Origin: Chloroflexota bacterium
Lineage (GTDB): Bacteria; Chloroflexota; Limnocylindria; Limnocylindrales; CSP1-4
Reading direction: 5' to 3'
Length of the DNA: 64,000 bases
NCBI GenBank assembly: GCA_003156975.1
Contig: PMIE01000043.1
Span: forward strand, 26,618 to 90,617
Shown: piece after piece, positions 1 to 64,000 of the stretch
How the letters are laid out: each line of letters opens with the position of its first letter
Numbering within the stretch: position 1 is the stretch's first letter
The notes under the pieces: model-generated
Database searches by the model: none
Seen by the model: only the letters and a program-made list of their open reading frames with translations
Told to the model about the DNA's origin: nothing
Position numbers and translations under genes: made by a program

Positions 1-452
1 TCGCGCTCCCAGTCCCAAGCCATGCCAACAGATCTCGTTTCGGCCTCCAGATACATCGAGACCGTCGCCATCCCAAACCCGAAGCGCTGGTAGATGGCGC
101 CTTCGGCCGCCCACAACGCAGCCAGCGGCTCGCCACGGCTGTGGCAGTCGTCGATCATCAGCCGCATCATCCCGCTCATCAGGCCGCGGCGACGGTGCGA
201 AGGCAGGACCGCGACGAAGGTGACGCCGCCGGTTGGGAGATTGCCGCCCGGCACGCTCATGCGCATCGTGAAGACACCGCTCGTGCCGACAATGCGATCG
301 CCATCGAAGGCCGCGAGCCAGCGCTCCTTGTCCGCCCCGCGCTCAACCCGGCCGATCATGTCGTCGGACAGGTCCTCGCTGAACCCGATCTCACTGACCC
401 TAAGCAGTTCAACGAACCGCTCCGGCGGGCAAACTCGAATCTCAACGCTCAT
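1..452 (-). CDS. GNAT family N-acetyltransferase (partial; C-terminus runs off the window start)
   Basis: Reverse translation from the ATG at 452 reads MSVEIRVCPPERFVELLRVSEIGFSEDLSDDMIGRVERGADKERWLAAFDGDRIVGTSGVFTMRMSVPGGNLPTGGVTFVAVLPSHRRRGLMSGMMRLMIDDCHSRGEPLAALWAAEGAIYQRFGFG, which is GNAT/Eis-like acetyl-CoA binding sequence. It is missing from the ORF track only because it is truncated by the window edge. Confidence 0.6.
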   Translation of the reverse strand, partial: MSVEIRVCPPERFVELLRVSEIGFSEDLSDDMIGRVERGADKERWLAAFDGDRIVGTSGVFTMRMSVPGGNLPTGGVTFVAVLPSHRRRGLMSGMMRLMIDDCHSRGEPLAALWAAEGAIYQRFGFGMATVSMYLEAETRSVGMAWDWER

Positions 453-587
453 GGCGTCATGGTCGCAGAAACGACCCTTGCGTGGTAGCAGACCACCCGT
501 TTGGGGAAGTGCCCGACTGCATTGCCGCGGCGATATGCTTGCGACCGCGCCGCAACTCGTCATCTGGCGCCATATTGGGAGACCTGG

Positions 588-1028
588 ATGGATCCGCGTA
601 ACCGGCGACAGTCGGCACTTCGCCTGATTGGGGCTTCCCTGGTCGTGATCGCGCTGGCATTCGCCAGCTACGGCTGCGGGGCCGACATACCGCGCGGGAA
701 GATCATCTTCTCTAAGGACGTCCCGACATTGGACGGGAAATGCTCACCCGCCAACCCGGTGACATCGGTCGCCGCCACGGACGCCGTCTACGCGACCTAC
801 GTCTTCAAGGCGAGGCCGGGCAGCGAGACTCTTACGCTCTCCGTCACCAAGGACGGTGCGGCGTGGGGCTCGACAGTCGACATTCCTTCGACCAACACGA
901 ACGGCAAGGACTGCCTCGGAGACAGCGACAACTATGCCTCCATCACCGGATGGGGACCGGGCGCCTATCACATGTCGATCAAGAATGGCGACTCTGTCGT
1001 CGCCGAGGGCGATCTGACAGTCAAGTAA
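588..1028 (+). CDS. hypothetical secreted protein/lipoprotein
   Basis: An internal ATG at 588 gives MDPRNRRQSALRLIGASLVVIALAFASYGCGAD, a signal peptide with a possible lipobox Cys. The downstream sequence is beta-rich. The 5' part of ORF 501..1028 is probably not coding. Confidence 0.45.
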   Translation: MDPRNRRQSALRLIGASLVVIALAFASYGCGADIPRGKIIFSKDVPTLDGKCSPANPVTSVAATDAVYATYVFKARPGSETLTLSVTKDGAAWGSTVDIPSTNTNGKDCLGDSDNYASITGWGPGAYHMSIKNGDSVVAEGDLTVK

Positions 1029-1079
1029 CTGCCCGTTGAGGCCGAAACGCGGCCGGCAGACAGCGCGCCATGTCTCGGT

Positions 1080-1103
1080 AGGCCGGCGCAGTCATACGCC
1101 GGC
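1080..1103. terminator. GC-rich hairpin between convergent genes (putative bidirectional terminator)
   Basis: ggccggcg-cagtcata-cgccggcc forms a perfect 8-bp stem followed by gcgtttctatgtgtg. It is nested inside a longer inverted repeat (ccgaaacgcggccggc ... gccggccgcgtttc). Confidence 0.35.
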
Positions 1104-1110
1104 CGCGTTT

Positions 1111-2067
1111 CTATGTGTGCGCGCGGAGCCAATCCACGATGCCAGCGACCACTTTCGGTCCCTCCGGCTCGTTGAGCGACTCGTGCCGCAGGTTCGGTAG
1201 CACGCGCCGTTCGACGCCAGGCAGCGCCGCGAGGGTCTCGCTGCCGGCGGTCGGGACGAGCGTGTCCGCTCCTCCGTGGATCACGAGCGTGGGGACGTTG
1301 AGCCGGGCGAACTGCGAGCGAGCCCGCTTCATCGCGCCGAAGAGCTGCGCGCCGAGGCGGGCCGTGGAGCGCGGCTGAACCAGCGGATCGGCAAAGTAGG
1401 CAACCCCAACGGCCGGGTCGTGAGCGAGTTGGTCACCCGAAATGGGGTTGGCTATCACCACGGTCGGAGCCACGACGCCCAGAACCGGAGCGAAGACCCG
1501 TTGCCATCCCGGCACCACAGCCTGGAGTGGCGGGGCGCTCAGCACCAGTAGATCCGGCGCCGGTCGACCGGAACAAGCATAGGTGAGGGCGATCAGCGCC
1601 CCCATCGAATGCCCGAAGAGGACCATCGGCACGCCGGGCTCCCTCATCGCCGCCAGCCTGACCTCGACGTCATCCAGAAAGTCATCCCAGCGCCGAACGT
1701 ATACGCGTCGCCCGCCGGAGAGTCCGTGGCCTCGCAGATCGAATGCCTGGACATCCAGGCCGGCCTCGGACATCAGCCGGGCGGTTCGCTCATAGCGGCC
1801 GCTGTGCTCGCCGATGCCGTGGACGATCAGCACTCGCGCCCAGGGCTCGCCGGCGGCCGGCCAGTGGCGGACGTGTAGCGGGGTTCCGTCGGCAGCAGGC
1901 CATTTCGATCGGGGCGGGCGCACCTCGAGCGGGGCCGCAGATCCGGAAGCGGTCTCAGTCGGAACCGCCATGTTGGCTCCTCCTCCGGACACCGGTTGGT
2001 GCCTCCGCAACATCTTAGCCCCACCGCGGGGCCGCCCGGCGGAATCGAAAACGAGGCCGCGTGGCAA
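1111..2067 (-). CDS. alpha/beta hydrolase (lysophospholipase/monoacylglycerol lipase-like)
   Basis: HGIGEHSGRYERTARLMSEAGLDVQAFDLRGHGLSGG is followed by the nucleophile elbow GHSMGALIALTYA. The start may instead be the internal MAVPTE. Confidence 0.8.
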   Translation of the reverse strand: MPRGLVFDSAGRPRGGAKMLRRHQPVSGGGANMAVPTETASGSAAPLEVRPPRSKWPAADGTPLHVRHWPAAGEPWARVLIVHGIGEHSGRYERTARLMSEAGLDVQAFDLRGHGLSGGRRVYVRRWDDFLDDVEVRLAAMREPGVPMVLFGHSMGALIALTYACSGRPAPDLLVLSAPPLQAVVPGWQRVFAPVLGVVAPTVVIANPISGDQLAHDPAVGVAYFADPLVQPRSTARLGAQLFGAMKRARSQFARLNVPTLVIHGGADTLVPTAGSETLAALPGVERRVLPNLRHESLNEPEGPKVVAGIVDWLRAHT

Positions 2068-2148
2068 GCATGCAGCCCCGTTACGATCGACGGCTTCAGG
2101 CCGCGGAGCGCCCGAATGATCCGGCGGACCTCCATCCGCGGGGTGCGG

Positions 2149-2544
2149 CTACTCCCCGGTCCGCTCCAGGAAGTCGAGAGAGGCGGAGTTGATGCAGTAG
2201 CGCAAGCCGGTCGGCTGCGGCCCATCGTCGAAGAGGTGGCCCAGATGCGCGCCGCAGTTTGCGCACACGACTTCGGTTCGAGTCATGCCGGCGCTGTTGT
2301 CCGGGCGCGTGAGAACCTTCGACTTGCCGACGACATCGGAGAAGCTCGGCCAGCCACAGTGCGCGTCGAACTTGTCCGTCGACTCAAAGAGCACGTCGCC
2401 GCACACGACGCACCGATATGCGCCTGCGGAGCGGGTGTCCCAGTAGGCGCCGGTAAAGGGCCGCTCGGTTGCGGCCTCTTGAGTCACCGCGAACTGGAGT
2501 GGAGTGAGCCGCCGGCGGAGCGCTTCGACGTCATTGGTCTTCAT
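2149..2544 (-). CDS. msrB: peptide-methionine (R)-S-oxide reductase MsrB
   Basis: A 131-aa protein with the CVVCG...[16 protein letters not shown] SelR/MsrB zinc and catalytic motifs. Its start overlaps the upstream stop as ATGA. Confidence 0.9.
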
Positions 2545-3494
2545 GCGTCCGCTCCTCCCGAGCGCATGGCCTTGATCAACTCACCGACTCGCGCCACTGC
2601 CTCGGGCGTCCGATGCGTGGCGTTACGGAAGATGAAACCGCCGAAGCCCGCGTCCAGGTATCGACCAAGAATGTCGGCGCCCTCCGACACGGTGACCGGA
2701 GCCACCGTCCCTCGCCGATCCTCGGGGATATGGGCTAGGAATGCGGCCTTGTCTCGCTCTGACTCGACGACCACGACCGGCACCGCGACGGTGCGCAGAA
2801 TCTCGGCCGGGTCGCGACCTATCGCCTCGCAATGCCGGTCCAGCACCTCGAGCTTGGCGGAAGCTTCCTCCAGGCTGCCGAACCAGTTTGTGATATCCGC
2901 GAATTGCGCCGCCACCTTGAGCGTCCGCTTCTCGCCACCGCCGCCGACGAGGATCTTCGGGCCGCCTCTCCGGATCGACCGCGGCACGTTCAGCGCCCGG
3001 TCGATTCGGTAGTAGGACCCGGTGAAGCTCGGCCGCTCCTCGGTGAACATCGCCCGAACGATCGCCAGCGCCTCCTCGAGCATGTCTTCGCGCAGGCCGA
3101 TCGGCGGAAACTCGAAGCCGTAGCCCTGGTGCTCGGACTCATTCCAGGCTGCGCCGATCCCGAGCACAGCGCGCCCCTTGGAGATCACGTCGAGAGTGGT
3201 GACGATCTTGGCCAGCATCGCGGGATTGCGATAGGTGACGCCGCTGACCATCGTCCCGAGCAGGACTCGCTCCGTCTTCACGGCCAGAGCTCCGAGAGTC
3301 GTGTACGCCTCGAGCATCGGCTCGTCCTCAGAGCCCACCACCCCGATCTGGTAGAAGTGGTCCATCACGGTGACCAGGTCGAACCCGGCATTCTCGGCCG
3401 CCTGGGCCAACTCGACCACTCGATCGAAGAGGCCAACTTCGGGCGCGCCCTGGAACGTGAAGCTGGGCATGTGATAGCCGAAGAAGGGTCGCAT
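2541..3494 (-). CDS. LLM class F420-dependent oxidoreductase (luciferase-like monooxygenase family)
   Basis: A 317-aa protein with a TIM-barrel LLM signature (DHFYQIG..., [39 protein letters not shown]). Confidence 0.85.
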
Positions 3495-3627
3495 TCCGCT
3501 CGATCTCCTGGCTGGGGTTGGTCGCTTCGGGACGGCTCAGACGCCGTCGGACACTACGACGCTAGCACGACGCATGGATGCCGTCGCCGCGCCGGCATCA
3601 CGGTTCCGTGCGATCAGCCTCTGCCGC

Positions 3628-4545
3628 TCACGACTGGTCGAGGTGCATCCCAGCCTGGGGCTTTGAGGCGAGCGGATCGGCGGGAGTTTCGGCGGCCTCG
3701 GTCGCGACCGGGGCGATGGGAGGCGCAGCCGAAGCCGGTGGCGCAGCCGCCAGTTCCTCGCCCGACTTGGGAGCCTGCTGCGGAACTTCCGTCGGCACCA
3801 GTCCGATCGGCGTCGGAGCGGCCGGAGTGGCGAGATCCTCGGAGCGACGCCTATGGGCCGACAGGATGTGGCAGGCGATGCGTTCCTGGTCGGCCTCGCT
3901 GATCCTGTCGAAGCGGACCGCCACCTTCGAGTACACGGCGGGCGCCTTCTCTGTCGAGCCGGCTGCGGCTGCCGGCCGGCTGCCGTTCGCCGGCATGTCC
4001 GGGTCTTCGATTCGGACGATCGTGCCTCCGGCAACCACGATCTCGCGGGATGAAAGCACCATGGCCACCCTGAGCTGCTCGCCAAAGAGCAGCGGCATGT
4101 CCGTGAGGAACTGGACGCCGCCGGCACCGATGTTGACGGTGCGGCCGCTGCCCATCTTCTCGGTGCCCAGGCTCCCCATGGCGCGAATGCGGACCACCCG
4201 GTCCAGGTCCACTCGAACGTGCGCCCGACGCATCGCCGTCTCGACGCCCTGCGGCCGCCTGACCGCAAAGACGCGCGACTTCTCCATGCCCGAGCGGCTG
4301 CCGCCGCCCAATCGTCGGACGAAGGCGCTCTCGATGACCAGAGCCCCGTCTCGCTCGAGCGTGAGGTGTATCAGCTGGCCTTCGATGAGGCTGAGCAGCC
4401 GCGGCTCGGGGAGGCGGGTGGCCAGCCAGAGTTCGGTGGCGAGGACGTTCGTGACGAAGACCGGCAACGCAATGGGGGCGCCGTCGATCTCCGTCTCGAC
4501 GACGAGCTCCTCATGAACCGACAGTTCCTTCGGGTCGGTCGCCAT
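3628..4545 (-). CDS. PilZ domain c-di-GMP receptor (YcgR-like: PilZN plus PilZ, with a Pro/Ala-rich tail)
   Basis: It carries the canonical c-di-GMP binding motifs RRAHVR (RxxxR) and NIGAGGVQF (D/NxSxGG). The N-terminal ~110 aa resemble a YcgR-N domain. It lies directly downstream of the EAL gene. Confidence 0.8.
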   Translation of the reverse strand: MATDPKELSVHEELVVETEIDGAPIALPVFVTNVLATELWLATRLPEPRLLSLIEGQLIHLTLERDGALVIESAFVRRLGGGSRSGMEKSRVFAVRRPQGVETAMRRAHVRVDLDRVVRIRAMGSLGTEKMGSGRTVNIGAGGVQFLTDMPLLFGEQLRVAMVLSSREIVVAGGTIVRIEDPDMPANGSRPAAAAGSTEKAPAVYSKVAVRFDRISEADQERIACHILSAHRRRSEDLATPAAPTPIGLVPTEVPQQAPKSGEELAAAPPASAAPPIAPVATEAAETPADPLASKPQAGMHLDQS

Positions 4546-4776
4546 CTAGGGGCTCACTGCCGCTTCGACTGATACGGCGGACATTGGAAGCGGGACGTCA
4601 GAGGCGTCGGCCTTCGATCGGCCTGCTGCTCTGCCTATCACGCTGATCCACCCCCTTGACCCGATTTTCGCCCAACTGCGACCGGCCGCATATTTGGAAT
4701 CGGCGGCCAGCCCATTCCAGTTTAGAACCACAACCCGAGGCGATGTCCCCGATCCGGGATCCTCGATCCGCCCGCC

Positions 4777-7233
4777 CTAGGCGGCCTCTCGGCGCCGCCT
4801 TCGTTTGGTGGATCGACCGAGCGCTCGATCGAGCTCGGCCGAATCCGCCGCCCAGGCTGCAATCGGCGCAGGCCTGGCCAGGTAGTAGCCCTGGCCGTAC
4901 TCCACCTTCAGCAACTTCAGCGTGGTCATTTCATTCTCCGTCTCGATCCCCTCGGCGATGAGTGCGCATCCGACGCTTTCTGCGAAACGGCACATTCCGG
5001 TAACCATTGCCTGCCGAGCCGGGTCGCTGTCGATGTTTCGAACCAGCGAGATATCCAGCTTTACGTACTGCGGCCGCAACTCCAGGATGTGGCGCAGCCC
5101 GGCGTAGCCGGCGCCGGCATCGTCTACGGCAAGCATGGCGTGGGATCGAACCTGGTCCAGGACCGCCATGAGTCGCGAGTAATCCTCGATCTCCGCATGC
5201 TCGGTGACTTCCAGCACGACCGGCCGATCGACCCTTGCCAGCACATCGAGCAGCGGCATCAGGCCTATTGCGAGCGCGGGCGAGACATTCAGGCTCACAA
5301 AGGTTCCTGCCGGCAGCCACTTTGCCTGCTCGACCTGGGCGTTGAGGCAGGCCTTCTCGAGCTGGACCATCATGCCCACCCTGTCGGCCGCAAGGAAGCG
5401 GAGGTCTGGTCGAGTTCCATCGTCGAATCGCGTCAGCGCCTCGAAGCCGACGTACTTGCGCGTGGTCAGTTCGACGATTGGCTGGAAGACTGGGGTGAAT
5501 GCCCGAAAGGCGATGACTTCCTTGACTTCTGCCTGCAGCGTTTCGCGTTGCCAGCGTTCCGACAGCATCGGCCCAAGGACGGCGGCCGACATGACGCTGA
5601 ACTCAGTCAGGGTCGCGAGCCGATCCGAGAGGCGGCTCGCGTGAGTGGGCGACGTGGCGCCCATCGACAGAAGGCCGATCGGCATGTCGTTCCAGATAAG
5701 TGGCGCGAGCGCTTCGGCCTGCAGACCCGAGGCGATCGTCGCCCGATCGAAATCGTCGCGCGGCACCCGGCCAGTCCACGATTCCAGCCACAAGCCGAAT
5801 TCCGCATGCTCCATGAGCTCGCGGCCGTTGCTGTCGGGGATCGGCTCCCCCACCGCCGCCAGCCGACAGGTCGACCCGCCCACAGCTATGGGCATGACGC
5901 CGATCGGGCTGAAGGCGTAGAGGACCACTGCGTCAATGCCATCGATACGCAACGCTTCTGAGCAGACCCGTTGGGCCGTCTCCTCGATTGTCGGCGCCGC
6001 CTCCAGGCGGGCCAGGGACACGGTCGTGGCAGCTCGCTCGCTCATCTCGGTGGTCAACCGCTCCGAGGCGGAGCGGGCTCGGCCCTGCAAGACCCTGAGC
6101 CGGACAACTGCGAGAAGGACCACCGCGCAGGTGCCGACCGCGATGGGGTCAATCTCGAGCGGCCGAGAGCGCGGCATCACGTCGAGAATCGCGCACCCAA
6201 CGATGGCTACGATCGGCAGCCACTCCGACGTCGCCCGGGCAAGACGGTCGTAGCGCCGTCCTCCACCACGCCCCAGGCTCCAGGTGGCGCCGCCAAATGC
6301 GGTGATCAGCGCCCCTGCCGGGAAAATGAAATCCAACGGTTCGATGCCGTCCGGCTTTCCGGACAAGATCCGCCCGATCAAGCCGTCCCAGGCCAGGGCG
6401 AGCAGGACGATGCCGGCGGTCACGGCCCACACGCCCCTACTCGACGGTTCGATCCGGAGAGAAATGGCGGCCACTGCGGACGCGGCCGCGCTGGCGAAGA
6501 AGAGCACCGAGACGAGAGGGACGAAGAGGTTGGCGGTGGGGTCGGCGAAGAGCGCGGCCACCTGGCTCCCCGGCATAAGGCTCTGGTTCATCCAGTTTGC
6601 GAGCACGAAGGTCGTCGATGCGGCAACTATCAGGAGACCGTCGAGAGTGACCGTCCGCCGAGCCTCACCCTCCAGCTGGCGATACAGGACGGTCATGAGG
6701 GTGACAACCCCCAGAACGGCCCCAACCACGTAGCAGACGTCGGATACCGCACGGATTGGGCCGATGGATTGATGGAGCAGGTCCGGCAGGGCGGCGATCA
6801 TCTGGCCGATGGCGGTCAGACCCAGGGCGATGGCCAACGCACGCCGCAGCCTGCGATGTTGCTGTTCACCGCGTGACGCAGCCAGGGCCACCGCAATGGC
6901 CGCGAAAGTGGGCGCTACCACCGCGGAGACGTCCTCGAACAGCAGCCAGTAGTTGCGAGGGTTGAGGATCTCGAGCACCGCTGCCATTGCGGTAATGGCG
7001 AGCCCAACGGTCAGCGTGCCCAGGCCCGGCCGGTTGGCGTACCCGGCCTTCAGCGCGAATGCATAGCCCCGAACGCAATTCCGGGCGCCCAGGACATGCC
7101 TGCCCGCGACCAGACGGCCTTCCGCCCGGAGGTTCACGCGGCCGTTCCTGCCCGACCGGCTCGGTCGTGGCGGCATTCGCTTGCCTGGTCGGCTCGTTCC
7201 ATGTCTACTCGCTACTGGGATACCGCCGCTCAC
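4777..7233 (-). CDS. membrane sensor c-di-GMP phosphodiesterase (polytopic TM region plus EAL domain)
   Basis: The C-terminal EAL domain shows VFQPIVELTT...YVGFEALTRF...QYVKLDISLVRNIDSDP...IAEGIETENE...QGYYLARP. The N-terminal ~350 aa contain many predicted TM helices. The start could lie downstream of 7233. Confidence 0.8.
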   Translation of the reverse strand: MSGGIPVASRHGTSRPGKRMPPRPSRSGRNGRVNLRAEGRLVAGRHVLGARNCVRGYAFALKAGYANRPGLGTLTVGLAITAMAAVLEILNPRNYWLLFEDVSAVVAPTFAAIAVALAASRGEQQHRRLRRALAIALGLTAIGQMIAALPDLLHQSIGPIRAVSDVCYVVGAVLGVVTLMTVLYRQLEGEARRTVTLDGLLIVAASTTFVLANWMNQSLMPGSQVAALFADPTANLFVPLVSVLFFASAAASAVAAISLRIEPSSRGVWAVTAGIVLLALAWDGLIGRILSGKPDGIEPLDFIFPAGALITAFGGATWSLGRGGGRRYDRLARATSEWLPIVAIVGCAILDVMPRSRPLEIDPIAVGTCAVVLLAVVRLRVLQGRARSASERLTTEMSERAATTVSLARLEAAPTIEETAQRVCSEALRIDGIDAVVLYAFSPIGVMPIAVGGSTCRLAAVGEPIPDSNGRELMEHAEFGLWLESWTGRVPRDDFDRATIASGLQAEALAPLIWNDMPIGLLSMGATSPTHASRLSDRLATLTEFSVMSAAVLGPMLSERWQRETLQAEVKEVIAFRAFTPVFQPIVELTTRKYVGFEALTRFDDGTRPDLRFLAADRVGMMVQLEKACLNAQVEQAKWLPAGTFVSLNVSPALAIGLMPLLDVLARVDRPVVLEVTEHAEIEDYSRLMAVLDQVRSHAMLAVDDAGAGYAGLRHILELRPQYVKLDISLVRNIDSDPARQAMVTGMCRFAESVGCALIAEGIETENEMTTLKLLKVEYGQGYYLARPAPIAAWAADSAELDRALGRSTKRRRRREAA

Positions 7234-7393
7234 AGGCTCCCGGCGCCTGGCGCGCGACTCAATCGGCGCAGGCGACCGCTACAGCGCGACCACCTGCCTT
7301 CTAGGTATCGGTCGGACTGTGCCGGTAGCCGGCCGTAGGTATCCACATTTGCCGCGGATTAGGTACCGTAGGACCACCGACTATGGAGGTCCA

Positions 7394-8515
7394 ATGCGCC
7401 CGCGAGACTTCGCCCTCGAACGGTTCTTTGCTCGTTGGGAATTCGCCGCCGAGCTTCTCTTGTGCGCCTCCGATGTGGAAGGCTGGGCGATGAGCGACGT
7501 GCTGGCGCTGGCCGACGAGAGCGACCGGCGGCGCTGGCAGGATCTGCACCTCGGCTATACCGAATCGCCTGGAGACCCGGCCCTGCGGGCTGCTATTTCG
7601 GGGCTGTACGAGCACGTCAATGCGGACGAAGTTCTGGTGTTCTCGGGCGCCGAGGAGGCGATCTTCGCCCTCCACAACGTCCTGCTTGCACCCGGCGACC
7701 ATGCAGTGGTGGTCAGACCGGCGTACCAGTCGCTGGCGGAAGTCGCGGTCGCGGCAGGCGCCGAAGTCACGCGCGTGGACCTTCGCGAATCCGACGGCTG
7801 GCGCCTGGATGTCGAGGATGTCCGAGCCGCCCTTCGGCCGAACACGAGGCTCATCCAACTCAACGAGCCGCACAATCCAACGGGCGCGCTGAGCGACCGG
7901 CCGACCTTCGACCGGCTCGTCTCGCTGGCGGCGGAAGCCGGCGCGCACCTGATCGTAGACGAGGTATACCGGTTCCTCGAGTTCGATCCCGCCGACCGAC
8001 TTCCGGCCGGTGCCGACGCTATGGCGACGGGCGTCAGCATCGGTGTCATGTCGAAGTCGTTCGCCCTGGCCGGCCTGCGCATCGGCTGGGTGGCGACTCG
8101 AGACCACGAACTGCTAGCGCGCCTGGCCGCGTTCAAGGACTACACCACGATCTGCAACTCGGCCCCGGCAGAGGTGCTGGCGCTGATCGCTCTCAAGGCC
8201 CGGGACCACGTCCTGATGCGAAATCGGGCCATCGTGACGGCCAACCTGCGGCAGCTGGATGTCTTCTTCGACCGCTGGAGGGGAACCTTCGAGTGGGTCC
8301 GACCGCGGGGCGGGAGCATCGGCTATCCCCGTCTCCTGGCGGACGTACCGATCGATCGCTTTGCCGAGGATCTCGTTCGCGAGACGGGCGTCCTCATTTT
8401 GCCGGGCACGGTCTTCGCCGATGCGGGGAACCACTTCCGCATCGGCTTCGGCCGGACGAACATGCCCGTGGCGCTCGATCGGCTGGAGCAGTACGCGGCC
8501 CGGACGCTGCGGTAG
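7394..8515 (+). CDS. PLP-dependent aminotransferase, class I/II
   Basis: The ATG at 7394 is preceded by GGAGG 4 nt upstream. Motifs include LNEPHNPTGA and SKSFALAGLRIGW (the PLP-lysine region). The 5' 213 nt of ORF 7181.. are not supported. Confidence 0.85.
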   Translation: MRPRDFALERFFARWEFAAELLLCASDVEGWAMSDVLALADESDRRRWQDLHLGYTESPGDPALRAAISGLYEHVNADEVLVFSGAEEAIFALHNVLLAPGDHAVVVRPAYQSLAEVAVAAGAEVTRVDLRESDGWRLDVEDVRAALRPNTRLIQLNEPHNPTGALSDRPTFDRLVSLAAEAGAHLIVDEVYRFLEFDPADRLPAGADAMATGVSIGVMSKSFALAGLRIGWVATRDHELLARLAAFKDYTTICNSAPAEVLALIALKARDHVLMRNRAIVTANLRQLDVFFDRWRGTFEWVRPRGGSIGYPRLLADVPIDRFAEDLVRETGVLILPGTVFADAGNHFRIGFGRTNMPVALDRLEQYAARTLR

Positions 8516-8629
8516 GCGGGCACGAGGCCGGCCGCACAAACAGCCCTTCGGCAGCCACCGGCGCCACTACTATTCAAGTAGCAGGTGCCTTCCGCACCTC
8601 GTTCGAACCGGTCACATGGAGGTTCGGAG

Positions 8630-9625
8630 ATGGCTTCTGGCTTCGGTCTCGGCTTCTTGGGCGGTCGCACCGGGTCGGCCCCGTCTCCCTTCGACGCCCT
8701 GGACGGCCCGCGCCTGGCCGGCCCGGAAGGCAGTCATCCGCTCCACTCGGTCGCGGCCGAGGAACTCCTCCGACCGACCGACGGCGCCGTGACAGGCGAG
8801 CTGGCTCTGGACAACCCGGCGCGGGTCGGCGACGGAATCACGGGCCACATTCGCCTCACGGCAAGCCAGGCCTTTGCCGCACGAAAGGGTTATCTGCGCC
8901 TGGTTGGGCTCCGGCTGGACGAGGTTCGCCGTTCGGAGGAGCACCGCAACTCGAAGGGCGAAGTCGAGTGGACCGAGAACTGGGTCGAGACGAGCGGCAA
9001 CCTGTTCTCGCATGACGAGTTCCTCGAGCCGCCCATTCCAACGGAACTCCAACCCGGCCAGGTCTGGGAATCTGCCTTCGCCATTCCAGCTCCGCCGCTC
9101 GGCCCGCCTTCGGCCCATCTCGGCGAATCGATCATCGCCTGGGCCCTTGAAGTCCGCTGGGACATCCCGATGGGTTCCGACCACTTCGTGGCCTTCTACC
9201 TGCCGCTGGCCCAGCACCCGGATCTATTGCGGGCGGGCGTCGGCAAGCAAGGCGGAGCGAGCCTCATGGCCAGCATCGCAGCCGGCGACGGCTCGATCAA
9301 CGTGACGTCGCCCCTGCCGGCACCGTCCGGCCAGGAATTGCTGGTCACCGCCAACTGGCCGGCCGCTCCCCAGGGGCAGGGCGCGCGCATCGAGCTGCAT
9401 CGCCGCACCAACGCCCCCAACGGCGTTGAGGGCATCATCGCCTCGATGCCGGTGGCCCTCGCGGACCTGGTGAAAGGCTCCGCGCAGGCGCAACTGCTCG
9501 TGCCGCCCGGCTCCGCTCCCTCGTTCGACGGGGCGGGTCTGGAGATCGACTACATCATTCGCGTCCTGGTCGACATCCGCTTCCGCCCCGACGCAGCCAT
9601 CGAGCGGCCGGTCGGCATCGTCTAG
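8630..9625 (+). CDS. hypothetical protein (possibly arrestin/Spo0M-like beta-sandwich)
   Basis: The ATG at 8630 follows GGAGG with 8-nt spacing. Composition is balanced and two beta-rich halves are visible. No diagnostic motif was recognised. Confidence 0.5.
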   Translation: MASGFGLGFLGGRTGSAPSPFDALDGPRLAGPEGSHPLHSVAAEELLRPTDGAVTGELALDNPARVGDGITGHIRLTASQAFAARKGYLRLVGLRLDEVRRSEEHRNSKGEVEWTENWVETSGNLFSHDEFLEPPIPTELQPGQVWESAFAIPAPPLGPPSAHLGESIIAWALEVRWDIPMGSDHFVAFYLPLAQHPDLLRAGVGKQGGASLMASIAAGDGSINVTSPLPAPSGQELLVTANWPAAPQGQGARIELHRRTNAPNGVEGIIASMPVALADLVKGSAQAQLLVPPGSAPSFDGAGLEIDYIIRVLVDIRFRPDAAIERPVGIV

Positions 9626-9836
9626 CGGGCGCCGCAAGACCGGCGTCCGGCAACGGCCGTCGAGCGACCTCGCCCGGCGGCCATTCTGTCTCCGAGCGAG
9701 GTTTCATCCTCGCCGGCGCGCTCGATCCGGCCTAGTGTCGGTCATGAAGCGGCGCCGGGATATCAGACAGATATCGCCTTGAGGCGCCGCGCCTCGACTG
9801 AGCGAATCCGGCTCGAGTCGAAGGAGGAGCTTCCAC

Positions 9837-10436
9837 ATGCCCAGTGCAGCACTGATCATCGCCGCGGTGGTGATCGTAGCCATCCTGACCCTGGTCGCAT
9901 GGTCTTCTGCCAGACGGCGTCGGACCGAGGGGCTGCGGCACAGCGCGCGGCTCCAGGAGCAATTCGGGTCGGAATACGATCGGACCCTGGCAGAGACGGG
10001 TGACGCCCGCAGCGCGGAGGCCGAATTGACGGCCCGGCAGGAGCGCGTCTCGGGGTTCGACATCAGGCACCTCGCGGACGACGAGGGCAAGCGCTTCGAC
10101 GACGAGTGGCTGGTCGTGAAGGCGAGCTTCGTGGACGATCCGTCTACGGCAGTCCGCGATGCCGACGCACTGCTCGGTCGGGTCATGTTGGCCCGCGGGT
10201 ATCCGGTCGCCGATTTCGAGCAGCGATCGGCCGACATCTCGGTGGATCACTCGCCGGTCCTCGCCCACTACCGGGCCGCTCATGAGATCGCGCTTCGTGA
10301 CGCCCAGGGTCAGGCGACCACGGAAGATCTGCGCCAGGCCGTCATCAGTTCACACGTCCTGTTCAGCGAGCTGGTGGAGAATCTCGTGCCGGTTGAGGTC
10401 GTCGCGGAGACGCCGGTTCTGGTCGCCGCACAGTAG
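9837..10436 (+). CDS. hypothetical membrane-anchored protein
   Basis: A strong RBS (AAGGAGGAG) precedes the ATG. There is an N-terminal TM helix ([18 protein letters not shown]) followed by a charged helical ectodomain or cytoplasmic domain. Confidence 0.6.
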
Positions 10437-11579
10437 TTCGCCTACCACCCCAGGTCCGGCGGGTATAGCAGCAGTTCGATAGCCCGCAGGCGATCCCGAA
10501 TCGGCGGGTCGGCGTCGCGAAGGCAGGCGTTCAGCGTCTCCCATGCGAGGGCGAAGTCGTTGTGCTGCAGATACTCGTTCGTCTCGCAGACGCAATCCTC
10601 GGACAGGCGCACGTTTGCGATCAGCGACCGCATCTCCTCGTCGAGCTGAACCCAGAGATCGAGCTGCTCCTGGGTGGTCACCTGGGCATCCTTGGAGAGG
10701 GCCCGAACACCGGGCGAGGCACGGGCGACTTGACGTTGCGCATGCGCGTGAGGCTACAGCCGAATGCGCACCACGAGGGGTTGCGCACTTAACGATCATC
10801 GGCTGATGAGACGAGCGCCACGATGTGCCTGTCGAAGAGATGTCTGGACCGACCGGACGACGTGGGGGCTGCGCCGTTTCCGCGCTGGCAACCGACACGC
10901 GGTCCAACGGTTGGGCCGACCCTTCCGACTTGAAGAAGTCGGTCGGCAGAGCCACGCCCGTGGCGTTGTTCGGGCAATAGCCGTCCGGGTTCTTGTCGAG
11001 ATACTGCTGGTGGTATGCCTCGGCGAAGTAGAACTCGGAAGCGGGGCCGATTTCGGTGGTGATCTCGCCCTTGCCGGCGGCCGTAAGCCGCTCCTGGAAC
11101 ATGTCGCGCGACGCCTCGGCTTCGCGCTGCTGCGCTTCGCCGTGGGTCAGGATCGCGGAGCGGTACTGCGTGCCCTGGTCGCCGCCCTGGCGCATGCTCT
11201 GCGTCGGGTCATGCTCTTCCCAGAACAGCCTTAGCAGCTCGCCGTAGGAGATCAACTCTGGGTCGAAGACGACACGGACGACCTCGATGTGGCCGGTGCG
11301 GCCGGTGCAGACCTCTTCGTACGTGGGGTTCGGCGTCCCGCCCCCAGCGTAGCCGACCGCCGTCGTGACCACGCCCGGGAGGCTCCAGAACAGCCTTTCG
11401 GCGCCCCAGAAGCAGCCCATTCCGAACTCGGCGATTTCGGTGCCGTCGGGGTACGGCGGTCGAAGCGAGGCGCCGTTGACGGCGTGTTTGGCCGGCACCG
11501 GCATTTCCGTCGCGCGGCCCGGCAGGACTTCATTCGGAGATGGCATCTTGAGCTTGTGGGGGTCGACGAACCAGTTCAT
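10350..11579 (-). CDS. msrA: peptide-methionine (S)-S-oxide reductase MsrA (ORF carries an anomalous ~190-aa low-complexity C-terminal extension)
   Basis: The MsrA core spans residues ~45-212 ([10 protein letters not shown]...[13 protein letters not shown]). After that the reading frame continues without a stop through R/A/S/P-rich sequence down to 10350. The true 3' end is uncertain. Confidence 0.7.
10442..10681 (-). CDS. small acidic helical protein (79 aa), function unknown (immunity/antitoxin-like?)
   Basis: [54 protein letters not shown]... shows clean coding-like codon usage with G/C at third positions. It lies entirely inside the 3' extension of the msrA ORF but in another frame. Confidence 0.45.
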
Positions 11580-11672
11580 ATGCCGAGTCTACGCCGGCCT
11601 CCGGCGCCCGTCCGCTCCCCCTCCGGGCGGGCCGCAGGGCGAACCGTGAAGAGCCCAACCTACAATCGGACG

Positions 11673-12353
11673 ATGACGCCCGAACGTTCGCGCTGTCTCG
11701 AAGTGCTGGCCGAACTGGTGCTGCAGCTGCGGCGACCGCACCCGATCCGCGTCGCCATCGACGGTCCCGACGCGGCCGGCAAGACCATCCTCGCCGACGA
11801 ACTGGCTCCGCTGCTGGAGCGCTCCGGACGGCCGGTCATTCGCGCGTCGATCGACGACTTCCACCGGCCGCAGGCCGAGCGGCTGGCGCGCGGCGCCGAG
11901 TCCCCGGAGGGCTACTTCCACGACTCGTTCGACTACCCGGCCCTGCGAGCTGCGCTTCTCGACCCGCTTGGCCCAGGCGGCGACCGTCAGTACCGTCGTC
12001 GAGTCTTCGACTTCGGGGCCGACGAGCCCGTCGCGGCGCCGGTCGAAGTGGCTCCATCCAACGCCGTGCTCGTGTTTGATGGGGTCTTCTTGCAGCGCGA
12101 CGAGCTGATCGACCTGTGGGACTTCAGTGCTTTCGTCTCGGCGCCGTTCGCCGAGACCCAGCGACGGGCCGCGGTGAGAGACGCGGTGCTCTTCGGGAGC
12201 GAGGACAAGACGCTGCACCGATATCGAGTGCGCTACGTCCCGGGCCAGCAGCTCTACTTCGGCCAGGTCCATCCGCTGGAGAAGGCCGACGTGGTCATCG
12301 ACAACGAGGATCCCGACCGGCCGCAGCTGCGATTGGGCGGAAGACGCGCCTGA
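11673..12353 (+). CDS. uridine kinase-like P-loop nucleoside/nucleotide kinase
   Basis: Walker A appears in RVAIDGPDAAGKTILADELA. The likely start is the ATG at 11673 or the GTG at 11646. The upstream part of ORF 11289.. overlaps msrA on the opposite strand and is rejected. Confidence 0.65.
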   Translation: MTPERSRCLEVLAELVLQLRRPHPIRVAIDGPDAAGKTILADELAPLLERSGRPVIRASIDDFHRPQAERLARGAESPEGYFHDSFDYPALRAALLDPLGPGGDRQYRRRVFDFGADEPVAAPVEVAPSNAVLVFDGVFLQRDELIDLWDFSAFVSAPFAETQRRAAVRDAVLFGSEDKTLHRYRVRYVPGQQLYFGQVHPLEKADVVIDNEDPDRPQLRLGGRRA

Positions 12354-12408
12354 CGCGCGTTCTCACCCGAAGTTGGACAGGCGCCGGGTTTGGGCTGACC
12401 ATGCCCCA

Positions 12409-13614
12409 ATGCGAAGGTCCATCCTCTTCCTCCTGCTCGCCGTCGCCCTTGCCGCGGCGGGGTGCGGTTCATCGGGGGCAGCGGCCACCCGAACCAGTTG
12501 GGCGCCGTCCTCTGGCGTTTCGGGCGCCGCCGCGGCTTTCCCGTCCGGCGCCTCGCCCGCGGCCTCGCCGGACAAGACCGTCTGGCTGTGCAGGCCGGGA
12601 CTGGCCAAGAACCCTTGCGCCGGAAGCCTCGATGCAACCGCGATCGACGCCGCCGGCAAGTCCACCGTGCAGCCGGCCACGCCGGCCGCCGACCCGCCCA
12701 TAGATTGCTTCTACGTCTACCCCACCGTCAGCAACCAGAAGACGGCCAACGCCAATCTCACGATCGACCCGCAAGAACGTTCCGTCGCGGTCGCGCAGGC
12801 CGCCCAGTTTTCGCAGGTGTGCCGGGTATACGCGCCGATGTATCCGCAGCTGACTCTGTCCGCCATCGCGACGCCCAGCAAGATCAACCTCCTATCCGCG
12901 CTGTCCGCCTACGTGGGTGTGGCTTCAGCCTTCGACGACTACATGGCTCACTACAACAACGGCCGGGGCATCGTGTTCATCGGGCACTCGCAAGGCGCGA
13001 TGATGCTGACTGCCCTGCTCACGGCCGACATCGACTCGAACCCTGCGGTCCGCCGATTGCTGGTGTCCGCTCTGCTCCTGGGCGGCAACATCCGGGTCCC
13101 GATCGGTGAGTCTGTCGGTGGCGACTTTGCCAACATTCCCGCTTGCGCTTCGAGTACCCAGACCGGCTGCGTCGTGGCCTATTCGAGTTTCGCCAGGACA
13201 CCTCCGGCCAACGCGCTATTCGGTCGGGTCGCCACCGCGATCAACGTGTTCGGCGCGAAATCGACAGTGCCGCTCCAGATCCTTTGCGTGAACCCGGCCG
13301 CTCCCGGCGGGGGAACTGGGACGCTGCAGCCCTACCTCCCAACTGACGGGCTTGCCTCCTTCCTTGGGAATAGCGCCCCCAAACCGCTACCCAAGACGCC
13401 ATTTGTGACGTGGCCCAATCAGTACACGGCCCACTGCGTCACGTCTGGCGGGGCGACGTGGCTACAGATCGACCACACTTCCGGCGGGGTGGATCTGCGA
13501 GGCAAGGTAGCCGCGGTGGAAGCGGCGACCTGGGGCCTGCACTTGATGGACGTGAACTTCGCGCTCGGCAACCTGGTCGATCTCGTCCGTTCGGAGTCGG
13601 CCGCGTTCCACTGA
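12409..13614 (+). CDS. DUF3089-like lipoprotein (alpha/beta-hydrolase fold)
   Basis: MRRSILFLLLAVALAAAGCGSS is a lipoprotein signal with a LAAAGC lipobox. The motifs GIVFIGHSQGAMML and CFYVYPT match DUF3089 architecture. Confidence 0.7.
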   Translation: MRRSILFLLLAVALAAAGCGSSGAAATRTSWAPSSGVSGAAAAFPSGASPAASPDKTVWLCRPGLAKNPCAGSLDATAIDAAGKSTVQPATPAADPPIDCFYVYPTVSNQKTANANLTIDPQERSVAVAQAAQFSQVCRVYAPMYPQLTLSAIATPSKINLLSALSAYVGVASAFDDYMAHYNNGRGIVFIGHSQGAMMLTALLTADIDSNPAVRRLLVSALLLGGNIRVPIGESVGGDFANIPACASSTQTGCVVAYSSFARTPPANALFGRVATAINVFGAKSTVPLQILCVNPAAPGGGTGTLQPYLPTDGLASFLGNSAPKPLPKTPFVTWPNQYTAHCVTSGGATWLQIDHTSGGVDLRGKVAAVEAATWGLHLMDVNFALGNLVDLVRSESAAFH

Positions 13615-13659
13615 GTCAGAACGGATTCTCCCGGTGGCGCCGCCCCGGCGCCGCGTGCC

Positions 13660-15204
13660 TCAGGATGGCCCGCTCTGGCGGAGGCGTGTGATCACCGCCG
13701 GTAGCCAGCGATCCAGGTAGGCGGCGTCGTACCGGGCCCGAATGGTGGCCGGCGCGGTGACGCGATCGAACGGCGACGCATCGACCAGCGCACTCGCCAC
13801 AGACTCGTAGGCACCGCAGGCGATGCCCGCAACCAGCGCCGCACCCAGCGCGGCCGCCTCTTCGGTCCGTACGACTTCCAACCGGCCGGGGCCGAGGGCT
13901 GCCTTTGCCACCATCCAACGCCGATTGCGCGCCCCGCCGCCGGTCAGCTTCACACGGTCGAGCGGCGTGACGGTGATGCGGGCGAGCTCATCGAGCATCC
14001 AGCGGACGTGATACGCGGCGCCATCGATAACCGCCGCGGCCAGATCCACCAGGCCGTGGGTCTCGCGGATCCCCTCGAACTCCAGAGTCGCCGAAGGATC
14101 GCGGTGCGGAGCGGTCCGGCCTCGCAGATACGGTCGAACGATCGGCTCGACCGGACCGGGCCCGGCCTTCTCCAGAAGCTCGAGAAACCGCGCATAACGG
14201 TCGACTACATCGGTCGTGGCCGGCATGAACGTGTCGAGGAACCACTCCACCAGGGCCCCGGACGATTGCAGCCCGCCCACCACATACGCGAGCCCATCGA
14301 CGGCATGGCAACCGGTGGAGAAGCCGGCGCGGCGGACATCCTCGGTGAGTTGCGGGCGCTTGGTCACCAGGAGTGTCGCCTCGGCGCTGCCCATCGAGTC
14401 GAGGGCGTCGCCCGGCTTGACTACCCCCGCACCGAGCGCCCCCGCCAGATGATCCTGTCCGGCGATCGCCACCGGCGTGCCACTCGGCAACCCCAGCCTC
14501 GCGGCAGCCGCCGCGGTCAGTCCGCCCGCAGCCTGGCCGAGTGGCAGAACCACGGGCATCTCGTCGGGCACGAGACTTGCCAGACCGAGCAGCTCCGGAT
14601 CCCAGACTCGCTTCGTGACGTCGAAGGCGAGGGTGCGGCATGCCAGCGACGCATTCGTGGCCAGCTGGCCGGTGAGGTCCAGGGCTACCAATTCGGCCAC
14701 TCCCGCCCAGCGGCGGAGCCGGGTGAAATCGGCGGCTCGCTGCTCGCGCAGCCATAGCAGCTTGGGCAGCGTGTACTTGGGCTCCGGCCTCAACCCCGTC
14801 CGGGCGAAGAGCTCCGGCGCCCCGATCTGGCGCTCCAGCCACGCCGCCTGGCGCTCCGGGCGCGGGTCGTACCAGGCCAGAATGTGGCCGACGGGCAGGT
14901 TTCGACGATCGATGGGGACGCCGGACTCGGACATGCTGGCGATGCCGATCGCCGCCGGCTTGTTGCGGGCGCCGGCCGCGGCTACGCATTCGGCGATGGC
15001 CGAGCTCACGGCCGCGAGCAGCTCGGCGGGCCGATGGTATGCGCCGCCGCCGCGAACCACGTGTGTGTCCGTGGCGCGCCGGGCGACGTGGAGCACGCCG
15101 GTCCCGGGGCCACTCCCCGGGGCCACGAGCGCGGCCTTGATGTGCGTCGAGCCGACATCGACACCGATCAGCGTGCGGGTAGCGGCGGACTTATGGGCGG
15201 GCAT
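13660..15204 (-). CDS. FGGY-family carbohydrate kinase (xylulokinase/gluconokinase-like)
   Basis: Starting at the ATG at 15204 the protein reads LIGVDVGSTHIKAALV, then the FGGY N- and C-domains follow (VAIAGQDHLAGALGAG, LTGGGARNRRWMV). Confidence 0.8.
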   Translation of the reverse strand: MPAHKSAATRTLIGVDVGSTHIKAALVAPGSGPGTGVLHVARRATDTHVVRGGGAYHRPAELLAAVSSAIAECVAAAGARNKPAAIGIASMSESGVPIDRRNLPVGHILAWYDPRPERQAAWLERQIGAPELFARTGLRPEPKYTLPKLLWLREQRAADFTRLRRWAGVAELVALDLTGQLATNASLACRTLAFDVTKRVWDPELLGLASLVPDEMPVVLPLGQAAGGLTAAAAARLGLPSGTPVAIAGQDHLAGALGAGVVKPGDALDSMGSAEATLLVTKRPQLTEDVRRAGFSTGCHAVDGLAYVVGGLQSSGALVEWFLDTFMPATTDVVDRYARFLELLEKAGPGPVEPIVRPYLRGRTAPHRDPSATLEFEGIRETHGLVDLAAAVIDGAAYHVRWMLDELARITVTPLDRVKLTGGGARNRRWMVAKAALGPGRLEVVRTEEAAALGAALVAGIACGAYESVASALVDASPFDRVTAPATIRARYDAAYLDRWLPAVITRLRQSGPS

Positions 15205-15351
15205 TCGCCAATCATGGCGCAGCCGGGCGGATGCCGTGGGCGGGTCGTGCCACCTACCTCGCCCTCGAGAGCCTCCGGTCGGGTCGACACAGCCTCCCCG
15301 GGGAGTACGATTCATTGGAACTCCGACGCGGAGCCCGCGACAGAGGTGACC

Positions 15352-16227
15352 ATGACCGACCGAAGTGAGGGACTACCGCTCGAGGCGCTGTGGGAGGCGC
15401 CTGAACGGCCGTTTGATCTGGTCGATCGCCGCGGCGGGGCCATGCCGGCCGCATTGGCCGAGCGGTTCCCCGGCGAGTTGACCATCGACCTCGGTCGCGA
15501 GCGCCCAACGATTGTGGCCAATTTCGTTTCGAGCGTGGACGGTGTCGTGGCGCTCGGCCCCGGAAAACCGAACGCCGGCGGCGGCGAGATCAGCGGTTTC
15601 TCCGATGCCGACCGATACATGATGGCCTTGCTGCGTGCGCTGGCCGACGTGGTGGTCATCGGTGCCGGCACAATGCGGGTGGGCCGTCGGCAGGTCTGGA
15701 CCGCGGCGCATATCCAGCCCGCCCTGGCCGGCGCCATCGCGGCATGGCGGGCCGAAATGTGGCTTACCGACAATCCAATCACGATCGTGGTAAGCGCAAG
15801 CGGCAACCTGGACCCAGCGCACGCCGGGTTCAACGCTCCGGACGTACCGGTCATCGTGGCCACCACTTCTGCCGGGGCGGAGCGGATGGCCAACTTGCCG
15901 TTCGGGCCAAACGTCCGGATCGCGACCGTCGGCAACGAGACGCACGTCCCGGCCGGCGCTCTACTCGAGGTAATCCGCGGAACCGGCGCCAGGCTCGCCC
16001 TGTGCGAAGGCGGGCCGCATCTCTTTGGCGAGATCCTGCGGGCCCGCCTTGTCGATGAGCTCTTCCTGACCGTTGCTCCGCAGGTGATTGGCCGAGACAG
16101 TTCCACGCATCGCCTCGGCCTGGTGGAAGGCACAGTCTTCGGCGAGGGCCGGGGCCGGTGGGCCAGCCTCTCCTCGATCCGCCGCGCCGGCGACGACCTC
16201 TTCCTGAGGTACCGATTCGAGCCGTAG
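15352..16227 (+). CDS. dihydrofolate reductase family protein (RibD C-terminal domain)
   Basis: The ATG at 15352 follows GAGG. The protein reads IVANFVSSVDGVVALGPGK...LADVVVIGAGTMRV...RLALCEGGPHLFGEILRARLVDELFLTVAPQVIG. Confidence 0.7.
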   Translation: MTDRSEGLPLEALWEAPERPFDLVDRRGGAMPAALAERFPGELTIDLGRERPTIVANFVSSVDGVVALGPGKPNAGGGEISGFSDADRYMMALLRALADVVVIGAGTMRVGRRQVWTAAHIQPALAGAIAAWRAEMWLTDNPITIVVSASGNLDPAHAGFNAPDVPVIVATTSAGAERMANLPFGPNVRIATVGNETHVPAGALLEVIRGTGARLALCEGGPHLFGEILRARLVDELFLTVAPQVIGRDSSTHRLGLVEGTVFGEGRGRWASLSSIRRAGDDLFLRYRFEP

Positions 16228-16471
16228 AGACGGCTGGGCCCCCTTCCCCAGCCGGCGGTTCTCGTTTCGTGCGGCCGGGCCGGCGAGAGACCGCCACGGG
16301 CTGCCACTCGTCCCACGGCAACCGGGCCACGCGCCCGGCTGCGCTGTGACAACCATTCCGCGTTTCGTGTCGTTCGGATCACCGCCTCTTGCCCCGTGGG
16401 CCTTAACATGTAGAGGTCGATAGAAACCCGCGGCCGCTCCTTCGGCTGCGCCCTCACCACGGAAGGCACGC

Positions 16472-17674
16472 ATGAGTCGAACCCCGCGCATCGGCATCCT
16501 CACCGGCGGCGGCGACGTCCCCGGCCTCAACGCCGTTATCAAGAGCGTCGTCTACCGCGCAACAGAGCTTGGCTATGAGGTCTACGGCATCCGGCGTGGG
16601 TGGGAAGGCCTGACCCACATGAAGCCGGGCCCGGGCCTGGACACCGACTACATCATCCCGCTCGATCGGACCAACACCCGCTCCATCGACCGGACCGGCG
16701 GAACCTGGCTGCACACCTCCCGGACCAACGCCCGCAAGATGAAGGCCGGCAAGACGCCGGCGCACATCGGGCCGGATCGGCTCAAGCAGCTGGAAACCTC
16801 GCCCGGCGTCTACAACTTCACGCCGGTCGTTCTCGAGAACATCGAGAAGCTCGGCCTTGACTACCTCGTCCCGATCGGTGGCGACGACACCCTGAGCTTC
16901 AGCCAGGTTCTGGCCGACAAGGGCGTCAAGCTCGTGGCCGTTCCCAAGACGATGGACAACGATGTCCAGGGCACCGAGTACTGCATCGGTTTCTCGACCG
17001 CCATCACGCGGGCAAAGGAAGCGATCAACCGCCAGCGGACTACCCTCGGCTCGCACGAGCGCATCGGGGTCTTCCGCATTTTCGGCCGTGACGCCGGCTT
17101 CACCGCGCTCTACACGGCCTACGTCACCAGCGGCCGCTGCCTGATCCCCGAATACCAGTTCGACCTGGACCATCTGGTCGAGCTGCTCGTCGAGGACAAG
17201 AAGAACAACCCCAGCAAGTACTCCTTCGCCATCGCGGCCGAAGGCGCAATCTGGAAGGGCGGCGAGCTGACCGAATATGGCCCGGCCGACGCCTTCGGCC
17301 ACAAGCACAAGGCCAACATTGCCGAAGTGCTCGCGTCCGAGATCCAGTCTCGCTCAGGCCAGGAGACGCTTGCCAGCGAGCTGACCTACGACCTTCGATC
17401 GGGCGATCCCGACGCGGTCGACTCCATCGTGGGCATCACCTTCGCCAACGTGGCGATGAACCTCATCGCCGACGGAATCAGCGGCCGGATGGTCGCCATT
17501 CGTGGCGGCAAGTACAGCCACTCGCCGCTGCCGAACCCGGATCAGGGACCCCGCTCGATCGACATCCCGGCGATGTACAACACCGATCGCTATCGCCCCA
17601 TCTACACGAACCGCATGGGGTTGCCGCTCTTGCTCGGTATCCCGGTGGACGAGGATCCGTCCCTCATCAAGTAG
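16472..17674 (+). CDS. pfp: pyrophosphate-dependent 6-phosphofructokinase
   Basis: IGILTGGGDVPGLNAVI...PIGGDDTLS, where GGDD in place of GGDG is the PPi-PFK signature. The sequence continues MDNDVQGTEYCIGFSTA. Length is 400 aa. Confidence 0.9.
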   Translation: MSRTPRIGILTGGGDVPGLNAVIKSVVYRATELGYEVYGIRRGWEGLTHMKPGPGLDTDYIIPLDRTNTRSIDRTGGTWLHTSRTNARKMKAGKTPAHIGPDRLKQLETSPGVYNFTPVVLENIEKLGLDYLVPIGGDDTLSFSQVLADKGVKLVAVPKTMDNDVQGTEYCIGFSTAITRAKEAINRQRTTLGSHERIGVFRIFGRDAGFTALYTAYVTSGRCLIPEYQFDLDHLVELLVEDKKNNPSKYSFAIAAEGAIWKGGELTEYGPADAFGHKHKANIAEVLASEIQSRSGQETLASELTYDLRSGDPDAVDSIVGITFANVAMNLIADGISGRMVAIRGGKYSHSPLPNPDQGPRSIDIPAMYNTDRYRPIYTNRMGLPLLLGIPVDEDPSLIK

Positions 17675-17697
17675 CTGATCTCCAGCCGCAGACTCGA

Positions 17698-17726
17698 AGG
17701 CCCCGGCTTTCGCCGGGGCCTTCTAT
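17698..17726 (+). terminator. intrinsic terminator downstream of pfp
   Basis: ggccccggc-tttc-gccggggcc forms a 9-bp GC stem followed by ttctatcatt. Confidence 0.5.
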
Positions 17727-17804
17727 CATTACCAGAACGAAACCAGAACGAGCGTCACGGGACGCACGTTTGACAAGGAAGGGTGGGCAAGGCACGGTTC
17801 ACAA

Positions 17805-19070
17805 GTGACGACTACACCAACTCCGGCGCCCCTGATCAACGGCCGTGACTTGTTACGCGACAATGGCCTGCCCGTCGAGGGGCCGATCCTGTGGGGTCGG
17901 CCGGTTACAGGCAGCGCTCCGGGCGTCTTCATCGTCGAGTTGCCCGCCCCACAACCCAAGGTCTCGATAGACCCGGATGCGATCCGCGAATGGCTGGGCC
18001 TCGCGCCGGGCCTCCGCCTCGATGGCAAGCGCCCCACTGTCGGCGAGTTGCAGACGCGGCTCGCGTCGTTCTGGCTGCCGAGCCAGGCCATCGTCTTCAT
18101 CGGCTCCAGCCAGAAATCGGTAGGGGCTCGCCTTGCCGGCATGTACAAGACCCCTCTCGGTGAGCGACGCCCGCAGCCGACCGGCTACTGGCTGAAGACC
18201 CTCCGCGACATCAACAAAGCCCGCATCTGGTGGGCCCCCGCATCGGACCCGGAGTTGTACGAAGACACCCTGCTCGAGGCCTTCATCAAGGCCGCCGGGG
18301 CTCTGCCGTATGGGGTTCTGGTCAGGCCGGGCGGCCAGGGCCGTGACCACGGTTTGACTGCGCCACTCCACGACGACGAGGCCGTTGCGCGGGCCAAGGT
18401 CAGGAAGGTCACACAGCTGGCGGACGCCAACGAAGAAGAGATGGCTGCGAGCATGTACCGCAGCGGCGCCAGACCACCGGTCCGCGTCAAGAAGACGACG
18501 CCGCGCAAGGTCGCCAAGCTCCCCCCCGCAACAACGGGACCATCCGCCATCGAGACTGTGGTGATCCGCAAGTCGACCAGGACGATCAATACGGGCGGAG
18601 CGCCCATTGCGCCGATCCACCTGACCGCCGACGGCCTGGCCGCCCTCCACTTCGAGCTGGACGAGCTGACCAACCGCCGTCGGCCCGAGGTCATCCAGCG
18701 CATCAAGTCGGCTCGTGAACTCGGCGACCTCAGTGAGAACGCCGACTACGAAGCCGCGCGCAAGGAGCAGTCCTTCCTGGAAGGCCGGGTCCAGCAGCTC
18801 GAGCAGATGATCAAGTACGCGGTCATGATCGAGGCGAGCCACGAAGGTGGCAGCGAGGTTGTCCTCGGCTCCACGGTGGTCATCGAGACGGACCGCCACG
18901 GCGAAGAGACCTTCACGATCGTCGGATCCGCCGAAGCGGATGCCGCGGCCGGCAAGATCAGCTTCACATCGCCGATTGGCCGGGCCCTGCTTGGTCGGCA
19001 TCCGGGCGAGACGATCCGCGTTCAGGTTCCGTCCGGCTCGCTCGACTACAAGGTGGTCCGGGTCAAGTAG
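17805..19070 (+). CDS. greA: transcription elongation factor GreA fused to a ~260-aa uncharacterised N-terminal domain
   Basis: The C-terminal ~160 aa are unmistakably GreA (ELGDLSENADYEAARKEQSFLEGRVQQLEQ; ...GSEVVLGSTVVIETD...GKISFTSPIGRALLGRHPGETIRVQVPSG). There is no in-frame stop between the N-domain, the basic linker (VRVKKTTPRKVAKLPP) and the GreA core. A GTG start is at 17805. Confidence 0.75.
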   Translation: MTTTPTPAPLINGRDLLRDNGLPVEGPILWGRPVTGSAPGVFIVELPAPQPKVSIDPDAIREWLGLAPGLRLDGKRPTVGELQTRLASFWLPSQAIVFIGSSQKSVGARLAGMYKTPLGERRPQPTGYWLKTLRDINKARIWWAPASDPELYEDTLLEAFIKAAGALPYGVLVRPGGQGRDHGLTAPLHDDEAVARAKVRKVTQLADANEEEMAASMYRSGARPPVRVKKTTPRKVAKLPPATTGPSAIETVVIRKSTRTINTGGAPIAPIHLTADGLAALHFELDELTNRRRPEVIQRIKSARELGDLSENADYEAARKEQSFLEGRVQQLEQMIKYAVMIEASHEGGSEVVLGSTVVIETDRHGEETFTIVGSAEADAAAGKISFTSPIGRALLGRHPGETIRVQVPSGSLDYKVVRVK

Positions 19071-19186
19071 GACCCACGCCGTCGAGTGATTCGGCCTTCC
19101 GGATGCCCGGCGCCCTTCCCGCCTCTGGAGCGCGAGTTTCGCGGCGCGAAGCTTTCGCGCTGTGTCGGCGGGCTGCCAAACCGCGC

Positions 19187-19831
19187 TCAGCTACTGGGTG
19201 GAGTGGGCGGCGTGGGCGGCGTGGTCTGAGTCCAGGCATCGGCTGCGGCTCGATTTGAGCGCGCCCGTCCGGGCAGGAGATTCCACAGCACGATCACGAC
19301 GCCCAGGCCAACCGCCATGAGTGGCAGCCCATTGTGGAGCACCGTGTTCGAGTCGCCGCCGTCGATGTTCAGAACGTTCTCGAAGAACAACCCGAAACCG
19401 ATGAACAGCCCAAGCCCGGCCGCGGCAGCCTGAAGTCCCGATTCCAAAATGTCCCTGCGGCGGTGCAGCAAGCCCCAAAGGATCAGGGTCACCCCGACCG
19501 ATCCAGGCGCGACAAGCGCCCACAGGTATGCCCAGCTGGCGTACGCACCGGTGGCATTTTGGAAGGCGAGCACCAGCCCGACCGTCGTGAGGGTACCTCC
19601 GGGGATCGCCGCCCCGAGTCCGCCCTCGTAGGAAATGGCCAGACCCATGAGGAGCAGCAAGACTCCGGGCGCAATGACGAACATGGGCCAACCGTATCGC
19701 CCCATGTCGAAGCCGAACTGCTCGGTCGCCAGGAAGTAGATGCCTAGCAGTACCAGAAACAGGCCGACGACCAGAGTCCCGCGGTTCCTGTCACCGCTGT
19801 TGCTCCGGGGCTCCTGCCATCCGTAACTCAT
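19187..19831 (-). CDS. hypothetical polytopic membrane protein
   Basis: GGAGG lies 8 nt upstream of the ATG. Five to six hydrophobic helices are present, plus a C-terminal TPPTPPTPP tail. Confidence 0.65.
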   Translation of the reverse strand: MSYGWQEPRSNSGDRNRGTLVVGLFLVLLGIYFLATEQFGFDMGRYGWPMFVIAPGVLLLLMGLAISYEGGLGAAIPGGTLTTVGLVLAFQNATGAYASWAYLWALVAPGSVGVTLILWGLLHRRRDILESGLQAAAAGLGLFIGFGLFFENVLNIDGGDSNTVLHNGLPLMAVGLGVVIVLWNLLPGRARSNRAAADAWTQTTPPTPPTPPSS

Positions 19832-19933
19832 GGGTCCGCCTCCATGTCGCGCTGTGGACCAGATCAGTCTAGACAGGCTTCACGCCGCTGAGATCATCCT
19901 GCAGTCTGACTATCGGGCGGATCGAGCCATTCT

Positions 19934-20998
19934 CTAGGAGGAGGCGACGAAGACCGGGACGTCGCCAATCATCAGGACCTTGTCCGGTCCCAGGTCCGCA
20001 TGGCTCCCGGCAACGACCAGCGACACGCTTACGCCGCCGGTCGCGTACACCATGGGCGTCCCGACACCGACCCTTCCATCGTGGTGAATGTCGCGGGCGA
20101 TCGGCGCTCCCTTCAGGCTCGCCGTCCCGTTGCCGTAGACGAGCAGCTCATTCATGGCGCGGTCGGGATCGATGGAGTCGGATGGCAGGCCGAGCCGAAC
20201 GGGATCGATCACCTGCCAGGTTGTGGGGCCCAACCCTTCGACGAGGATGTGGTAGCCGCCGTTGGCGGGGATCGCCTCGACGATCGGCAGCGAGCCCCCG
20301 AATCCGACATAGACGCGGGGTGAGCCGGTCCAGCCGGCCAGGCCAAACTGATCGAATGAGACCTGGACCATGGCGGCCGGCGAGGATCGAATGTCGATCG
20401 GCAGCGCCACGATCCAGCGGTCGCCGGGCGCCTTGATCGATGCCAGCTCGTCGGATATCAGCTTCGAGACAACGCGGCCCACCAGAACTACCCCGCCGGT
20501 CTCGGCGCTCGAGCCGTCGACCTGACCGGTGGCGACGAGCGGCATGAACTCCCCCGCGTATGCGCCCGTCGCAAGGCCATACGCGTTCGACGAGAGAGCG
20601 TAGTAGTTGGCCTTGCCGCCCTTGACCTCGATGCGCAGCCCGTTCATGGGCGGAACCGGAACAACGGAGCCGTCGGCGGCGGCGTAGATGAGTTCGGCGC
20701 CCCGCTGGACAAATCCGACTGGGTGCGCGGAAGGGCTGCTGACGACGGTCGGAGAGGCCGAGACAACGGGCGTGGGAGTGCCCGGCGTGCCGCCGCCCGA
20801 GGACACGGACGGAGAGGCGGTTTGACCCGCGCCTGTCCCAGGGGAGGTGGGCCGGGGCATCGACATTCCGGCTCTACCGGTCGCGGTCCGCGCGCCGCCC
20901 GCAAAGCCCGCGCCGAAGACCATAGCGGCAATTCCGACGCCCATGAGGACGAACGCCGCTCCGGTCAGACCTGCGACGACGCGCCGGGTGGGTTTCAT
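19934..20998 (-). CDS. hypothetical secreted/membrane-anchored protein with a Ser/Pro/Thr-rich linker
   Basis: The start is placed at MKPTRRVVAGLTGAAFVLMGVGIAAMVF (signal/anchor). A low-complexity S/P/T/G linker follows, then a ~250-aa beta-rich domain. Confidence 0.55.
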   Translation of the reverse strand: MKPTRRVVAGLTGAAFVLMGVGIAAMVFGAGFAGGARTATGRAGMSMPRPTSPGTGAGQTASPSVSSGGGTPGTPTPVVSASPTVVSSPSAHPVGFVQRGAELIYAAADGSVVPVPPMNGLRIEVKGGKANYYALSSNAYGLATGAYAGEFMPLVATGQVDGSSAETGGVVLVGRVVSKLISDELASIKAPGDRWIVALPIDIRSSPAAMVQVSFDQFGLAGWTGSPRVYVGFGGSLPIVEAIPANGGYHILVEGLGPTTWQVIDPVRLGLPSDSIDPDRAMNELLVYGNGTASLKGAPIARDIHHDGRVGVGTPMVYATGGVSVSLVVAGSHADLGPDKVLMIGDVPVFVASS

Positions 20999-21379
20999 CG
21001 ATGCGCAACCCCGCCTGCGGAGACTGCCTGCCAGTCTAGCGGCGCGGGCGCAGGTTACGTCGGTCGATGAGGCAACAGTGCAACGCCACGAGCGCGTTCG
21101 GCTGCGGTTGCCCGTGCGCAGGCGAGCGGCCAGCGATTTGGCGGCTCGTCCCATCCATTGATCGCACCTAGACGCTCACGTCCGAATTGCCTTTCAACGT
21201 GGCACCATTCGGGTGTGAGCAACCCCACCAATCCAGCCTTGCCGTCTGCGCCCGTGCCAGCCGCCTCCGATACCTCGCCCCAAGCCACCGCGCGAAGGGA
21301 GGCGACCCGCACCGCCCCCGCCAAGTCGGCCGCAGACCGCCCAACCGGCCATCGCGGCCGCCCCACCGGCGAACCGTCG

Positions 21380-22363
21380 ATGGCGGGCGAGGCCGACTAC
21401 CACACAGGCCGGCCGAACAAGGTCGCCGTCGTCGGCACGGGCATGGTCGGTTCGACCTTCGCCTACACATTGCTGCTGTCCGGCATCGCCTCGGAAATCG
21501 TCCTGATCGACGCGAATCGCGAGCGCGCCGAGGGCGAGGCGATGGATCTCAACCACGCCGTTCCATTTGCCCATCCGACGAAGATCTGCGCCGGCAACTA
21601 CTCCGACTGTCGAGGCGCCGCGGTCACAGTCATCTCCGCTGGCGTCGGACAGCGGCCGGGCGAATCGCGTCTCGATCTGGTCCGCCGCAATGCCGCCATC
21701 TTCGGTCAGATCGTCCCCAAAATCGCTGAGGCAAACCCTGAGGGAATCATCCTCGTCGCCACGAACCCTGTGGACATCCTGACCCATGTGACGCTCGATC
21801 TGGCCGAACTGCCCGCCAACCGCGTCTTCGGTTCGGGCACGATCCTGGACACGGCCCGCTTCCGCTACATGCTCAGCGAGCACCTGGGCGTCGACCCGCG
21901 CAGCGTCCATGCCTACATCATCGGTGAACACGGCGACAGTGAGGTCCCGGTCTGGTCGCTGGCCAACGTTGCCGGGATGCATCTGCCGGGCTTCTGCGCC
22001 GAGAACGGCATCCCGCTCGGCCCAGAGACGATGGACGAGATCTTCCGCCAGACGCGCGATGCGGCCTACGAGATCATCAGCCGCAAAGGCGCCACGTACT
22101 TCGCCGTGGCGGCCGGACTGATGCGGATCACCGAGGCCATTCTGCGCGACCAGAACACGGTTCTCTCCATCTCGAGCCTGGTTACGGACTACTACGGCAT
22201 CGACGATGTCTGCCTCAGCCTGCCCACCGTGATCAGCCGACGCGGCATCGAACGCGTGCTGCGCCTGGACCTGAGCCCGCAGGAGGCGCGCGGCGTCCGA
22301 AAGTCAGCCGAGGTCCTGCGCGCCACGATCAAGTCGCTGGCGGAGCCGACCAAGCCAGCCTGA
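21380..22363 (+). CDS. ldh: L-lactate dehydrogenase
   Basis: KVAVVGTGMVGSTFAY (NAD-binding region) and ILVATNPVD are present. The substrate loop GVGQRPGESRLDL and the catalytic His in IGEHGDS confirm the call. Confidence 0.85.
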   Translation: MAGEADYHTGRPNKVAVVGTGMVGSTFAYTLLLSGIASEIVLIDANRERAEGEAMDLNHAVPFAHPTKICAGNYSDCRGAAVTVISAGVGQRPGESRLDLVRRNAAIFGQIVPKIAEANPEGIILVATNPVDILTHVTLDLAELPANRVFGSGTILDTARFRYMLSEHLGVDPRSVHAYIIGEHGDSEVPVWSLANVAGMHLPGFCAENGIPLGPETMDEIFRQTRDAAYEIISRKGATYFAVAAGLMRITEAILRDQNTVLSISSLVTDYYGIDDVCLSLPTVISRRGIERVLRLDLSPQEARGVRKSAEVLRATIKSLAEPTKPA

Positions 22364-22365
22364 GC

Positions 22366-22749
22366 CTACCGCGGCAACGCGTGCTCCTCGAGCGGAGTGT
22401 CCCAATGCGCCTCGACGAGTTCGAAGCGATGCTGCTCCTCGCGGGCTAGCTTCTCGGCGTCGGGGTAGAGGCGGCGCTTGATGGCCGGGTCGGTGTGCTC
22501 CTCCATCGAGGCCCAGTCGCGGTAGGTAATCGTGACCTCGAAGGTCCAATCCTGGCGGCCGTCGCCGTGGAAACGAGGGGCGTAGGCCTTCACGTCGAGC
22601 AGACGGCCCGACTCAAGCTGGGCCTTCAACAGCGGCCAGTGGTTTCGCTCGAACAGCGCCACGAACTCGTCCTGGAAGCCCCAGCGGATCTTGTAGAAAT
22701 ACTGGACGGTCACGGGCTTGCCGGCGTCGGCCATCTCTGGCTCCTCCAT
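22366..22749 (-). CDS. hypothetical protein (NIPSNAP/dimeric alpha-beta barrel-like)
   Basis: A 127-aa protein reading VTVQYFYKIRWGFQDEFVALFERNHWPLL...WTFEVTITYRDWASMEEH. It is convergent with ldh. Confidence 0.5.
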   Translation of the reverse strand: MEEPEMADAGKPVTVQYFYKIRWGFQDEFVALFERNHWPLLKAQLESGRLLDVKAYAPRFHGDGRQDWTFEVTITYRDWASMEEHTDPAIKRRLYPDAEKLAREEQHRFELVEAHWDTPLEEHALPR

Positions 22750-22800
22750 TCGATCCGCCGGACCCCGCCGGCGGCCACTCGTGCCAGCCTACATCAATAG

Positions 22801-23664
22801 CTAGAGCACGCCGCCGAGCGACAGCAGCCATCTCGCGGGCAGCGCGGTCGCGAACGCGATGAGGACACTCGCCAGCGTACCGATGACCGCGGCCTCAGAA
22901 GGCACCCGTCCCTTGCCGTATCGGCCGCTTCCAAACGCCTTGATCGCGGCTATGAACCCGGCGGCGGTGAAGTCGCCAATGACCGCGAGCAGGGTGATTA
23001 CGGTGCGCTCCAACATGCCGATCAGCGCGGGCACGCTTGAGTGCGCCGGTTCTTTGGTCTTCGGGTCGAGGATGTTGAGGAGCCTCTCGAGCACCGCCGA
23101 GGCGAGGAACAGGTTGACGGCCGTCAGCGCGACGGTGACGCCAACCACGAGTCCGGCGCGAAGAACGTGGTCTGCCGAGGCATCGATACCCCAGAACGAC
23201 TTGACCAACCACGACACCGGATCCAGTAACGCCCAGGAGCGAATAGCCCAGGACGGCGAGACGGCAACCAGCGCGACAACGCCGGCAACTGAAAACATCC
23301 CGACACGCGACATGCCGAAAACGACACCGGCCAACGGGGACCACTTCTCGGAGCCTATCGGGCGAGGCGCCGGGTCGACTCGGCGGATCACCAGGTCGGC
23401 GCCGTTGGCCACCGCAAGGTAGACAACCCAGAACCCGACCACGCACGCGATGGACATCGCGAGCTGAGTGAAGAGCAGCGGGCACAGGCCGATCAGAAAG
23501 GCGAGCAGCAGGCGCGCCACGAGCCTGGCGCCCTTCCGGCCCCTGAACTCCCTCCACCGATCGGGCGGCTGATACGGCCACCCAACCCGAAGTACCACGT
23601 CGACGCATGCCGCGGCGGCGATGAACCAGGAGATGGCCAGGACCTGCAAGAGGTGAGAAGTCAT
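22801..23664 (-). CDS. polytopic membrane protein (SatE/DUF3307-like partner of SatD)
   Basis: The ATG at 23664 overlaps the SatD stop as ATGA. Six to eight TM helices are predicted. The 5' extension of ORF 22801..24120 is rejected. Confidence 0.55.
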   Translation of the reverse strand: MTSHLLQVLAISWFIAAAACVDVVLRVGWPYQPPDRWREFRGRKGARLVARLLLAFLIGLCPLLFTQLAMSIACVVGFWVVYLAVANGADLVIRRVDPAPRPIGSEKWSPLAGVVFGMSRVGMFSVAGVVALVAVSPSWAIRSWALLDPVSWLVKSFWGIDASADHVLRAGLVVGVTVALTAVNLFLASAVLERLLNILDPKTKEPAHSSVPALIGMLERTVITLLAVIGDFTAAGFIAAIKAFGSGRYGKGRVPSEAAVIGTLASVLIAFATALPARWLLSLGGVL

Positions 23665-24365
23665 TTTGTCCCCCGTGATCCTTGGGTTGATGCGCCGGCA
23701 GGCGGCTCCGGACCCAGAAGAGGTGCCGGGCCATCGCCGGCAAACGCCGAAACGTAAACCTTCCGAATGCCATCGACGAGATGCTGGATCGAGCGTGCTC
23801 GCGCCCGGCTGAACGCCACAGAGATCGTGGCCCGGCGCACGCCCAGGCGTTCGGCGACTTCCGACTGGCGGAGGCCCTCGATGAGAGCCAGCTGCGCGAC
23901 CACGCGCTGTCTCACGGTGAGCGAGTCGAGCAGGTCGGCCAGTGCGGGCGTCAGGTCGGCGAGCAGGTCGTCGGCGTATCCGTCGCCGGTGACGATGACT
24001 ATCCGGTCGTGGGAAGTGCGAGCGGCGTTGATCTCCTCTCGGGCCTTCAGGAAGGCGTCGCCGGTCCGTTCCGTCGCTGGCCCCTTTCCCGCATGCACGC
24101 TGCCGTGAACGATCGCCCACCGCAGCGAACGCGCATCGGGCGCCAGCGCGGCCATCAACACCGCGGTCAGCGGGTCGGCCTCGACACGCAGGAGGCCCTG
24201 GAGTTCATCTCCCTGCGTGAACCCGAACGGCGCGATGCGTTGGTCGCCGTATTTCCCGTCAAGCTCGCCGACGAGCCAGCGCAGCCAATCCGCCGCCCCG
24301 GCCGCGTCCTTTCGCGACGCGACGACGTCCGCGAACAGAACGATCCCGGTAGGCCCTCTCTTCAT
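23661..24365 (-). CDS. SatD family protein (nucleotidyl-cyclase-like N-domain plus sigma-70 region-4-like HTH)
   Basis: VLFADVVASRKDA...FGFTQGDELQGLL is the SatD GDEFQGL-type motif. The C-terminal LTVRQRVVAQLALIEGLRQSEVAERLGVRRATISVAFSRAR is an HTH. Confidence 0.65.
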   Translation of the reverse strand: MKRGPTGIVLFADVVASRKDAAGAADWLRWLVGELDGKYGDQRIAPFGFTQGDELQGLLRVEADPLTAVLMAALAPDARSLRWAIVHGSVHAGKGPATERTGDAFLKAREEINAARTSHDRIVIVTGDGYADDLLADLTPALADLLDSLTVRQRVVAQLALIEGLRQSEVAERLGVRRATISVAFSRARARSIQHLVDGIRKVYVSAFAGDGPAPLLGPEPPAGASTQGSRGTK

Positions 24366-24685
24366 GGCGCCAGGCTACCGGAATAGCCTGTTAGCCGTCA
24401 ACGGCTATCGCCTTGCCGTCCGCGCCGTCAGGAACGCCCAGCCGGTTCGCTCGGTTGCCGGAGCGTCGTCGCCGATCGGATCTAGGTCATCGGCTATCGG
24501 CGGCCGAGTCACGGACTCAGGCCGGGCGCCGTGGAGTCGCGGCCTGCGAGCGATCCAACGCGCGGCGATCGGGGGCGAACCGGACTCGCTATCCTGAGGC
24601 GGTGACGGCCGATACCAACTCCCCAGCCCAGCCGAGCGCCTCCACTTCCTCCATCCCGCTCAACCCGGGACGGCGAGATCTGGGG

Positions 24686-25462
24686 ATGCGGGCCACGATG
24701 ATCTTCCCCAACCGAGAGATCGTGGAGCGCTACTACGTCCCGCTCATCTATACCGCCTGCCGGACGTGCTATTCGGAGCTGGCGCCGGACGACATCTTCG
24801 AGCGGGCCGTCGATGGTCGAATCACACCGGAGAAGCAGCGTGAGCTGATCGGCCGCGTGATCGAATCCGGTCACGGCAGCACCATCGAGCATGTCGTCTT
24901 CACCTTCGCAATAACCGGCGTCAGTCGGACGCTGAGCCACCAGCTTGTCCGCCACAGGGCAGGAGTGGCCTTCGACCAGCAGAGTCAGCGCTACGTTACG
25001 TACAAGAAAGGCGCCTCGACGATGCTGCCCGGCACGATCGCCGAGGCCGACCCCGCGCTCCTGGAGCGGTATGAGGACCAGGTCGAAGGGGCGCTGGAGC
25101 TCTACACCGAGATGGTCGAGGCCGGCATCCCAGGCGAAGATGCGCGCTTCGTCTTTCCCAACGCCACACGCACGAACCTGGTAATGACCGCCAACCTGAG
25201 AGCTCTGATCCACATGTCCGGGCTGCGGCTCTGCACCATGGCCCAGTGGGAGATCCGGCGCCTCTTCCAGCTCGTGCGGCACGAGGTCTTTGCTACGAGC
25301 CCGTTCCTGGGCAGCTTCCTGGCTCCCAAGTGCGTGGCCCTGGGCTACTGCGACGAGTCCGGTAACCGCGACGAGCACTGCCCGATCCGTCCACACAAGG
25401 ACAACGTTCTGGGTGCCTGGGCCGACAAGGCCGCGAGAACGCGAGCGGGCGGTCAGAAGTAG
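24686..25462 (+). CDS. thyX: FAD-dependent thymidylate synthase ThyX
   Basis: The ThyX signature RHR-x7-S-x-RY appears in LSHQLVRHRAGVAFDQQSQRYV. The N-terminal segment is TACRTCYSE. The ATG is at 24686. Confidence 0.85.
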   Translation: MRATMIFPNREIVERYYVPLIYTACRTCYSELAPDDIFERAVDGRITPEKQRELIGRVIESGHGSTIEHVVFTFAITGVSRTLSHQLVRHRAGVAFDQQSQRYVTYKKGASTMLPGTIAEADPALLERYEDQVEGALELYTEMVEAGIPGEDARFVFPNATRTNLVMTANLRALIHMSGLRLCTMAQWEIRRLFQLVRHEVFATSPFLGSFLAPKCVALGYCDESGNRDEHCPIRPHKDNVLGAWADKAARTRAGGQK

Positions 25463-25739
25463 TCAGCGACATGACATCCATGGCAGTCGCGGGCAATTAG
25501 TCCTCATCCACGCCTCGAAGTCGGAGCGGTACGAAGGGGTACCGTGCTAGTACCTCCAGCGGGGTGCGTGCAGGCAACGACCACCTCATGATTCCGAGAG
25601 TCCCTTCATGTACCGTTTGGGACACTCGATACTGAGCTGATGTCTTGAACGGCCCAGCGCGTCGCCGGCCCGGGCGGGCGCAGGGCAGCTATCGCGGACT
25701 GATCGTCGGCGTCCTCTATTGGGACGTGGGACTGAGCCC

Positions 25740-26411
25740 ATGGAGATCAGCGTGAACGACTCGGCAGGGAATCACCCGACCCGTTTCCTTGCGGACCTGA
25801 CGCAGGCGATGCGTTCGACCGCTGAGGCGGCTCGTCTCTCGACAATCGAACAGTGCCGTCTCGACGCGCAGGCGTATGCCGAGCAGGTCAACGCTCGAAC
25901 CAAAGAGGAGTCCGAGCAATTCCGCAAGTCGGCCGATGCTGATGTCGCGACGATCCGCGAGCAGTCGAAAGCACGAATGGAGTTGATCCGGCAGGAAACC
26001 GAACGCCGTATCTCGCGCCGCCGCGAGCTCCTCGATCGCGATCTGGAGGAGTTCAACGCAGCCATAGGGGTCGAAGTCGAGAGCGTCCAGCATCGCGTCG
26101 AGGCATTCCAGAGCGAGGTTGCCGAGTTCTTCGAGCGGCTCCTTCAGGGCGGCGCGGATCCGACCGTCTTCGCGACTATGGCGTCTCAGATACCAGATCC
26201 GCCTTCCTTCGACGAACTCGACCCGAATACGCTGGCGAGCGATCTGCGGGCCCGGCGGCAGCAGGCCGAGCAGGAAGCCAGGGCTACTGCCTCGGGGACC
26301 TCACCGGCTGCGGCCTCGACAGGCGAAACGAAGGAGGCTCTCCCGGACCATTGGTGGCTGGATTCGCCAGCCAAGCTGGCGACAAGAGCCCACTCTGAAG
26401 GGCCTCAGTAA
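25740..26411 (+). CDS. coiled-coil protein, paralog A of a tandem pair
   Basis: MEISVNDSAGNHPTRFLADLTQAMRSTAEAARL... has heptad-rich charged helices through ~residue 130, then an acidic/Pro tail. It shares the N-terminal ~150 aa with paralog B. Confidence 0.65.
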   Translation: MEISVNDSAGNHPTRFLADLTQAMRSTAEAARLSTIEQCRLDAQAYAEQVNARTKEESEQFRKSADADVATIREQSKARMELIRQETERRISRRRELLDRDLEEFNAAIGVEVESVQHRVEAFQSEVAEFFERLLQGGADPTVFATMASQIPDPPSFDELDPNTLASDLRARRQQAEQEARATASGTSPAAASTGETKEALPDHWWLDSPAKLATRAHSEGPQ

Positions 26412-26754
26412 TCGGCTCTGAGCCGCACGCCGGCAAGTGATCCGGTCGCACTCCAGAATCTCAGTGCGCCGGCCGCGAGGGACTGCGGCGCAGTTCCCGA
26501 GCGATTTCGTTTGCATAAGCAGGGTCTGTTAGGCGGTACGTAAGGGCGGGTAGTCCTGGTACCTCCAGCGGGGTGCCTGGCGGCAACACCCGGCCCATCA
26601 TTCCAGCACGAAAAGCCCTCGTTGCTGGCCTTTGGACACGCGATAATGGTGCGTGGCCACGAGATCCAGCTCCGAGGGGCCCAAAAGTCGTGGTTGCGTA
26701 GTAACCTGAACGGAAGACTCCGGCGCTCGGCCGGAGCCCTGAGTCGTAGTCAAC

Positions 26755-27648
26755 GTGGAGATGAGCGTGAACGAGACGGCCGCGCGTCATCCGAACCGGT
26801 TCCTGGCGGACCTCACGCAGGCCATGCGTTCGACCGCCGAGACGGCGCGGCAAGCGACGATCGATCAGTGCCAGGCGGATGCCAAGGCATATACCGAGAA
26901 GCTGCACGCGCGGACTGACGACGAAGCAGCCTCCCTCCGCAAAGCCGCCGAAGCCGATGTCAGCGCAATTCGCGACTGGTCCAAGGCCGAGATGGAGCGC
27001 ATCCGCGTCGAGACCGAACAGCGAATCTCGCGTCGCCGCGAGCTTCTGGAGCAGGAGCTGCAGGAGTACAACTCTGCCATCGAACTCGAGATCGAGCGCG
27101 TCCAGAGCCGCGTCTCGGCCTTCGAAGGAGAAGTCGCCAACTTCTTCGAGCAGCTCAGCCAGGAGGCCGACCCCACGGTCTTCGCCAGCATGGCCGCTCA
27201 GATGCCCGACTCTCCATCCTTCGAAGAAGCGGAGCGCGGAAGCCTCGCACCGGACCTGCGCGCCCGCCGCGAACAGATCATGCGGGCAAGCCCAGAGGCG
27301 AGTGCCAGCCCGCAGACGGGCCCCGGAGCGGAGGACGCCGCCCCGGCGTCAAGCCAAGCCGCAGTCGCCAAGGCGGCCGCAGTCGAGTCCACTCAGGTAG
27401 TGGTCGTCGGACTCGTAAGCGTCGCCAGCATTGCCACCTTCAAGCGCCAGCTCGGCCGTCTGCCCGGCGTGAAGAACGTCGGCGTATCGTCCGGACCAGA
27501 CGGCGAGTTCATCTTCACCGTCGGACACGGCTCGGATACTTCGCTGAGCCAGATCATCCCAACTCTGCCTGCGTTCCAAGCCCGCGTCGTGAGCGAGCGA
27601 GATGGCGTCCTCAACGTCTCCGCACACGATCCGGAGGCGGAAGGCTAG
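26755..27648 (+). CDS. coiled-coil protein, paralog B, with an extra C-terminal alpha/beta domain
   Basis: A GTG at 26755 (or the ATG at 26761) gives (M)EMSVNETAARHPNRFLADLTQAMRSTAETARQ... The C-terminal VVVVGLVSVASIATFKRQLGRLPGVKNVGVSSGPDGEFIFTVGHGSD is a compact domain absent from paralog A. Confidence 0.65.
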   Translation: MEMSVNETAARHPNRFLADLTQAMRSTAETARQATIDQCQADAKAYTEKLHARTDDEAASLRKAAEADVSAIRDWSKAEMERIRVETEQRISRRRELLEQELQEYNSAIELEIERVQSRVSAFEGEVANFFEQLSQEADPTVFASMAAQMPDSPSFEEAERGSLAPDLRARREQIMRASPEASASPQTGPGAEDAAPASSQAAVAKAAAVESTQVVVVGLVSVASIATFKRQLGRLPGVKNVGVSSGPDGEFIFTVGHGSDTSLSQIIPTLPAFQARVVSERDGVLNVSAHDPEAEG

Positions 27649-27690
27649 ACTTCGCATCAGGCTCTCGCCTCTTCAGGGAGACTCCGTCAC

Positions 27691-28977
27691 GTGGCTCGGT
27701 CAGCTGTAGCAATCGCTCTTCCGCCAGCCGAGTTCGGCGCGGTCAGCGCACAGCTTCTTGAGGCTGGCTACGAGCCGATCGAAGTCAAGACGGCCGATGA
27801 CCTGGAGGCGCTGCTCAACAGGCGCCGAGATATCGGCGTGGCAATTCTCGACGGCGAGAACGACTTCGACCGGACCCTCGAGATGTACGCGTTGCTTCAC
27901 GACGAGGATCGCAACATTCCGGCCCTGATGGTGGTCGCGGCCCGCGCCCTTGATCGTATGAGCCTCGCCGGGAGAGCCCGCGTCAACGACGAGTATTTCA
28001 CCCGGCCCTACTCCGCCGAGTCGCTGCGATGGCGGGTTGAGGCGATGCTCATACGGGCCGAGATTCCCGTTGAGGACATGAGCAGCGGGATCATCGAAAG
28101 CTCGGCAGAGGCCTCCGCGTCGGCGGCCTCGTCGGCAGCCGCGTCGGTCGCGTCCGGCGAAAGCCCCCGTGGCCAGATCGTCATCGTCTTCAATCCCAAG
28201 GGCGGCGTCGGCAAGACGACGATCGCCGTCAACGTGGCCGCTCTCCTGCAGGTCCGAAAGAACCAGCAGGTGCTACTCGTTGACTGCGACACGGTCACCG
28301 GCCACGTTGCCTCATCGCTCGGCATGGAGAACATTCGTACCGTCGCCGACGCCTGGACGGAAGACCTCAACACGGGCGTCGCCGAGTCCTTTGCCGAGAT
28401 CGCGACGCAGCACCAGAACGGTGTCTCCGTGCTGGTCATGGCCGAATCGCCGCTCCACACTGAGATCCTCGAGCCCAAGCGCGTCGCAGAAGCGATCACG
28501 ACTGCCTGCCACGTGTACGACTGGGTGATCGTAGACATGCACCCGGACTACGGGCCGCTCAATCAGGTCATTTTCGAGCGAGCCGACAAGATCATCGTCC
28601 CGGTCACGCCCGACGTGCCCGCCATTCGGGCCGCAGTCCAGCTGCGCGAGGTTGCCGTTGAGCTGGACATTCGCGAGCGCCTGGCCATGGTCGTCAACCG
28701 CGCCAACAGCGGCGTCTCGGTCGCCGATATGGAACGAACGGTTGGAATGCCGGCCCTGGCCGAGGTTCGCTCTGCGGGAATGCTGTTCGTTCGGGCCGCA
28801 AACGAAGGCCGCTCGGCGGTGGAGCGGTTCCCCAAGGAGAAGGTCATCGACGACATCGAGCTGCTGTGCACTCGGATGATGGCGACCCGCGACTCGGGCG
28901 AGGCCAAGTCCGGCCAGGGCTTCATGGGCATCTTCTCCGGGGGTCGGAACACGAACCCCTCGATGCGCGCCTCTTAG
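27691..28977 (+). CDS. pseudo-receiver plus ParA/MinD-family P-loop ATPase (TadZ/CpaE/Ssd-like orphan)
   Basis: The GTG at 27691 has AGGGAG 10 nt upstream. The N-terminal CheY-like fold lacks the acidic pocket. A deviant Walker A (VFNPKGGVGKTTIAVN) is present. The ATPase domain has MinD/ParA features (LLVDCD, DWVIVDMHPD). Confidence 0.8.
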   Translation: MARSAVAIALPPAEFGAVSAQLLEAGYEPIEVKTADDLEALLNRRRDIGVAILDGENDFDRTLEMYALLHDEDRNIPALMVVAARALDRMSLAGRARVNDEYFTRPYSAESLRWRVEAMLIRAEIPVEDMSSGIIESSAEASASAASSAAASVASGESPRGQIVIVFNPKGGVGKTTIAVNVAALLQVRKNQQVLLVDCDTVTGHVASSLGMENIRTVADAWTEDLNTGVAESFAEIATQHQNGVSVLVMAESPLHTEILEPKRVAEAITTACHVYDWVIVDMHPDYGPLNQVIFERADKIIVPVTPDVPAIRAAVQLREVAVELDIRERLAMVVNRANSGVSVADMERTVGMPALAEVRSAGMLFVRAANEGRSAVERFPKEKVIDDIELLCTRMMATRDSGEAKSGQGFMGIFSGGRNTNPSMRAS

Positions 28978-29042
28978 CCGATCGCGTCAGCCGGCCGATC
29001 CCTTCGTTGTCGCCTGCGCGCCTTGCTCGCGGACGTTGAAGT

Positions 29043-29198
29043 CCGCTCGCTGCGGGTGCTCGGCTCCGCCTCGGTCTCGACCGTCGGACGCGCTCGGCGG
29101 CTGAGCGACGGCTCGCTGCGGGTGCTCGTCGGCGCCTTGGTCTCAAAGCCAGGCTTGCCTGGCTCACCGTCGGACGCGATCGGCGGCCGAGTGACGAC
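29043..29198. repeat. imperfect tandem direct repeat (~70-bp unit x2; second copy carries a 20-nt hairpin insertion) flanked by 16-bp outer direct repeats
   Basis: Unit 1 spans 29043-29111 and unit 2 spans 29112-29198, sharing gctcgctgcgggtgctcg...ggtctc...accgtcggacgcg.tcggcgg. The outer repeats cagccggccgatccct lie at 28988 and 29239. The region is a convergent 3' intergenic spacer. Confidence 0.5.
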
Positions 29199-29266
29199 TT
29201 GCGCCGTCGGGACGGCGCCTGGGACTACGATTCGGCTCCAGCCGGCCGATCCCTCTTGTTTGCCGA

Positions 29267-30223
29267 TCAGTCGCGCTTGTCGCGAGGCGGCCCGGCCTGA
29301 ACGCCGGGCAACGCGGCACTCTCGCGGGCCGAGGCTTGAGCCAGAACCACGCGCTGAGGCTGCGGGATCTCTATCCCGCCTTCCTGGAAGGCCGCCAGCA
29401 GACGCTTGCGTAGCTCGCCGCCCACTGCCCACTGCTCCGATGCACGGACCGTACCGAGGATCTTGAGCGTCACGCCCAACTCCCCCAGAGCCGAGACACG
29501 CTCCACTCTTGGGGCCTCGAGGATGCGCTGCGCCCACTCGTCGTCGTCCGCCAATTCCTGCCCCACCTGATTGACGATGGCCGTCGCCCGGTCGATGTCT
29601 GTGCCGTAGACGACCTGGATGTCTTGATTTACGCGGGCGAAGACACGGGTCAGATTCGAGGCAACGGTGATCTCACCGTTTGGCACGGTATGAACCGTCC
29701 CGTCCTGGTCCCTGAGAGTGGTCCGGCGCAGAGTGAAGTCCTCGACCTTGCCGGAGACTCCGGCGATGCGGACCACGTCGCCGACCGCGTATTGGTTCTC
29801 GACCAGGATCAGGGCACCGTTGAGGTAGTCACGGACGAGGTGCTGCGTGCCCAGGCCGATGGCTATTCCGGCGATCCCGAGCCCGGCGATTGCCGGCCCG
29901 ATGTCCAGTCTGAAGGCCGCCTCCAGAATCATCAGGGCGGCGATGACGACCACAAAGAAACGAATGACGTTGACCGCCAGAGCCTCGACGGTGTCCTGAC
30001 GCTTCTTGATCTCCGCCGCGCCCAGTTCGCGCGCGGTGCCTTCCAGAGTTTCGCGGTTCAGCAGGGCCCGGGCGATACCGCGGACGAAGACGTGGGCCAG
30101 GCGAATGACGACTGCGGCCGCCAGCAGAATGGCCACGGTCTTTGCGCTCCCTTCGAGCGCGCCGCCCAGGTGAAGCGGTGCCCCGCCCCAGGGTAGATTG
30201 ACAATCGGGTCGTTCAGGTCCAC
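29267..30223 (-). CDS. mscS: mechanosensitive ion channel, MscS family
   Basis: TM helices are followed by the MscS beta domain (GDVVRIAGVSGKVEDFTLRRTTLRDQDGTVHTVPNGEI). Confidence 0.85.
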   Translation of the reverse strand: MDLNDPIVNLPWGGAPLHLGGALEGSAKTVAILLAAAVVIRLAHVFVRGIARALLNRETLEGTARELGAAEIKKRQDTVEALAVNVIRFFVVVIAALMILEAAFRLDIGPAIAGLGIAGIAIGLGTQHLVRDYLNGALILVENQYAVGDVVRIAGVSGKVEDFTLRRTTLRDQDGTVHTVPNGEITVASNLTRVFARVNQDIQVVYGTDIDRATAIVNQVGQELADDDEWAQRILEAPRVERVSALGELGVTLKILGTVRASEQWAVGGELRKRLLAAFQEGGIEIPQPQRVVLAQASARESAALPGVQAGPPRDKRD

Positions 30224-30365
30224 GTGGATAGCGTAGCGCGGCCGGCACAGGTGCGGCGGTTCTCCGCCGCCGCTCGTGACAAAGAGGCGGCCCCTCGGGA
30301 GGGGGGACCGAGGGGCCGCGAAGTTGGCATGTTTAGTCTCTGGCCGCTGCAGCGGGCGGGAAACC

Positions 30366-31133
30366 TCAGATCGAGGCCACGACCCCGCCGATACGATCGG
30401 TGATCAGGGCAGCGACTTCACGAGCGTGATCCACGAGTTCCGGCACGCGGCTGGGTGCGATCCGATTGCCTGAGGCGCGAACCTCGAGCGCGGCCACAAC
30501 GGCTGCCCGCTGGTCGAAGACCGGCACGGCAATGGCGTTGACGCTGGGCTCGTGCTCGCCGAAGGCGGTCGCGAACCCACGCTTGCGGACGCGAGCCAAT
30601 TCCTCGAGGAGCAGATCGACCCGAACGATCGTGTGCGAGGTATAAGGAGTAAAGCCGATCTTGGAGAGGCGGATCACCTCTCTCTCGGGCCGGCTGGCCA
30701 GGAGCACCTTGCCGGGCGCCGTCGCGTGGAGCGGCGAGTTGCGGCCGGTTCTATCGCGGCCCATGCCCGAGGCATCGGAATAGGCGATCGTCAAAACGGT
30801 ATCTCCCTCGAGCACTTCGAGGGTCGTCGTCTCCCGAATCAACTTAGCCAGTGACTCGAGCTCGGAAAGGGCGATCGATCGGAGATCGAGCGACCTTTCC
30901 GCATGGCCACCGAGTCGAACGACAGCCAGGCCGAGCCGGTACTTGCCCGAGTCATCGTCCTGCTCGACAAGGCCTCGCTTCTGGAGCGTGGCGAGCAACC
31001 GGGACGCGGTCGACTTGTGGAGGCCGAGGCGTCGTGCGAGCTCGGTGACCCCTGCCTCCCCCTGTGTCTCCCCGAGAGCGATCAGGAGCGACGCAGCGCG
31101 GTCGACTGACCGTACTGCATTCCCGTCGAGCAT
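30366..31133 (-). CDS. IclR family transcriptional regulator
   Basis: The N-terminal HTH (VTELARRLGLHKSTASRLLATL) is followed by an IclR effector domain. It is divergent from the class V aminotransferase. Confidence 0.85.
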   Translation of the reverse strand: MLDGNAVRSVDRAASLLIALGETQGEAGVTELARRLGLHKSTASRLLATLQKRGLVEQDDDSGKYRLGLAVVRLGGHAERSLDLRSIALSELESLAKLIRETTTLEVLEGDTVLTIAYSDASGMGRDRTGRNSPLHATAPGKVLLASRPEREVIRLSKIGFTPYTSHTIVRVDLLLEELARVRKRGFATAFGEHEPSVNAIAVPVFDQRAAVVAALEVRASGNRIAPSRVPELVDHAREVAALITDRIGGVVASI

Positions 31134-31351
31134 CGTTTTCTCCTAACGGGCGTCTTCCGAATGGAAGCTGGACGCTTCCCCGGCAGCATCGGGGCTGCTC
31201 GCCGTTCCGCGCCCGAACCGGAACGACGCTGTGGAACTGTTGCGGCTACCGAGCCGATCGACGTCTCATCCCCGCGGACCTACCTAACCGAGTTGCCATT
31301 CCGGGTGGAATGGCCCTGTATGTCCCGCGGTGTGCGACGTCTGGGAGAATG

Positions 31352-31377
31352 TTTACATATTTACTCAGGATTAGTCA
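31352..31377. promoter_or_regulatory. AT-rich island in the IclR/aminotransferase divergent intergenic region (candidate promoter/operator)
   Basis: gtttacatatttactcaggattagtc stands out in a ~70% GC background and sits within the 487-bp divergent spacer. Confidence 0.25.
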
Positions 31378-31620
31378 AGCCCTGCCGGACCGTCCTCCAC
31401 GCTCCCCGACGTGTCATCTTCCCGGCAGTAAGGTACGGTTCGGTCCACCCGTGGCCGACCAAATTCGCGGGCCGCAAGTGCTTCAATCTGATAGCAAATC
31501 GCATCCTTGCCGGGGCAGAGGCAGCCCGGGGGGCACGCGCTTCCGGTCGGCCTCGCCGCGACGGTGCGACGCGTACCATCTGCTCCAGTCCCTATCCGTT
31601 GCCTTCCGGGAGCTACCGTG

Positions 31621-32964
31621 ATGAGTGATCGCCCATCGCATCTCAACGCCGGGCCTGCGGATGCCCTCGCTTCCGATGGAACGGGTGTCGGCGCGGCGCT
31701 GGCGGCCATTCGCGCCGAGTTCCCTGCCCTCGCCCGCCGCCACGGTGAAGGCGCCTACAGCTACCTCGACGGCCCCGGCGGTACGCAGGTCCCCAGGCGA
31801 ACGATCGAGGCCATGGCTCGCTATTTGGAGCGATCGAACGCCAACCACGAAGGCGCATTTGCCACCAGCGAGGAAAGCGACGCAATCCTGGCTGAGGCTC
31901 ACGCTGCCGCGGCCGATTTCCTCGGGGCGGCGGGGCCGGAGGAAGTCGCCTTCGGACAGAACATGACCACTCTCACATTCGCGGTGAGCCGCGCGATCGG
32001 GCGGACATTGCGCTCCGGCGACGAGATCGTCGTCACCCGCCTGGACCATGACGCCAATGTTGCGCCGTGGCTGGCTCTGGAGGAGGAGCGCGGCGTAACC
32101 GTCCGTTGGGTCGGGATCCGGGAGGATTGCACTCTGGACATGGCGGACCTCGAGCAGGCCCTTGGACCGCGCACCCGCATCGTGGCCGTCGCCATGGCAT
32201 CCAACGCGGTCGGGACGATCAATCCGGTCGCGCGCATCGTGGAGATGGCGCACGACGTCGGGGCGTGGACATATGTCGATGCCGTTCACGCTGCGCCGCA
32301 CATGGCCATCGACGTTGCCGCACTCGACACCGACTTCCTCGTCTGCTCCCCGTACAAGTTCTTCGGGCCGCACCTCGGCCTGCTGTACGGCAAGCCAGAA
32401 CGACTTGAGCAGCTGGCCTCGTACAAGGTGCGTCCCGCCCCGGACGGCGGGTCGGGCAAGTGGGAGACGGGCACGCTGCCGGGCGAATCAATCGCCGGCC
32501 TGCTTGGAACCTTCGACCACCTGGAGTGGATGGGCCGCGAGTTCGGTGGCGCGGGAGACGCCGCGACACGGGGCGACACTCTGGCTGCGGCGATGGGCGT
32601 GATCGGCGCTACCGAGCGCCGACTTGCCCTCTGGGCCATGGAGGCGCTGAGCGCGGTTCCCGGTTTGACCATGCGCGGCATCGTCGACCCCATGCGCATC
32701 GATGAACGCGTGCCGACCTTCGCGTTCACGCTCTCCGGCAGAACGCCACGGGAGGTTGCGGTCGAGTTGGGCAAACGTGGAATCGCGGTCTGGGATGGCG
32801 ACTACTATGCCTATGAACTGATTCGAGTCCTGGGCCTCGCCCAAACAGGAGGAATGGTTCGAGTCGGTTTCGTTCACTACAACGAGCCCGAGGAGATCGA
32901 GCGCCTCGCCGAGGCCCTTGGCGAGATAGCCGGACTGACGCCGACGACTTTGCCGTCTCGGTAG
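31621..32964 (+). CDS. class V aminotransferase / cysteine desulfurase-like PLP enzyme
   Basis: The start is the ATG at 31621 (a GTG lies at 31618). Motifs include VTRLDHDANVAPW and VCSPYKFFGPHLGLLYG (the PLP Lys region), in a SufS/Csd-like fold. Confidence 0.8.
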   Translation: MSDRPSHLNAGPADALASDGTGVGAALAAIRAEFPALARRHGEGAYSYLDGPGGTQVPRRTIEAMARYLERSNANHEGAFATSEESDAILAEAHAAAADFLGAAGPEEVAFGQNMTTLTFAVSRAIGRTLRSGDEIVVTRLDHDANVAPWLALEEERGVTVRWVGIREDCTLDMADLEQALGPRTRIVAVAMASNAVGTINPVARIVEMAHDVGAWTYVDAVHAAPHMAIDVAALDTDFLVCSPYKFFGPHLGLLYGKPERLEQLASYKVRPAPDGGSGKWETGTLPGESIAGLLGTFDHLEWMGREFGGAGDAATRGDTLAAAMGVIGATERRLALWAMEALSAVPGLTMRGIVDPMRIDERVPTFAFTLSGRTPREVAVELGKRGIAVWDGDYYAYELIRVLGLAQTGGMVRVGFVHYNEPEEIERLAEALGEIAGLTPTTLPSR

Positions 32965-32977
32965 TGATGGAGGGAGC

Positions 32978-33667
32978 ATGACCGACAAGGGGTCGACAGC
33001 CGCATTCTTCGAGGCCATCCGCCAGGGCAACGACGCTGCCGTCGACGCTGCCGTCGACGCCAAGCCTGAGTTGCTGGGCGCTCGTGACGAGGCGGGTCTA
33101 TCTCCAGTTCTGGCGGCTGCGTTCGCAGGCAACCGCAAGATGGCCGATCGAATTGCCGCAATCGAAGCGAAGTCGCCCGACGGGCTCGGCGTCTTCGACG
33201 CAGCCGCTGTCGGCAACGTTGGCGTCCTGCGGAGCCTGTTCGCCAGCGATCGCGCCTCCGTCGACGACAGCGGCCCGGGTGGCTACACGGCCCTCCACTT
33301 TGCGGCCTCCTTTGGCCAGCTGGAAGTGGCGCGACTTCTCCTGGGGCGCGGCGCGGATCCCAACGCCGTCGCCATGAACGGGTCGCGCGCCACGCCGCTC
33401 CACAGCGCCGTCACGGCCAGGCATCGCGACACGGCGAGCCTCCTTCTGGCGCTGGGCGCGTCGCCCAACTCAGTCCAGAAGGGCGGCATGACGCCGTTGC
33501 ACACGGCTGCTCGGGACGGCGACGAGGCAATCGTCGACATGCTTCTGCTCCGCGGCGCCGATCCCACGCGAAAGAGCGATGACGGCAAGACGGCCATCGA
33601 TCTGGCTGTCGAGAACGGCCACGCTGCCCTCGCCGGGGTTCTCCGCTCACAGGCCGGCAAGCGCTGA
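32978..33667 (+). CDS. ankyrin repeat protein
   Basis: GGAGGGAG is the RBS. Five to six ANK repeats are visible (G-TALHFAASFGQLEVARLLLGRGADPN; TPLHSAV...; TPLHTAARDGDEAIVDMLLLRGADP). Confidence 0.8.
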   Translation: MTDKGSTAAFFEAIRQGNDAAVDAAVDAKPELLGARDEAGLSPVLAAAFAGNRKMADRIAAIEAKSPDGLGVFDAAAVGNVGVLRSLFASDRASVDDSGPGGYTALHFAASFGQLEVARLLLGRGADPNAVAMNGSRATPLHSAVTARHRDTASLLLALGASPNSVQKGGMTPLHTAARDGDEAIVDMLLLRGADPTRKSDDGKTAIDLAVENGHAALAGVLRSQAGKR

Positions 33668-33708
33668 AGCGCGACTCTACTCGCGCCGCCTATTGAGCGC
33701 CGAGAAGC

Positions 33709-35427
33709 CTAGCTGGCGGCACCGAGCCAGCCCGGCAGCTCTTTGGCGAGGGTCGCAAGCGGCAGGGTGCCGTGGCCGAGGACGGCGTCGTGGAATGCGC
33801 TCAGCTTGAAGTCGGGCCCGAGACGCGCCGAGGTCTCGGTCCGGAGTCGCGTGATCTCGCGCTGCCCGATCTTGTAACAGAGGGCCTGTGCCGGCATGGC
33901 GATGTACCGATCGGTCTCGATGACCGACTCCGTGTTCGACTGGCCGGCCTCCAGCAACTGCTCGATGGACTGCTCGCGGGTCCAGCCCATGGCATGTATA
34001 CCCGTGTCGACGATCAGCCTGGCAGCGCGGTGAGCCTGGCCGTCGAGCATTCCGAACCGCTCCGCCTCGTTGAGGAAGAGGCCCATCTCGTCCGCAAGCC
34101 GTTCTGCGTACAGGCCCCAACCTTCGATGTAGGCCATTCCCGCCATGCGCGAGCCCATCCTCCGGAAGGCGTTGAGAGTTGGATGCTCGGTCTGGAGAGC
34201 GATCTGGAAGTGATGGCCGGGCACCGCCTCGTGGAAAGTCATGCTTGCCAGCCCGACGTAGCTTCGGCTCGGCAGGTCGTACGTGTTCACGTAGTAGACG
34301 CCCGGCCGGCTGCCATCGACCGGGGGCGCGTAGTAATACGCAGCGGGCGCGTCGGCTTCCTTGAACGGCTCCACCGGCCGGACTTCGCAGCCGGCCTTCG
34401 GCAGTGTCCCGAAGTACTTGGGCGACGCCGCGAAGGCGCGCTGGATCTGGCCGTTGGCGCGGTCGATCAGCGCCTCGATCGATTGCGGGATCATTGCTGG
34501 ATCGGCGCGGAGTGCGGCGCGGGCGACCTTGAGGTCGTCGCCAAGACCGAGGCCGCGGGCGATGACCCGCTGCTCGTCGTGGATCGAGGCCAGTTCCGCC
34601 AGCCCGATGCGATGCACTTCGCCGGCATCGAGGTTGAGCGAGGTCCACGCCCGAATCTGGGTCCGGTACAGCTCGTCTCCGTGCGGCGCCGAACTCAGCC
34701 CCGGGTCGTCGCGCGAGGCCTCGCGGTACTTGCCGAGCAGCGCGTCGAGGAAGCCGCGATCGGCCGGACGTACATATCGGGCGATCGCCGCGACGACCCT
34801 GGCGCGGTCCGAGGACTTCGGCAGCTTCAGCACCGAGATGATCGGCGACTCCTCGTCGGGAATGGCCAGCAGCCGCTCCATCTGGCTGATCACGCGCTCA
34901 GTTACGATTCGGGCCGCAGTCACTCCGCTCTCGAGGCCCTCACGCACCGTCTCGATGTTGGCCGCCATGAATCGCGGGTAGTCCGCCAGGCGAGCCATGA
35001 AGGCCTCGAACTGCTCCGGTGCCTCCGTCGGCTGGAAGGCCGCGAGAAGCGGCAGGATGGTCTGCGGGCCGTCCATCTGGTCGACGACCTTGAGCCGATC
35101 GAAGCGCTGGCCCTGCTGCTCAAGCTCGATGTCGCAGATGACTCGCATGATGTCGAGAGTGATGCGCTCTTCCGTGGGCAAGCTCGAGGTCGCGGACGCC
35201 TGAGCCTCGATAGCATCGGCTTCGGCGAGAGTGGCGCGATATAGCCGCGCCGCCCGCTCCCGGCCGCCGGGTCCCGGGTCGTCGAGCCGATCCATCCCCT
35301 GTTCGTAGCCGAGCAGGGTCGCGTTGATCGGCGACAGATCCAGAATGCCGCTCCAGAAGCGTTCCGAAAGTGCGTTCACCGCGTCGGCCGCGCTCGGGAC
35401 GTCGCCAACGGGAGTTGTTTCAGCCAC
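33709..35427 (-). CDS. DUF885 family protein (putative zinc-metallopeptidase-like)
   Basis: HEAVPGHHFQ is the HExxH-like motif. The start is placed at the GTG at 35427, with GGAGG 5 nt upstream. The longer ORF extension is rejected. Confidence 0.8.
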   Translation of the reverse strand: MAETTPVGDVPSAADAVNALSERFWSGILDLSPINATLLGYEQGMDRLDDPGPGGRERAARLYRATLAEADAIEAQASATSSLPTEERITLDIMRVICDIELEQQGQRFDRLKVVDQMDGPQTILPLLAAFQPTEAPEQFEAFMARLADYPRFMAANIETVREGLESGVTAARIVTERVISQMERLLAIPDEESPIISVLKLPKSSDRARVVAAIARYVRPADRGFLDALLGKYREASRDDPGLSSAPHGDELYRTQIRAWTSLNLDAGEVHRIGLAELASIHDEQRVIARGLGLGDDLKVARAALRADPAMIPQSIEALIDRANGQIQRAFAASPKYFGTLPKAGCEVRPVEPFKEADAPAAYYYAPPVDGSRPGVYYVNTYDLPSRSYVGLASMTFHEAVPGHHFQIALQTEHPTLNAFRRMGSRMAGMAYIEGWGLYAERLADEMGLFLNEAERFGMLDGQAHRAARLIVDTGIHAMGWTREQSIEQLLEAGQSNTESVIETDRYIAMPAQALCYKIGQREITRLRTETSARLGPDFKLSAFHDAVLGHGTLPLATLAKELPGWLGAAS

Positions 35428-35510
35428 GGAAGCCTCCAGCGACTCGCAGCTCCCGGGTGCTGCTCGGCGGCCCGGCATCGGCTGCTCACGCAAGATTACC
35501 GCGGACGCCC

Positions 35511-38432
35511 TCAAGAGCCGAAAAGCGGCAGCTGCTCGCCGACCGTATCCGCGATCGCATCGAGACCGAGATACGGCTCCAGGTCCGCCAGCGTCGCCTC
35601 GGGCCGGGCCGCGAACTCGACCAGGTGGTTCCACTTGATGAAATGCCAATTGCGCTCTTCGATCGCCTTGCGCAACAGCGGCGAGCGAGCCAGCTTGACC
35701 TTCACCAGATCGGCCCTCTCCGGCGGGATGACCAGGAACCGAACGACCTTGTCCTCTTCCGGGTAGCGCGCGTGGCGGGTCAGAACGGGTTCACCGAGCA
35801 TTGCCGTCCATTCGACCTCGAACAGAAAGCTCGCCTTGCGGCGGACGTACCAGGCGCAGTCGACTCGCTCGAGCTCGCCATCGGGAGCCCAGGCGATGAG
35901 CGGCAGATGGATTTCGTGTTCCGCCGTATCCAGCCGATCCGCGAGCGGGCGGCCACCGACTCTGCGATCCTGCTGGCGCTTGCCGATCCAGACGCTCATC
36001 CCCAGGTTGTGGCCGACATCGGCCAGCAAGGCGATGATTCGGTCGTGGTCCGCGGTGCGGCCTTCCAACTGCTCGAAGCCCGCCACCGACTCTGGGGTGC
36101 TCCCTGGAGCAAGGTAGCTGGCGAAACAAGCCTCCACGAGATCGCGGTCCGGGGCTTCGCGGCCTTTGAACATGGCCATGACTCGCTCGAACGCGGCCCG
36201 CTCTGTCAGATGACCCGCCGACGACAGGAGCGAAAAGACCCCCCACTCCACCCTGTCGGCCAGCGGTTGCGCCGCGACGCCGCGATCCTCGTCCGAGGCC
36301 AACCAGTACTGGCCGGGCTCTATCTGGCGGATGCCGCGATTGTTGGGCCGGTCCAACTCCTCATGGATGATCTGGATCAGTTGCGCCACCGGATCCGTGC
36401 GTGAGGCTTCATCGGGCATCCCCAGAATCGTCCGCACCGCGGCACGGGCCGAGTCTCCCGTGGAGACTCCGGTGGTGGCGCGGCTCCTCGCCACCTCCTG
36501 GACCTTGCCGTCGGCGGTCGTGTCGCTCGATGACGCGTCGACCCAGGCCGACCACCCATCGTCGGCGTGGTCGGGCCGCAGAACCCGCGCCAGACGGGCG
36601 AGCTGCCCCGAAGCGTCGAGCCCAATCAGGACATCGCCGAGGATGTGATCGAAGTTCGCCGGCTCTCCTCTGGCCTTCAGCAGCTCCACAGCAGTATCCG
36701 TAATCGCCTGGGCGGCGGCGCCTACCCGGAATGGACCGTCGTCGAGTCTCTCGGGCGCCGCGAAGGCTCCCCGGCCCGGAATGGTTCCGGGGTCGCCGGC
36801 CCCGCCCTCCACCGGCGGCAGCGGACGATTGGCCCGCGTCCGCGGCCCGGGCGCCATGACGCCGGTTCCCGGCACGAAGGCGACGATGCCGGGACTGTCG
36901 TCCCCGCCCCGATGAAGACGGGCATCGATCAGACGACAGCCCGCCGCCGCTCCGCCGAGAGCCGCCGCGACCAGAGTGGCGGGCTGGGCATCGTCGAGCA
37001 GCAGAACGGCCCGACCTGTCTGCGCGAGAGCCGGCGTGGCGATGGCCAGTGACCTGCCCACGGCTCGGGCCAGATCCACCGCTTCCTCTTCCGGGGTCGG
37101 CTTCGACGTGGGCTTGAACAACTCGTCGTGCGGCAGAAGGGCCACGGCGGCCGCCCCAAAAACCCAGCCCGTTCCGTGATACAGCGCCGCGAGCCGTTCC
37201 GGCGTCCAGCGAAGAGGCGCCTGCCCCAGAACGAGCCTCACGCGCGATTGCGACCCGGAGTGGGCCATCCGCTCGCCGTGGAGCCCGAGACGGCGCAGCG
37301 AGCCTGGTGTCGCCTCTCCGACGGTCACATTGGCCGTGGTTCCCTCCAGAGTTGAGATATCGACGCCGGGGCGGGCCAGAGCGGACCGTGGCGTCCCCGA
37401 TTCGAGACTGAGGCAGAAGGACTTGACCAGATTCAACCCGGCCTCGAAGGCCAGCCACGGGTTGAGTTCGTGCCACTCGCGCGCGGTCGGCACCTTGAGG
37501 ACGCCGTTGGCTATGCGAACCGGCGCAGGCTTGCCCTGAGTAACGTTCAGCCGGCTCGCCAGCAGGACGGCGTGGAGGAAGGCGAGGCGGAGCGCCGCGG
37601 TGAGGGCTCCGTCGCGATCCTCCGCATCGATACGAGTGAGGATCGCATGCAACCCCAGGAGCTGGCGCGGCGTGTGGAGGTCTACGAGCTGATCCACAAG
37701 AGGGTGCGTTGGCCGTGGCGCCGGAAACCGCCGCCGCATCGCCTCGCGAACCTCACCGCTCGAAGGGACCGACTCCGCAAGCCGGACGTCGCCGAGGGTG
37801 AAGACCGCCGACCGAAGCTCGGCGCCGCCTTCCTTGGCCTGGCAGTACGGGCACCTGTACTCGCGGGCAATCGGGCGGAGAAACTCCTCCGGGCCCGCCT
37901 GCAACTCGTGAACGGGGCCCGACAAGGCAGGTGTGCGGGATGCGGAGGCCTTGGCGCGGCTGCGCCCCGGGGACTTGCCCGCGGCGATGCCCTCGGCCCG
38001 CACGGGCACGGCCACAGGCTGCCAGACCATTGACTCCAGGATCACCGGGCGGCTGCACGTCGGGCAGACGCTCGCGTAGAGCGCCTCGATGGTCCTCCGA
38101 ACCGTAGAACCGGAGAACGGCGAGTTCGAGATAGCCGTCATGGCGGACTCGACCTGGCGCACGTTAGGCGGACGAAGAACTACATCGGCGAGCAGCCTCG
38201 TCAGTGGCCAGATTTCATAGTCCGCGGCCCGGCGTTGCTCCGCGATCGCGGCCCGAGCAACCCAGCCGCCACGGCCGTTCAGGTCCAGGACCACTTCGCC
38301 CGGCTTGGTTCCCGCTTCAATTGCCGCGACACATTCCGATGCCGGGGCGGGTGGGCAGAGGCGCTCGAAAAATGGCAGCGTGGGAACGCTGGCGAGCACA
38401 GGCTCGGGGTTTGTGGCGGCACTCCCGACCAT
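35511..38432 (-). CDS. large (973 aa) protein with a SAM-MTase motif-I-like segment, two Zn-ribbon CxxC pairs and a C-terminal nuclease-like region (DUF1156/COG1743-like?)
   Basis: EVVLDLNGRGGWVARAA at residues 46-62 resembles methyltransferase motif I. CPTC (123-126) and CPYC (194-197) form a candidate zinc ribbon. The C-terminal ...VDCAWYV...FLFEVEWT resembles a PD-(D/E)xK core. Composition is protein-like throughout. Confidence 0.55.
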   Translation of the reverse strand: MVGSAATNPEPVLASVPTLPFFERLCPPAPASECVAAIEAGTKPGEVVLDLNGRGGWVARAAIAEQRRAADYEIWPLTRLLADVVLRPPNVRQVESAMTAISNSPFSGSTVRRTIEALYASVCPTCSRPVILESMVWQPVAVPVRAEGIAAGKSPGRSRAKASASRTPALSGPVHELQAGPEEFLRPIAREYRCPYCQAKEGGAELRSAVFTLGDVRLAESVPSSGEVREAMRRRFPAPRPTHPLVDQLVDLHTPRQLLGLHAILTRIDAEDRDGALTAALRLAFLHAVLLASRLNVTQGKPAPVRIANGVLKVPTAREWHELNPWLAFEAGLNLVKSFCLSLESGTPRSALARPGVDISTLEGTTANVTVGEATPGSLRRLGLHGERMAHSGSQSRVRLVLGQAPLRWTPERLAALYHGTGWVFGAAAVALLPHDELFKPTSKPTPEEEAVDLARAVGRSLAIATPALAQTGRAVLLLDDAQPATLVAAALGGAAAGCRLIDARLHRGGDDSPGIVAFVPGTGVMAPGPRTRANRPLPPVEGGAGDPGTIPGRGAFAAPERLDDGPFRVGAAAQAITDTAVELLKARGEPANFDHILGDVLIGLDASGQLARLARVLRPDHADDGWSAWVDASSSDTTADGKVQEVARSRATTGVSTGDSARAAVRTILGMPDEASRTDPVAQLIQIIHEELDRPNNRGIRQIEPGQYWLASDEDRGVAAQPLADRVEWGVFSLLSSAGHLTERAAFERVMAMFKGREAPDRDLVEACFASYLAPGSTPESVAGFEQLEGRTADHDRIIALLADVGHNLGMSVWIGKRQQDRRVGGRPLADRLDTAEHEIHLPLIAWAPDGELERVDCAWYVRRKASFLFEVEWTAMLGEPVLTRHARYPEEDKVVRFLVIPPERADLVKVKLARSPLLRKAIEERNWHFIKWNHLVEFAARPEATLADLEPYLGLDAIADTVGEQLPLFGS

Positions 38433-38606
38433 GCCTCAATTGTGACAGACGGACCGGCCGACGACTGCCGGTTGTCCGCCCCACGGACCGAGGCCGCTGC
38501 AGGGCGAGCCTTTTCGATCCGACTGGCGAACCTTTTGGGTTCACCAGTCGTCGGTGAGTGTCAAAGGGTCCGACGGCGCAGCCGGCCGAGCCCGACAATC
38601 CACGAG

Positions 38607-39167
38607 ATGGGGCGACATGTGCAAGCAGTAACCGCGGACACGGCGCGTGAGACTCCGACGCTCGATGCGTTCGAAGCTCTCAGCGACCGCTGTCTCGACG
38701 ATTCGTACCGGTTGGCGGCCGTGGTCTTGCGCGACCAGGCCGAAGCGCAGGATGTCGTCCACGACGCGGTCCTGCTGGGATGGCGCAAGTTCGGTTCGTT
38801 GCGCGATCCGGCACGCTTCGACGCCTGGTTCGGGCGGATCGTCCTGAACCTATGTCGCGACCGGCTCCGGACCAGGCGGCGTGGGCAGGTCCGCGAGGCG
38901 GCGCTCGTCGCCGAAATGGATATGGGTGGGCACGACGACTTTGGTCGCGTGATGGAGCGCGATGCAATCGCCGCCGCCTTTCCCACGCTCGATCCAGACC
39001 TGCAGTTGGTCGTGGCCCTGCGGTTCTACAAAGACCTCCAACTCGAGGCGATCGCCGACCTTCTGGGCATCCCACTCGGGACCGTGAAATCGCGTCTCCA
39101 CACCGGACTGAAGCGCCTGCGTGCCGAGCTCGAACGAGCCGGCTGGCGAGGGGAGAACGAACGATGA
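38607..39167 (+). CDS. RNA polymerase sigma-70 factor, ECF subfamily
   Basis: Region 2 (DVVHDAVLLGWRKF) and region 4 (LQLEAIADLLGIPLGTVKSRLHTGLKRLR) are present. Length is ~187 aa. The 5' extension of ORF 38235.. is rejected. Confidence 0.8.
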   Translation: MGRHVQAVTADTARETPTLDAFEALSDRCLDDSYRLAAVVLRDQAEAQDVVHDAVLLGWRKFGSLRDPARFDAWFGRIVLNLCRDRLRTRRRGQVREAALVAEMDMGGHDDFGRVMERDAIAAAFPTLDPDLQLVVALRFYKDLQLEAIADLLGIPLGTVKSRLHTGLKRLRAELERAGWRGENER

Positions 39168-40660
39168 AGTACCAGGCCGGCAGCTTTGCCGCGGCGCGAA
39201 AAGGCCACTCCGATCGACCGGACCGAATGGAAGCTGAACTCACCAGATGGCTCGACGGACTCGAGCCGACCGGAACTCCCATCGCCCTGCGCCTCCGGAC
39301 TTTCGCCGATCTCCGGGAAGAGGCCGCGCGACCGCGGCGGCGATTCGCCCGGCTGGGACCGGCGCTCTCGTCGATTGGCTCGCTCGGGGCGATCGTCATC
39401 GGGGCGAGCCTGATCATGCTGGTCGCGGTCGTTGGAGCGACGGTAGACCATGCCCACGCAGTCGCAGGCGGGATGGCTCCGCTAACGGGCAGCGGGTCCG
39501 TTCCGCAGACGCCGGGGGACTTCTCGGACATCGGCTACGGCCCGGACCCGGTGGCACTATCGATTCTCTTCGCAGCGACGGCGCTGGCCGCCTGGGGCGC
39601 GCTCCAGACACGAGTCCGGCGATTCGTGGCGCGCGTGACGTACGGCAAGGACGAAGCTCCTGCCGGCGAGCCTCTCCCTTTCAAGCGGCAGCTTCGCCAC
39701 ATGCCGCGCGCGGCGTTGGCTACGGGAGCGATCGGGGCGTTGTTCGTGGCTTGGGAAATCTGGATGGTTCTCACCTATCAGGGCGCAGGGCTGATCCAGC
39801 CGAACTGGATTGTCTTCTTTCAGTGGATCGGGCTGATCACGTTCATCCCCTACTGCTCCATCGTGGCGCTGCGCTATCGCCTGGCAGATCGATCGAGCAG
39901 GCTGCTGCTTACGGCGACGACCGCGATGCTGGCCGCCTACGTCCTCGTTGCGGCTCTCCTCACGCTGGATCTGATGACGATCTACAGCCAGTGGCTGAAC
40001 GAGCTCGCTGAGCTGTCCACCAGTCTCATGGCGGTCTCCACCGTCGCTCTGGCCGCCGGCCTGGCAAGTCGCCACGGAGGAATACCGCGGCCTCCACTGT
40101 GGATCGCGTCAACCATCGTGGGTGGCTTCTTCTTGCTCGTTGCGGCCGGGTACTTCATCGTCGGGATGTGGCCGCACACGGCGGAGGGCTGGATCACAGA
40201 CGCCACCGGGATCCTGTCCAGTTGGCTCGGCACGGTCGGCTGGGCTGCGATCACATGGATTGGCCTCTCCGCCTGGCGGCAGAGAAGCTCATGGGGCTGG
40301 CGGCTGCTTCTGTTCGTTGGGGTTCTCGCCCTGCTGGACCGCGTCCCCGGGTACGTGCTCGGGATCTACTCCTCGAACTCAATTGCCACCTCGCCTGGTG
40401 GAGACGGGAGCCTCCTGGAAACGATCCGAATGCAGTACTTCTGGTGGAAGAGCACGGGCATGACCCTGGAGATGTTCGGGGTTCTCGTCGTCCTCGTGAG
40501 CGGCCTTCGGATCGCGCGGCCGAGTCTCGGGGACCCCGCTTCTCCGTTGCAGGACGACGAACTTGGGCCGATCCAGTCACCGGCCGAGGATGTCGCGAGC
40601 GCGAATCGGATGGACGGCGCGAGCAACGCGGCGGCGGACGGCATATCGGCGGACGCATAA
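39164..40660 (+). CDS. putative anti-sigma factor / polytopic membrane protein
   Basis: The ATG overlaps the sigma-factor stop as ATGA. A ~60-aa cytoplasmic N-domain is followed by ≥10 TM helices. Confidence 0.6.
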   Translation: MKYQAGSFAAARKGHSDRPDRMEAELTRWLDGLEPTGTPIALRLRTFADLREEAARPRRRFARLGPALSSIGSLGAIVIGASLIMLVAVVGATVDHAHAVAGGMAPLTGSGSVPQTPGDFSDIGYGPDPVALSILFAATALAAWGALQTRVRRFVARVTYGKDEAPAGEPLPFKRQLRHMPRAALATGAIGALFVAWEIWMVLTYQGAGLIQPNWIVFFQWIGLITFIPYCSIVALRYRLADRSSRLLLTATTAMLAAYVLVAALLTLDLMTIYSQWLNELAELSTSLMAVSTVALAAGLASRHGGIPRPPLWIASTIVGGFFLLVAAGYFIVGMWPHTAEGWITDATGILSSWLGTVGWAAITWIGLSAWRQRSSWGWRLLLFVGVLALLDRVPGYVLGIYSSNSIATSPGGDGSLLETIRMQYFWWKSTGMTLEMFGVLVVLVSGLRIARPSLGDPASPLQDDELGPIQSPAEDVASANRMDGASNAAADGISADA

Positions 40661-40684
40661 GTGGCCGGCGAAGCCGCCGGCCAC
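40661..40684. terminator. GC-rich hairpin at convergent gene ends
   Basis: gtggccggcg-aagc-cgccggccac starts immediately after the anti-sigma stop codon. A second hairpin (ctgaaaccg...cggtttcag) lies at ~40714-40742. Confidence 0.35.
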
Positions 40685-40745
40685 TGAGACTCGAAGTTCC
40701 GATCTGAACCACTGAAACCGACCCTACGGGGCCGGTTTCAGCTAT

Positions 40746-41684
40746 CTACGCCTCGTCGAGGTCGTCGGTCTCCTCTTCGAAGGCTTCCTCGCCGGTGATC
40801 TCGGCGGGCAGCACCCGATCGAGGTCCTGGATGCCCTCATCTTCTTCGTCGTCCTCGAGATCCTCTTCCATGAGCTCTTCCTCGCGGAGAAGCGTGCCCT
40901 TGGTATATGGGCGCAGGTCCGAGGAACGAGCGGCCGTTGGGAAGCTGACCTTGCCGTAGTTGCGGGGGTCCTGGAAGATCTCGCGGATGACGATCCGGAC
41001 GTCGCGATCGCCGAGCGACGTGATTCCGGCCGAGTACTTGTTGCCGTCGGCGAGCAGCTTGAGCAGGCGCGCGGCGACGCGCGGCTCGACGATGCCGATG
41101 AGCTGTCCGTTGGCGTGGGCGAAGAGCCGGTTGCCCTCGGCCATCAGCTCAACGGAGTCGCCCGGATTGACGTGAGCAAGGAGGCGAGGAGAGGCGAGGT
41201 CCGTCAGCATCGCGAAGCCGGTCTTGCCGGTCTCCTCCACGAAGATGGCAACGGGCGCCTTTTCGGCCTTCTCCGGCGGGGCGGTCTTGTCGCCGGCTTC
41301 GCTCATGAGAACGCGCAGCCGCTCGATGTTCCGCTCGGCGATTCTGTTCGTGGGATCCAGGGCGAGAGCAACCTGGTAGTGCTCCCGCGCTTCGCCCAGC
41401 TCACCCATCTCCCAAAGGGATTTGGCGAGGCGATTCTCGGCCTCGGCTTCTGGGCCGAACTCAAGGATCTTGCGGTTGGTCTCGGCCGCCTCCGCCCAGC
41501 GACCTGCGGCGCCGTGGCCGATCGCCTGTTCGGCCAGCTGTCGCTTGATCCGAACGGTGTTGCCGCCGGTGGTCTTTTCGATCTCGGGGAAGGCCAAGGA
41601 GATGTGTCCTTTCGTTGGCTGCGCCAGGCCGATTGCTGGAGCGGCGAGATGGCGGTGGTTGCCATCTCGCGGAAGGCATACCAA
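40746..41684 (-). CDS. TPR-repeat protein with a highly acidic C-terminal tail
   Basis: TPR-like helices appear in WAEAAETNRKILEFGPEA...GELGEAREHYQVALALDPTN. The C-terminal EELMEEDLEDDEEDEG...EEAFEEETDDLDEA is an acidic tail. The real start is more likely the TTG at 41597, which has AAGGA 9 nt upstream. Confidence 0.6.
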   Translation of the reverse strand: MVCLPRDGNHRHLAAPAIGLAQPTKGHISLAFPEIEKTTGGNTVRIKRQLAEQAIGHGAAGRWAEAAETNRKILEFGPEAEAENRLAKSLWEMGELGEAREHYQVALALDPTNRIAERNIERLRVLMSEAGDKTAPPEKAEKAPVAIFVEETGKTGFAMLTDLASPRLLAHVNPGDSVELMAEGNRLFAHANGQLIGIVEPRVAARLLKLLADGNKYSAGITSLGDRDVRIVIREIFQDPRNYGKVSFPTAARSSDLRPYTKGTLLREEELMEEDLEDDEEDEGIQDLDRVLPAEITGEEAFEEETDDLDEA

Positions 41685-41767
41685 TTCTGACGGCTGGAAC
41701 CCGTCCGGACATTGTTTCTAGCATCCTATTCGGGCTCTGTCAACGCGAGCCCAATTCAGCCGGGCCC

Positions 41768-42634
41768 TCAGCCCCTCCGAACGAAGACCCGCAGCTCGCC
41801 GGCCCACAGCTGGAGGTCCAGGACAACTTCCTCCGTTCTGATCAGATATCCCGTCAGTTCGAGCAGTTCGTTGTATTGCGGGATGGCCTGCTGGACGGTC
41901 TGATTGGCCAGACCGCCGTACGGCGGTTGTTCCGTGACGTCGTAGGCGCACCAGCGACCGTATCGGTCGACATAGGAGCGGTCCGACTCGCTCAGCGGTT
42001 CCGGCAGAGGATCCACCCAGGCCGCTCCATATGCCTCGAGCGTCCAGTCCGCGGCCGCATCGCACATCAAGACGAGCCCGTCGGCGAAGGTCAATTCGAT
42101 CGGGCCGTCGCTCGTGTTCACCTCGCCCTGGAACACGTAGTGGAGCCGCCGGATGCGCGTGATCTCCCGGCCCACCAGAGCTGGCGGGACGGATAGCCGG
42201 TTGGCGCGATTCCAGCCTTCGTGGCGCGGCAACCGCGCTCCCGGGGTCATGACCAGCGTCCGGAAGAGATGGTCCAGCGTGGCGGCGCAATCGCCGGTCA
42301 ATCCTGTGTGCACCTCGGAACGCCCGACCATCGTGCTGCTCGGCGATGACAACCAATGAAACCTTTCGGCCTTGGCGAGCGCCGCGATCGGGCCGGCGGA
42401 CGAGTCACCGCGGGCGACTCGCTCTATCCCCGCAAGCTGAGCGGCGATCTCATCCGCGTCGCAGTCCGGAGCGAGCGCCGTGAGACGGGTCACGTCCAGG
42501 CCCGTCCGGGCATCCAGGAAGCGCCGCTCCCTGCAGAACAGGACGACGCCGGCATTGATGAACTCGGCCCGTTCGACGCGTGGAACGGCCCGCAGGACTG
42601 TATACGTGAAGGGACTACGCGCCTGTGCGGACAC
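41768..42634 (-). CDS. DUF3037 domain protein with a C-terminal extension (partner of the HipA-like kinase)
   Basis: The GTG start has AGGAGG 6 nt upstream. The N-terminal FTYTVLRAVPRVERAEFINAGVVLF matches the DUF3037 consensus (YvPD..RgEfvNvGVil). Its 5' end overlaps the upstream kinase gene by 20 nt. Confidence 0.7.
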   Translation of the reverse strand: MSAQARSPFTYTVLRAVPRVERAEFINAGVVLFCRERRFLDARTGLDVTRLTALAPDCDADEIAAQLAGIERVARGDSSAGPIAALAKAERFHWLSSPSSTMVGRSEVHTGLTGDCAATLDHLFRTLVMTPGARLPRHEGWNRANRLSVPPALVGREITRIRRLHYVFQGEVNTSDGPIELTFADGLVLMCDAAADWTLEAYGAAWVDPLPEPLSESDRSYVDRYGRWCAYDVTEQPPYGGLANQTVQQAIPQYNELLELTGYLIRTEEVVLDLQLWAGELRVFVRRG

Positions 42635-43394
42635 GTTCCGCCTCCTGCGCGAGTGCTCGATGGACGGCCAGTCGACGGTTCAGGTAGTCGAGATATGCGG
42701 CCCTGTGGGCGGCTGGGTCCGGCAGGCCATCCTGCGGCACCAGCCAATCGTCGGGCACGGCCTCGACTATCGAGCGGAAGAGTTCCGCGGAGAGCAACGG
42801 GGCGAGCCGGTCGTCCGCTTCGACGATCGAGCCGGCGAGCGGCAGCAGGACGTGGCTCTTGATTGCGGCCAGCGGCTTGCGAGCGTGGGCCGGGACGTCC
42901 TTCCAGGTGTGGTGGATGTACAGGGCCGAGCCGTGGTCGATCAGCCACAAGCGGCGATGCCAGACCAGCAAGTTCGTGTTGCGGGCGTCGCGATCCACGT
43001 TGGTGACGAAGGAGTCGAACCAGACGACGGCTGCGCAGACATCGGCGGGAGGCCTGAAGCCGGCGGCCGGATCAAGGCCCAGAGAACCGGGCAGGAAGTC
43101 CAAACCAACGTTCACGCCGCTGCTGCGCTGGAGCAGTTCCCGGATCTCCTGGTCGGGTTCGGCGGCCGCCAGGCGCGGGTCGAAGTTCACGAGCACGATC
43201 TCCGGGACGAGCAGCCCAAGTGCCCGGGCGATCTCTCCGGCAATCAGCTCGGCGACGAGGGCCTTCTCGCCGTGACCTGCGCCACGGAACTTGGCCACGT
43301 ACAAGCCGTCGTCGTCAGCCTCAACCACCGCCGGCAGCGAGCCACCCTCGCGCAGCGGGGTCACGTAGCGTGTAGCGGTGACGTGACGGATCAC
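42615..43394 (-). CDS. HipA-like Ser/Thr kinase domain protein (PI3/4-kinase-like fold)
   Basis: FVTNVDRDARNTNLLV...WLIDHGSALY matches the HipA catalytic-loop consensus (GNTDRH.KN...D). LYVAKFRGAGHGEKALVAE is a Gly-rich loop. Length is 259 aa. Confidence 0.65.
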   Translation of the reverse strand: MIRHVTATRYVTPLREGGSLPAVVEADDDGLYVAKFRGAGHGEKALVAELIAGEIARALGLLVPEIVLVNFDPRLAAAEPDQEIRELLQRSSGVNVGLDFLPGSLGLDPAAGFRPPADVCAAVVWFDSFVTNVDRDARNTNLLVWHRRLWLIDHGSALYIHHTWKDVPAHARKPLAAIKSHVLLPLAGSIVEADDRLAPLLSAELFRSIVEAVPDDWLVPQDGLPDPAAHRAAYLDYLNRRLAVHRALAQEAERVRTGA

Positions 43395-43545
43395 CCGGCA
43401 AGTATCGGCCTATGGCCGGGACCCCGCACAGCTGGTACGACAGTACGGGCGTTGCGTAGGCCGTGGCGCCCGAAGTGGCCGCCGGCCGTGGCGTGAATTC
43501 GGGGAGTGGCGGCCAATTCGGGGAGTGGCGGCAGCCGCCGTTCCT

Positions 43546-44484
43546 CTATCTGGCCAGCATGCCCCAGACCATGACGACCGCGGCGGCGAAGCCGAGTGCG
43601 GCCAGTTCCTTGAGCAACGGGTAGTTGTCCTTGAGCGGGTCCCGCGATTCTCTGATGGCCATGACCAGGTAAGCCACGAACATCAGCAAGGCCGGCACGA
43701 ATAGCCGTGGCAGCCCGAGTGTCCGAAGCAGAGTTGCGGCGACGGCGACGGCAACGGCGTACTGGCCGGTTGCGACTATTCGAACGATGCGATCGGAGCG
43801 GTACGGCGACGCCAGGGACGCCAGCCGATACCCCACGCCGCCTGCCACCAGGGCATTGAGAACAACAAACTCGGCCAGCCGCGTGCTGCTCAGGGCTTCG
43901 TGAGCGAGCGCCAGACCACCGGGGACCAGACCGCCCGCTGCAACGAACCCCAGAAAAGCGAGTCCCATAGCAGTGAGGCGAACATCCAGCGGCCGGGGGT
44001 GGGGCGACAGCTCGGGAGTGTGAATGACCACCGGCTCGACCACGATCTGCGCCAGGCCGAACTCGGCTCGCGGCCTGGGGCGCATACGAACTGCAGGGGC
44101 AACCGCCATGCCGGAGGCCACGGCGCTATCCGCGAAGGAGGCAGGGTCCTCGGAGGCCGTGAGCACGTCGGGTGCCGTCTCGAGGTCGAAGGCCCAGGCC
44201 ACGACCGCGAAACCGAGCGCGAAATCTAGAGCCAGCCATGGCACCGGGGAGACGACGCGGGCAATCCCCGCGATCGAGAAGGCGGCAAGCGCCGGGAACA
44301 CCATCGGGATGAGGGGCATGCGCCACGGAAGCCACTCCCCCACGAGCGGGGCCGTAGCGGCGGCGGCGGCCACCACTATCAGGGCCGTAACCACGAGCGC
44401 CGGAATCGGGTCCAGCCAGTGGACGAGAACTGCGATCGAGGCCACCACTAGCCCGAGTTCCCGGGCCACATTTCGTTGCTGCAT
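43546..44484 (-). CDS. hypothetical polytopic membrane protein
   Basis: The start is placed at MQQRNVARELGLVV (ATG at 44484). Eight to nine hydrophobic helices follow. The longer ORF extension is rejected. Confidence 0.55.
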   Translation of the reverse strand: MQQRNVARELGLVVASIAVLVHWLDPIPALVVTALIVVAAAAATAPLVGEWLPWRMPLIPMVFPALAAFSIAGIARVVSPVPWLALDFALGFAVVAWAFDLETAPDVLTASEDPASFADSAVASGMAVAPAVRMRPRPRAEFGLAQIVVEPVVIHTPELSPHPRPLDVRLTAMGLAFLGFVAAGGLVPGGLALAHEALSSTRLAEFVVLNALVAGGVGYRLASLASPYRSDRIVRIVATGQYAVAVAVAATLLRTLGLPRLFVPALLMFVAYLVMAIRESRDPLKDNYPLLKELAALGFAAAVVMVWGMLAR

Positions 44485-44522
44485 TCGATCATGGTACGCA
44501 ACCACGACCGATCGCGGCATAT

Positions 44523-46394
44523 TCAGCGGCGAACCCCGTGTCGGACTGCGCCGGCGGCGACCCGCCCTGGCTTGCCCGAGACCCACTCGAGCAGCTCCGC
44601 GCGAGCTCTCGTATTCATCACCTGGTGAGGCTCGAGCCAGGCGCGGCGAGCCATTGCGGTGCCCCACCGGAGACTGTCCAGCTCCTCCGTTCGGTGCGCG
44701 TCGGAATCGATCGTGAAGACGCAGCCGAACTCCGCCGCCCGGCGCGCCCGAACGTCCGAGAGGTCGAGACGCTCATCCGACCCGTTCAACTCCAGGGCAG
44801 TGCCGGTTCGGGCAGCCTCCGAGAAGACGGCGTCCCAGTCCAGGTCCAGGTCGTCGCGGGAACCGATGTACCTGCCGGCCGGATGGGCAATGATGTCGAC
44901 GTTCGGGTTTCGAATGGCGGCCAGCGTCCGGGCGGTCAACTGGTCGCGCGGCTGCTTCCGTGAGACGTGGACCGAGGCGACGACCAGGTCGTAGCGGGCA
45001 AGCAGATCATCGGGGTAGTCGAGCGTGGCATCGGCCCGGACCTCCAGCTCGCAGCCGTGCAGCAGCCGGAAGCCCCCGGCCGGTGTTTCGGGCGGAGCCG
45101 TGCCCGCGGCCTCCTCCGCCTCGAACCGGCGATTGAGCGCCGCCACGATCTCCCGTTGCGTCTCAACCCGCTCGAGCGAGAGGCCGTGGGCGATTGCAAG
45201 ACTGACTGTGTGGTCGGTCAGGACAAGGTACGAGTAGCCACGCCGGCGAGCCGCCTCCGCCATCTGCTCGATCGTATGGACTCCGTCGGACCAATCGGAG
45301 TGGATGTGGCAATCGCCGCGAAGGTCGGCCGGCGTCACCAGGCGCGGCAACGTCCCGGCGAGACCGGCCTCCACCTCGCCGCGATCCTCGCGCAGTTCCG
45401 GCTCGATGAACGGCAGCCCGAGGAAGCCGTACGCCTCCGTCTCGGTCGCGAAAGTCCGCAATTCGGCCGGCTCGCCCGCCTCCCCCAGGGCCGGCTCGCC
45501 GTCATCGCGGAGTCGCAGATAGCCCTTCTCGGACAGACTCCAACCGATGTCGCGGGCCATGCCTCGAAGGCGGACGTTGTGTTCCTTGGAGCCTGTGAAG
45601 TGGATCAGATACGTGCCTGCCTCGCCGGGCGGCATGATCATCAGGTCAACCTGCGGGCCGCGAAGCAAGCGGACCGCGGCCTTGTGTGGGCCCTTCGCGA
45701 TCACGGACTCGACCGAGCCGAGCGATGTGAAACGTTCCACCAGCTCGAGCGGCCGATCGGTTTCGGCAAGCAGATCCAGATCGCCGATCGTCTCTCGCCG
45801 ACGGCGGAACGAGCCGGCCGGGTGGATCGATCGAAGGCCCGGCGCGCCCGACAGTTCGGCCAGAAGCGTCTCCAGGATCGCCTCGGCCTGGCCCAGTCGC
45901 ATCCGCTCTTGCCGGCTCTCGAGCGCAGCTATCCCCGCCAGAACACCTTGCTCGGTCTTCTCGGACATGCCTTTGAGGCCGCGCAACCCGCCGGACTCAG
46001 CCGCCCGCCGGAGATCGTCGAGCGTCTCGATGCCCAGTTCGTCGTGGAGTTGCCTTACCGTCCGCGGCCCGACGCCGGGAAGACTCAGCAGCGCCACCAG
46101 GCTGGGCGGCACCTCTCGGCGCAGGCGGTCGTAGAAGTCCATGTGACCGGTCCGGGCCAGCTCTTCGATCTTCTTCGCGATCGCATCCCCAACGCCGGGG
46201 ATCTTCGGCGGCTTGCCGTCCAGGTAGGCGCGCGAAACCTCGGCGGGCGAGTGGGCTATCGCGTCCGCGGCCTTGTGGTACGCGACCGTCTTGAAGACCA
46301 GCTCGCCCTTGACTTCGAGCATGTCGCCGATCTCGTGGAAGATGCGGGCCAACTCGGCGTTTGAAGGGATCGAGGTCGTTTCGGGCGCATCCAT
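44523..46394 (-). CDS. polX: DNA polymerase X family protein with C-terminal PHP phosphoesterase domain
   Basis: The N-terminal HhH motifs (IPGVGDAIAKKI, LPGVGPRTVRQL) and the nucleotidyltransferase motif GSFRRRRETIGDLDLL are present. The PHP domain (CHIHSDWSDG...HPAGRY) follows. Confidence 0.85.
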   Translation of the reverse strand: MDAPETTSIPSNAELARIFHEIGDMLEVKGELVFKTVAYHKAADAIAHSPAEVSRAYLDGKPPKIPGVGDAIAKKIEELARTGHMDFYDRLRREVPPSLVALLSLPGVGPRTVRQLHDELGIETLDDLRRAAESGGLRGLKGMSEKTEQGVLAGIAALESRQERMRLGQAEAILETLLAELSGAPGLRSIHPAGSFRRRRETIGDLDLLAETDRPLELVERFTSLGSVESVIAKGPHKAAVRLLRGPQVDLMIMPPGEAGTYLIHFTGSKEHNVRLRGMARDIGWSLSEKGYLRLRDDGEPALGEAGEPAELRTFATETEAYGFLGLPFIEPELREDRGEVEAGLAGTLPRLVTPADLRGDCHIHSDWSDGVHTIEQMAEAARRRGYSYLVLTDHTVSLAIAHGLSLERVETQREIVAALNRRFEAEEAAGTAPPETPAGGFRLLHGCELEVRADATLDYPDDLLARYDLVVASVHVSRKQPRDQLTARTLAAIRNPNVDIIAHPAGRYIGSRDDLDLDWDAVFSEAARTGTALELNGSDERLDLSDVRARRAAEFGCVFTIDSDAHRTEELDSLRWGTAMARRAWLEPHQVMNTRARAELLEWVSGKPGRVAAGAVRHGVRR

Positions 46395-46512
46395 CGAGAG
46401 AATGGTAGCCGGGGGGATGCCGGCACAGGCAAGTGGCACGCGAGGGGCCGCAGGCTGATCCTGCCAGGTCGCCGTCCGTCTGACGGCGACTACTCTGACG
46501 GCGATCAGGCGA

Positions 46513-48039
46513 TTACTTGGGCGCCTCGGATTGCCACGCCTCGACTACGCGGTCGCGGCCGGTTCTCTTGGCCGCGTAGAGCGCCCTGTCGGCGCGTTCG
46601 ACGATTTCGTCGATCGGCTCGCCCGCGAACTGCCCGGATGCCACGCCGACCGAGACGGTGACCCGTTCCTCCACGCCGGCCTCGGTGAGGTCCATCTCGC
46701 GCACGTTCTGGCGGATCCGCTCGCCGATCTCCAGAGCGATGCCATGCGACGGGTTGCGCAGCAGGACGGTGAACTCCTCACCGCCGAAGCGGACGGGCAC
46801 GTCCTCCTCCCGAACGGACAACTGGATGGCGTTGGCGATCGATCGCAGAACGATGTCGCCGGTCTGATGCCCATACCGGTCGTTGAGCAACTTGAAATGG
46901 TCGACGTCGATCGTCACGATGGCGACGCGATCGCTGGATCTGCGGCGGCTCGCGATCAGCCGGCAATACTCGTCGAAGTAGCGGCGGTTGGGGAGCTGTG
47001 TCAGCTGATCGGTTCGGGCTTCAGACTCGGCGGCCTGGTGCGAGTAGACGCGAGCCAGCGCCGCAGAGGCCTCGAAGGCAGCGCTGTTCAGCAGCCTCAC
47101 TGCGGCCTCGGGCCAGGCCTCGCTGGTCCGGCGCGACAGGACGATTGCGCCGGCGATGACTCGGCCCGATTGGAGCGGCGCGGCCAGGGTATTGCGCAGA
47201 CCGTAGACGTCCCGAAGCCGGTAGGCGATCCGGTCCGCTACCTCGCTGGCTTTCGCCTCCGCCTGGAAGGCGTTCCGGGAGCCCGTCCGTATGTTGCTCC
47301 GGAACGTGGCCGTCGCCACGTCCGCGGCCCCTGCCGGATCGCCCGAACGGTCGTGAGGATCGCGCCATACCGGAGTCGGGTCGCCGTCGACGAACCGCAG
47401 GGGCGTTCGGTGGGGCGCCTGTCCGGACAGCTCGCGCAGTCGGGCCTCTACCGGTTCCAGCTGGCGCAGCGGCATGACCGTATTCGACGCCGGCGTGCCG
47501 GAGAGCATCGACACGAAGGTCACGTCCAGGACCGTGCTTCCGGGCCTCAGTCGCACCACGGCGACGTGGTCCGCTTCGGTGGCTGCGCCAAGCTCGTGGA
47601 CGATCGCCTCGACCACCGCGTCGGGCGAGACCGATCGCGACAGGGCCCGCAATATGCGGCTGAAGCTCTCCGCCTCCGAGTTGCGCCGCTCCACTTCGAT
47701 GCCGGAGGCTCGGGCGTTCATGACCGCCGACGAGACGAGGCCGGTGATCGCGATCGACAGGGCCAGCTCCATTACGCCGCCGTGATGGACGAAGTACGCA
47801 ACGAGCCCCTGGCCCAGGAGAAGGACAACCGACATCGCGAGCAAAGCCCATGCCAGGAGAACGCGCGGAGCTCGCGCTCCTCCGTGCTCGTCGGAAGGCT
47901 CGTCGGCGCGAAGCCGGTTCGAAAGGGCCGACTGCCCAGATCGGGTACGGCGTCCAAGCCACCTGAGGGCCAGATCTGCCGGACCGCCGCGAGCCAGGAA
48001 GGCCTGGACCCGCAAGGCGACCGCGCGGAGGACCCACAT
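46513..48039 (-). CDS. diguanylate cyclase (TM/GAF-like sensor plus GGDEF domain with an active GGEEF site)
   Basis: RFGGEEF, LTQLPNRRYFDE and DVDHFKLLNDRYGHQTGD are present. The start is placed at MWVLRAV (48039). Upstream in-frame sequence is ambiguous. Confidence 0.8.
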   Translation of the reverse strand: MWVLRAVALRVQAFLARGGPADLALRWLGRRTRSGQSALSNRLRADEPSDEHGGARAPRVLLAWALLAMSVVLLLGQGLVAYFVHHGGVMELALSIAITGLVSSAVMNARASGIEVERRNSEAESFSRILRALSRSVSPDAVVEAIVHELGAATEADHVAVVRLRPGSTVLDVTFVSMLSGTPASNTVMPLRQLEPVEARLRELSGQAPHRTPLRFVDGDPTPVWRDPHDRSGDPAGAADVATATFRSNIRTGSRNAFQAEAKASEVADRIAYRLRDVYGLRNTLAAPLQSGRVIAGAIVLSRRTSEAWPEAAVRLLNSAAFEASAALARVYSHQAAESEARTDQLTQLPNRRYFDEYCRLIASRRRSSDRVAIVTIDVDHFKLLNDRYGHQTGDIVLRSIANAIQLSVREEDVPVRFGGEEFTVLLRNPSHGIALEIGERIRQNVREMDLTEAGVEERVTVSVGVASGQFAGEPIDEIVERADRALYAAKRTGRDRVVEAWQSEAPK

Positions 48040-48496
48040 GACCCTGAGCAGCGCAGCACCGACCAGGACGCGCAGGGAGAGTCCCCCTGGGTCCCTCCCA
48101 TCAGGATTCTGGGCACGGATCAGGCTCACCAGGGAAGCATGCGCCAAATGGGTCGGATTTCTCGTCGTTCCGGCGGGTACATGGAGGCTAGGGAGACCGG
48201 TACTTCCGTTCAATCTGTCCTTCTCGCGCGTTGACCCAACGCACGAATGCGGACTACACTCCCGCTTGGTCGAGGCAATGCCCGCAGGGGTTGCTGCGCG
48301 CCTCTCGGCCAGCCCCAATCCGTTTCGGAGGATATCTCCCTCAGTGGAGACCGGACCCCGTACCAACGGCGTCGCACGCGCTGACAGCGCGCCCCACGCC
48401 GAAATCCCTCATCTGGTCCGCCCGGCCCTCTAGCGGTGTGCGCCCTCCGGCGCAGGCCACCGACTGGCGGGGATGGACCCGCCGTCGAGGTGGCAT

Positions 48497-49771
48497 ATGC
48501 TCTATCTCAGCCAGGCGATTGGCCGGCCCGTGCGCGATCAGCACGGCGAGTCGATCGGAACGGTTGCCGACCTGATCGTCGCCATCGGCGATCGGTATCC
48601 GCCTGTGACCGGGATCGTCGTCAAGACGAACGGCCGCGAGATATTCCTTCACTGGAACTCGGTGACATCGCTGGATGCAGGCGGCGCCACGCTCGGCACC
48701 TCCGCCATCGATATCAGCAAGTTCCAGCAAAGGCCCAACGAGATCCGTCTGAAGCAGGACTTGATGGACCGCCAGATCGTCGACATCGACGGTCGGAAGG
48801 TGGTCCGAGTCAACGACCTGCGCCTGGATGAGGTCGAGGGTTCGCTCCACCTCGTCGCAGTCGACGTGGGGGCCTCCGGGCTGCTTCGGCGGCTCGGGAT
48901 CGAAGGGCCGTGGCGAGTCATCGCCCGGGGCGTGGGTCGCGGCGTTCCGGAGCGATATATCGATTGGGAGGACGTGGATCCGGTCGAGCGGACGATCGCC
49001 AGCGTCAAGCTGCGCGTCCCGCACAAGGGTCTGGCGGAACTCCACCCGGCCGACCTTGCGACGATCATGGATCAGCTCAGCCGCAACGACCGCGTGGGCG
49101 TCATCGCCGCCCTGGACGACGAGGCGGCGGCCGATGCCATCGGCGAGATGGAGCCCGAGACTCAGGTCGACATCCTTGAAGACCTCGAGCCCGGCCGTGC
49201 CGCCGACATCCTCGAGGAGATGGACCCGGACGAGGCCGCGGATCTTGTGGCCGATCTGTCCGAGGAGAGCCGCGAGGAAATCCTGGGCCTCATGGAAAAG
49301 GAAGAGGCCGACGAGGTGCAGGAACTGATGACGTACGCCGAGGACACGGCGGGCGGCATCATGACGACCGAGTTCGTGGCCGTGCCGGCCACGCTCACCG
49401 CCGCCCAAACGATCGATCGCCTGCGCGAACTCGAGCCCGACGCCGAGACCATCTACTACGTGTACGTTACCGATTCAGACGGCCGCCTCTGTGGCGTTCT
49501 GTCCTTGCGAGACCTGATCGTGGCCAAGCCGAACACGACCATTGCAACTTGTATGTACCCAGATCCGGTCGCCGTCCGCACGGATGCCAGCCAGGAAGAG
49601 GTCACCGAAGTGGTGGCCCGGTACAACCTGCTGGCAGTCCCCGTGGTCGACGCGGAGGGCCGCCTCGAGGGCATCGTCACCGTCGACGACGCGATTGACA
49701 CTCTCCTGCCGCAACCGTCCAAGCGCCGCATCCCGCGCCTCTTCAGCAGGTCCGGTGGCGGCGACCGATGA
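48497..49771 (+). CDS. soluble MgtE N-terminal domain plus tandem CBS protein with an N-terminal PRC-barrel-like domain (no transporter TM domain)
   Basis: An acidic MgtE-N helical bundle (DDEAAADAIGEMEPETQVDILEDLEPGRAADILEEMDPDEAADLVADL) is followed by a CBS pair (MTTEFVAVPATLT...; LAVPVVDAEGRLEGIVTVDD). The ORF ends without any TM segment. Its stop overlaps the NRAMP start as ATGA. Confidence 0.75.
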   Translation: MLYLSQAIGRPVRDQHGESIGTVADLIVAIGDRYPPVTGIVVKTNGREIFLHWNSVTSLDAGGATLGTSAIDISKFQQRPNEIRLKQDLMDRQIVDIDGRKVVRVNDLRLDEVEGSLHLVAVDVGASGLLRRLGIEGPWRVIARGVGRGVPERYIDWEDVDPVERTIASVKLRVPHKGLAELHPADLATIMDQLSRNDRVGVIAALDDEAAADAIGEMEPETQVDILEDLEPGRAADILEEMDPDEAADLVADLSEESREEILGLMEKEEADEVQELMTYAEDTAGGIMTTEFVAVPATLTAAQTIDRLRELEPDAETIYYVYVTDSDGRLCGVLSLRDLIVAKPNTTIATCMYPDPVAVRTDASQEEVTEVVARYNLLAVPVVDAEGRLEGIVTVDDAIDTLLPQPSKRRIPRLFSRSGGGDR

Positions 49772-51051
49772 GGAAGCCGGCTATCGCCCTCAGCCCTCGA
49801 GCGGCAAACCGGGTCAGGCTGGCGGCGATCCTGGGCGTCCTGGGCCCGGGCCTGGTGAGCGGCTTCGCCGACAACGACGCCGGTGGAATCACGACCTACT
49901 CCGTTGCCGGCGTCAAGTACGGGTATGAGCTGCTGTGGGTCCTGCTGGCCACACAGATAGTCCTGTTCTTCACCCAGGAAGTGGGTGCTCGACTTGGGCT
50001 GGCAACCGGCCAGGGACTGACGGGGCTGGTCCGCGAGCGGTTCGGCGTCCGCTGGGTCACGTTCCTGACAGTGACGATGCTCATTGCGAATACCGGCTCG
50101 ATCGTCGCGGAGTTCGCCGGCACCGCGGCGGCTCTCAGCCTGTTCAACGTGGCACCCGCCGTCAGCGCCATCCTGGCCGCATCCGTCGTCATTCTGCTCC
50201 TCACTCGCGGCAGCTTCGGCAAGGTCCAGTACCTGTTCGTGGCCACGGGCATCGGCATCTCACTGGCGTATTTCGTTTCGGCGCTCATGGCCAAACCGGA
50301 CTGGGGCCTGGCCGCTTCCTCACTGGTCATCCCGCGCGGATCGCTCAACGGCGCCTACTGGTTGGCGGTCGTCGCAACCGTCGGCACCACGATCACACCC
50401 TGGGGACAGGCCTTCATCCAATCGTATTGCGCCGACAAACGGCTCGGACCCGAAGACCTCGTGGGCGAGCGGCTGGACGTCGGCCTGGGGGCATTGCTGA
50501 CCAACCTGATCGCGGCCTTCATCGTCGTTGCCTGCGCATCCGCCCTGGCGGCTCACGGAGTGAAGATCGACACCAACTCCCCCACCGCGATCGCGGATAT
50601 CGCCAAGGCGCTGGCACCGCTGGCCGGCGGAGGGGCGACGGTCCTGTTCGCCGTTGGGTTGCTGGCGGCATCCTTCCTTGGACTCGGAGTTGTGCCGCTG
50701 ACAAGTGCGTATGCGGCCTGCGAAGCCTTCGGATGGGAGACCGGCGTGAACTGGCAATGGCGTGAGGCGCCGGCGTTCTACGGCCTTCTGGTCTTCTTCA
50801 TTGTCTTTGCCGGACTGTTCGTCCTGATCCCGGGCCTGCCTCTCGTGCAAGTCATGTTCATGGCCCAGGTGATCAATGCCTTGCTGCTCCCATTCGTGCT
50901 GGTTTTCGTGATGCTGCTTGCGTCGGACAAGAAGCTGATGGGGCCGCTGGCCAGTGGCCGATTCCTCCAGATAGTCGGTTGGACGGGAACGGCGCTGCTG
51001 GTGCTGCTGTCCGTGACGCTGGCCTGGTCGTCGTTCTTCGTCAAGGCTTGA
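49768..51051 (+). CDS. mntH: NRAMP family divalent metal (Mn2+/Fe2+) transporter
   Basis: GPGLVSGFADNDAGGITTYSVAGVKYGY is the NRAMP DPGN-type consensus region. Eleven TM helices are predicted. Length is 427 aa. Confidence 0.85.
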   Translation: MRKPAIALSPRAANRVRLAAILGVLGPGLVSGFADNDAGGITTYSVAGVKYGYELLWVLLATQIVLFFTQEVGARLGLATGQGLTGLVRERFGVRWVTFLTVTMLIANTGSIVAEFAGTAAALSLFNVAPAVSAILAASVVILLLTRGSFGKVQYLFVATGIGISLAYFVSALMAKPDWGLAASSLVIPRGSLNGAYWLAVVATVGTTITPWGQAFIQSYCADKRLGPEDLVGERLDVGLGALLTNLIAAFIVVACASALAAHGVKIDTNSPTAIADIAKALAPLAGGGATVLFAVGLLAASFLGLGVVPLTSAYAACEAFGWETGVNWQWREAPAFYGLLVFFIVFAGLFVLIPGLPLVQVMFMAQVINALLLPFVLVFVMLLASDKKLMGPLASGRFLQIVGWTGTALLVLLSVTLAWSSFFVKA

Positions 51052-51075
51052 GGCGACACCGGGGTCTGCTAGAGG

Positions 51076-52185
51076 CTAGGTACGAACGCCCAGTTCCGCC
51101 CATACCTCCGCCATTCGAGCCGCGGCGGTCCGGATATCGTGCCCGGCAACCGAAGCCGGTCCGGCCGCGCCGAGCCGTGCCCGCAGGCCGGCGTCTTGCA
51201 GCCGACTCAGAGCGCCGGCCAGGGCGCCGGGATCGTCGGGCGGAATGAGCAGACCGTTCTCTCCGTCGCGAACCACCTCGCGCAGGCCCCCGACATCCGA
51301 TGCGATCACCGGCGTTCCACATGCGAGACCCTCCACGGCCGCCAACCCGAGGGGCTCTCGGCGCGACGGGACCACGACAACATCTGCCGTCCGCATCCAG
51401 GCCGCGATCTCGGCGGGGGGTGCGGGCGGCAGCAACCGAACTGACGGAAGGAGCGTGGAGATGGACTCGGCCAGAGGGCCGTCCCCAACCATCACTCCGG
51501 ACCACCCGGCCGGCCCGGCGAGATCGAGTGCGGCGGCAAAGACATCGGCGCCCTTGCGCTCGGACAAGGTTCCAACGTACAAGGCGAACAAACCCTCCGG
51601 TGCACCGAGGCGGATTCGCTCGGCGGAGCGATCGGCGGCTGGAGTGGCGGCTGGAGTGGCGCCGCCGGCCGGCCGGAAGACCGTCATGTCCACGCCCGGC
51701 GAGATGACCCGTGCCGTGGCGCCGAGTCTCTCCACGAAACCGGCGGTATCCCGGGAGTTGGTAACCACGGCCCTGGATCCCCGGACGACCCAGCCGGCAA
51801 GCGAGCCGTGGAATCGGTTGCGCCGGGCATAGTCGGCCACGTCGCCGCCGTGGGCGTAAGCGACCATTGGGATGCGCCGGAGTCTCGCCGCGAGCAGGCC
51901 GATCACCCCGGCGAAGTAGACGGGGTGCGACTCCACGCCGTCGAAGCGGCCCCTCGCCGTCAGGGCCCGGCGGGCGATCCCCAGGTGGCGGAACAGCGAG
52001 TTGCTCCGATAGCTGGTCGGTCCGGCGACGACGACTTCGACGCCCCGCTCACGCAGCGCCGCCACGCGGCGAGCCACAAAGGGGCTCATGTTGGGGCGAT
52101 CCGGCGTCGGGTAGATGTTCGTGACGAGGAGCAGCCGCGTGGGCCGCTGGGGGGCGCCTGGTTTCGGTGAAGGGCGCTCTGGCAT
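51076..52185 (-). CDS. glycosyltransferase family 4
   Basis: Start is the ATG at 52185 (MPERPSP...). A GT-B fold with an E-x7-E-like region is visible (VVPSRREPLGLAAVEGLACGTPVIASDVGG). The 5' 1.2 kb of ORF 51076..53379 is antisense to wecB and is rejected. Confidence 0.75.
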   Translation of the reverse strand: MPERPSPKPGAPQRPTRLLLVTNIYPTPDRPNMSPFVARRVAALRERGVEVVVAGPTSYRSNSLFRHLGIARRALTARGRFDGVESHPVYFAGVIGLLAARLRRIPMVAYAHGGDVADYARRNRFHGSLAGWVVRGSRAVVTNSRDTAGFVERLGATARVISPGVDMTVFRPAGGATPAATPAADRSAERIRLGAPEGLFALYVGTLSERKGADVFAAALDLAGPAGWSGVMVGDGPLAESISTLLPSVRLLPPAPPAEIAAWMRTADVVVVPSRREPLGLAAVEGLACGTPVIASDVGGLREVVRDGENGLLIPPDDPGALAGALSRLQDAGLRARLGAAGPASVAGHDIRTAAARMAEVWAELGVRT

Positions 52186-52323
52186 GTCCGGAATGATGGC
52201 AGGGCCGCGTCGATCCTGCGCCCGGTGCGCGTCGGCCGCGCACGACTCGGCCGGCGCCAGCGCCGCCCTGCCGGCCCCGACGCCGAACCTGTGCGGACCA
52301 ACGCGGGCCGCTACCATTGGCCC

Positions 52324-53445
52324 ATGCCCCGAACGGTTCTGTGCGTCGTCGGCGCGCGACCCAACTTCATGAAAATGGCGCCGCTGCTCGCCGCGATGCG
52401 TCGACGCCCGGATCGCCTCGCGCCGCTGCTGGTCCACACCGGCCAGCACTATGACGCGGCCATGTCGGATGTCTTCTTCGACCAGCTCGGCATGCCGAAG
52501 CCGGACATACATCTCGGCATAGGGCCCGGAAGCCACGCCACACAGACCGCCGGCATCATGGTCGCGATGGAGCGCGTGGTCGCCGACACGGCGCCGCAGC
52601 TGCTCCTGGTCGTGGGCGACGTCAACTCGACGATCGCGGCGGCGGTCGTAGCAGCGAAGGCGGGGATCCCGCTGGCCCACGTCGAGGCCGGCCTGCGAAG
52701 CTTCGACCGGCGGATGCCCGAGGAAGTCAACCGTATCGTCACCGATGCCCTGGCCTCCTATCTCTTCGTGACCGAAGAGTCGGGGGTTGTGAATCTGCAG
52801 CACGAGGGCGTGGACGCTTCGCGGATCTTCCTGGTAGGGAACGTGATGATAGACACGCTCGATTCGCTGCTGCCGACCATACGAGAGCGTCACAAGGCCG
52901 CCGAGCTGGGCCTTTCGGCCGGCGAATACGGCGTCGTGACTCTGCACCGACCCTCGAACGTCGACGACGCGGAGATGCTGGCCAGGTGGGTCGGAGCACT
53001 CGAGGTGATGGCCCGCCGGCTGCCGCTCGTCTTCCCGGCCCACCCCCGGACTGCCGCCCGCCTCGCCGCCGAGGGACTGGCGGATCGACTGTCCGCCGCG
53101 GGAGTACAGATCGTTGAGCCGCAGCCGTACGTGGAGTTCATCAGCCTCGTCGCCGATGCCCGCGTCGTTCTCACAGACTCCGGCGGAATCCAGGAAGAGA
53201 CCACAGTCCTCGGCACGCCCTGCTTGACTCTGCGAGAAAGCACCGAGCGGCCGGCAACCGTGACTCTCGGAACCAACCGACTCGTTGGAACGGACCCTTC
53301 GGATGCAGTGCAAGCGCTGGAGGAGGCGCTGGCAACAGCCCCACTCAAGCCGCCCCCGCCGCCATTCTGGGACGGGCACGCCGCAGAGCGGATCGTCGAG
53401 ATCCTCGATGGACGCGAATGGACTGCTCTGGGAACGCCGGCTTAG
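52324..53445 (+). CDS. wecB: UDP-N-acetylglucosamine 2-epimerase (non-hydrolysing)
   Basis: VLCVVGARPNFMKMAPL...HTGQHYD...GDVNSTIAAA...HVEAGLRSFD...TDSGGIQEE is the classic WecB/MnaA motif set. Confidence 0.85.
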   Translation: MPRTVLCVVGARPNFMKMAPLLAAMRRRPDRLAPLLVHTGQHYDAAMSDVFFDQLGMPKPDIHLGIGPGSHATQTAGIMVAMERVVADTAPQLLLVVGDVNSTIAAAVVAAKAGIPLAHVEAGLRSFDRRMPEEVNRIVTDALASYLFVTEESGVVNLQHEGVDASRIFLVGNVMIDTLDSLLPTIRERHKAAELGLSAGEYGVVTLHRPSNVDDAEMLARWVGALEVMARRLPLVFPAHPRTAARLAAEGLADRLSAAGVQIVEPQPYVEFISLVADARVVLTDSGGIQEETTVLGTPCLTLRESTERPATVTLGTNRLVGTDPSDAVQALEEALATAPLKPPPPPFWDGHAAERIVEILDGREWTALGTPA

Positions 53446-53475
53446 CGACCGGCCGGGCAGAGGCGAAGACTCCGA

Positions 53476-54873
53476 TCAGTTGGCTTTGCGGCGTGATCCG
53501 CCGGGCTCCGCCGCGTGTTCGCTCAGGACCCCGTCCAGGACTGCCGCCAGCTCAGCCGCCAGGTTGACCCTGTCGTAGCGGCCGGCCGCATCGGCATGAC
53601 CCGGCGCGGGAGGATCGTCGAGCAGCCGCTCCAGGGCATCGGCAACGCTGGCGGGATCCACATCGGCACCCCTTCCGCCCGGCATGCCCTCGATCAAGCG
53701 ACGCCCCTCACCGGGCGGCATGACGGCCAGGACCGGCCGATCGAGGGCCATGTACTCGAAGACCTTGCCGCCGACGAACATCTCCGTGCCAGGTTCGTCC
53801 GGCATGAGCTGAAGCAGGGCATCGGCTCCGGCCATCTGTGCCAGCGCTTCTCGCCGCGGAACGAAATCCTCGAACCGGACGACGTCTCCGAGGCGGCCCG
53901 GGCTCGTGTAGGCGGCCGCGACGCGCTTGTTCTCCTCGTTGGCGCGGCCCAGGAACCTGACCCGCAGCCGCGCCCGAATCTCCGGTCGCCGCTCGATCAG
54001 TCGCTCAACGCCACCGAGGAAGGCATTCAGCTCGCCCTTCCGGTAGAGGCTTCCGGCAAAGAGCAGAGTGAACTTTGTCGGGTCGGACCGCGTCGGCTCG
54101 ATGCCCGCAAAATCGGCCCGGTCGTAGCCGTTCGGGATGTAGATGAACTTGTCGGCCAGCGATGGGTACCGGGCTGCGAACATATCGCGCAAGCCTTCCA
54201 TTGCGAGGACCACGCGATCGGCCCGCTCCACGATCCAGCGCTCCGTGCGACGCTGCATCTGACGCTTCGGCGTCCTCGGGGTCGGCAGAATTGGGCTATC
54301 CACCCAGGGGTCTCGGAAGTCCGCCACCCACGGCAGCCCGGTCCTGCTCTTGATCGCGCCGGCCACGATGTGCGACGAGATGGGCAGTGAACTCGAGTAC
54401 AGGACATCGACGGGCCGGCGCGAATTGGCCCGCAGTCCTGCCCGAACCGCGGACGGCAGCCAGGCGATGCCCTGATCCGGAAACAGCAACGCGTCCCACA
54501 GGCGCTGCCAGGCCCTTGCTCCCAGCCGGCCCGCACGCCGGATCGGCGAGGAATGTCGCGGTCGTTGGCTGCCCAATTCGCAGGAGCCGGCGGCATTGGC
54601 CTCACCTGCGACCGAGCCTCGGGCCATGCGGCGGCTCGCCACCATCGCCGCCCGCGCCGGCTCCAGGCTGAGGCTGCGGTGGACCTCGATTCCGTCCGGA
54701 ACGGAGGCCAGAAGGGCGGGATCGCGCAAAGGAAACGCCGGATCTCGCGGCGCAAGCACGACGGGTTCCCAACCCCAACGGCGCAGATGCGTCACGTACT
54801 TGAGGGTCCGCTGCACGCCTATCCCGCCCACCGGCGGGAAATGATAGGTCACGACGAGAACGCGGCCGGGCAT
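53476..54873 (-). CDS. glycosyltransferase family 4
   Basis: The GT-B N-domain (VLVVTYHFPPVGGIGVQR) and C-domain (FVGGKVFEYMALDRPVLA) are present. Confidence 0.8.
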   Translation of the reverse strand: MPGRVLVVTYHFPPVGGIGVQRTLKYVTHLRRWGWEPVVLAPRDPAFPLRDPALLASVPDGIEVHRSLSLEPARAAMVASRRMARGSVAGEANAAGSCELGSQRPRHSSPIRRAGRLGARAWQRLWDALLFPDQGIAWLPSAVRAGLRANSRRPVDVLYSSSLPISSHIVAGAIKSRTGLPWVADFRDPWVDSPILPTPRTPKRQMQRRTERWIVERADRVVLAMEGLRDMFAARYPSLADKFIYIPNGYDRADFAGIEPTRSDPTKFTLLFAGSLYRKGELNAFLGGVERLIERRPEIRARLRVRFLGRANEENKRVAAAYTSPGRLGDVVRFEDFVPRREALAQMAGADALLQLMPDEPGTEMFVGGKVFEYMALDRPVLAVMPPGEGRRLIEGMPGGRGADVDPASVADALERLLDDPPAPGHADAAGRYDRVNLAAELAAVLDGVLSEHAAEPGGSRRKAN

Positions 54874-54882
54874 CTCCAGACT

Positions 54883-56103
54883 CTACCTGGCCGACGACGT
54901 GGGCGGGACGCGCCGGCCTGCGGATGACTCCGACAGGACGGCCGCGTATACCGCTCGAAACTGGGCCCCGACGGGGGCCAGGCCGTATCGAGCCTGTGCC
55001 CGAGCGCAGATCGCCGCTCCATCGAAGGAACCCGGGTTCGCCAGGACGCTCTCTATGGCATCGGCCAGCGCGATCGGATCTTCCGGAGCCACGAGGATCC
55101 CGTCCTGCTCCGACATCATCTCGGGGATGCCACCGACGGTCGTCGAAACGACCGGCAGGCCCGATGCCATCGCTTCGATGATGACGCAAGGCAGGTTCTC
55201 GAACCGGCTCGGGAGCACGAAGACATCCGACGCCCGCATGAGGTCCGCAACGCCGCTCTTCTTGAGGGCCCCGCAAAACGTGATCGAGGCCGCAACCGGC
55301 GACTCGGCGACGCGGCGCTCATGTTCCGCCCGGGTTGGTCCATCGCCAACGACGTCCAGATGCCAGTCGTTCCGCCGTTCGGCCAGCAGCACCAGCGACG
55401 CCAGCAGGGTCGGGAAACCCTTGTGATCGGTGGGCTCCAGGTTGCCAACGAACAGCAAGTGCTTGGGTCCGCTCGCCCGATCCTCGCCCTTGGCCGGATG
55501 GAAGATCGCGGTGTCGACAGCGTTCGGCACGATCTCGAAACGGGCTCTCACGCCGTATGCCTCGATCGCCCGCTGAAGATAGAGACAGACCGGCAGAACA
55601 CGAGCGGCATTTCGAAACGCGTAGCGAGCCATGTGGACGGCGGCCCTTGTCAGAGTCCGCCTGGGAAACGCCGTGAAGTGCTCGGTGATCACAACGGGCG
55701 TGCGAGTCAGCCTGCCTACGATCACGGCCGGGACGCCGGCGCTGTAGACGTGGGCGTGGATCACGTCGGGGCGGTAGCCGCCTGCGCGCAGCCGCCGGCA
55801 AGCCCGGATCACACTCCAGATGTAGATCGGGTAAGAGAGGCCGGTCGACAGGCGCCGCAGCGGGCCTCCGAACCGGAATGCCCCGTGCAGGACGCGGTAG
55901 GTCTTGATCCCCTCCATCAACTCCGCGTCGTGCTCCTCGTCCATTTGCCACAGGCCGTGCCCTCGGCCGGCCAGGCCGGGGATGTGGAGGACTCTGACCT
56001 CGGCGCCGGACGCCCGTACGGCCTTGGCGTGCTCACGCACGAAGATGCCGTTGTATATCCGGTCCGGAGCGGGGTACCAGTCCGTGAGGAAGAGGACTCT
56101 CAT
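54883..56103 (-). CDS. glycosyltransferase family 4
   Basis: The start is placed at MRVLFLTDWYP. The motif FVLPSRFENLPCVIIEAMASGLPVVSTTVGGIPE is present. Confidence 0.8.
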   Translation of the reverse strand: MRVLFLTDWYPAPDRIYNGIFVREHAKAVRASGAEVRVLHIPGLAGRGHGLWQMDEEHDAELMEGIKTYRVLHGAFRFGGPLRRLSTGLSYPIYIWSVIRACRRLRAGGYRPDVIHAHVYSAGVPAVIVGRLTRTPVVITEHFTAFPRRTLTRAAVHMARYAFRNAARVLPVCLYLQRAIEAYGVRARFEIVPNAVDTAIFHPAKGEDRASGPKHLLFVGNLEPTDHKGFPTLLASLVLLAERRNDWHLDVVGDGPTRAEHERRVAESPVAASITFCGALKKSGVADLMRASDVFVLPSRFENLPCVIIEAMASGLPVVSTTVGGIPEMMSEQDGILVAPEDPIALADAIESVLANPGSFDGAAICARAQARYGLAPVGAQFRAVYAAVLSESSAGRRVPPTSSAR

Positions 56104-56297
56104 CTGGACGCGAGGGTCGCACATGGCTGGAGAGCCCGTCAACCGTGAGGATGGCATTCGCGGCGATCTGCGGCAGAGGGGCCTGACGCGGTACTCTCAG
56201 GGATACCAGGCTGCTTGATGGCCGCCGAGTGGAATCCGTCACCGCTCAGACATCAGCCGCAGCCGTCGAGTGGAACTGTGGCGACACCGGAGGAATC

Positions 56298-57608
56298 GTG
56301 AAAGAGGACCGTTCAGTCGGCGTGATCGGGCTTGGCTACGTGGGTCTGCCGCTGGCGTTGGGCCTGACCGAAGCAGGGCTGACGGTTGTCGGCATCGATG
56401 CCAGTGTCCGCCGCGTGGAGGAACTCAACGCCGGCCACTCCCCTATCGACGACATAAACGACGCCCGCCTGGCGGCCGCAATGAAGGCCGGCTTCCGAGT
56501 CTCGGGGCCGGATCGAGCGGCTCTGGCCGCGGTTGACGCGATGATCGTCTGCGTCCCAACGCCGATCACGCAGTCCAAAGACCCGGACCTCGCCCCGGTT
56601 ATCTCTGCGGCAGAGCTGGTCGCGGCGTCGCTTCACGCCGGTCAACTCGTCGTGCTGCAGTCAACTACCTTCCCCGGAACTACCAACGGTCCGTTCCGAG
56701 AGGTTCTGGAACGATCCGGGCTCGTTGCCGGCAAAGACTTCGACCTGGCGTTCGCCCCCGAGCGCGTCAATCCGGGCGATCCGGCGAGTTCCGGACGGCT
56801 CGTGCCTCGACTCGTGGGCGGCGTCACGCCGGCCGGCACCGCTCGGGCCAAGCTCCTGTTCGAGAACATCAACACCACGGTCATTCCGTTGTCGTCGCCG
56901 GACACGGCCGAGATGGCGAAGCTCCTCGAGAATGTCTTCCGCAATATCAACATCGCCTTCGTGAATCAGCTCGCGCTGCTGTGCGAACGGATGGGCCTCG
57001 ACGTCTGGGAGGTCATCGACGCGGCAGCGACCAAGCCGTTCGGCTTCATGGCGTTCCGGCCCGGAGCGGGCGTCGGCGGACACTGCATCCCCGTCGACCC
57101 CTACTACCTCGCCTGGCGAGCCCGCGAGTTCGATTTCGTGGAGCGCTTCATCGAGCTGGCGGGTGACATCAATCTGGCCATGCCCCGCCACGTCGTCCAA
57201 CTGGCCGCCGACGCGCTCAACGAGCGTGGCCGCTCCCTGAAGGGATCGCGCGTCGGGGTCATAGGCGTGGCCTTCAAGCCGGACGTCCAGGACGCCCGCA
57301 ATACGCCCGCAGCGGACGTGCTGGCGATTCTGGGAAGCCGCGGCGCCGAAGTCTCGTTCCACGATCCGCTGGTCTCAGAGCTGCGTGACACGAACGGCAA
57401 GGTCCACCACTCCGTGTCGCTGGAGGAACTCCTCCGCGACTCGAACCTGCTCGTCGTCGTGACGGCCCACAAGCGACTGGACTGGGAGGCCATCTACGGC
57501 CAGGCGGATCTTGTCGTGGACACGGCCAACAGCTCGCGCGGTCGTGTGAAGCGGGCGAATCAGGTCCTTCGGCTGGGAGCAGGCTGGGCGACGCCGGACG
57601 CCGGCTAG
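56298..57608 (+). CDS. nucleotide-sugar dehydrogenase (UDP-ManNAc/UDP-glucose dehydrogenase family)
   Basis: The GTG start has GGAGGA upstream. The motifs VGVIGLGYVGLPLA (Rossmann fold), GGHCIPVDPYYL (catalytic Cys) and VIGVAFKPDVQDARNTPA are present. Confidence 0.85.
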   Translation: MKEDRSVGVIGLGYVGLPLALGLTEAGLTVVGIDASVRRVEELNAGHSPIDDINDARLAAAMKAGFRVSGPDRAALAAVDAMIVCVPTPITQSKDPDLAPVISAAELVAASLHAGQLVVLQSTTFPGTTNGPFREVLERSGLVAGKDFDLAFAPERVNPGDPASSGRLVPRLVGGVTPAGTARAKLLFENINTTVIPLSSPDTAEMAKLLENVFRNINIAFVNQLALLCERMGLDVWEVIDAAATKPFGFMAFRPGAGVGGHCIPVDPYYLAWRAREFDFVERFIELAGDINLAMPRHVVQLAADALNERGRSLKGSRVGVIGVAFKPDVQDARNTPAADVLAILGSRGAEVSFHDPLVSELRDTNGKVHHSVSLEELLRDSNLLVVVTAHKRLDWEAIYGQADLVVDTANSSRGRVKRANQVLRLGAGWATPDAG

Positions 57609-59011
57609 TTCCCGGGCCGCAACCGTCGCAGAACGGGAGAGGCGCCCCACAGCCGCCACAGGGTCTGCAGTAGCAAGACGACCTCTTCCCGGCCCGGGAC
57701 AAAGAGGCGGAATGGCGACAAACCGGAAAGACGACTCGCGAAAGTGAGCGCCACCACCGCCTGGAAGGTATACGAAACAAGCGAGGCAAGGGCGGCCCCG
57801 ACGATCCCGAACAGCGGAATCAGCACGATGTTGAGCGCGACGTTGAGGACGAGTGAGGCGATCGTCCCGATCGAGATCAGGCCCGGGTGACCGCGGCCCG
57901 CAAGGTAGCTGATCATGACCTTGCCGACGCTGAATGAGACTGCGCCCGGCAGAAGGACGAGAAACGCCGGCAGGCAGTCCACGTAGGCCCGCAGCACCAC
58001 GTGAATGCCGACTATCCCGATCGGAACCAGCGTCACGGCCACCAGAAGTGTGAGCAGCGTGGTCAGACGGCCGACTCGTCCGACCATTCGGTTGGCGTCC
58101 TCGACCGTCGCCCCCGCGACGCGCGGCAGGAATATCGCGCCCACGGCATCGGGGATGTAGAAGACGAGCTCCGCCATGGTGACGGCCATGCTGTAGAGCC
58201 CGAGCATCCTCTTGGCCGTTACCGCGGAGAGGATCAAGGCCTGGATGAGGTAGGTGTCCGCGCGGTAGTGGAAGTACCCAGTGATGCTCGACGGATAGAC
58301 TTTCGCGCCGTACGCAACCACGCTCCGGACAGGCGCAGGCTCACCGGATGGATTGGCTCTGGCGAGCCTGTGGATCGTGATCAGGATCAATGCCACAGTC
58401 GCGATATTGATCACGATCGTGGTCGCCACGGCGCCGTTGACTCCGAGGCGAAGCACTCCCACGAGGATGATGACCAGAGCCAGCGAGAGGCAGGCCATGC
58501 ACAGCTGGATCAGGTTCCAGGAGCGGACCTTCTGGCGGCCATAAAGGATCGACACGCCAAACGCCGACAGGATCGAGAGCGGCACGGTGAAGAGGATCAC
58601 CCGCAGGAGCGTGTCCGGAGCCGCGTGGAAGAGAGTCCGCTCGAGTACCGGCAGGAGCAGCCACACGAGCGCGACAAGGGCCAGAGAGAACACCGCCGAG
58701 AACGCGTAGGTCAGCTTCAGCAGGCTGGCGATCGAATGGCCGCGACCGGCGAAGAAGTTGATCGCGTTGGGCAGCCCGAACATGCCGACGGCAACGATCA
58801 TTCCCGGAACCGTCACGACGGCGACGAGCTCACCCTTGTGCGTGGGGCCCAGGAGCGCCGAGAGCAGGAACGAACTGACGAAAGCGATGCCGAAGAGCGC
58901 GACAGAAGTGGTCAGCACTCCGGCGACCCGACTGGCGAAAACCCCCATCGGCTTGCCGGCCCGACCCGAAACGTCGGATCCGGCAGGGGTGGAGTCGAGC
59001 TGGTTGGTCAT
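57605..59011 (-). CDS. polysaccharide biosynthesis flippase (Wzx/MOP superfamily)
   Basis: A 468-aa protein with ~14 TM helices. Its stop overlaps the convergent dehydrogenase stop. Confidence 0.8.
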   Translation of the reverse strand: MTNQLDSTPAGSDVSGRAGKPMGVFASRVAGVLTTSVALFGIAFVSSFLLSALLGPTHKGELVAVVTVPGMIVAVGMFGLPNAINFFAGRGHSIASLLKLTYAFSAVFSLALVALVWLLLPVLERTLFHAAPDTLLRVILFTVPLSILSAFGVSILYGRQKVRSWNLIQLCMACLSLALVIILVGVLRLGVNGAVATTIVINIATVALILITIHRLARANPSGEPAPVRSVVAYGAKVYPSSITGYFHYRADTYLIQALILSAVTAKRMLGLYSMAVTMAELVFYIPDAVGAIFLPRVAGATVEDANRMVGRVGRLTTLLTLLVAVTLVPIGIVGIHVVLRAYVDCLPAFLVLLPGAVSFSVGKVMISYLAGRGHPGLISIGTIASLVLNVALNIVLIPLFGIVGAALASLVSYTFQAVVALTFASRLSGLSPFRLFVPGREEVVLLLQTLWRLWGASPVLRRLRPGN

Positions 59012-59085
59012 TGGTCGAGGACTCTATCAGTCTCTGCGCGAGGCCGCTGCCGGGTGACGATCGAGCCGCGGAGCGGCGTCCGAGC

Positions 59086-60159
59086 TCAGGCGATGCCGAG
59101 CGACTCGAGAACGGTGCCCGCCCTGGCTGCCCATGTCGACTCCGGAAGGCAGGCGAACCGCCGCGCATTCGTCGCCAGCCGGCGGGCGAGAGCTTCGTCC
59201 GCAAGCAGCTCGAGAAGGCCCTCGGCAATCCCCTCGGCCGTGTCGGGCGTCGTCAAGCCGGCGTCGCTCTCCTCCAGAACGCGGGCGGTTTCGGTTGCGG
59301 CGGTCGCCACGACAGGCTTGCCGTAACTGAGGTAGTCCCACAACTTGATCGGGATGACGAAGTTGGTGTACTCGGTGATGGGCCTGGGAATGACGCAGCA
59401 GCGGGCGTCGGTCAGCACCTGAACGAGACCATCACGGCCGGTCCGCCGTAGGTCCACGTAATCCGGCAGCGCGGCTCGACGCTCCGCCGACGGGCTCGGC
59501 CCGACCGCCACCAGCCGGGCCTCCGGGCAGCGAGCGCGAACTATCGCCATCGCCTCCACCAGCGTGTCGAAGCCATCGGCCCACCCCACGCCGCCGACAT
59601 ATGCCACCAGCGGCTGTCCACCGGCGCCCAGATCGGGCGAGGAAGGATCTGTTCCCGGCGGTAGCAGAACAGGCCGGCGCAGATGGAGCGCCTCTCCCAG
59701 GCCTGCCGACTGCACGTAGCGAACCGTTGCGATGCGAGCCAGAAGCGGCTTGGTCAGGCGCCACGCCCAATCCGAGAGGACCTGACGGCGGCGCTGGCGC
59801 GGGTAGATGTCCCGGTATAGCTGGTAGGCGTCACGGAAGTACACGCCGACCGGCTTTCGAAGGAGCCGCATCAGCAGCAGGAAAGCCAGATCCGTCGGCA
59901 TCGAACTGGTCGTCACCGACTCCACATAGACGACGCCCACACGCCGCGGCCCACCACGAAGAAGCCATCTCAGGCTCGCCGCGGCGCGACGGAAGCGGCC
60001 GCCCACGATGCGTTCGGTGTGGGTTCGAGCGGACAGCGCCCGAGTCATCATCTCGATGCGGACCTTGGGAGCCTTGTCCAGACCGGCCAGGTCGTACATG
60101 CCGTAGAGCAGCACGCCCTTACTGCGAACGGTTTGGCTCAGGGGTCTATCCGACATCAC
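59086..60159 (-). CDS. glycosyltransferase (GT-B fold, family 4-like)
   Basis: The C-terminal domain motifs VIPRPITEYTNFVIPIKLWDYLSYGKPVVATA are present. Confidence 0.75.
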   Translation of the reverse strand: MMSDRPLSQTVRSKGVLLYGMYDLAGLDKAPKVRIEMMTRALSARTHTERIVGGRFRRAAASLRWLLRGGPRRVGVVYVESVTTSSMPTDLAFLLLMRLLRKPVGVYFRDAYQLYRDIYPRQRRRQVLSDWAWRLTKPLLARIATVRYVQSAGLGEALHLRRPVLLPPGTDPSSPDLGAGGQPLVAYVGGVGWADGFDTLVEAMAIVRARCPEARLVAVGPSPSAERRAALPDYVDLRRTGRDGLVQVLTDARCCVIPRPITEYTNFVIPIKLWDYLSYGKPVVATAATETARVLEESDAGLTTPDTAEGIAEGLLELLADEALARRLATNARRFACLPESTWAARAGTVLESLGIA

Positions 60160-60243
60160 TGCAAAGATAACTCAGCGACCCGCGAATGCCGGCGCCACCA
60201 GCGCTCACCACCTCAGCGGACCAACTGGCCGCGCGAACCTGCG

Positions 60244-61725
60244 CTACGGGCAGACGTTGCGGGGTTTTGCCTTGCCGGACCAGAGGCTGTCCGTGCCAAA
60301 CAGCTTGATCGACTCAGCGGCAAGAACCGGCATGTTCGGGCAGATCGACGCGTTCGGGGTGTTGCTCGCATAGGTGGGTGGGCTCAACACCACATTGGTG
60401 AAGTTGGCGTCCGGAACACTCACCGCCGCCGCCACATAGTCCGCAACCATTGAGGTCTTGAAGGACTTGGAAACCTGGACGCTCTTTCCAACCGTCTGGA
60501 TCAGGCCCGGAATCTGCAGAACGGCGCCTGGCTGGGACATCTTCGACAAGAGGGCCCGCATCACCTGCTGCTGGCGAGCCGCCCGCTTGTAGTCCGAGTC
60601 GCAGGTTCGCTCTCTGGCGTAGGCGAGAGCACGCATGCCGTTCAAGTGCTGCATGCCGGCGCCGATGTACAGCCCCTTGGTGCCATCGATCCAGAAGAAG
60701 CCCGCGCACTGGATTACGGACGGGTTGTTCACGTCGATACCACCGACGGCGTCGATCATCTTCATGAAGCCATCGAGATCCATCACCGCCCAGTAGTCGA
60801 TGTGGATTCCGACCAGATACTGGACCTCCCGCACGAACATTCCGAATCTGCCCTCGGGGTCACCCTGCGGCGGGGACTTGATGTTCCCTTTGGACAGTTG
60901 CGCCTGCATGTAGGTGATTTCGTACGATTCCGAGAGCGGGACCTTGCCGCCGTAGTACAGAGGGTAGCCCGCGAATTCCCTGGGTACGCTCACCATCTGG
61001 ACCGAGTTGGCTTTGGGATCGTAGCTGACGACCATGATCGAGTCGTAGTGAGTTCCCGATCGGACGGCAAGCCCGGAACTCGGGGAGGCGTCCTTGCCCG
61101 CAAAGAGCATCGTTACGCGGCCATCGGGCGCTTCCGTTGCGGTTGGGGAGGGCGTCGGAGAGGGCGTCTGGTCTTGCGTGCCGTCAGCGACCTGTGAGGG
61201 CACCAACGTGGGGACGTCGCTTGGGATAGGTGAGTCGTCTACCAGATCGTTTCCGCCGCCGTAGATCTGATTCTCGGCGTTATACGCATCGGCCAGGAGG
61301 TAGCTCCCGGCGCCATGGGTCAGAACGATGATTGCGGCGAGGGCCGCGAGAACAGCCCGATGCGCGGGGCGACTGCTGAGGTGCCGCTTGCCTTCCACGA
61401 AGGGCTGGGTCACGCTGACGAGCCGCCAGACGCCGATGACGATCAGGAGGATCAGGGCGCCCAATACGTACACCGGTTCCAGGAAGCGAGCCCCGAAAGC
61501 TACCGCCCCGCTGCGAAGCTGGTACGCCAGAAGTGGTACCAGGATCAGCGTCGGGACAAAGAAGATCGCCGCGAGCCGGCGATTGCCCGCGTACAGCTGG
61601 CCCAGGCCGGGCCAGATGAAGGACAGCAGGGCGGCGATAGACGGCGATCGCCCTTTGTCGGATGCGGGAGGCGTGTTCGTATCCAAAGCGAGCGGACTGT
61701 AACACACCATTCCGGGAGTTCGCAT
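60244..61725 (-). CDS. LCP family (LytR-CpsA-Psr) cell-envelope glycopolymer transferase
   Basis: The start is placed at MRTPGM. There is an N-terminal TM anchor and an S/P/T linker. The LCP domain reads DSIMVVSYDPKANSVQMVSVPRE...LNGMRALAYARER. Confidence 0.8.
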   Translation of the reverse strand: MRTPGMVCYSPLALDTNTPPASDKGRSPSIAALLSFIWPGLGQLYAGNRRLAAIFFVPTLILVPLLAYQLRSGAVAFGARFLEPVYVLGALILLIVIGVWRLVSVTQPFVEGKRHLSSRPAHRAVLAALAAIIVLTHGAGSYLLADAYNAENQIYGGGNDLVDDSPIPSDVPTLVPSQVADGTQDQTPSPTPSPTATEAPDGRVTMLFAGKDASPSSGLAVRSGTHYDSIMVVSYDPKANSVQMVSVPREFAGYPLYYGGKVPLSESYEITYMQAQLSKGNIKSPPQGDPEGRFGMFVREVQYLVGIHIDYWAVMDLDGFMKMIDAVGGIDVNNPSVIQCAGFFWIDGTKGLYIGAGMQHLNGMRALAYARERTCDSDYKRAARQQQVMRALLSKMSQPGAVLQIPGLIQTVGKSVQVSKSFKTSMVADYVAAAVSVPDANFTNVVLSPPTYASNTPNASICPNMPVLAAESIKLFGTDSLWSGKAKPRNVCP

Positions 61726-61775
61726 TTTCCGGTCGGGCGGCGGCCGATGCGCTTGCGGATTGGTCGCGCGGTTCC

Positions 61776-62351
61776 TCAGTCCTGCCTGAAGGTGAACTGA
61801 GAGGCGTTGGGCGAGGCCAGCCACTCGGCCAGTGTCGGCGCGGATTCATCCTTGGCGGAGAGGATCGGGTTGCTGACGGGCCAATCGATGCCGATGTCCG
61901 GGTCGTTCCAGCGGATGCCGCCCTCAGTGGCGTGGTTGTACGTGCCCGTGGTCAGGTACTCGATTTCTGCGACTTCCGACAACACGCAGAAGCCCCGGGC
62001 GAAGCTGGCCGGGGCCCACAGCTGGCGCGGATCTTCGGCGTCCCCTTCCAGGCCGACCCAGCGCCCGGCCGTCGGAGATCCCAGCCGGATGTCGACTGCA
62101 ACCAGGAAGGCCCGGCCCATCACGACCCGCATGAGCTTGCCCATCGGTGGATCCCATTGGAAGTGGAGCCCTCGAACCACACCCTTGGTGGAGCGGGAAT
62201 GGTTGAGTTGCAGGAATCGATCCGGCAGACCCAGACGGGCAAACAGATCCTGGCGATAGACCTCCATGAAGAAGCCGCGGCCGTCGGGCATTCGCTCGGG
62301 CACGACGATCTTGACCTCGTCGAGCGCGGTCGATTCGATGGAGAAGGGCAT
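61776..62351 (-). CDS. rmlC: dTDP-4-dehydrorhamnose 3,5-epimerase
   Basis: The RmlC cupin motifs FFMEVYRQD..., RGLHFQ and LWAPASFARGF are present. The start is placed at MPFSIE (62351). Confidence 0.8.
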   Translation of the reverse strand: MPFSIESTALDEVKIVVPERMPDGRGFFMEVYRQDLFARLGLPDRFLQLNHSRSTKGVVRGLHFQWDPPMGKLMRVVMGRAFLVAVDIRLGSPTAGRWVGLEGDAEDPRQLWAPASFARGFCVLSEVAEIEYLTTGTYNHATEGGIRWNDPDIGIDWPVSNPILSAKDESAPTLAEWLASPNASQFTFRQD

Positions 62352-62576
62352 CGGATTGTGGCTCCAGACTGCGGTGGGTTCGGGCTCCCGGAGGCCCTGG
62401 CCGTCCGGGACGGTCATCCCGCGAAGGATGGCGCGCGGCCCTCGCAGGCAGGGTTACCGTATCCAAACCCGCAGCCTGTAGAATACCTACTCGCCGTTGC
62501 GACTTCGCGCCATCAGCGCGATACTCCATTCCTCAGGGTGCGTCGCGATCTTGCGCCCGAGGAGAAGGGGCGAAAT

Positions 62577-64000
62577 TTGATCCGCCGCTATGCCGCGGTA
62601 CTGCGTTGGTCTCTCGCCGCCGCGGACATTGTTCTCGCGCTGTTGGTCGTGGTAGTGGCGACCAACTTCCGATTCGGGCAGGGATCCGGCTGGCCCCTGG
62701 ACCAATCTGCCGCAATCAACAATCCGGACCTTTCCCTGCCGGACCCAAAGCTTGCCGTTGCCGTCTTCATCGGCATGTGGATCGCGGTCCTGTGGATGCT
62801 CGGCATGTACCGCAGCCGGGCCAGATGGACGAGGCGAAGCGACGTTGCCACTGTGCTGCGGGCGACCGTAGTCCAGCTGGTTGCGACCCTCAGCTTGCTG
62901 TGGATCTTCAAGCTGCCCGACGTCAGCCGCTTGCTGCTGGCGGTCGTCTTCCCGTTACTTGCGATTGCCGCGATCGGCATCCGGATCGTAGTGCGGCAGA
63001 TCCTCGTGCTTGCCCGTGACCATGGCCGCAACGTCCGATACATGCTGGTTCTTGGGGCCGGGCCCCGGGCCAAGGCGTTCGCGGACCTGGTCGAGAGCCA
63101 CGCCGAGCTGGGCCTTGTTGTCATCGGGCACCTGAAGGCGGACCCGTCGGATGCGGGAGTGGTGCTGGACCGACCGCTTCTCGGCATGATCGACGACCTG
63201 GAGCAGGTCCTTCACGGCCAGATCGTGGACGAAGTGGCCGTCTGCCTCCCCTTCTCCATGGAGGATCTCATCGAGCAGGTGGCCCTGCTGTGCGAGCAGG
63301 AGGGCAAGGTTGTCAGGATGCCGGTCGCTCCCATGGAACGCCTGTTGACGAACGGCCGGCTCGAGAGCATCGACGGCGTCGGCGTCTATTCGCTGGCCAA
63401 CGGTCCGGATCGCGCTATCGGTCTGGCGCTGAAACGAACGATGGACGTGGTCGGCGCGTTGGTGGCGATGGTCGTCCTTTCTCCGGTGCTGGCGCTGCTG
63501 GCAATCGCGATCAGGCTCGACTCAGAAGGGCCCGTTCTCTTCCGCCAGGAGCGCGTCGGGCTGCACGGGCGATCCTTCAACGTTCTGAAGTTCCGGAGCA
63601 TGTGCAACGACGCCGAGGGGCAGCTCCCGGATCTCCGGGATCAGAACGAGATCAACGGGCATGCCTTCAAGCTGGCCGAAGACCCGAGGGTCACGCGCGT
63701 GGGGCGATTCCTGCGGCGCTCGTCTCTCGATGAGCTGCCTCAGCTCGTGAACGTGCTACGTGGCCAGATGAGTCTCGTGGGACCGCGTCCGCCACTGCCC
63801 ACCGAAGTCGCCAACTACGACACGTGGCATCGCCGCAGGCTCTCGATGAAGCCCGGAATGACAGGGCTCTGGCAGGTCGGCGGACGCCACAGCCCGGAGT
63901 TCGACTACTGGGTCGCTCAGGACCTGGAGTACATCGACAGCTGGTCCCTGTGGCTGGACTTCAAGATCATGGCAAGAACGGTTCCGGCGGTCCTGGGCGG
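62577..64000 (+). CDS. undecaprenyl-phosphate sugar phosphotransferase (WbaP/EpsL-type bacterial sugar transferase), 3'-partial at the window end
   Basis: The frame-0 translation gives N-terminal TM helices and a central Rossmann-like domain. The C-terminal catalytic domain reads VLKFRSM...DELPQLVNVLRGQMSLVGPRP...GMTGLWQV. A TTG at 62577 has GGAGAAGGGG upstream, and a GTG at 62538 is an alternative start. The gene is missing from the ORF track because it runs off the window end. Confidence 0.8.
   Translation, partial: MIRRYAAVLRWSLAAADIVLALLVVVVATNFRFGQGSGWPLDQSAAINNPDLSLPDPKLAVAVFIGMWIAVLWMLGMYRSRARWTRRSDVATVLRATVVQLVATLSLLWIFKLPDVSRLLLAVVFPLLAIAAIGIRIVVRQILVLARDHGRNVRYMLVLGAGPRAKAFADLVESHAELGLVVIGHLKADPSDAGVVLDRPLLGMIDDLEQVLHGQIVDEVAVCLPFSMEDLIEQVALLCEQEGKVVRMPVAPMERLLTNGRLESIDGVGVYSLANGPDRAIGLALKRTMDVVGALVAMVVLSPVLALLAIAIRLDSEGPVLFRQERVGLHGRSFNVLKFRSMCNDAEGQLPDLRDQNEINGHAFKLAEDPRVTRVGRFLRRSSLDELPQLVNVLRGQMSLVGPRPPLPTEVANYDTWHRRRLSMKPGMTGLWQVGGRHSPEFDYWVAQDLEYIDSWSLWLDFKIMARTVPAVLG

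Follow-up and report, generated by a model that had tools for sequence, protein, structure and literature searches.

A HipA_2–DUF3037 kinase pair of Candidatus Limnocylindria whose partner carries a putative immunity-type domain

Introduction

What might be the function of a HipA-like kinase whose gene runs into that of a DUF3037 protein in the chromosome of a Chloroflexota bacterium, and why does the second protein carry a long C-terminal extension? The two genes lie in a stretch of 64,000 nucleotides, the window, in which a sequence-only reading had picked them out as a putative toxin–antitoxin-like or signalling pair. The features of the locus are collected in Table 1. As a whole it is best explained as a two-gene HipA_2–DUF3037 kinase/neutraliser module with a clade-specific immunity-type domain on the partner, an account that we regard as probably, not assuredly, right.

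Table 1. Features of the kinase/DUF3037 locus, with positions counted in the window
Feature	Position	Strand	Details and basis
Partner gene: DUF3037 domain and fused C-terminal domain	41768..42634	-	ORF, 288 aa, GTG start
C-terminal domain of the partner, beta-rich, predicted NFACT-N-like fold	41771..42244	-	aa 131-288
DUF3037 domain, presumed kinase-neutralising module	42251..42604	-	aa 11-128; Pfam PF11236, E 4.4e-38
HipA_2-family Ser/Thr kinase gene	42615..43394	-	ORF, 259 aa, GTG start
Overlap of kinase stop and partner start, 20 nt	42615..42634	-	ORFs; kept in orthologous loci L001-L009
AGGAGG Shine–Dalgarno	42641..42646	-	Inside the kinase ORF, 6 nt upstream of the partner GTG; read from the sequence
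Predicted promoter	43401..43430	-	Invariant blocks in an alignment of six orthologous upstream regions
Two exact GCCACTCCCCGAA copies, spaced 19 nt	43498..43529	-	Upstream of the predicted promoter; sole exact matches in the window

The kinase and its partner

The kinase matches the Pfam model HipA_2 (PF20613, E 1.3e-18) and has the working parts of a Ser/Thr kinase: a Gly-rich loop (LREGGS, aa 14–19), K35, E49, a catalytic loop (D134-R-D-A-R-N139) and a Mg-binding Asp, D153, in LIDHG. Both motifs on which the sequence-only reading had based its call, VTNVDRDARNTN and LIDHGSALY, are present. That reading had also raised the case of a substituted catalytic Asp; D134 is unchanged and, like K35, E49, N139 and D153, does not vary within the clade or between phyla. 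By these residues the protein is predicted to be a minimal, catalytically intact Ser/Thr kinase core. NCBIfam gave no match to the kinase, the partner or the C-terminal domain of the latter, and no useful match was found when the kinase, the partner and the family profiles were compared with PDB chain sequences; a DnaB intein, the one hit in this search (E 0.9), was judged a chance match.

On the PADLOC model PDC-M66A the kinase scores 83.6 bits (E 3e-24) and the validated DS-6A 53.2 bits. The kinase also matches PHROG 3162, and the two-gene pair matches PHROGs 3162 and 5137. PDC-M66 is a PADLOC candidate, and DS-6, or HipAD, its validated counterpart in E. coli, is a defence system found with DefensePredictor (PMC13092281). 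Profile alignment of the window kinase with DS-6A by hhalign gives 97% probability (E 5e-11, ~27% identity) and pairs D134, in NVDR, with D139 of DS-6A, in NADR, the residue whose mutation to Ala (D139A) abolishes defence (PMC13092281).

The partner contains the DUF3037 consensus FTYTVLRAVPRVERAEFINAGVVLF, as the sequence-only reading had it, and matches PDC-M66B (E 3.7e-12) over profile positions 4–129 of 281 only; DS-6B and a Pseudomonas partner match this model over its full length. It is constant in length across ~82 protein clusters, at 60–100% identity, with a dN/dS of 0.09–0.21. Elsewhere the C-termini of DUF3037 partners vary by lineage, being absent, DUF1829-like, wHTH or of the window type. 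Most members of the HipA_2–DUF3037 family function without any C-terminal domain, the short partners being of ~125–135 aa.

A second tested relative is the pair of the Retron-Sda1 operon, in which deletion of the kinase abolishes defence and deletion of DUF3037 is toxic; this HipA-like/DUF3037 pair acts as a standalone defence system (PMC12548924). Judged by the matches above, the window pair belongs to the PDC-M66/DS-6/HipAD family and, as this is a recently described family of kinase/DUF3037 toxin–antitoxin and phage-defence systems, is not new in itself. The proposal of a toxin–antitoxin-like pair is thus backed by analogy, the homologues behaving as toxin–antitoxin and phage-defence systems (PMC12548924, PMC13092281), and from the same two studies DUF3037 is presumed to be the kinase-neutralising module.

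The likeness to DS-6/HipAD consists of a HipA_2-type kinase followed by an overlapping DUF3037 gene, matches to both PDC-M66A and PDC-M66B, and no HipB; the Retron-Sda1 pair has the same two-gene architecture. The differences are considerable. Kinase identity to DS-6 is low, as noted, and the DUF1829-like C-terminal half of DS-6B is unrelated to the C-terminal domain in the window; comparison of the C-domain family with the C-termini of DS-6B and the Pseudomonas partner gave 0.1% probability (hhalign). DS-6 is part of a prophage or of accessory DNA; the window pair, in contrast, is chromosomal and vertically inherited. The Retron-Sda1 partner has a C-terminus resembling a DNA-binding (wHTH) retron protein and lies beside a retron RT/ncRNA, neither of which is found in the window. 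That the experimentally tested systems share only ~27% kinase identity, and have unrelated partner C-termini, counts against our account.

The closest subfamily is that of the short-partner pairs of Bacteroides, Streptomyces, Stenotrophomonas, Pyrinomonadaceae and others, with 44–68% kinase identity. Here too the two genes overlap or adjoin and the invariant residues are kept, and locus L017 even has the synteny of the window. Their partner is DUF3037 alone (~125–135 aa), to which the window clade has added a domain of 158 aa.

Operon layout and expression signals

The kinase-first order, the 20-nt overlap and the AGGAGG ahead of the partner, all remarked on in the sequence-only reading, are borne out by the ORFs and the sequence. 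The overlap suggests translational coupling. Translation of the partner would start from the internal AGGAGG, within the 20-nt overlap, so that the partner would be produced whenever the kinase is.

The predicted promoter comprises a -35-like TGTGCG (43430–43425), an 18-nt spacer and a -10-like GATACT (43406–43401), which ends 6 nt from the kinase GTG. The two hexamers are the sole invariant blocks among the six aligned upstream regions. A generic sigma-70 promoter scan flagged nothing, 43401–43430 included, and for this reason the promoter is one that we infer. There is no Shine–Dalgarno ahead of the kinase start; the predicted promoter would drive the operon on its own account and yield a leaderless kinase mRNA. 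An Rfam scan of the locus returned a noise-level match only. The copy number of the GCCACTCCCCGAA repeat differs among orthologues.

Genomic context and distribution of the family

At all 80 sampled genome loci DUF3037 lies directly downstream of the kinase on the same strand. This answers the check on co-conservation that the sequence-only reading had proposed and, with Pfam and the 20-nt overlap, upholds the core of its description: a kinase of the HipA superfamily in tight coupling with a DUF3037 partner that is not HipB and apparently not HipS either. Database proteins that appear to be DUF3037+HipA_2 fusions have Arg/Ser/Pro-rich linkers, which are typical of frameshifted read-through between overlapping genes, and were therefore counted as adjacency rather than as true fusions.

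The setting had been called island-like, and this proved wrong. The GC content of the pair is that of its flanks, and orthologous contigs share the neighbourhood, whose conserved order in Candidatus Limnocylindria is MgtE, GGDEF, PolX, membrane protein, kinase, DUF3037 and TPR. The gene upstream of the kinase encodes the membrane protein, of 300 aa and with no Pfam match. The pair is a single copy in the window, and PolX and TPR, its neighbours, have the same dN/dS (~0.1–0.2). It is inherited vertically among ordinary genes in this Chloroflexota lineage. An accessory or mobile context (prophage, plasmid or defence island) is typical of the PDC-M66 family, if not strictly defining, and is absent here. 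Examination of 88 loci revealed no conserved third gene and no defence-island signature; apart from generic ABC, response-regulator and histidine-kinase genes and a single lineage-specific HhH gene no neighbour recurred, and defence or mobile genes did not recur near the pair.

The kinase is 50–65% identical across at least 10 phyla and was found at 598 loci or more. Its neighbour-joining tree mostly tracks phylum and order, with a few misplaced taxa that imply some mobility. Limnocylindria and Stenotrophomonas each keep a stable synteny around the pair; between families the contexts differ completely.

Much of this would suit another explanation, in which the kinase of the conserved chromosomal subfamily serves housekeeping or regulation, rather than toxin–antitoxin action or defence, and has DUF3037 as its own regulatory or substrate subunit, the mobile HipAD/DS-6 systems being a weaponised offshoot. 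Identity and breadth across phyla, a tree close to taxonomy, the two cases of stable synteny, dN/dS as in PolX and TPR, GC as in the flanks, the lack of recurring defence or mobile neighbours and the single copy in the window all speak for it. Several of these (synteny among ordinary genes, no recurring defence or mobile genes, the tree and the cross-phylum identity) are at the same time points against the kinase/neutraliser module. However, what experiments there are on the family found toxicity and defence, and the window kinase scores at least as high as the validated DS-6A on PDC-M66A. Genes that overlap so tightly, with the kinase first, are typical of toxin–antitoxin coupling, the misplaced taxa and the complete change of context between families point to some mobility, and a partner fused to an immunity-type domain fits a conflict system. 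We consider the housekeeping role a real but rather doubtful alternative.

The C-terminal domain of the partner

The sequence-only reading had remarked on a C-terminal extension of ~160 aa as atypical of DUF3037. The extension is real and is conserved in ~80 protein clusters. Its confident predicted model (pLDDT 92.6) describes a separate domain of NFACT-N-like fold; the model of the full-length partner (pTM 0.53) has no confident inter-domain geometry. In fold searches the domain matches solved NFACT-N structures at 8–14% identity. It would thus share its fold with the NFACT-N domain of RqcH/Rqc2/NEMF and FbpA/PavA, but not the sequence family: Pfam gave no match to the domain or to any of nine homologues at E up to 1, NFACT_N included. 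Nor is there any Pfam, NCBIfam, PADLOC or PHROG model for it, and no viral fold in BFVD matched it at E ≤ 0.001. Its dN/dS of 0.11–0.17 indicates purifying selection. The partner at the syntenic locus L017 is short and lacks the domain, which on this comparison would be a gain in this Limnocylindria clade only.

The relatives of the domain are informative. An exhaustive phmmer search found 374 matches, among them standalone homologues with E down to 6e-22; this standalone family came from the exhaustive protein search, a word-index search having given only close relatives, and a metagenome scan for homologues was run with a tight C-domain alignment. The standalone proteins, of ~150 aa, are encoded in the immunity-gene position after colicin-D-like toxin tips, with a tip directly upstream at 13 of 33 loci. 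At L105, for instance, the gene after the tip encodes P0279 (E 7e-16 to the C-terminal domain), and at L115 the tip is the end of an RHS + PT-HINT protein. Built into a profile, the tips match the tRNase domain of colicin D (E 1.9e-5), and they carry the K-KHxxD Tox-ColD signature, which is a published one (PMC3482391). The arrangement resembles that of Tox-ColD/colicin D–ImmD pairs (PMC3482391), the homologues standing directly after tips of this colicin-D-like kind. The domain is not ImmD, Imm22 or Imm64, however, and matches no Pfam Imm model. Unlike Tox-ColD immunity genes, it is fused in the window to DUF3037, with no toxin gene nearby: no toxin-tip or colicin-D-like gene was found in the window or at any kinase locus. 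Conversely, no kinase lies near the standalone genes at the 33 loci, and at the 78 other kinase loci there is no C-domain within ±6 kb, which means that standalone C-domain genes do not serve there as a third operon gene.

On this evidence the C-terminal domain is, in sequence terms, an immunity-type domain of colicin-D-like polymorphic toxin systems. The immunity role of the standalone family appears from gene position only, and from the same position after Tox-ColD-like tips it follows that the family presumably binds the colicin-D fold.

If so, the domain might be a sensor or decoy: an RNase of colicin-D fold that enters the cell, brought in by a phage or by the RHS toxin of a competitor, would bind it and free the kinase, converting toxin detection into growth arrest. 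The immunity position of the homologues agrees with such a role, as does the purifying selection on the domain, and lineage-varying partner C-termini are the pattern expected of a swappable input module. The argument is purely inferential, and an orphan immunity domain that protects independently explains the same data. Most members of the family work without any C-terminal domain, and the lack of a confident inter-domain geometry in the full-length model also counts against this role. We think a sensor or decoy unlikely.

Comparison with HipBA and HipBST

A canonical HipBA/HipBST persistence module in reversed order, its kinase acting on an aminoacyl-tRNA synthetase, would account for the HipA-superfamily motifs, namely the Gly-rich loop with Ser, the catalytic DxxxxN and the Mg-binding Asp. 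The concept of a kinase toxin restrained by a small partner would also be shared, by analogy in the case of the window. The resemblance to HipA that had been read from the sequence holds at the superfamily level, in these core motifs, but does not extend to E. coli HipA itself, against which the window kinase gives 1.4% probability (hhalign, not significant). The window kinase has no detectable sequence-profile similarity to HipA and no N-terminal subdomain, is of 259 aa as against 440 aa, and matches neither HipA_C nor HipA_N; a weak HipA_C match (E 0.037) was obtained for 1 of 14 family members. HipB is absent, and apparently HipS as well; the genes stand in reversed order, no HTH occurs in the partner, and no HipB gene lies upstream of the kinase. 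As a claim of membership in canonical HipBA the reading is refuted, and a persistence module of the HipBA or HipBST kind is very improbable. A decaying remnant or functionless pseudokinase is hardly credible, given that the catalytic residues are all invariant, both reading frames are intact in >80 clusters and dN/dS is 0.1–0.2.

Proposed mechanism

In the kinase/neutraliser module that we favour, free kinase would arrest growth, and the N-terminal DUF3037 domain would bind the kinase and keep it inactive, both by analogy with the tested homologues. Some insult would then free the kinase; in the tested relatives it is phage infection. The partner seems to have acquired a protein-binding domain whose family would normally supply the immunity proteins of colicin-D-like tRNase toxins, and whose most likely ligand is a protein of colicin-D fold. 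The domain could simply be carried along, as an orphan immunity function, by a protein that is always expressed, or it could feed a signal into the kinase–partner complex and so modulate it. The analysis itself establishes the anatomy of the genes, their family membership, the intact catalytic residues, co-occurrence, vertical inheritance and purifying selection and, for the C-terminal domain, the modelled fold, the homology and the toxin-adjacent setting of its homologues. What we infer is that the kinase is toxic and that DUF3037 neutralises it, together with the trigger, the substrate of the kinase and whatever the C-terminal domain may do.

Significance

The kinase/DUF3037 pairing was validated as a phage-defence toxin–antitoxin system only in 2025–2026, and only in mobile members of the E. 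coli type; HipAD was reportedly described by Brenes & Laub in 2025. The present locus reveals a large, strongly conserved and mostly vertical chromosomal subfamily, which may not share the biology of its mobile, defensive relatives. The DUF3037 partners are modular, with unrelated C-terminal domains in different lineages.

The new element is the C-terminal domain fused to DUF3037, from an uncatalogued family of predicted NFACT-N-like fold. Its members appear to serve as immunity proteins against colicin-D-like RHS toxins and merit a family model of their own. If the fused domain is functional, there would be a testable crosstalk between interbacterial-toxin immunity and an intracellular kinase toxin–antitoxin module; were it a sensor or decoy, recognition of interbacterial toxins would be wired straight to kinase-driven growth arrest.

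The kinase/DUF3037 pair and known defence systems

The pair belongs to a system that has already been described. In Pfam, the kinase matches HipA_2 (PF20613, E = 1.3e-18) and residues 11-128 of the partner match DUF3037 (PF11236, E = 4.4e-38); partner residues 130-288 have no Pfam match, and neither protein has an NCBIfam model. The ORF list, strand reading and Pfam confirm the kinase length, the 20-nt overlap of the two ORFs, the DUF3037 assignment and the AGGAGG ribosome-binding site read from the sequence alone. Among PADLOC models, those of the candidate two-gene phage-defence system PDC-M66 match both proteins (model A the kinase, E = 3e-24; model B the partner, E = 3.7e-12), and PHROGs holds (pro)phage families for each.

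A HipA-like kinase and a DUF3037 protein of the Retron-Sda1 operon constitute a standalone defence against phage Bas51, which is lost on deletion of the kinase, whereas deletion of the DUF3037 gene is toxic; the same work reports a strong genomic association of the two families and gives the PDC-M66 label (PMC12548924). Escherichia coli DS-6, validated via DefensePredictor and renamed HipAD (citing Brenes & Laub 2025), loses defence when its kinase, DS-6A, carries D139A, and AlphaFold3 predicts an interface between DS-6A and its partner DS-6B (PMC13092281). Using the DS-6 sequences from the supplement of that paper, the profile of the window kinase family matches DS-6A with 97% probability (E = 5e-11, 27% identity), pairing D139 (NADR) with window D134 (NVDR) and LIDHN with LIDHG. 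The window kinase scores higher against PDC-M66A (83.6 bits) than DS-6A itself does (53.2 bits). Comparison of the family profile with E. coli HipA was not significant, and HipA_C matched, weakly, one of 14 family members, so the name 'HipA' holds at the superfamily level only. Membership of canonical HipBA was rejected. The published phylogeny of Hip kinases is without DUF3037 systems (PMC8262856). The sequence-only reading of a kinase toxin–antitoxin-like or signalling pair was right in kind, but the system is not new.

Features of the locus and its flanks
Feature	Positions	Strand	Remarks
Kinase ORF	42615..43394	-	259 aa, GTG start
Partner ORF	41768..42634	-	288 aa, GTG start
AGGAGG	42646-42641	-	6 nt 5' of partner GTG, within 3' end of kinase ORF
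GATACT block	43406-43401	-	
TGTGCG block	43430-43425	-	
Predicted promoter	43401-43430	-	
Two exact copies of GCCACTCCCCGAA	43498-43529	-	19 nt apart; upstream of predicted promoter
Multi-pass membrane protein	43546-44448	-	~300 aa, no Pfam match
TPR protein	40746-41597	-	283 aa, acidic tail; 86-92% identical across clade
ECF-type sigma factor gene, then ~500-aa membrane protein	38235-40660	+	adjoins TPR gene

Conservation of the pair and of the kinase

With one genome sampled per species, at least 598 loci encode a related kinase. Of these, the best 80 (50-86% kinase identity) span Chloroflexota, Acidobacteriota, Actinomycetota, Pseudomonadota, Cyanobacteriota, Myxococcota, Bacteroidota, Verrucomicrobiota, Abditibacteriota and Ignavibacteria, and in all 80 a DUF3037 domain lies directly downstream, which bears out co-conservation of the pair. 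The arrangement is the same in annotated plasmid and chromid records. When all flanking ORFs were clustered, neither a third gene accompanying the pair nor any recurring defence or mobile gene emerged. Database proteins that seem to fuse DUF3037 and HipA_2 (P0090, P0091, P0102-P0104, P0115, P0116, P0120) have junctions rich in Arg, Ser and Pro and are probably frameshifted read-throughs of overlapping genes; the same kind of artefact may underlie some DUF3037 matches whose listing includes PPOX or another domain. On Streptomyces sp. 2P-4 plasmid NZ_CP095012.1 (92222-93363), a HipA_2 kinase and a short DUF3037 protein are encoded within a polyketide cluster, where PPTase and ccrA genes flank them and the elfamycin efflux gene facT is near (also H6, S. 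globosus), an unexpected setting for a defence module.

Invariant in the clade and across phyla are the Gly-rich LREGGS (residues 14-19), K35 (in YVAKF), E49, the catalytic-loop D134 and N139, and D153-H-G. A substitution of the catalytic Asp, named in the sequence-only reading as a finding that would count against it, was looked for and is absent. Pseudogene status was likewise rejected for the pair. By analogy with HipA and HipT, S19 of the Gly-rich loop is a candidate autophosphorylation site.

In an alignment of six orthologous upstream regions, TGTGCG and GATACT are invariant, with ~18 nt between them, and GATACT lies 6 nt ahead of the kinase start codon; the sole other invariant block is a short stretch where the preceding membrane-protein gene ends. 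These blocks, with no Shine-Dalgarno before the kinase start on strand reading, suggest a dedicated promoter and a leaderless kinase mRNA. A generic sigma-70 scan did not flag this interval, and no Rfam family matches the locus. The GCCACTCCCCGAA copies, absent from two orthologues (L007, L008) and more numerous in a third (L005), could represent an operator, or else a small repeat undergoing expansion.

Inheritance of the module

The pair had been described as island-like, a view that its GC content (0.66-0.68, equal to that of the flanks) and conserved gene order contradict. Close homologues carry the name Candidatus Limnocylindrales, a Chloroflexota order. On contigs with identical or 63-88% identical partners, the common order is MgtE, GGDEF, PolX-PHP, ~300-aa membrane protein, kinase, DUF3037, TPR and ~1000-aa protein, and the 20-nt overlap is kept throughout. 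Pairwise dN/dS against five orthologous loci, rough since dS is near saturation, is 0.13-0.19 for the kinase, 0.09-0.21 for the DUF3037 part, 0.11-0.17 for the C-terminal domain, 0.10-0.14 for both PolX and the TPR protein, and 0.25-0.50 for the membrane protein. A neighbour-joining tree of 88 kinases, drawn without support values, shows mostly phylum or order groups with a few misplaced taxa. Flanks are kept within Stenotrophomonas and part of Chloroflexia, but not between families. Taken together, these results describe a self-contained module, stably inherited over short to medium distances and occasionally transferred, unlike the Pseudomonas plasmid copies, which are IS-flanked and ~28% identical. 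The same synteny, phylogeny largely following taxonomy and housekeeping-like constraint point towards the main rival explanation, held to be less probable than the model below: a role in cellular regulation, as opposed to a toxic one, for the kinases of this deeply conserved chromosomal subfamily.

The membrane-protein and TPR genes always bracket the pair in Limnocylindria, with gaps of ~150-170 nt. Beyond the TPR gene, the ~500-aa membrane protein beside the ECF sigma gene is possibly an anti-sigma factor; this arrangement is present in L001 and L002 and absent from more distant syntenic loci.

The added C-terminal domain

The C-terminal extension of the partner, described from the sequence alone as atypical, is real: it has many invariant residues and occurs in ~80 clusters, all ~288 aa long. 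It is absent from all other lineages sampled and from locus L017, which shares the synteny of the window and has a 77% identical kinase with a partner of only ~130 aa, and so was gained within one Limnocylindria subclade. It is not related to the C-terminal half of either DS-6B or the Pseudomonas partner. Exhaustive phmmer with residues 131-288 found 374 homologues, of which 159 reach E <= 1e-10. Standalone proteins, 140-170 aa long, make up nearly the whole set, and fusions to HEAT repeats, transmembrane segments or other uncharacterised N- or C-terminal regions account for a few (P0340, P0268, P0290, P0291, P0354). The family has no model in Pfam, NCBIfam, PADLOC or PHROG, and its predicted fold is NFACT-N-like.

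A metagenome scan with the standalone-family alignment gave 38 loci, five of the fused clade and 33 standalone. No kinase or DUF3037 gene lies near any of the 33, and 13 are directly downstream of, often overlapping, a conserved ~100-aa C-terminal tip. In one locus (L115) the tip forms the end of a 1,643-aa protein that carries RHS repeats and a pretoxin-HINT domain (PF07591, E = 1.2e-19), the standard polymorphic-toxin/immunity arrangement. The tip has no Pfam model; the colicin D tRNase domain is the sole match in PDB sequences for a profile built from seven tips (1tfo_A, E = 1.9e-5; also 1v74_A, 1tfk_A and 5znm_A). K608, H611 and D614 of colicin D are essential, and the invariant K, H and D of the tips agree with the published Tox-ColD signature (PMC3482391). 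The downstream placement and the colicin-D match and signature of the tips put the family in the immunity position for colicin-D-like toxins, and we infer an immunity function from that position; this uncatalogued ~150-aa family (metagenome loci L097-L121) has the look of one that newly provides immunity to toxins of the Tox-ColD type. The window contains no toxin tip and no paralogue of the kinase, DUF3037 or the C-terminal domain elsewhere, and the domain is here an orphan immunity-type module fused to DUF3037.

A model for the operon

The reading we prefer, and hold as a whole to be reasonably probable, is that the operon yields a catalytically competent minimal kinase and a translationally coupled partner, whose DUF3037 domain would bind and silence the kinase in the manner of HipAD and the Sda1 system. 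The freed kinase would cause growth arrest. The added domain would have a protein of colicin-D fold as its binding partner, and would act either independently, in orphan immunity, or as an input to regulation.

What is new at this locus is a fusion, specific to this lineage, between DUF3037 and an uncatalogued domain of predicted NFACT-N-like fold, the link of that domain, drawn from gene position, to colicin-D-like toxin immunity, and the recognition of a large, conserved and mostly vertically inherited kinase/DUF3037 subfamily.

Follow-up and report, generated by a model that had tools for sequence, protein, structure and literature searches.

A pore-less MgtE-like sensor gene overlapping an NRMT-type transporter gene in a Chloroflexota lineage: a further instance of a widely conserved pair

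Introduction

NRMTs, the NRAMP-related Mg2+ transporters, constitute a fourth class of bacterial Mg2+ importer. The characterised member is EleNRMT of Eggerthella lenta (PDB 7QIA/7QIC/7QJI/7QJJ), a carrier of both Mg2+ and Mn2+ whose transport is not coupled to H+ (Ramanadane et al. 2022, PMC8806188); the Thr at its position 224 is needed for Mg2+ transport and not for Mn2+ transport. EleNRMT was studied alone, and term searches of that paper gave no mention of a partner. According to Shin et al. [quoted passage not shown] In MgtE itself the homologous module shuts the channel when Mg2+ is bound (PMC5882242). For the soluble protein, Shin et al. proposed cytoplasmic feedback regulation or metal chaperone activity; one pair was co-expressed without effect, rescue at low Mg2+ not being improved. 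The A. capsulatum transporter Acp2977, whose gene has an MgtE-like partner gene, restored a mutant in Mn2+ transport but a Mg2+ mutant only weakly, and thus acted mainly as a Mn2+ importer (PMC4072509). In the literature searched, we found no later functional study of the soluble partner and no report of a physical interaction between the MgtE-like protein and NRMT.

Here we describe such a pair in a 64-kb stretch of DNA (the window) from an uncultured Limnocylindrales-like Chloroflexota lineage. The original prediction knew of no characterisation of the arrangement; Shin et al. had already reported it for "most group members" (PMC4072509). The gene pairing has thus been known since 2014 and the present locus is a further instance.

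Results

The pair consists of two genes on the forward strand, ORF A and ORF B, with the following features:

48487..48490, + strand: Shine-Dalgarno-like GAGG read from the sequence, 6 nt 5' of the ATG at 48497 (putative function)
48497..49771, stop codon included, + strand: ORF A, soluble MgtE-like sensor protein, 424 aa (PRC, PRC-like, MgtE_N, CBS pair, basic tail)
48500..48682, + strand: PRC-barrel domain 1, residues 2-62 (Pfam PF05239, E 2e-9; AF2 pLDDT ~90, beta strands)
48758..48892, + strand: second PRC-like beta domain, residues ~88-132 (Pfam PRC 18 bits, E 0.003, under the Pfam cutoff)
49040..49345, + strand: MgtE_N helical domain, residues 182-283 (Pfam PF03448, E 3e-27), with acidic Mg2+ ligand equivalents D213, D245 and D249
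49367..49705, + strand: tandem CBS pair, residues ~291-403 (Pfam PF00571, two stretches, E 3e-20), with D398 and D401 equivalent to D247 and D250 of TtMgtE
49706..49768, + strand: conserved basic C-terminal tail LLPQPSKRRIPRLFSRSGGGDR, in place of the MgtE acidic plug helix and pore
49768..49771, + strand: ATGA overlap of the ORF A stop and the ORF B start (cgATGAgg; translational coupling)
49768..51051, + strand: ORF B, NRMT-type (NRAMP-related Mg2+ transporter) protein, 427 aa, Nramp fold

The open frame of ORF A extends from 48473 or 48497 to 49771 on the forward strand. Its start is probably at 48497, a choice supported by the GAGG at 48487-48490 and by the uniform length of its homologs, more than 100 of which (88-95% identity) are all 424 aa long with identical architecture. 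Pfam confirmed the predicted composition of a PRC barrel, an MgtE_N domain and a CBS pair, and the pore domain PF01769 is absent from ORF A. Likewise, the TIGR00400 model gave 200 bits, below its cutoff of 232.75, and aligned over profile positions 25-251 of 450 only. The cytosolic domain of T. thermophilus MgtE (TtMgtE; 2YVY) scored 183 bits and was also the best Foldseek match of the ORF A model (E 1.5e-20). The AF2 model was used for domain boundaries and tail disorder only, since its pTM of 0.40 and rmsd of ~8 Å to MgtE do not allow interdomain geometry or conformation to be read from it. Strands are predicted at residues 93-123, within the second PRC-like domain, which carries the best-conserved N-terminal motif of the family, DkQIVDxxGxKVVRVNDL, kept in both soluble and fused relatives. 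The tail, with a pLDDT below 35, is predicted to be disordered. Its replacement of the plug helix was seen by aligning 77 soluble with 17 fused relatives, and a docking role is conceivable for it.

The reading of ORF A as a pseudogene, left by truncation of a full-length mgtE, was considered and rejected on the basis of a pore search, homolog lengths and dN/dS. Its nearest longer relatives are indeed full-length PRC-MgtE channels, at 42-47% identity. When 22 MgtE pore domains were searched with tblastn against all frames of the window, only noise was returned, so that no out-of-frame pore accompanies the gene; the sole match under E 0.3 falls on the CBS pair of ORF A itself, at its end and in frame. 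The space 3' of ORF A is occupied by the NRMT ORF, dN/dS is 0.06-0.09 against close relatives (0.06-0.25 overall), and architecture and length are kept across hundreds of homologs, the soluble forms sharing a conserved C-terminal motif of their own in the 77-sequence alignment. The probability that ORF A is a pseudogene is therefore practically nil. These data support ORF A as a genuine, conserved, pore-less version of the MgtE cytosolic sensor. Moreover, the tandem PRC module is common to the soluble proteins and to a clade of full-length PRC-MgtE channels. The ORF A protein descends from the PRC-barrel MgtE clade or has common ancestry with it.

The Mg2+ sites of MgtE, as assigned in PMC5882242, are partly kept in the soluble proteins. 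Of 77 soluble members, 72-76 keep equivalents of the Mg4 (D91/D247), Mg6 (D95) and Mg7 (E59) ligands and of D250; in ORF A these are D245/D398 for Mg4, D249 for Mg6, D213 for Mg7 and D401 for D250. Equivalents of the ATP-contacting Y170, R187 and D188 are retained. At the position of D226, a ligand of Mg5, 62 of the 77 have Asn, and the TtMgtE D226N/D250A variant is a loss-of-function mutant. E258 and D259, which bind Mg2/Mg3 in MgtE, are missing; in ORF A the equivalents of E255, E258 and D259 are Q406, K409 and R410, lost or charge-reversed. The adenine-stacking F227 is replaced by Leu, making ATP binding uncertain. Compared with MgtE of T. thermophilus (2YVY/2ZY9/5X9G), ORF A thus shares the N domain, the CBS pair, the Mg4/Mg6/Mg7 ligands, D250 and the Y170/R187/D188 equivalents. 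It differs in having an extra N-terminal tandem PRC module, Asn for D226 and Leu for F227, and in having neither the plug helix nor the 5-TM pore; it would also work in trans, on an unrelated LeuT-fold carrier. The literature searched contained no mention of the tandem PRC module, of the retention of the N-CBS ligands (Mg4, Mg6, Mg7) or of a basic tail replacing the acidic plug helix.

ORF B matches Pfam Nramp PF01566 with 268.6 bits over profile positions 1-355 of 357, and it shares this family and the overall LeuT-type fold with canonical MntH/NRAMP Mn2+/Fe2+:H+ symporters (DraNramp, ScaDMT). Its designation as MntH-type was not borne out, however: the NCBIfam MntH model NF001923 gave 120.5 bits, under its cutoff of 430, and MntH chains and structures scored at most 102 bits, against 297.7 bits for EleNRMT 7QIA (residues 17-418). 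The canonical DPGN/AxxMPH metal-site motifs are replaced by DxxG and TxxT, in agreement with the NRMT definition (DxxG, TxxA/T) of PMC8806188. In helix 1, D37-A-G-G40 aligns with D55-A-G-G58 of EleNRMT, Gly replacing the canonical Asn. In helix 6, T207-T-I-T210 aligns with T224-T-I-A227, with Thr replacing the canonical Ala and without a metal-binding Met; at the Met position ORF B has Thr (TxxT) and EleNRMT has Ala (TxxA), both being permitted NRMT variants. The H+-pathway histidines of helix 6b are missing (W212 and I217, versus W229 and N234 in EleNRMT). The site residues of ORF B are D37, G40, E115, T207, T210, W212 and Q367, which includes the features in common with EleNRMT: DxxG, the Thr at T224, the Trp at the first helix-6b histidine position, the helix-3 Glu and the helix-10 Gln. 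ORF B thus belongs to the NRMT clade of SLC11/NRAMP by its sequence, and H+-independent Mg2+ transport is predicted.

The predicted stop/start overlap was found at 49768-49771: the ATG of ORF B begins at 49768 and the TGA of ORF A occupies 49769-49771. Among 62 related junctions, 16 overlap by 4 bp and a further 30 are separated by 0-30 nt, together 46 of 62. An Rfam scan of 46000-52000, with a threshold of E 1, returned no riboswitch or M-box, only a spurious miRNA match (E 0.36). Promoter and terminator scanning, uninformative for this GC-rich Chloroflexota-like sequence, found no intrinsic terminator and one weak sigma-70-like site at 48231-48260, within the divergent gene. Among the relatives' loci scanned, an M-box lies directly 5' of the pair in 3 of 32 and the Mn riboswitch (yybP-ykoY) in none of the 32. 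Shin et al. likewise report M-box leaders at many nrmT operons and not at all of them; since their A. capsulatum locus also has no M-box, this element is not obligatory (PMC4072509). The present locus resembles the A. capsulatum one in this respect. Gene pair and gene order are also those of the nrmT operons with an MgtE-like fragment (C. acetobutylicum Ca_c0685; A. capsulatum Acp2976/Acp2977), in which the sensor gene is directly upstream. The differences from these operons are the lineage of origin and, in the 424-aa ORF A, the additional tandem PRC-barrel module and the conserved basic tail, neither of which we found mentioned in the literature searched.

Conservation of the pairing was surveyed in species-representative genomes, searched with an alignment of 12 closer ORF A relatives, which gave 77 informative loci. 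The expected synteny was observed: an NRMT neighbour adjoins the sensor gene at 69 of the 77, in 67 cases immediately downstream on the same strand, and the other genes flanking the pair are not conserved. Paired loci occur in many bacterial phyla and in Methanobacteria, so that the pairing is broadly co-conserved, archaea included. The NRMT signature is present in each of the 60 full-length neighbours; the T207-equivalent Thr is invariant among them (60/60) and the canonical Mn-selecting Met is missing from every one. In an Eggerthella sp. the sensor gene lies directly 5' of a 75%-identical EleNRMT ortholog. The remaining eight loci are orphans with no adjoining transporter. No natural sensor-NRMT fusion was found among the best 150 representatives; the TM domains seen in a 749-aa protein (P0245) and in several others of ~600 aa match neither Nramp nor PF01769.

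Discussion

The original prediction had proposed a regulated two-component Mn/Mg uptake unit. Given the strong co-conservation (69/77), a two-component regulated uptake unit is a reasonable model, whereas the Mn/Fe NRAMP identity of the transporter did not stand. Since ORF B falls in the NRMT clade, the unit is best read as a Mg2+ sensor with a Mg2+ importer, and not as Mg2+ sensing imposed on Mn/Fe uptake. We lean, at slightly better than an even chance, towards a self-contained, translationally coupled two-gene Mg2+ uptake operon in which ORF A would be a cytoplasmic Mg2+ sensor inhibiting NRMT. In such an operon, ORF A would be a detachable sensor that takes the closed N-CBS conformation at high internal Mg2+, possibly with adenine nucleotide too; once closed, it would inhibit NRMT from the cytoplasmic side, perhaps docked via its basic tail. 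An uncoupled importer might thereby gain negative feedback such as MgtE and CorA have built in. The ligands retained in ORF A are those bridging the N and CBS domains when MgtE binds Mg2+. As EleNRMT transport is not H+-coupled, an external brake would make sense, and the absence of effect on co-expression at low Mg2+ (PMC4072509) is what would be expected of an inhibitor active at high Mg2+.

More tentative, and somewhat short of an even chance, is the specific scheme in which a sensor gate from the PRC-bearing MgtE lineage acts in trans on the LeuT-fold NRMT, docking by its basic tail and shutting the carrier once the Mg2+ sites between N and CBS domains are occupied. If true, the sensor module of a channel has been moved to a new target as a subunit of its own, and the NRMT structures and kinetics published so far are those of a carrier without its physiological regulator. 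Several observations count against the inhibitor model. These are the published co-expression result and the mainly Mn2+ import by Acp2977 (PMC4072509); the Asn at D226, the absent Mg2/Mg3 ligands and the Leu at F227; and the 8 orphans among 77 loci, the lack of an M-box in the window and the lack of an A-B fusion among the best 150 representatives.

Tight coupling and a 1:1 gene order would fit any stoichiometric partner, and the soluble protein might instead act positively, whether as an activating subunit that the transporter requires, as an assembly factor, or as a metallochaperone accepting the imported ion, the last an alternative named by Shin et al. (PMC4072509) for which the many conserved acidic sites could hold an ion. 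We consider this unlikely, as Ca_c0685, Ca_c3329 and EleNRMT transport without a partner, in vivo and in proteoliposomes (PMC4072509, PMC8806188), co-expression brought no improvement (PMC4072509), and the homologous MgtE module closes its channel on Mg2+ binding (PMC5882242). Uptake of Mn2+ or of mixed divalent ions, with a sensor responding to Mn2+, would be nearer to the original prediction and to the suggestion of Shin et al. for A. capsulatum. It would be in line with the Mn2+ transport of EleNRMT (PMC8806188), with the rescue by Acp2977 of a Mn2+ mutant and only weakly of a Mg2+ mutant (PMC4072509) and with the missing M-box in the window. It is nonetheless improbable in view of the T207 equivalent, invariant in 60 of 60 neighbours with the Mn-selecting Met in none, of the M-box and not yybP-ykoY in relatives (32 loci scanned), and of the MgtE Mg2+ ligands retained in the sensor.

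It is very unlikely that the soluble protein is merely co-transcribed and has a role unrelated to the transporter, for example PRC-barrel binding to another partner. Such a role would suit the eight orphan loci of 77, and the PRC module, being also present in fused MgtE channels, is not NRMT-specific. Yet adjacency of ~90% is held across phyla and domains of life while other flanking genes are not conserved, and it is specific to NRMT-signature genes (60/60).

To conclude, the transport of NRMT is not proton-coupled according to one biochemical study (PMC8806188), which raises the question of how cells avoid cytoplasmic overload. To this question our analysis contributes the breadth of the pairing, including archaea and a close EleNRMT ortholog, the N-CBS bridge sites that are kept while the plug helix is replaced, and the descent of the sensor from the PRC-MgtE clade or its common ancestry with it. 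Taken together, these three points reduce the question of regulation to specific mutational and binding tests.

Results

Gene pair and flanking genes

ORF A, encoding a pore-less MgtE-like soluble protein (the sensor), and ORF B, the downstream gene for an NRAMP-related Mg2+ transporter (NRMT), are co-oriented, and at their junction (...cgATGAgg... in the sequence) the ATG of ORF B and the TGA of ORF A overlap, as the original prediction had proposed. The start of ORF A was placed at 48497, since a GAGG motif lies six bases 5' of this ATG and every one of the more than 100 homologs with 88-95% identity is 424 aa long.

Features of the locus
44523-46439, minus strand: PolX-like gene beyond the GGDEF-type gene (label read from translation)
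46513..48366, minus strand: GGDEF-type gene with a long N-terminal region, divergent from the operon (label read from translation)
48473/48497..49771, plus strand: ORF A, 424 aa from the ATG at 48497
49768..51051, plus strand: ORF B, 427 aa
51076-53379, minus strand: convergent ORF, 767 aa
52225-53445, plus strand: 406-aa ORF overlapping the convergent ORF

Because a divergent gene lies on one side and a convergent ORF on the other, the pair looks like a self-contained bicistron; both ORFs are single-copy within the window. The 406-aa ORF looks like a UDP-GlcNAc 2-epimerase gene, so the 767-aa ORF probably reflects a shorter glycosyltransferase gene whose call ran on too far, the DNA being GC-rich.

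Domains and integrity of the soluble protein

In agreement with the predicted architecture, Pfam assigned to ORF A a PRC barrel (residues 2-62), MgtE_N (residues 182-283) and two CBS domains ending at about residue 403, and found no MgtE pore domain. When residues 69-181 were scanned alone, a second, sub-threshold PRC match appeared at 88-132, a stretch with beta structure in the AF2 model. The best Foldseek matches of this model (mean pLDDT 74.6; about 90 in the first PRC barrel and below 35 in the tail, 400-424) were 2YVY, the cytosolic domain of T. thermophilus MgtE (TtMgtE), and other MgtE structures (E 1.5e-20); ORF A matches the 2YVY sequence with 183 bits over residues 173-406.

The reading of ORF A as a truncated mgtE pseudogene was rejected, given the lack of a pore in the window and purifying selection on both ORFs (dN/dS against close relatives of 0.06-0.25 for ORF A and 0.11-0.28 for ORF B). 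The original prediction had allowed for a pore lying out of frame downstream of ORF A; when the pores of 22 fused relatives were run by tblastn against all frames of the 64-kb window, none was found, the sole match below E 0.3 being the in-frame end of the CBS pair.

Transporter identity

ORF B encodes a full-length Nramp-family protein (268.6 bits, Pfam), and the predicted "MntH-type" label had to be abandoned: with the NCBIfam MntH model it reached 120.5 bits where the cutoff is 430, and among all PDB sequences 7QIA was by far the best match, at 297.7 bits across residues 17-418, with about 100 bits for MntH structures. This entry is the NRAMP-related Mg2+ transporter of Eggerthella lenta, EleNRMT (PMC8806188). 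In that paper, a DxxG / TxxA/T site marks out the NRMT clade, versus the canonical DxxN / AxxM. EleNRMT carries Mg2+ and Mn2+ without H+ coupling and does not transport Ca2+, its T224 being needed for Mg2+ transport and far less for Mn2+. The site motifs of ORF B are those of an NRMT.

Site residues of ORF B and their EleNRMT equivalents
DxxG motif: D37-A-G-G40; D55-A-G-G58
TxxA/T motif: T207-T-I-T210; T224-T-I-A227
In place of a proton-pathway His: W212; W229
In place of a proton-pathway His: I217; N234
Conserved Glu: E115; E133
Conserved Gln: Q367; Q379

Co-conservation of sensor and transporter

The locus survey, with one genome per GTDB species, yielded 593 confirmed relatives, of which the best 80 loci were kept. 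These 80 span Chloroflexota, Armatimonadota, Nitrospirota, Deltaproteobacteria, Firmicutes, Actinomycetota, Eremiobacterota-type lineages, Saccharimonadales, Caldiserica, Methylomirabilota and the archaeal Methanobacteria, and all encode the soluble form (80/80). Three run into a contig end; at 69 of the remaining 77 an ORF B homolog is present, directly downstream on the same strand in 67, which bears out the co-conservation in relatives that the original prediction requires. Junctions are tight, with a 4-bp overlap in 16/62 measurable cases and a gap of 0-30 nt in 30/62. The NRMT signature was found in 60/60 full-length neighbours: all have Gly at the G58 position and Thr at the T224 position, the Met position is taken by T/A/S, never by Met, and the His position by W/Y. 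At an Eggerthella sp. locus (L070), the protein paired with the sensor shares 75% identity with EleNRMT. Since the pairing recurs while synteny of the GGDEF and PolX flanks is confined to the closest relatives (L001-L005), the linkage of ORF A and ORF B is specific.

Eight sensor genes (8/77: L024, L027, L038, L042, L051, L056, L068, L076) have no adjacent transporter, and no NRMT lies within about 4 kb of them. The basic tail motif described below is still present in some of them (L027, L038), suggesting that the partner is encoded at another site or that the target differs.

Three loci carry a tandem NRMT paralog after the first (L007:2886-4088, L010:5741-6904, L064:6557-7381) and no second sensor gene. 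Three Methanobacteriaceae MAGs (L025, L029, L032) encode the pair at 41-44% and 38-40% identity, implying either that the pair is ancient or that both genes moved together between domains. In two MAG loci (L019, L020) the matches to both genes are split or read through, suggesting frameshifts or assembly errors.

Among 32 diverse loci, Rfam identified M-box Mg2+ riboswitches (133-151 bits) at three (L046:3749-3918, L064:3749-3918, L061:3713-3883), in each case immediately 5' of the soluble gene and on its strand, and no Mn2+ riboswitch at any; in the window itself, scanned over 46000-52000, neither type was found. The M-box loci belong to a Thermoleophilia, an Actinomycetota and a Firmicutes MAG.

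Ancestry and sensor features

The protein search for ORF A gave 14,492 matches among 1.84 billion representatives. The best 150 divide into a soluble class of about 400-460 aa and a class of about 24 proteins of 585-656 aa with five C-terminal hydrophobic segments; several of the latter are genuine MgtE channels, having PF01769 as well as the N-terminal PRC module of ORF A. As the N-terminal motifs with the highest conservation (DkQIVDxxGxKVVRVNDL and GLLRRLG) are common to soluble and fused forms, the PRC module is ancestral to a PRC-MgtE clade rather than an NRMT-specific adaptation.

Six representatives (P0186, P0246, P0197, P0206, P0233, P0245; one of 749 aa) fuse PRC, MgtE_N and CBS to a C-terminal multi-TM region of 5-8 hydrophobic segments. 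Pfam did not find PF01769 in this region, and BLAST comparison with MgtE pores and NRMT yielded no more than a single marginal match of 39 aa (P0233, E 0.003). The region could be an MgtE pore that has diverged strongly, or another type of transporter fused to an ORF A-type sensor.

TtMgtE Mg2+ sites (Mg4 D91/D247, Mg5 D226, Mg6 D95, Mg7 E59, Mg2/Mg3 E258 and D259; PMC5882242) and ATP contacts (Y170, R187, D188, F227, N203; PMC5529423) were mapped onto 77 soluble and 17 fused relatives. Among the 77 soluble members, 72-76 keep equivalents of the Mg4, Mg6 and Mg7 ligands and of D250.

TtMgtE residues and their ORF A equivalents
Mg4 D91/D247: D245/D398
Mg6 D95: D249
Mg7 E59: D213
D250: D401

[quoted passage not shown] Of the soluble members, 62/77 have Asn in place of D226 (Mg5), and E255, invariant in the fused channels (17/17), is lost in the soluble forms, in which a conserved basic tail (consensus about LPTAWKKRLPRLF; LLPQPSKRRIPRLFSRSGGGDR in ORF A, where E258 and D259 correspond to K409 and R410) takes the place of the acidic plug helix (EEAxEDLSxL...). 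ATP binding by the soluble protein is uncertain, since Y170, R187 and D188 equivalents are retained while F227 is Leu, as in the fused PRC clade, and N203 is variable.

Discussion

Our analysis establishes the identity of both components and their tight and specific co-conservation, together with the retention of the N-CBS Mg2+ ligands and a basic tail in place of plug and pore. We infer that the soluble protein would act like the MgtE cytosolic domain, closing once Mg2+ fills the N-CBS sites, and in its closed state would inhibit NRMT from the cytoplasm, possibly docking via the basic tail. An uncoupled importer would thus gain a negative feedback of the kind intrinsic to MgtE.

The arrangement is already known, as Shin et al. 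reported the pairing for most nrmT genes in 2014 (PMC4072509), and the supposed novelty does not hold. In that paper, the nrmT-adjoining MgtE-like gene of C. acetobutylicum is in two pieces, many MgtE-like/nrmT operons are under M-box control, and the authors raised "cytoplasmic feedback regulation" or chaperone activity as speculative roles. In the literature searched we found no later functional study of the MgtE-like partner and no paper on PRC-barrel and MgtE together; searched by term, the EleNRMT paper (PMC8806188) yielded no mention of a partner protein.

Besides inhibition by the soluble protein, we considered that it is an activator or chaperone of NRMT, that the pair is a Mn2+-centred system, or that the protein has a function unrelated to NRMT; only the pseudogene reading is excluded. 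As reported in PMC4072509, A. capsulatum Acp2976 co-expressed with Acp2977 gave no better rescue of a Mg2+ transport mutant, and Acp2977 rescued a Mn2+ transport mutant. The null co-expression result, obtained at limiting Mg2+, is compatible with an inhibitor active only at high Mg2+.

To conclude, the original interpretation was sound in its co-conservation and regulatory-unit idea and failed in transporter class and novelty; the locus is a Limnocylindrales-like Chloroflexota instance of a known gene pair. Our study adds how broadly the pair is conserved, the PRC-MgtE ancestry of its sensor, and which sensor features were kept and which replaced; together these define concrete experiments.
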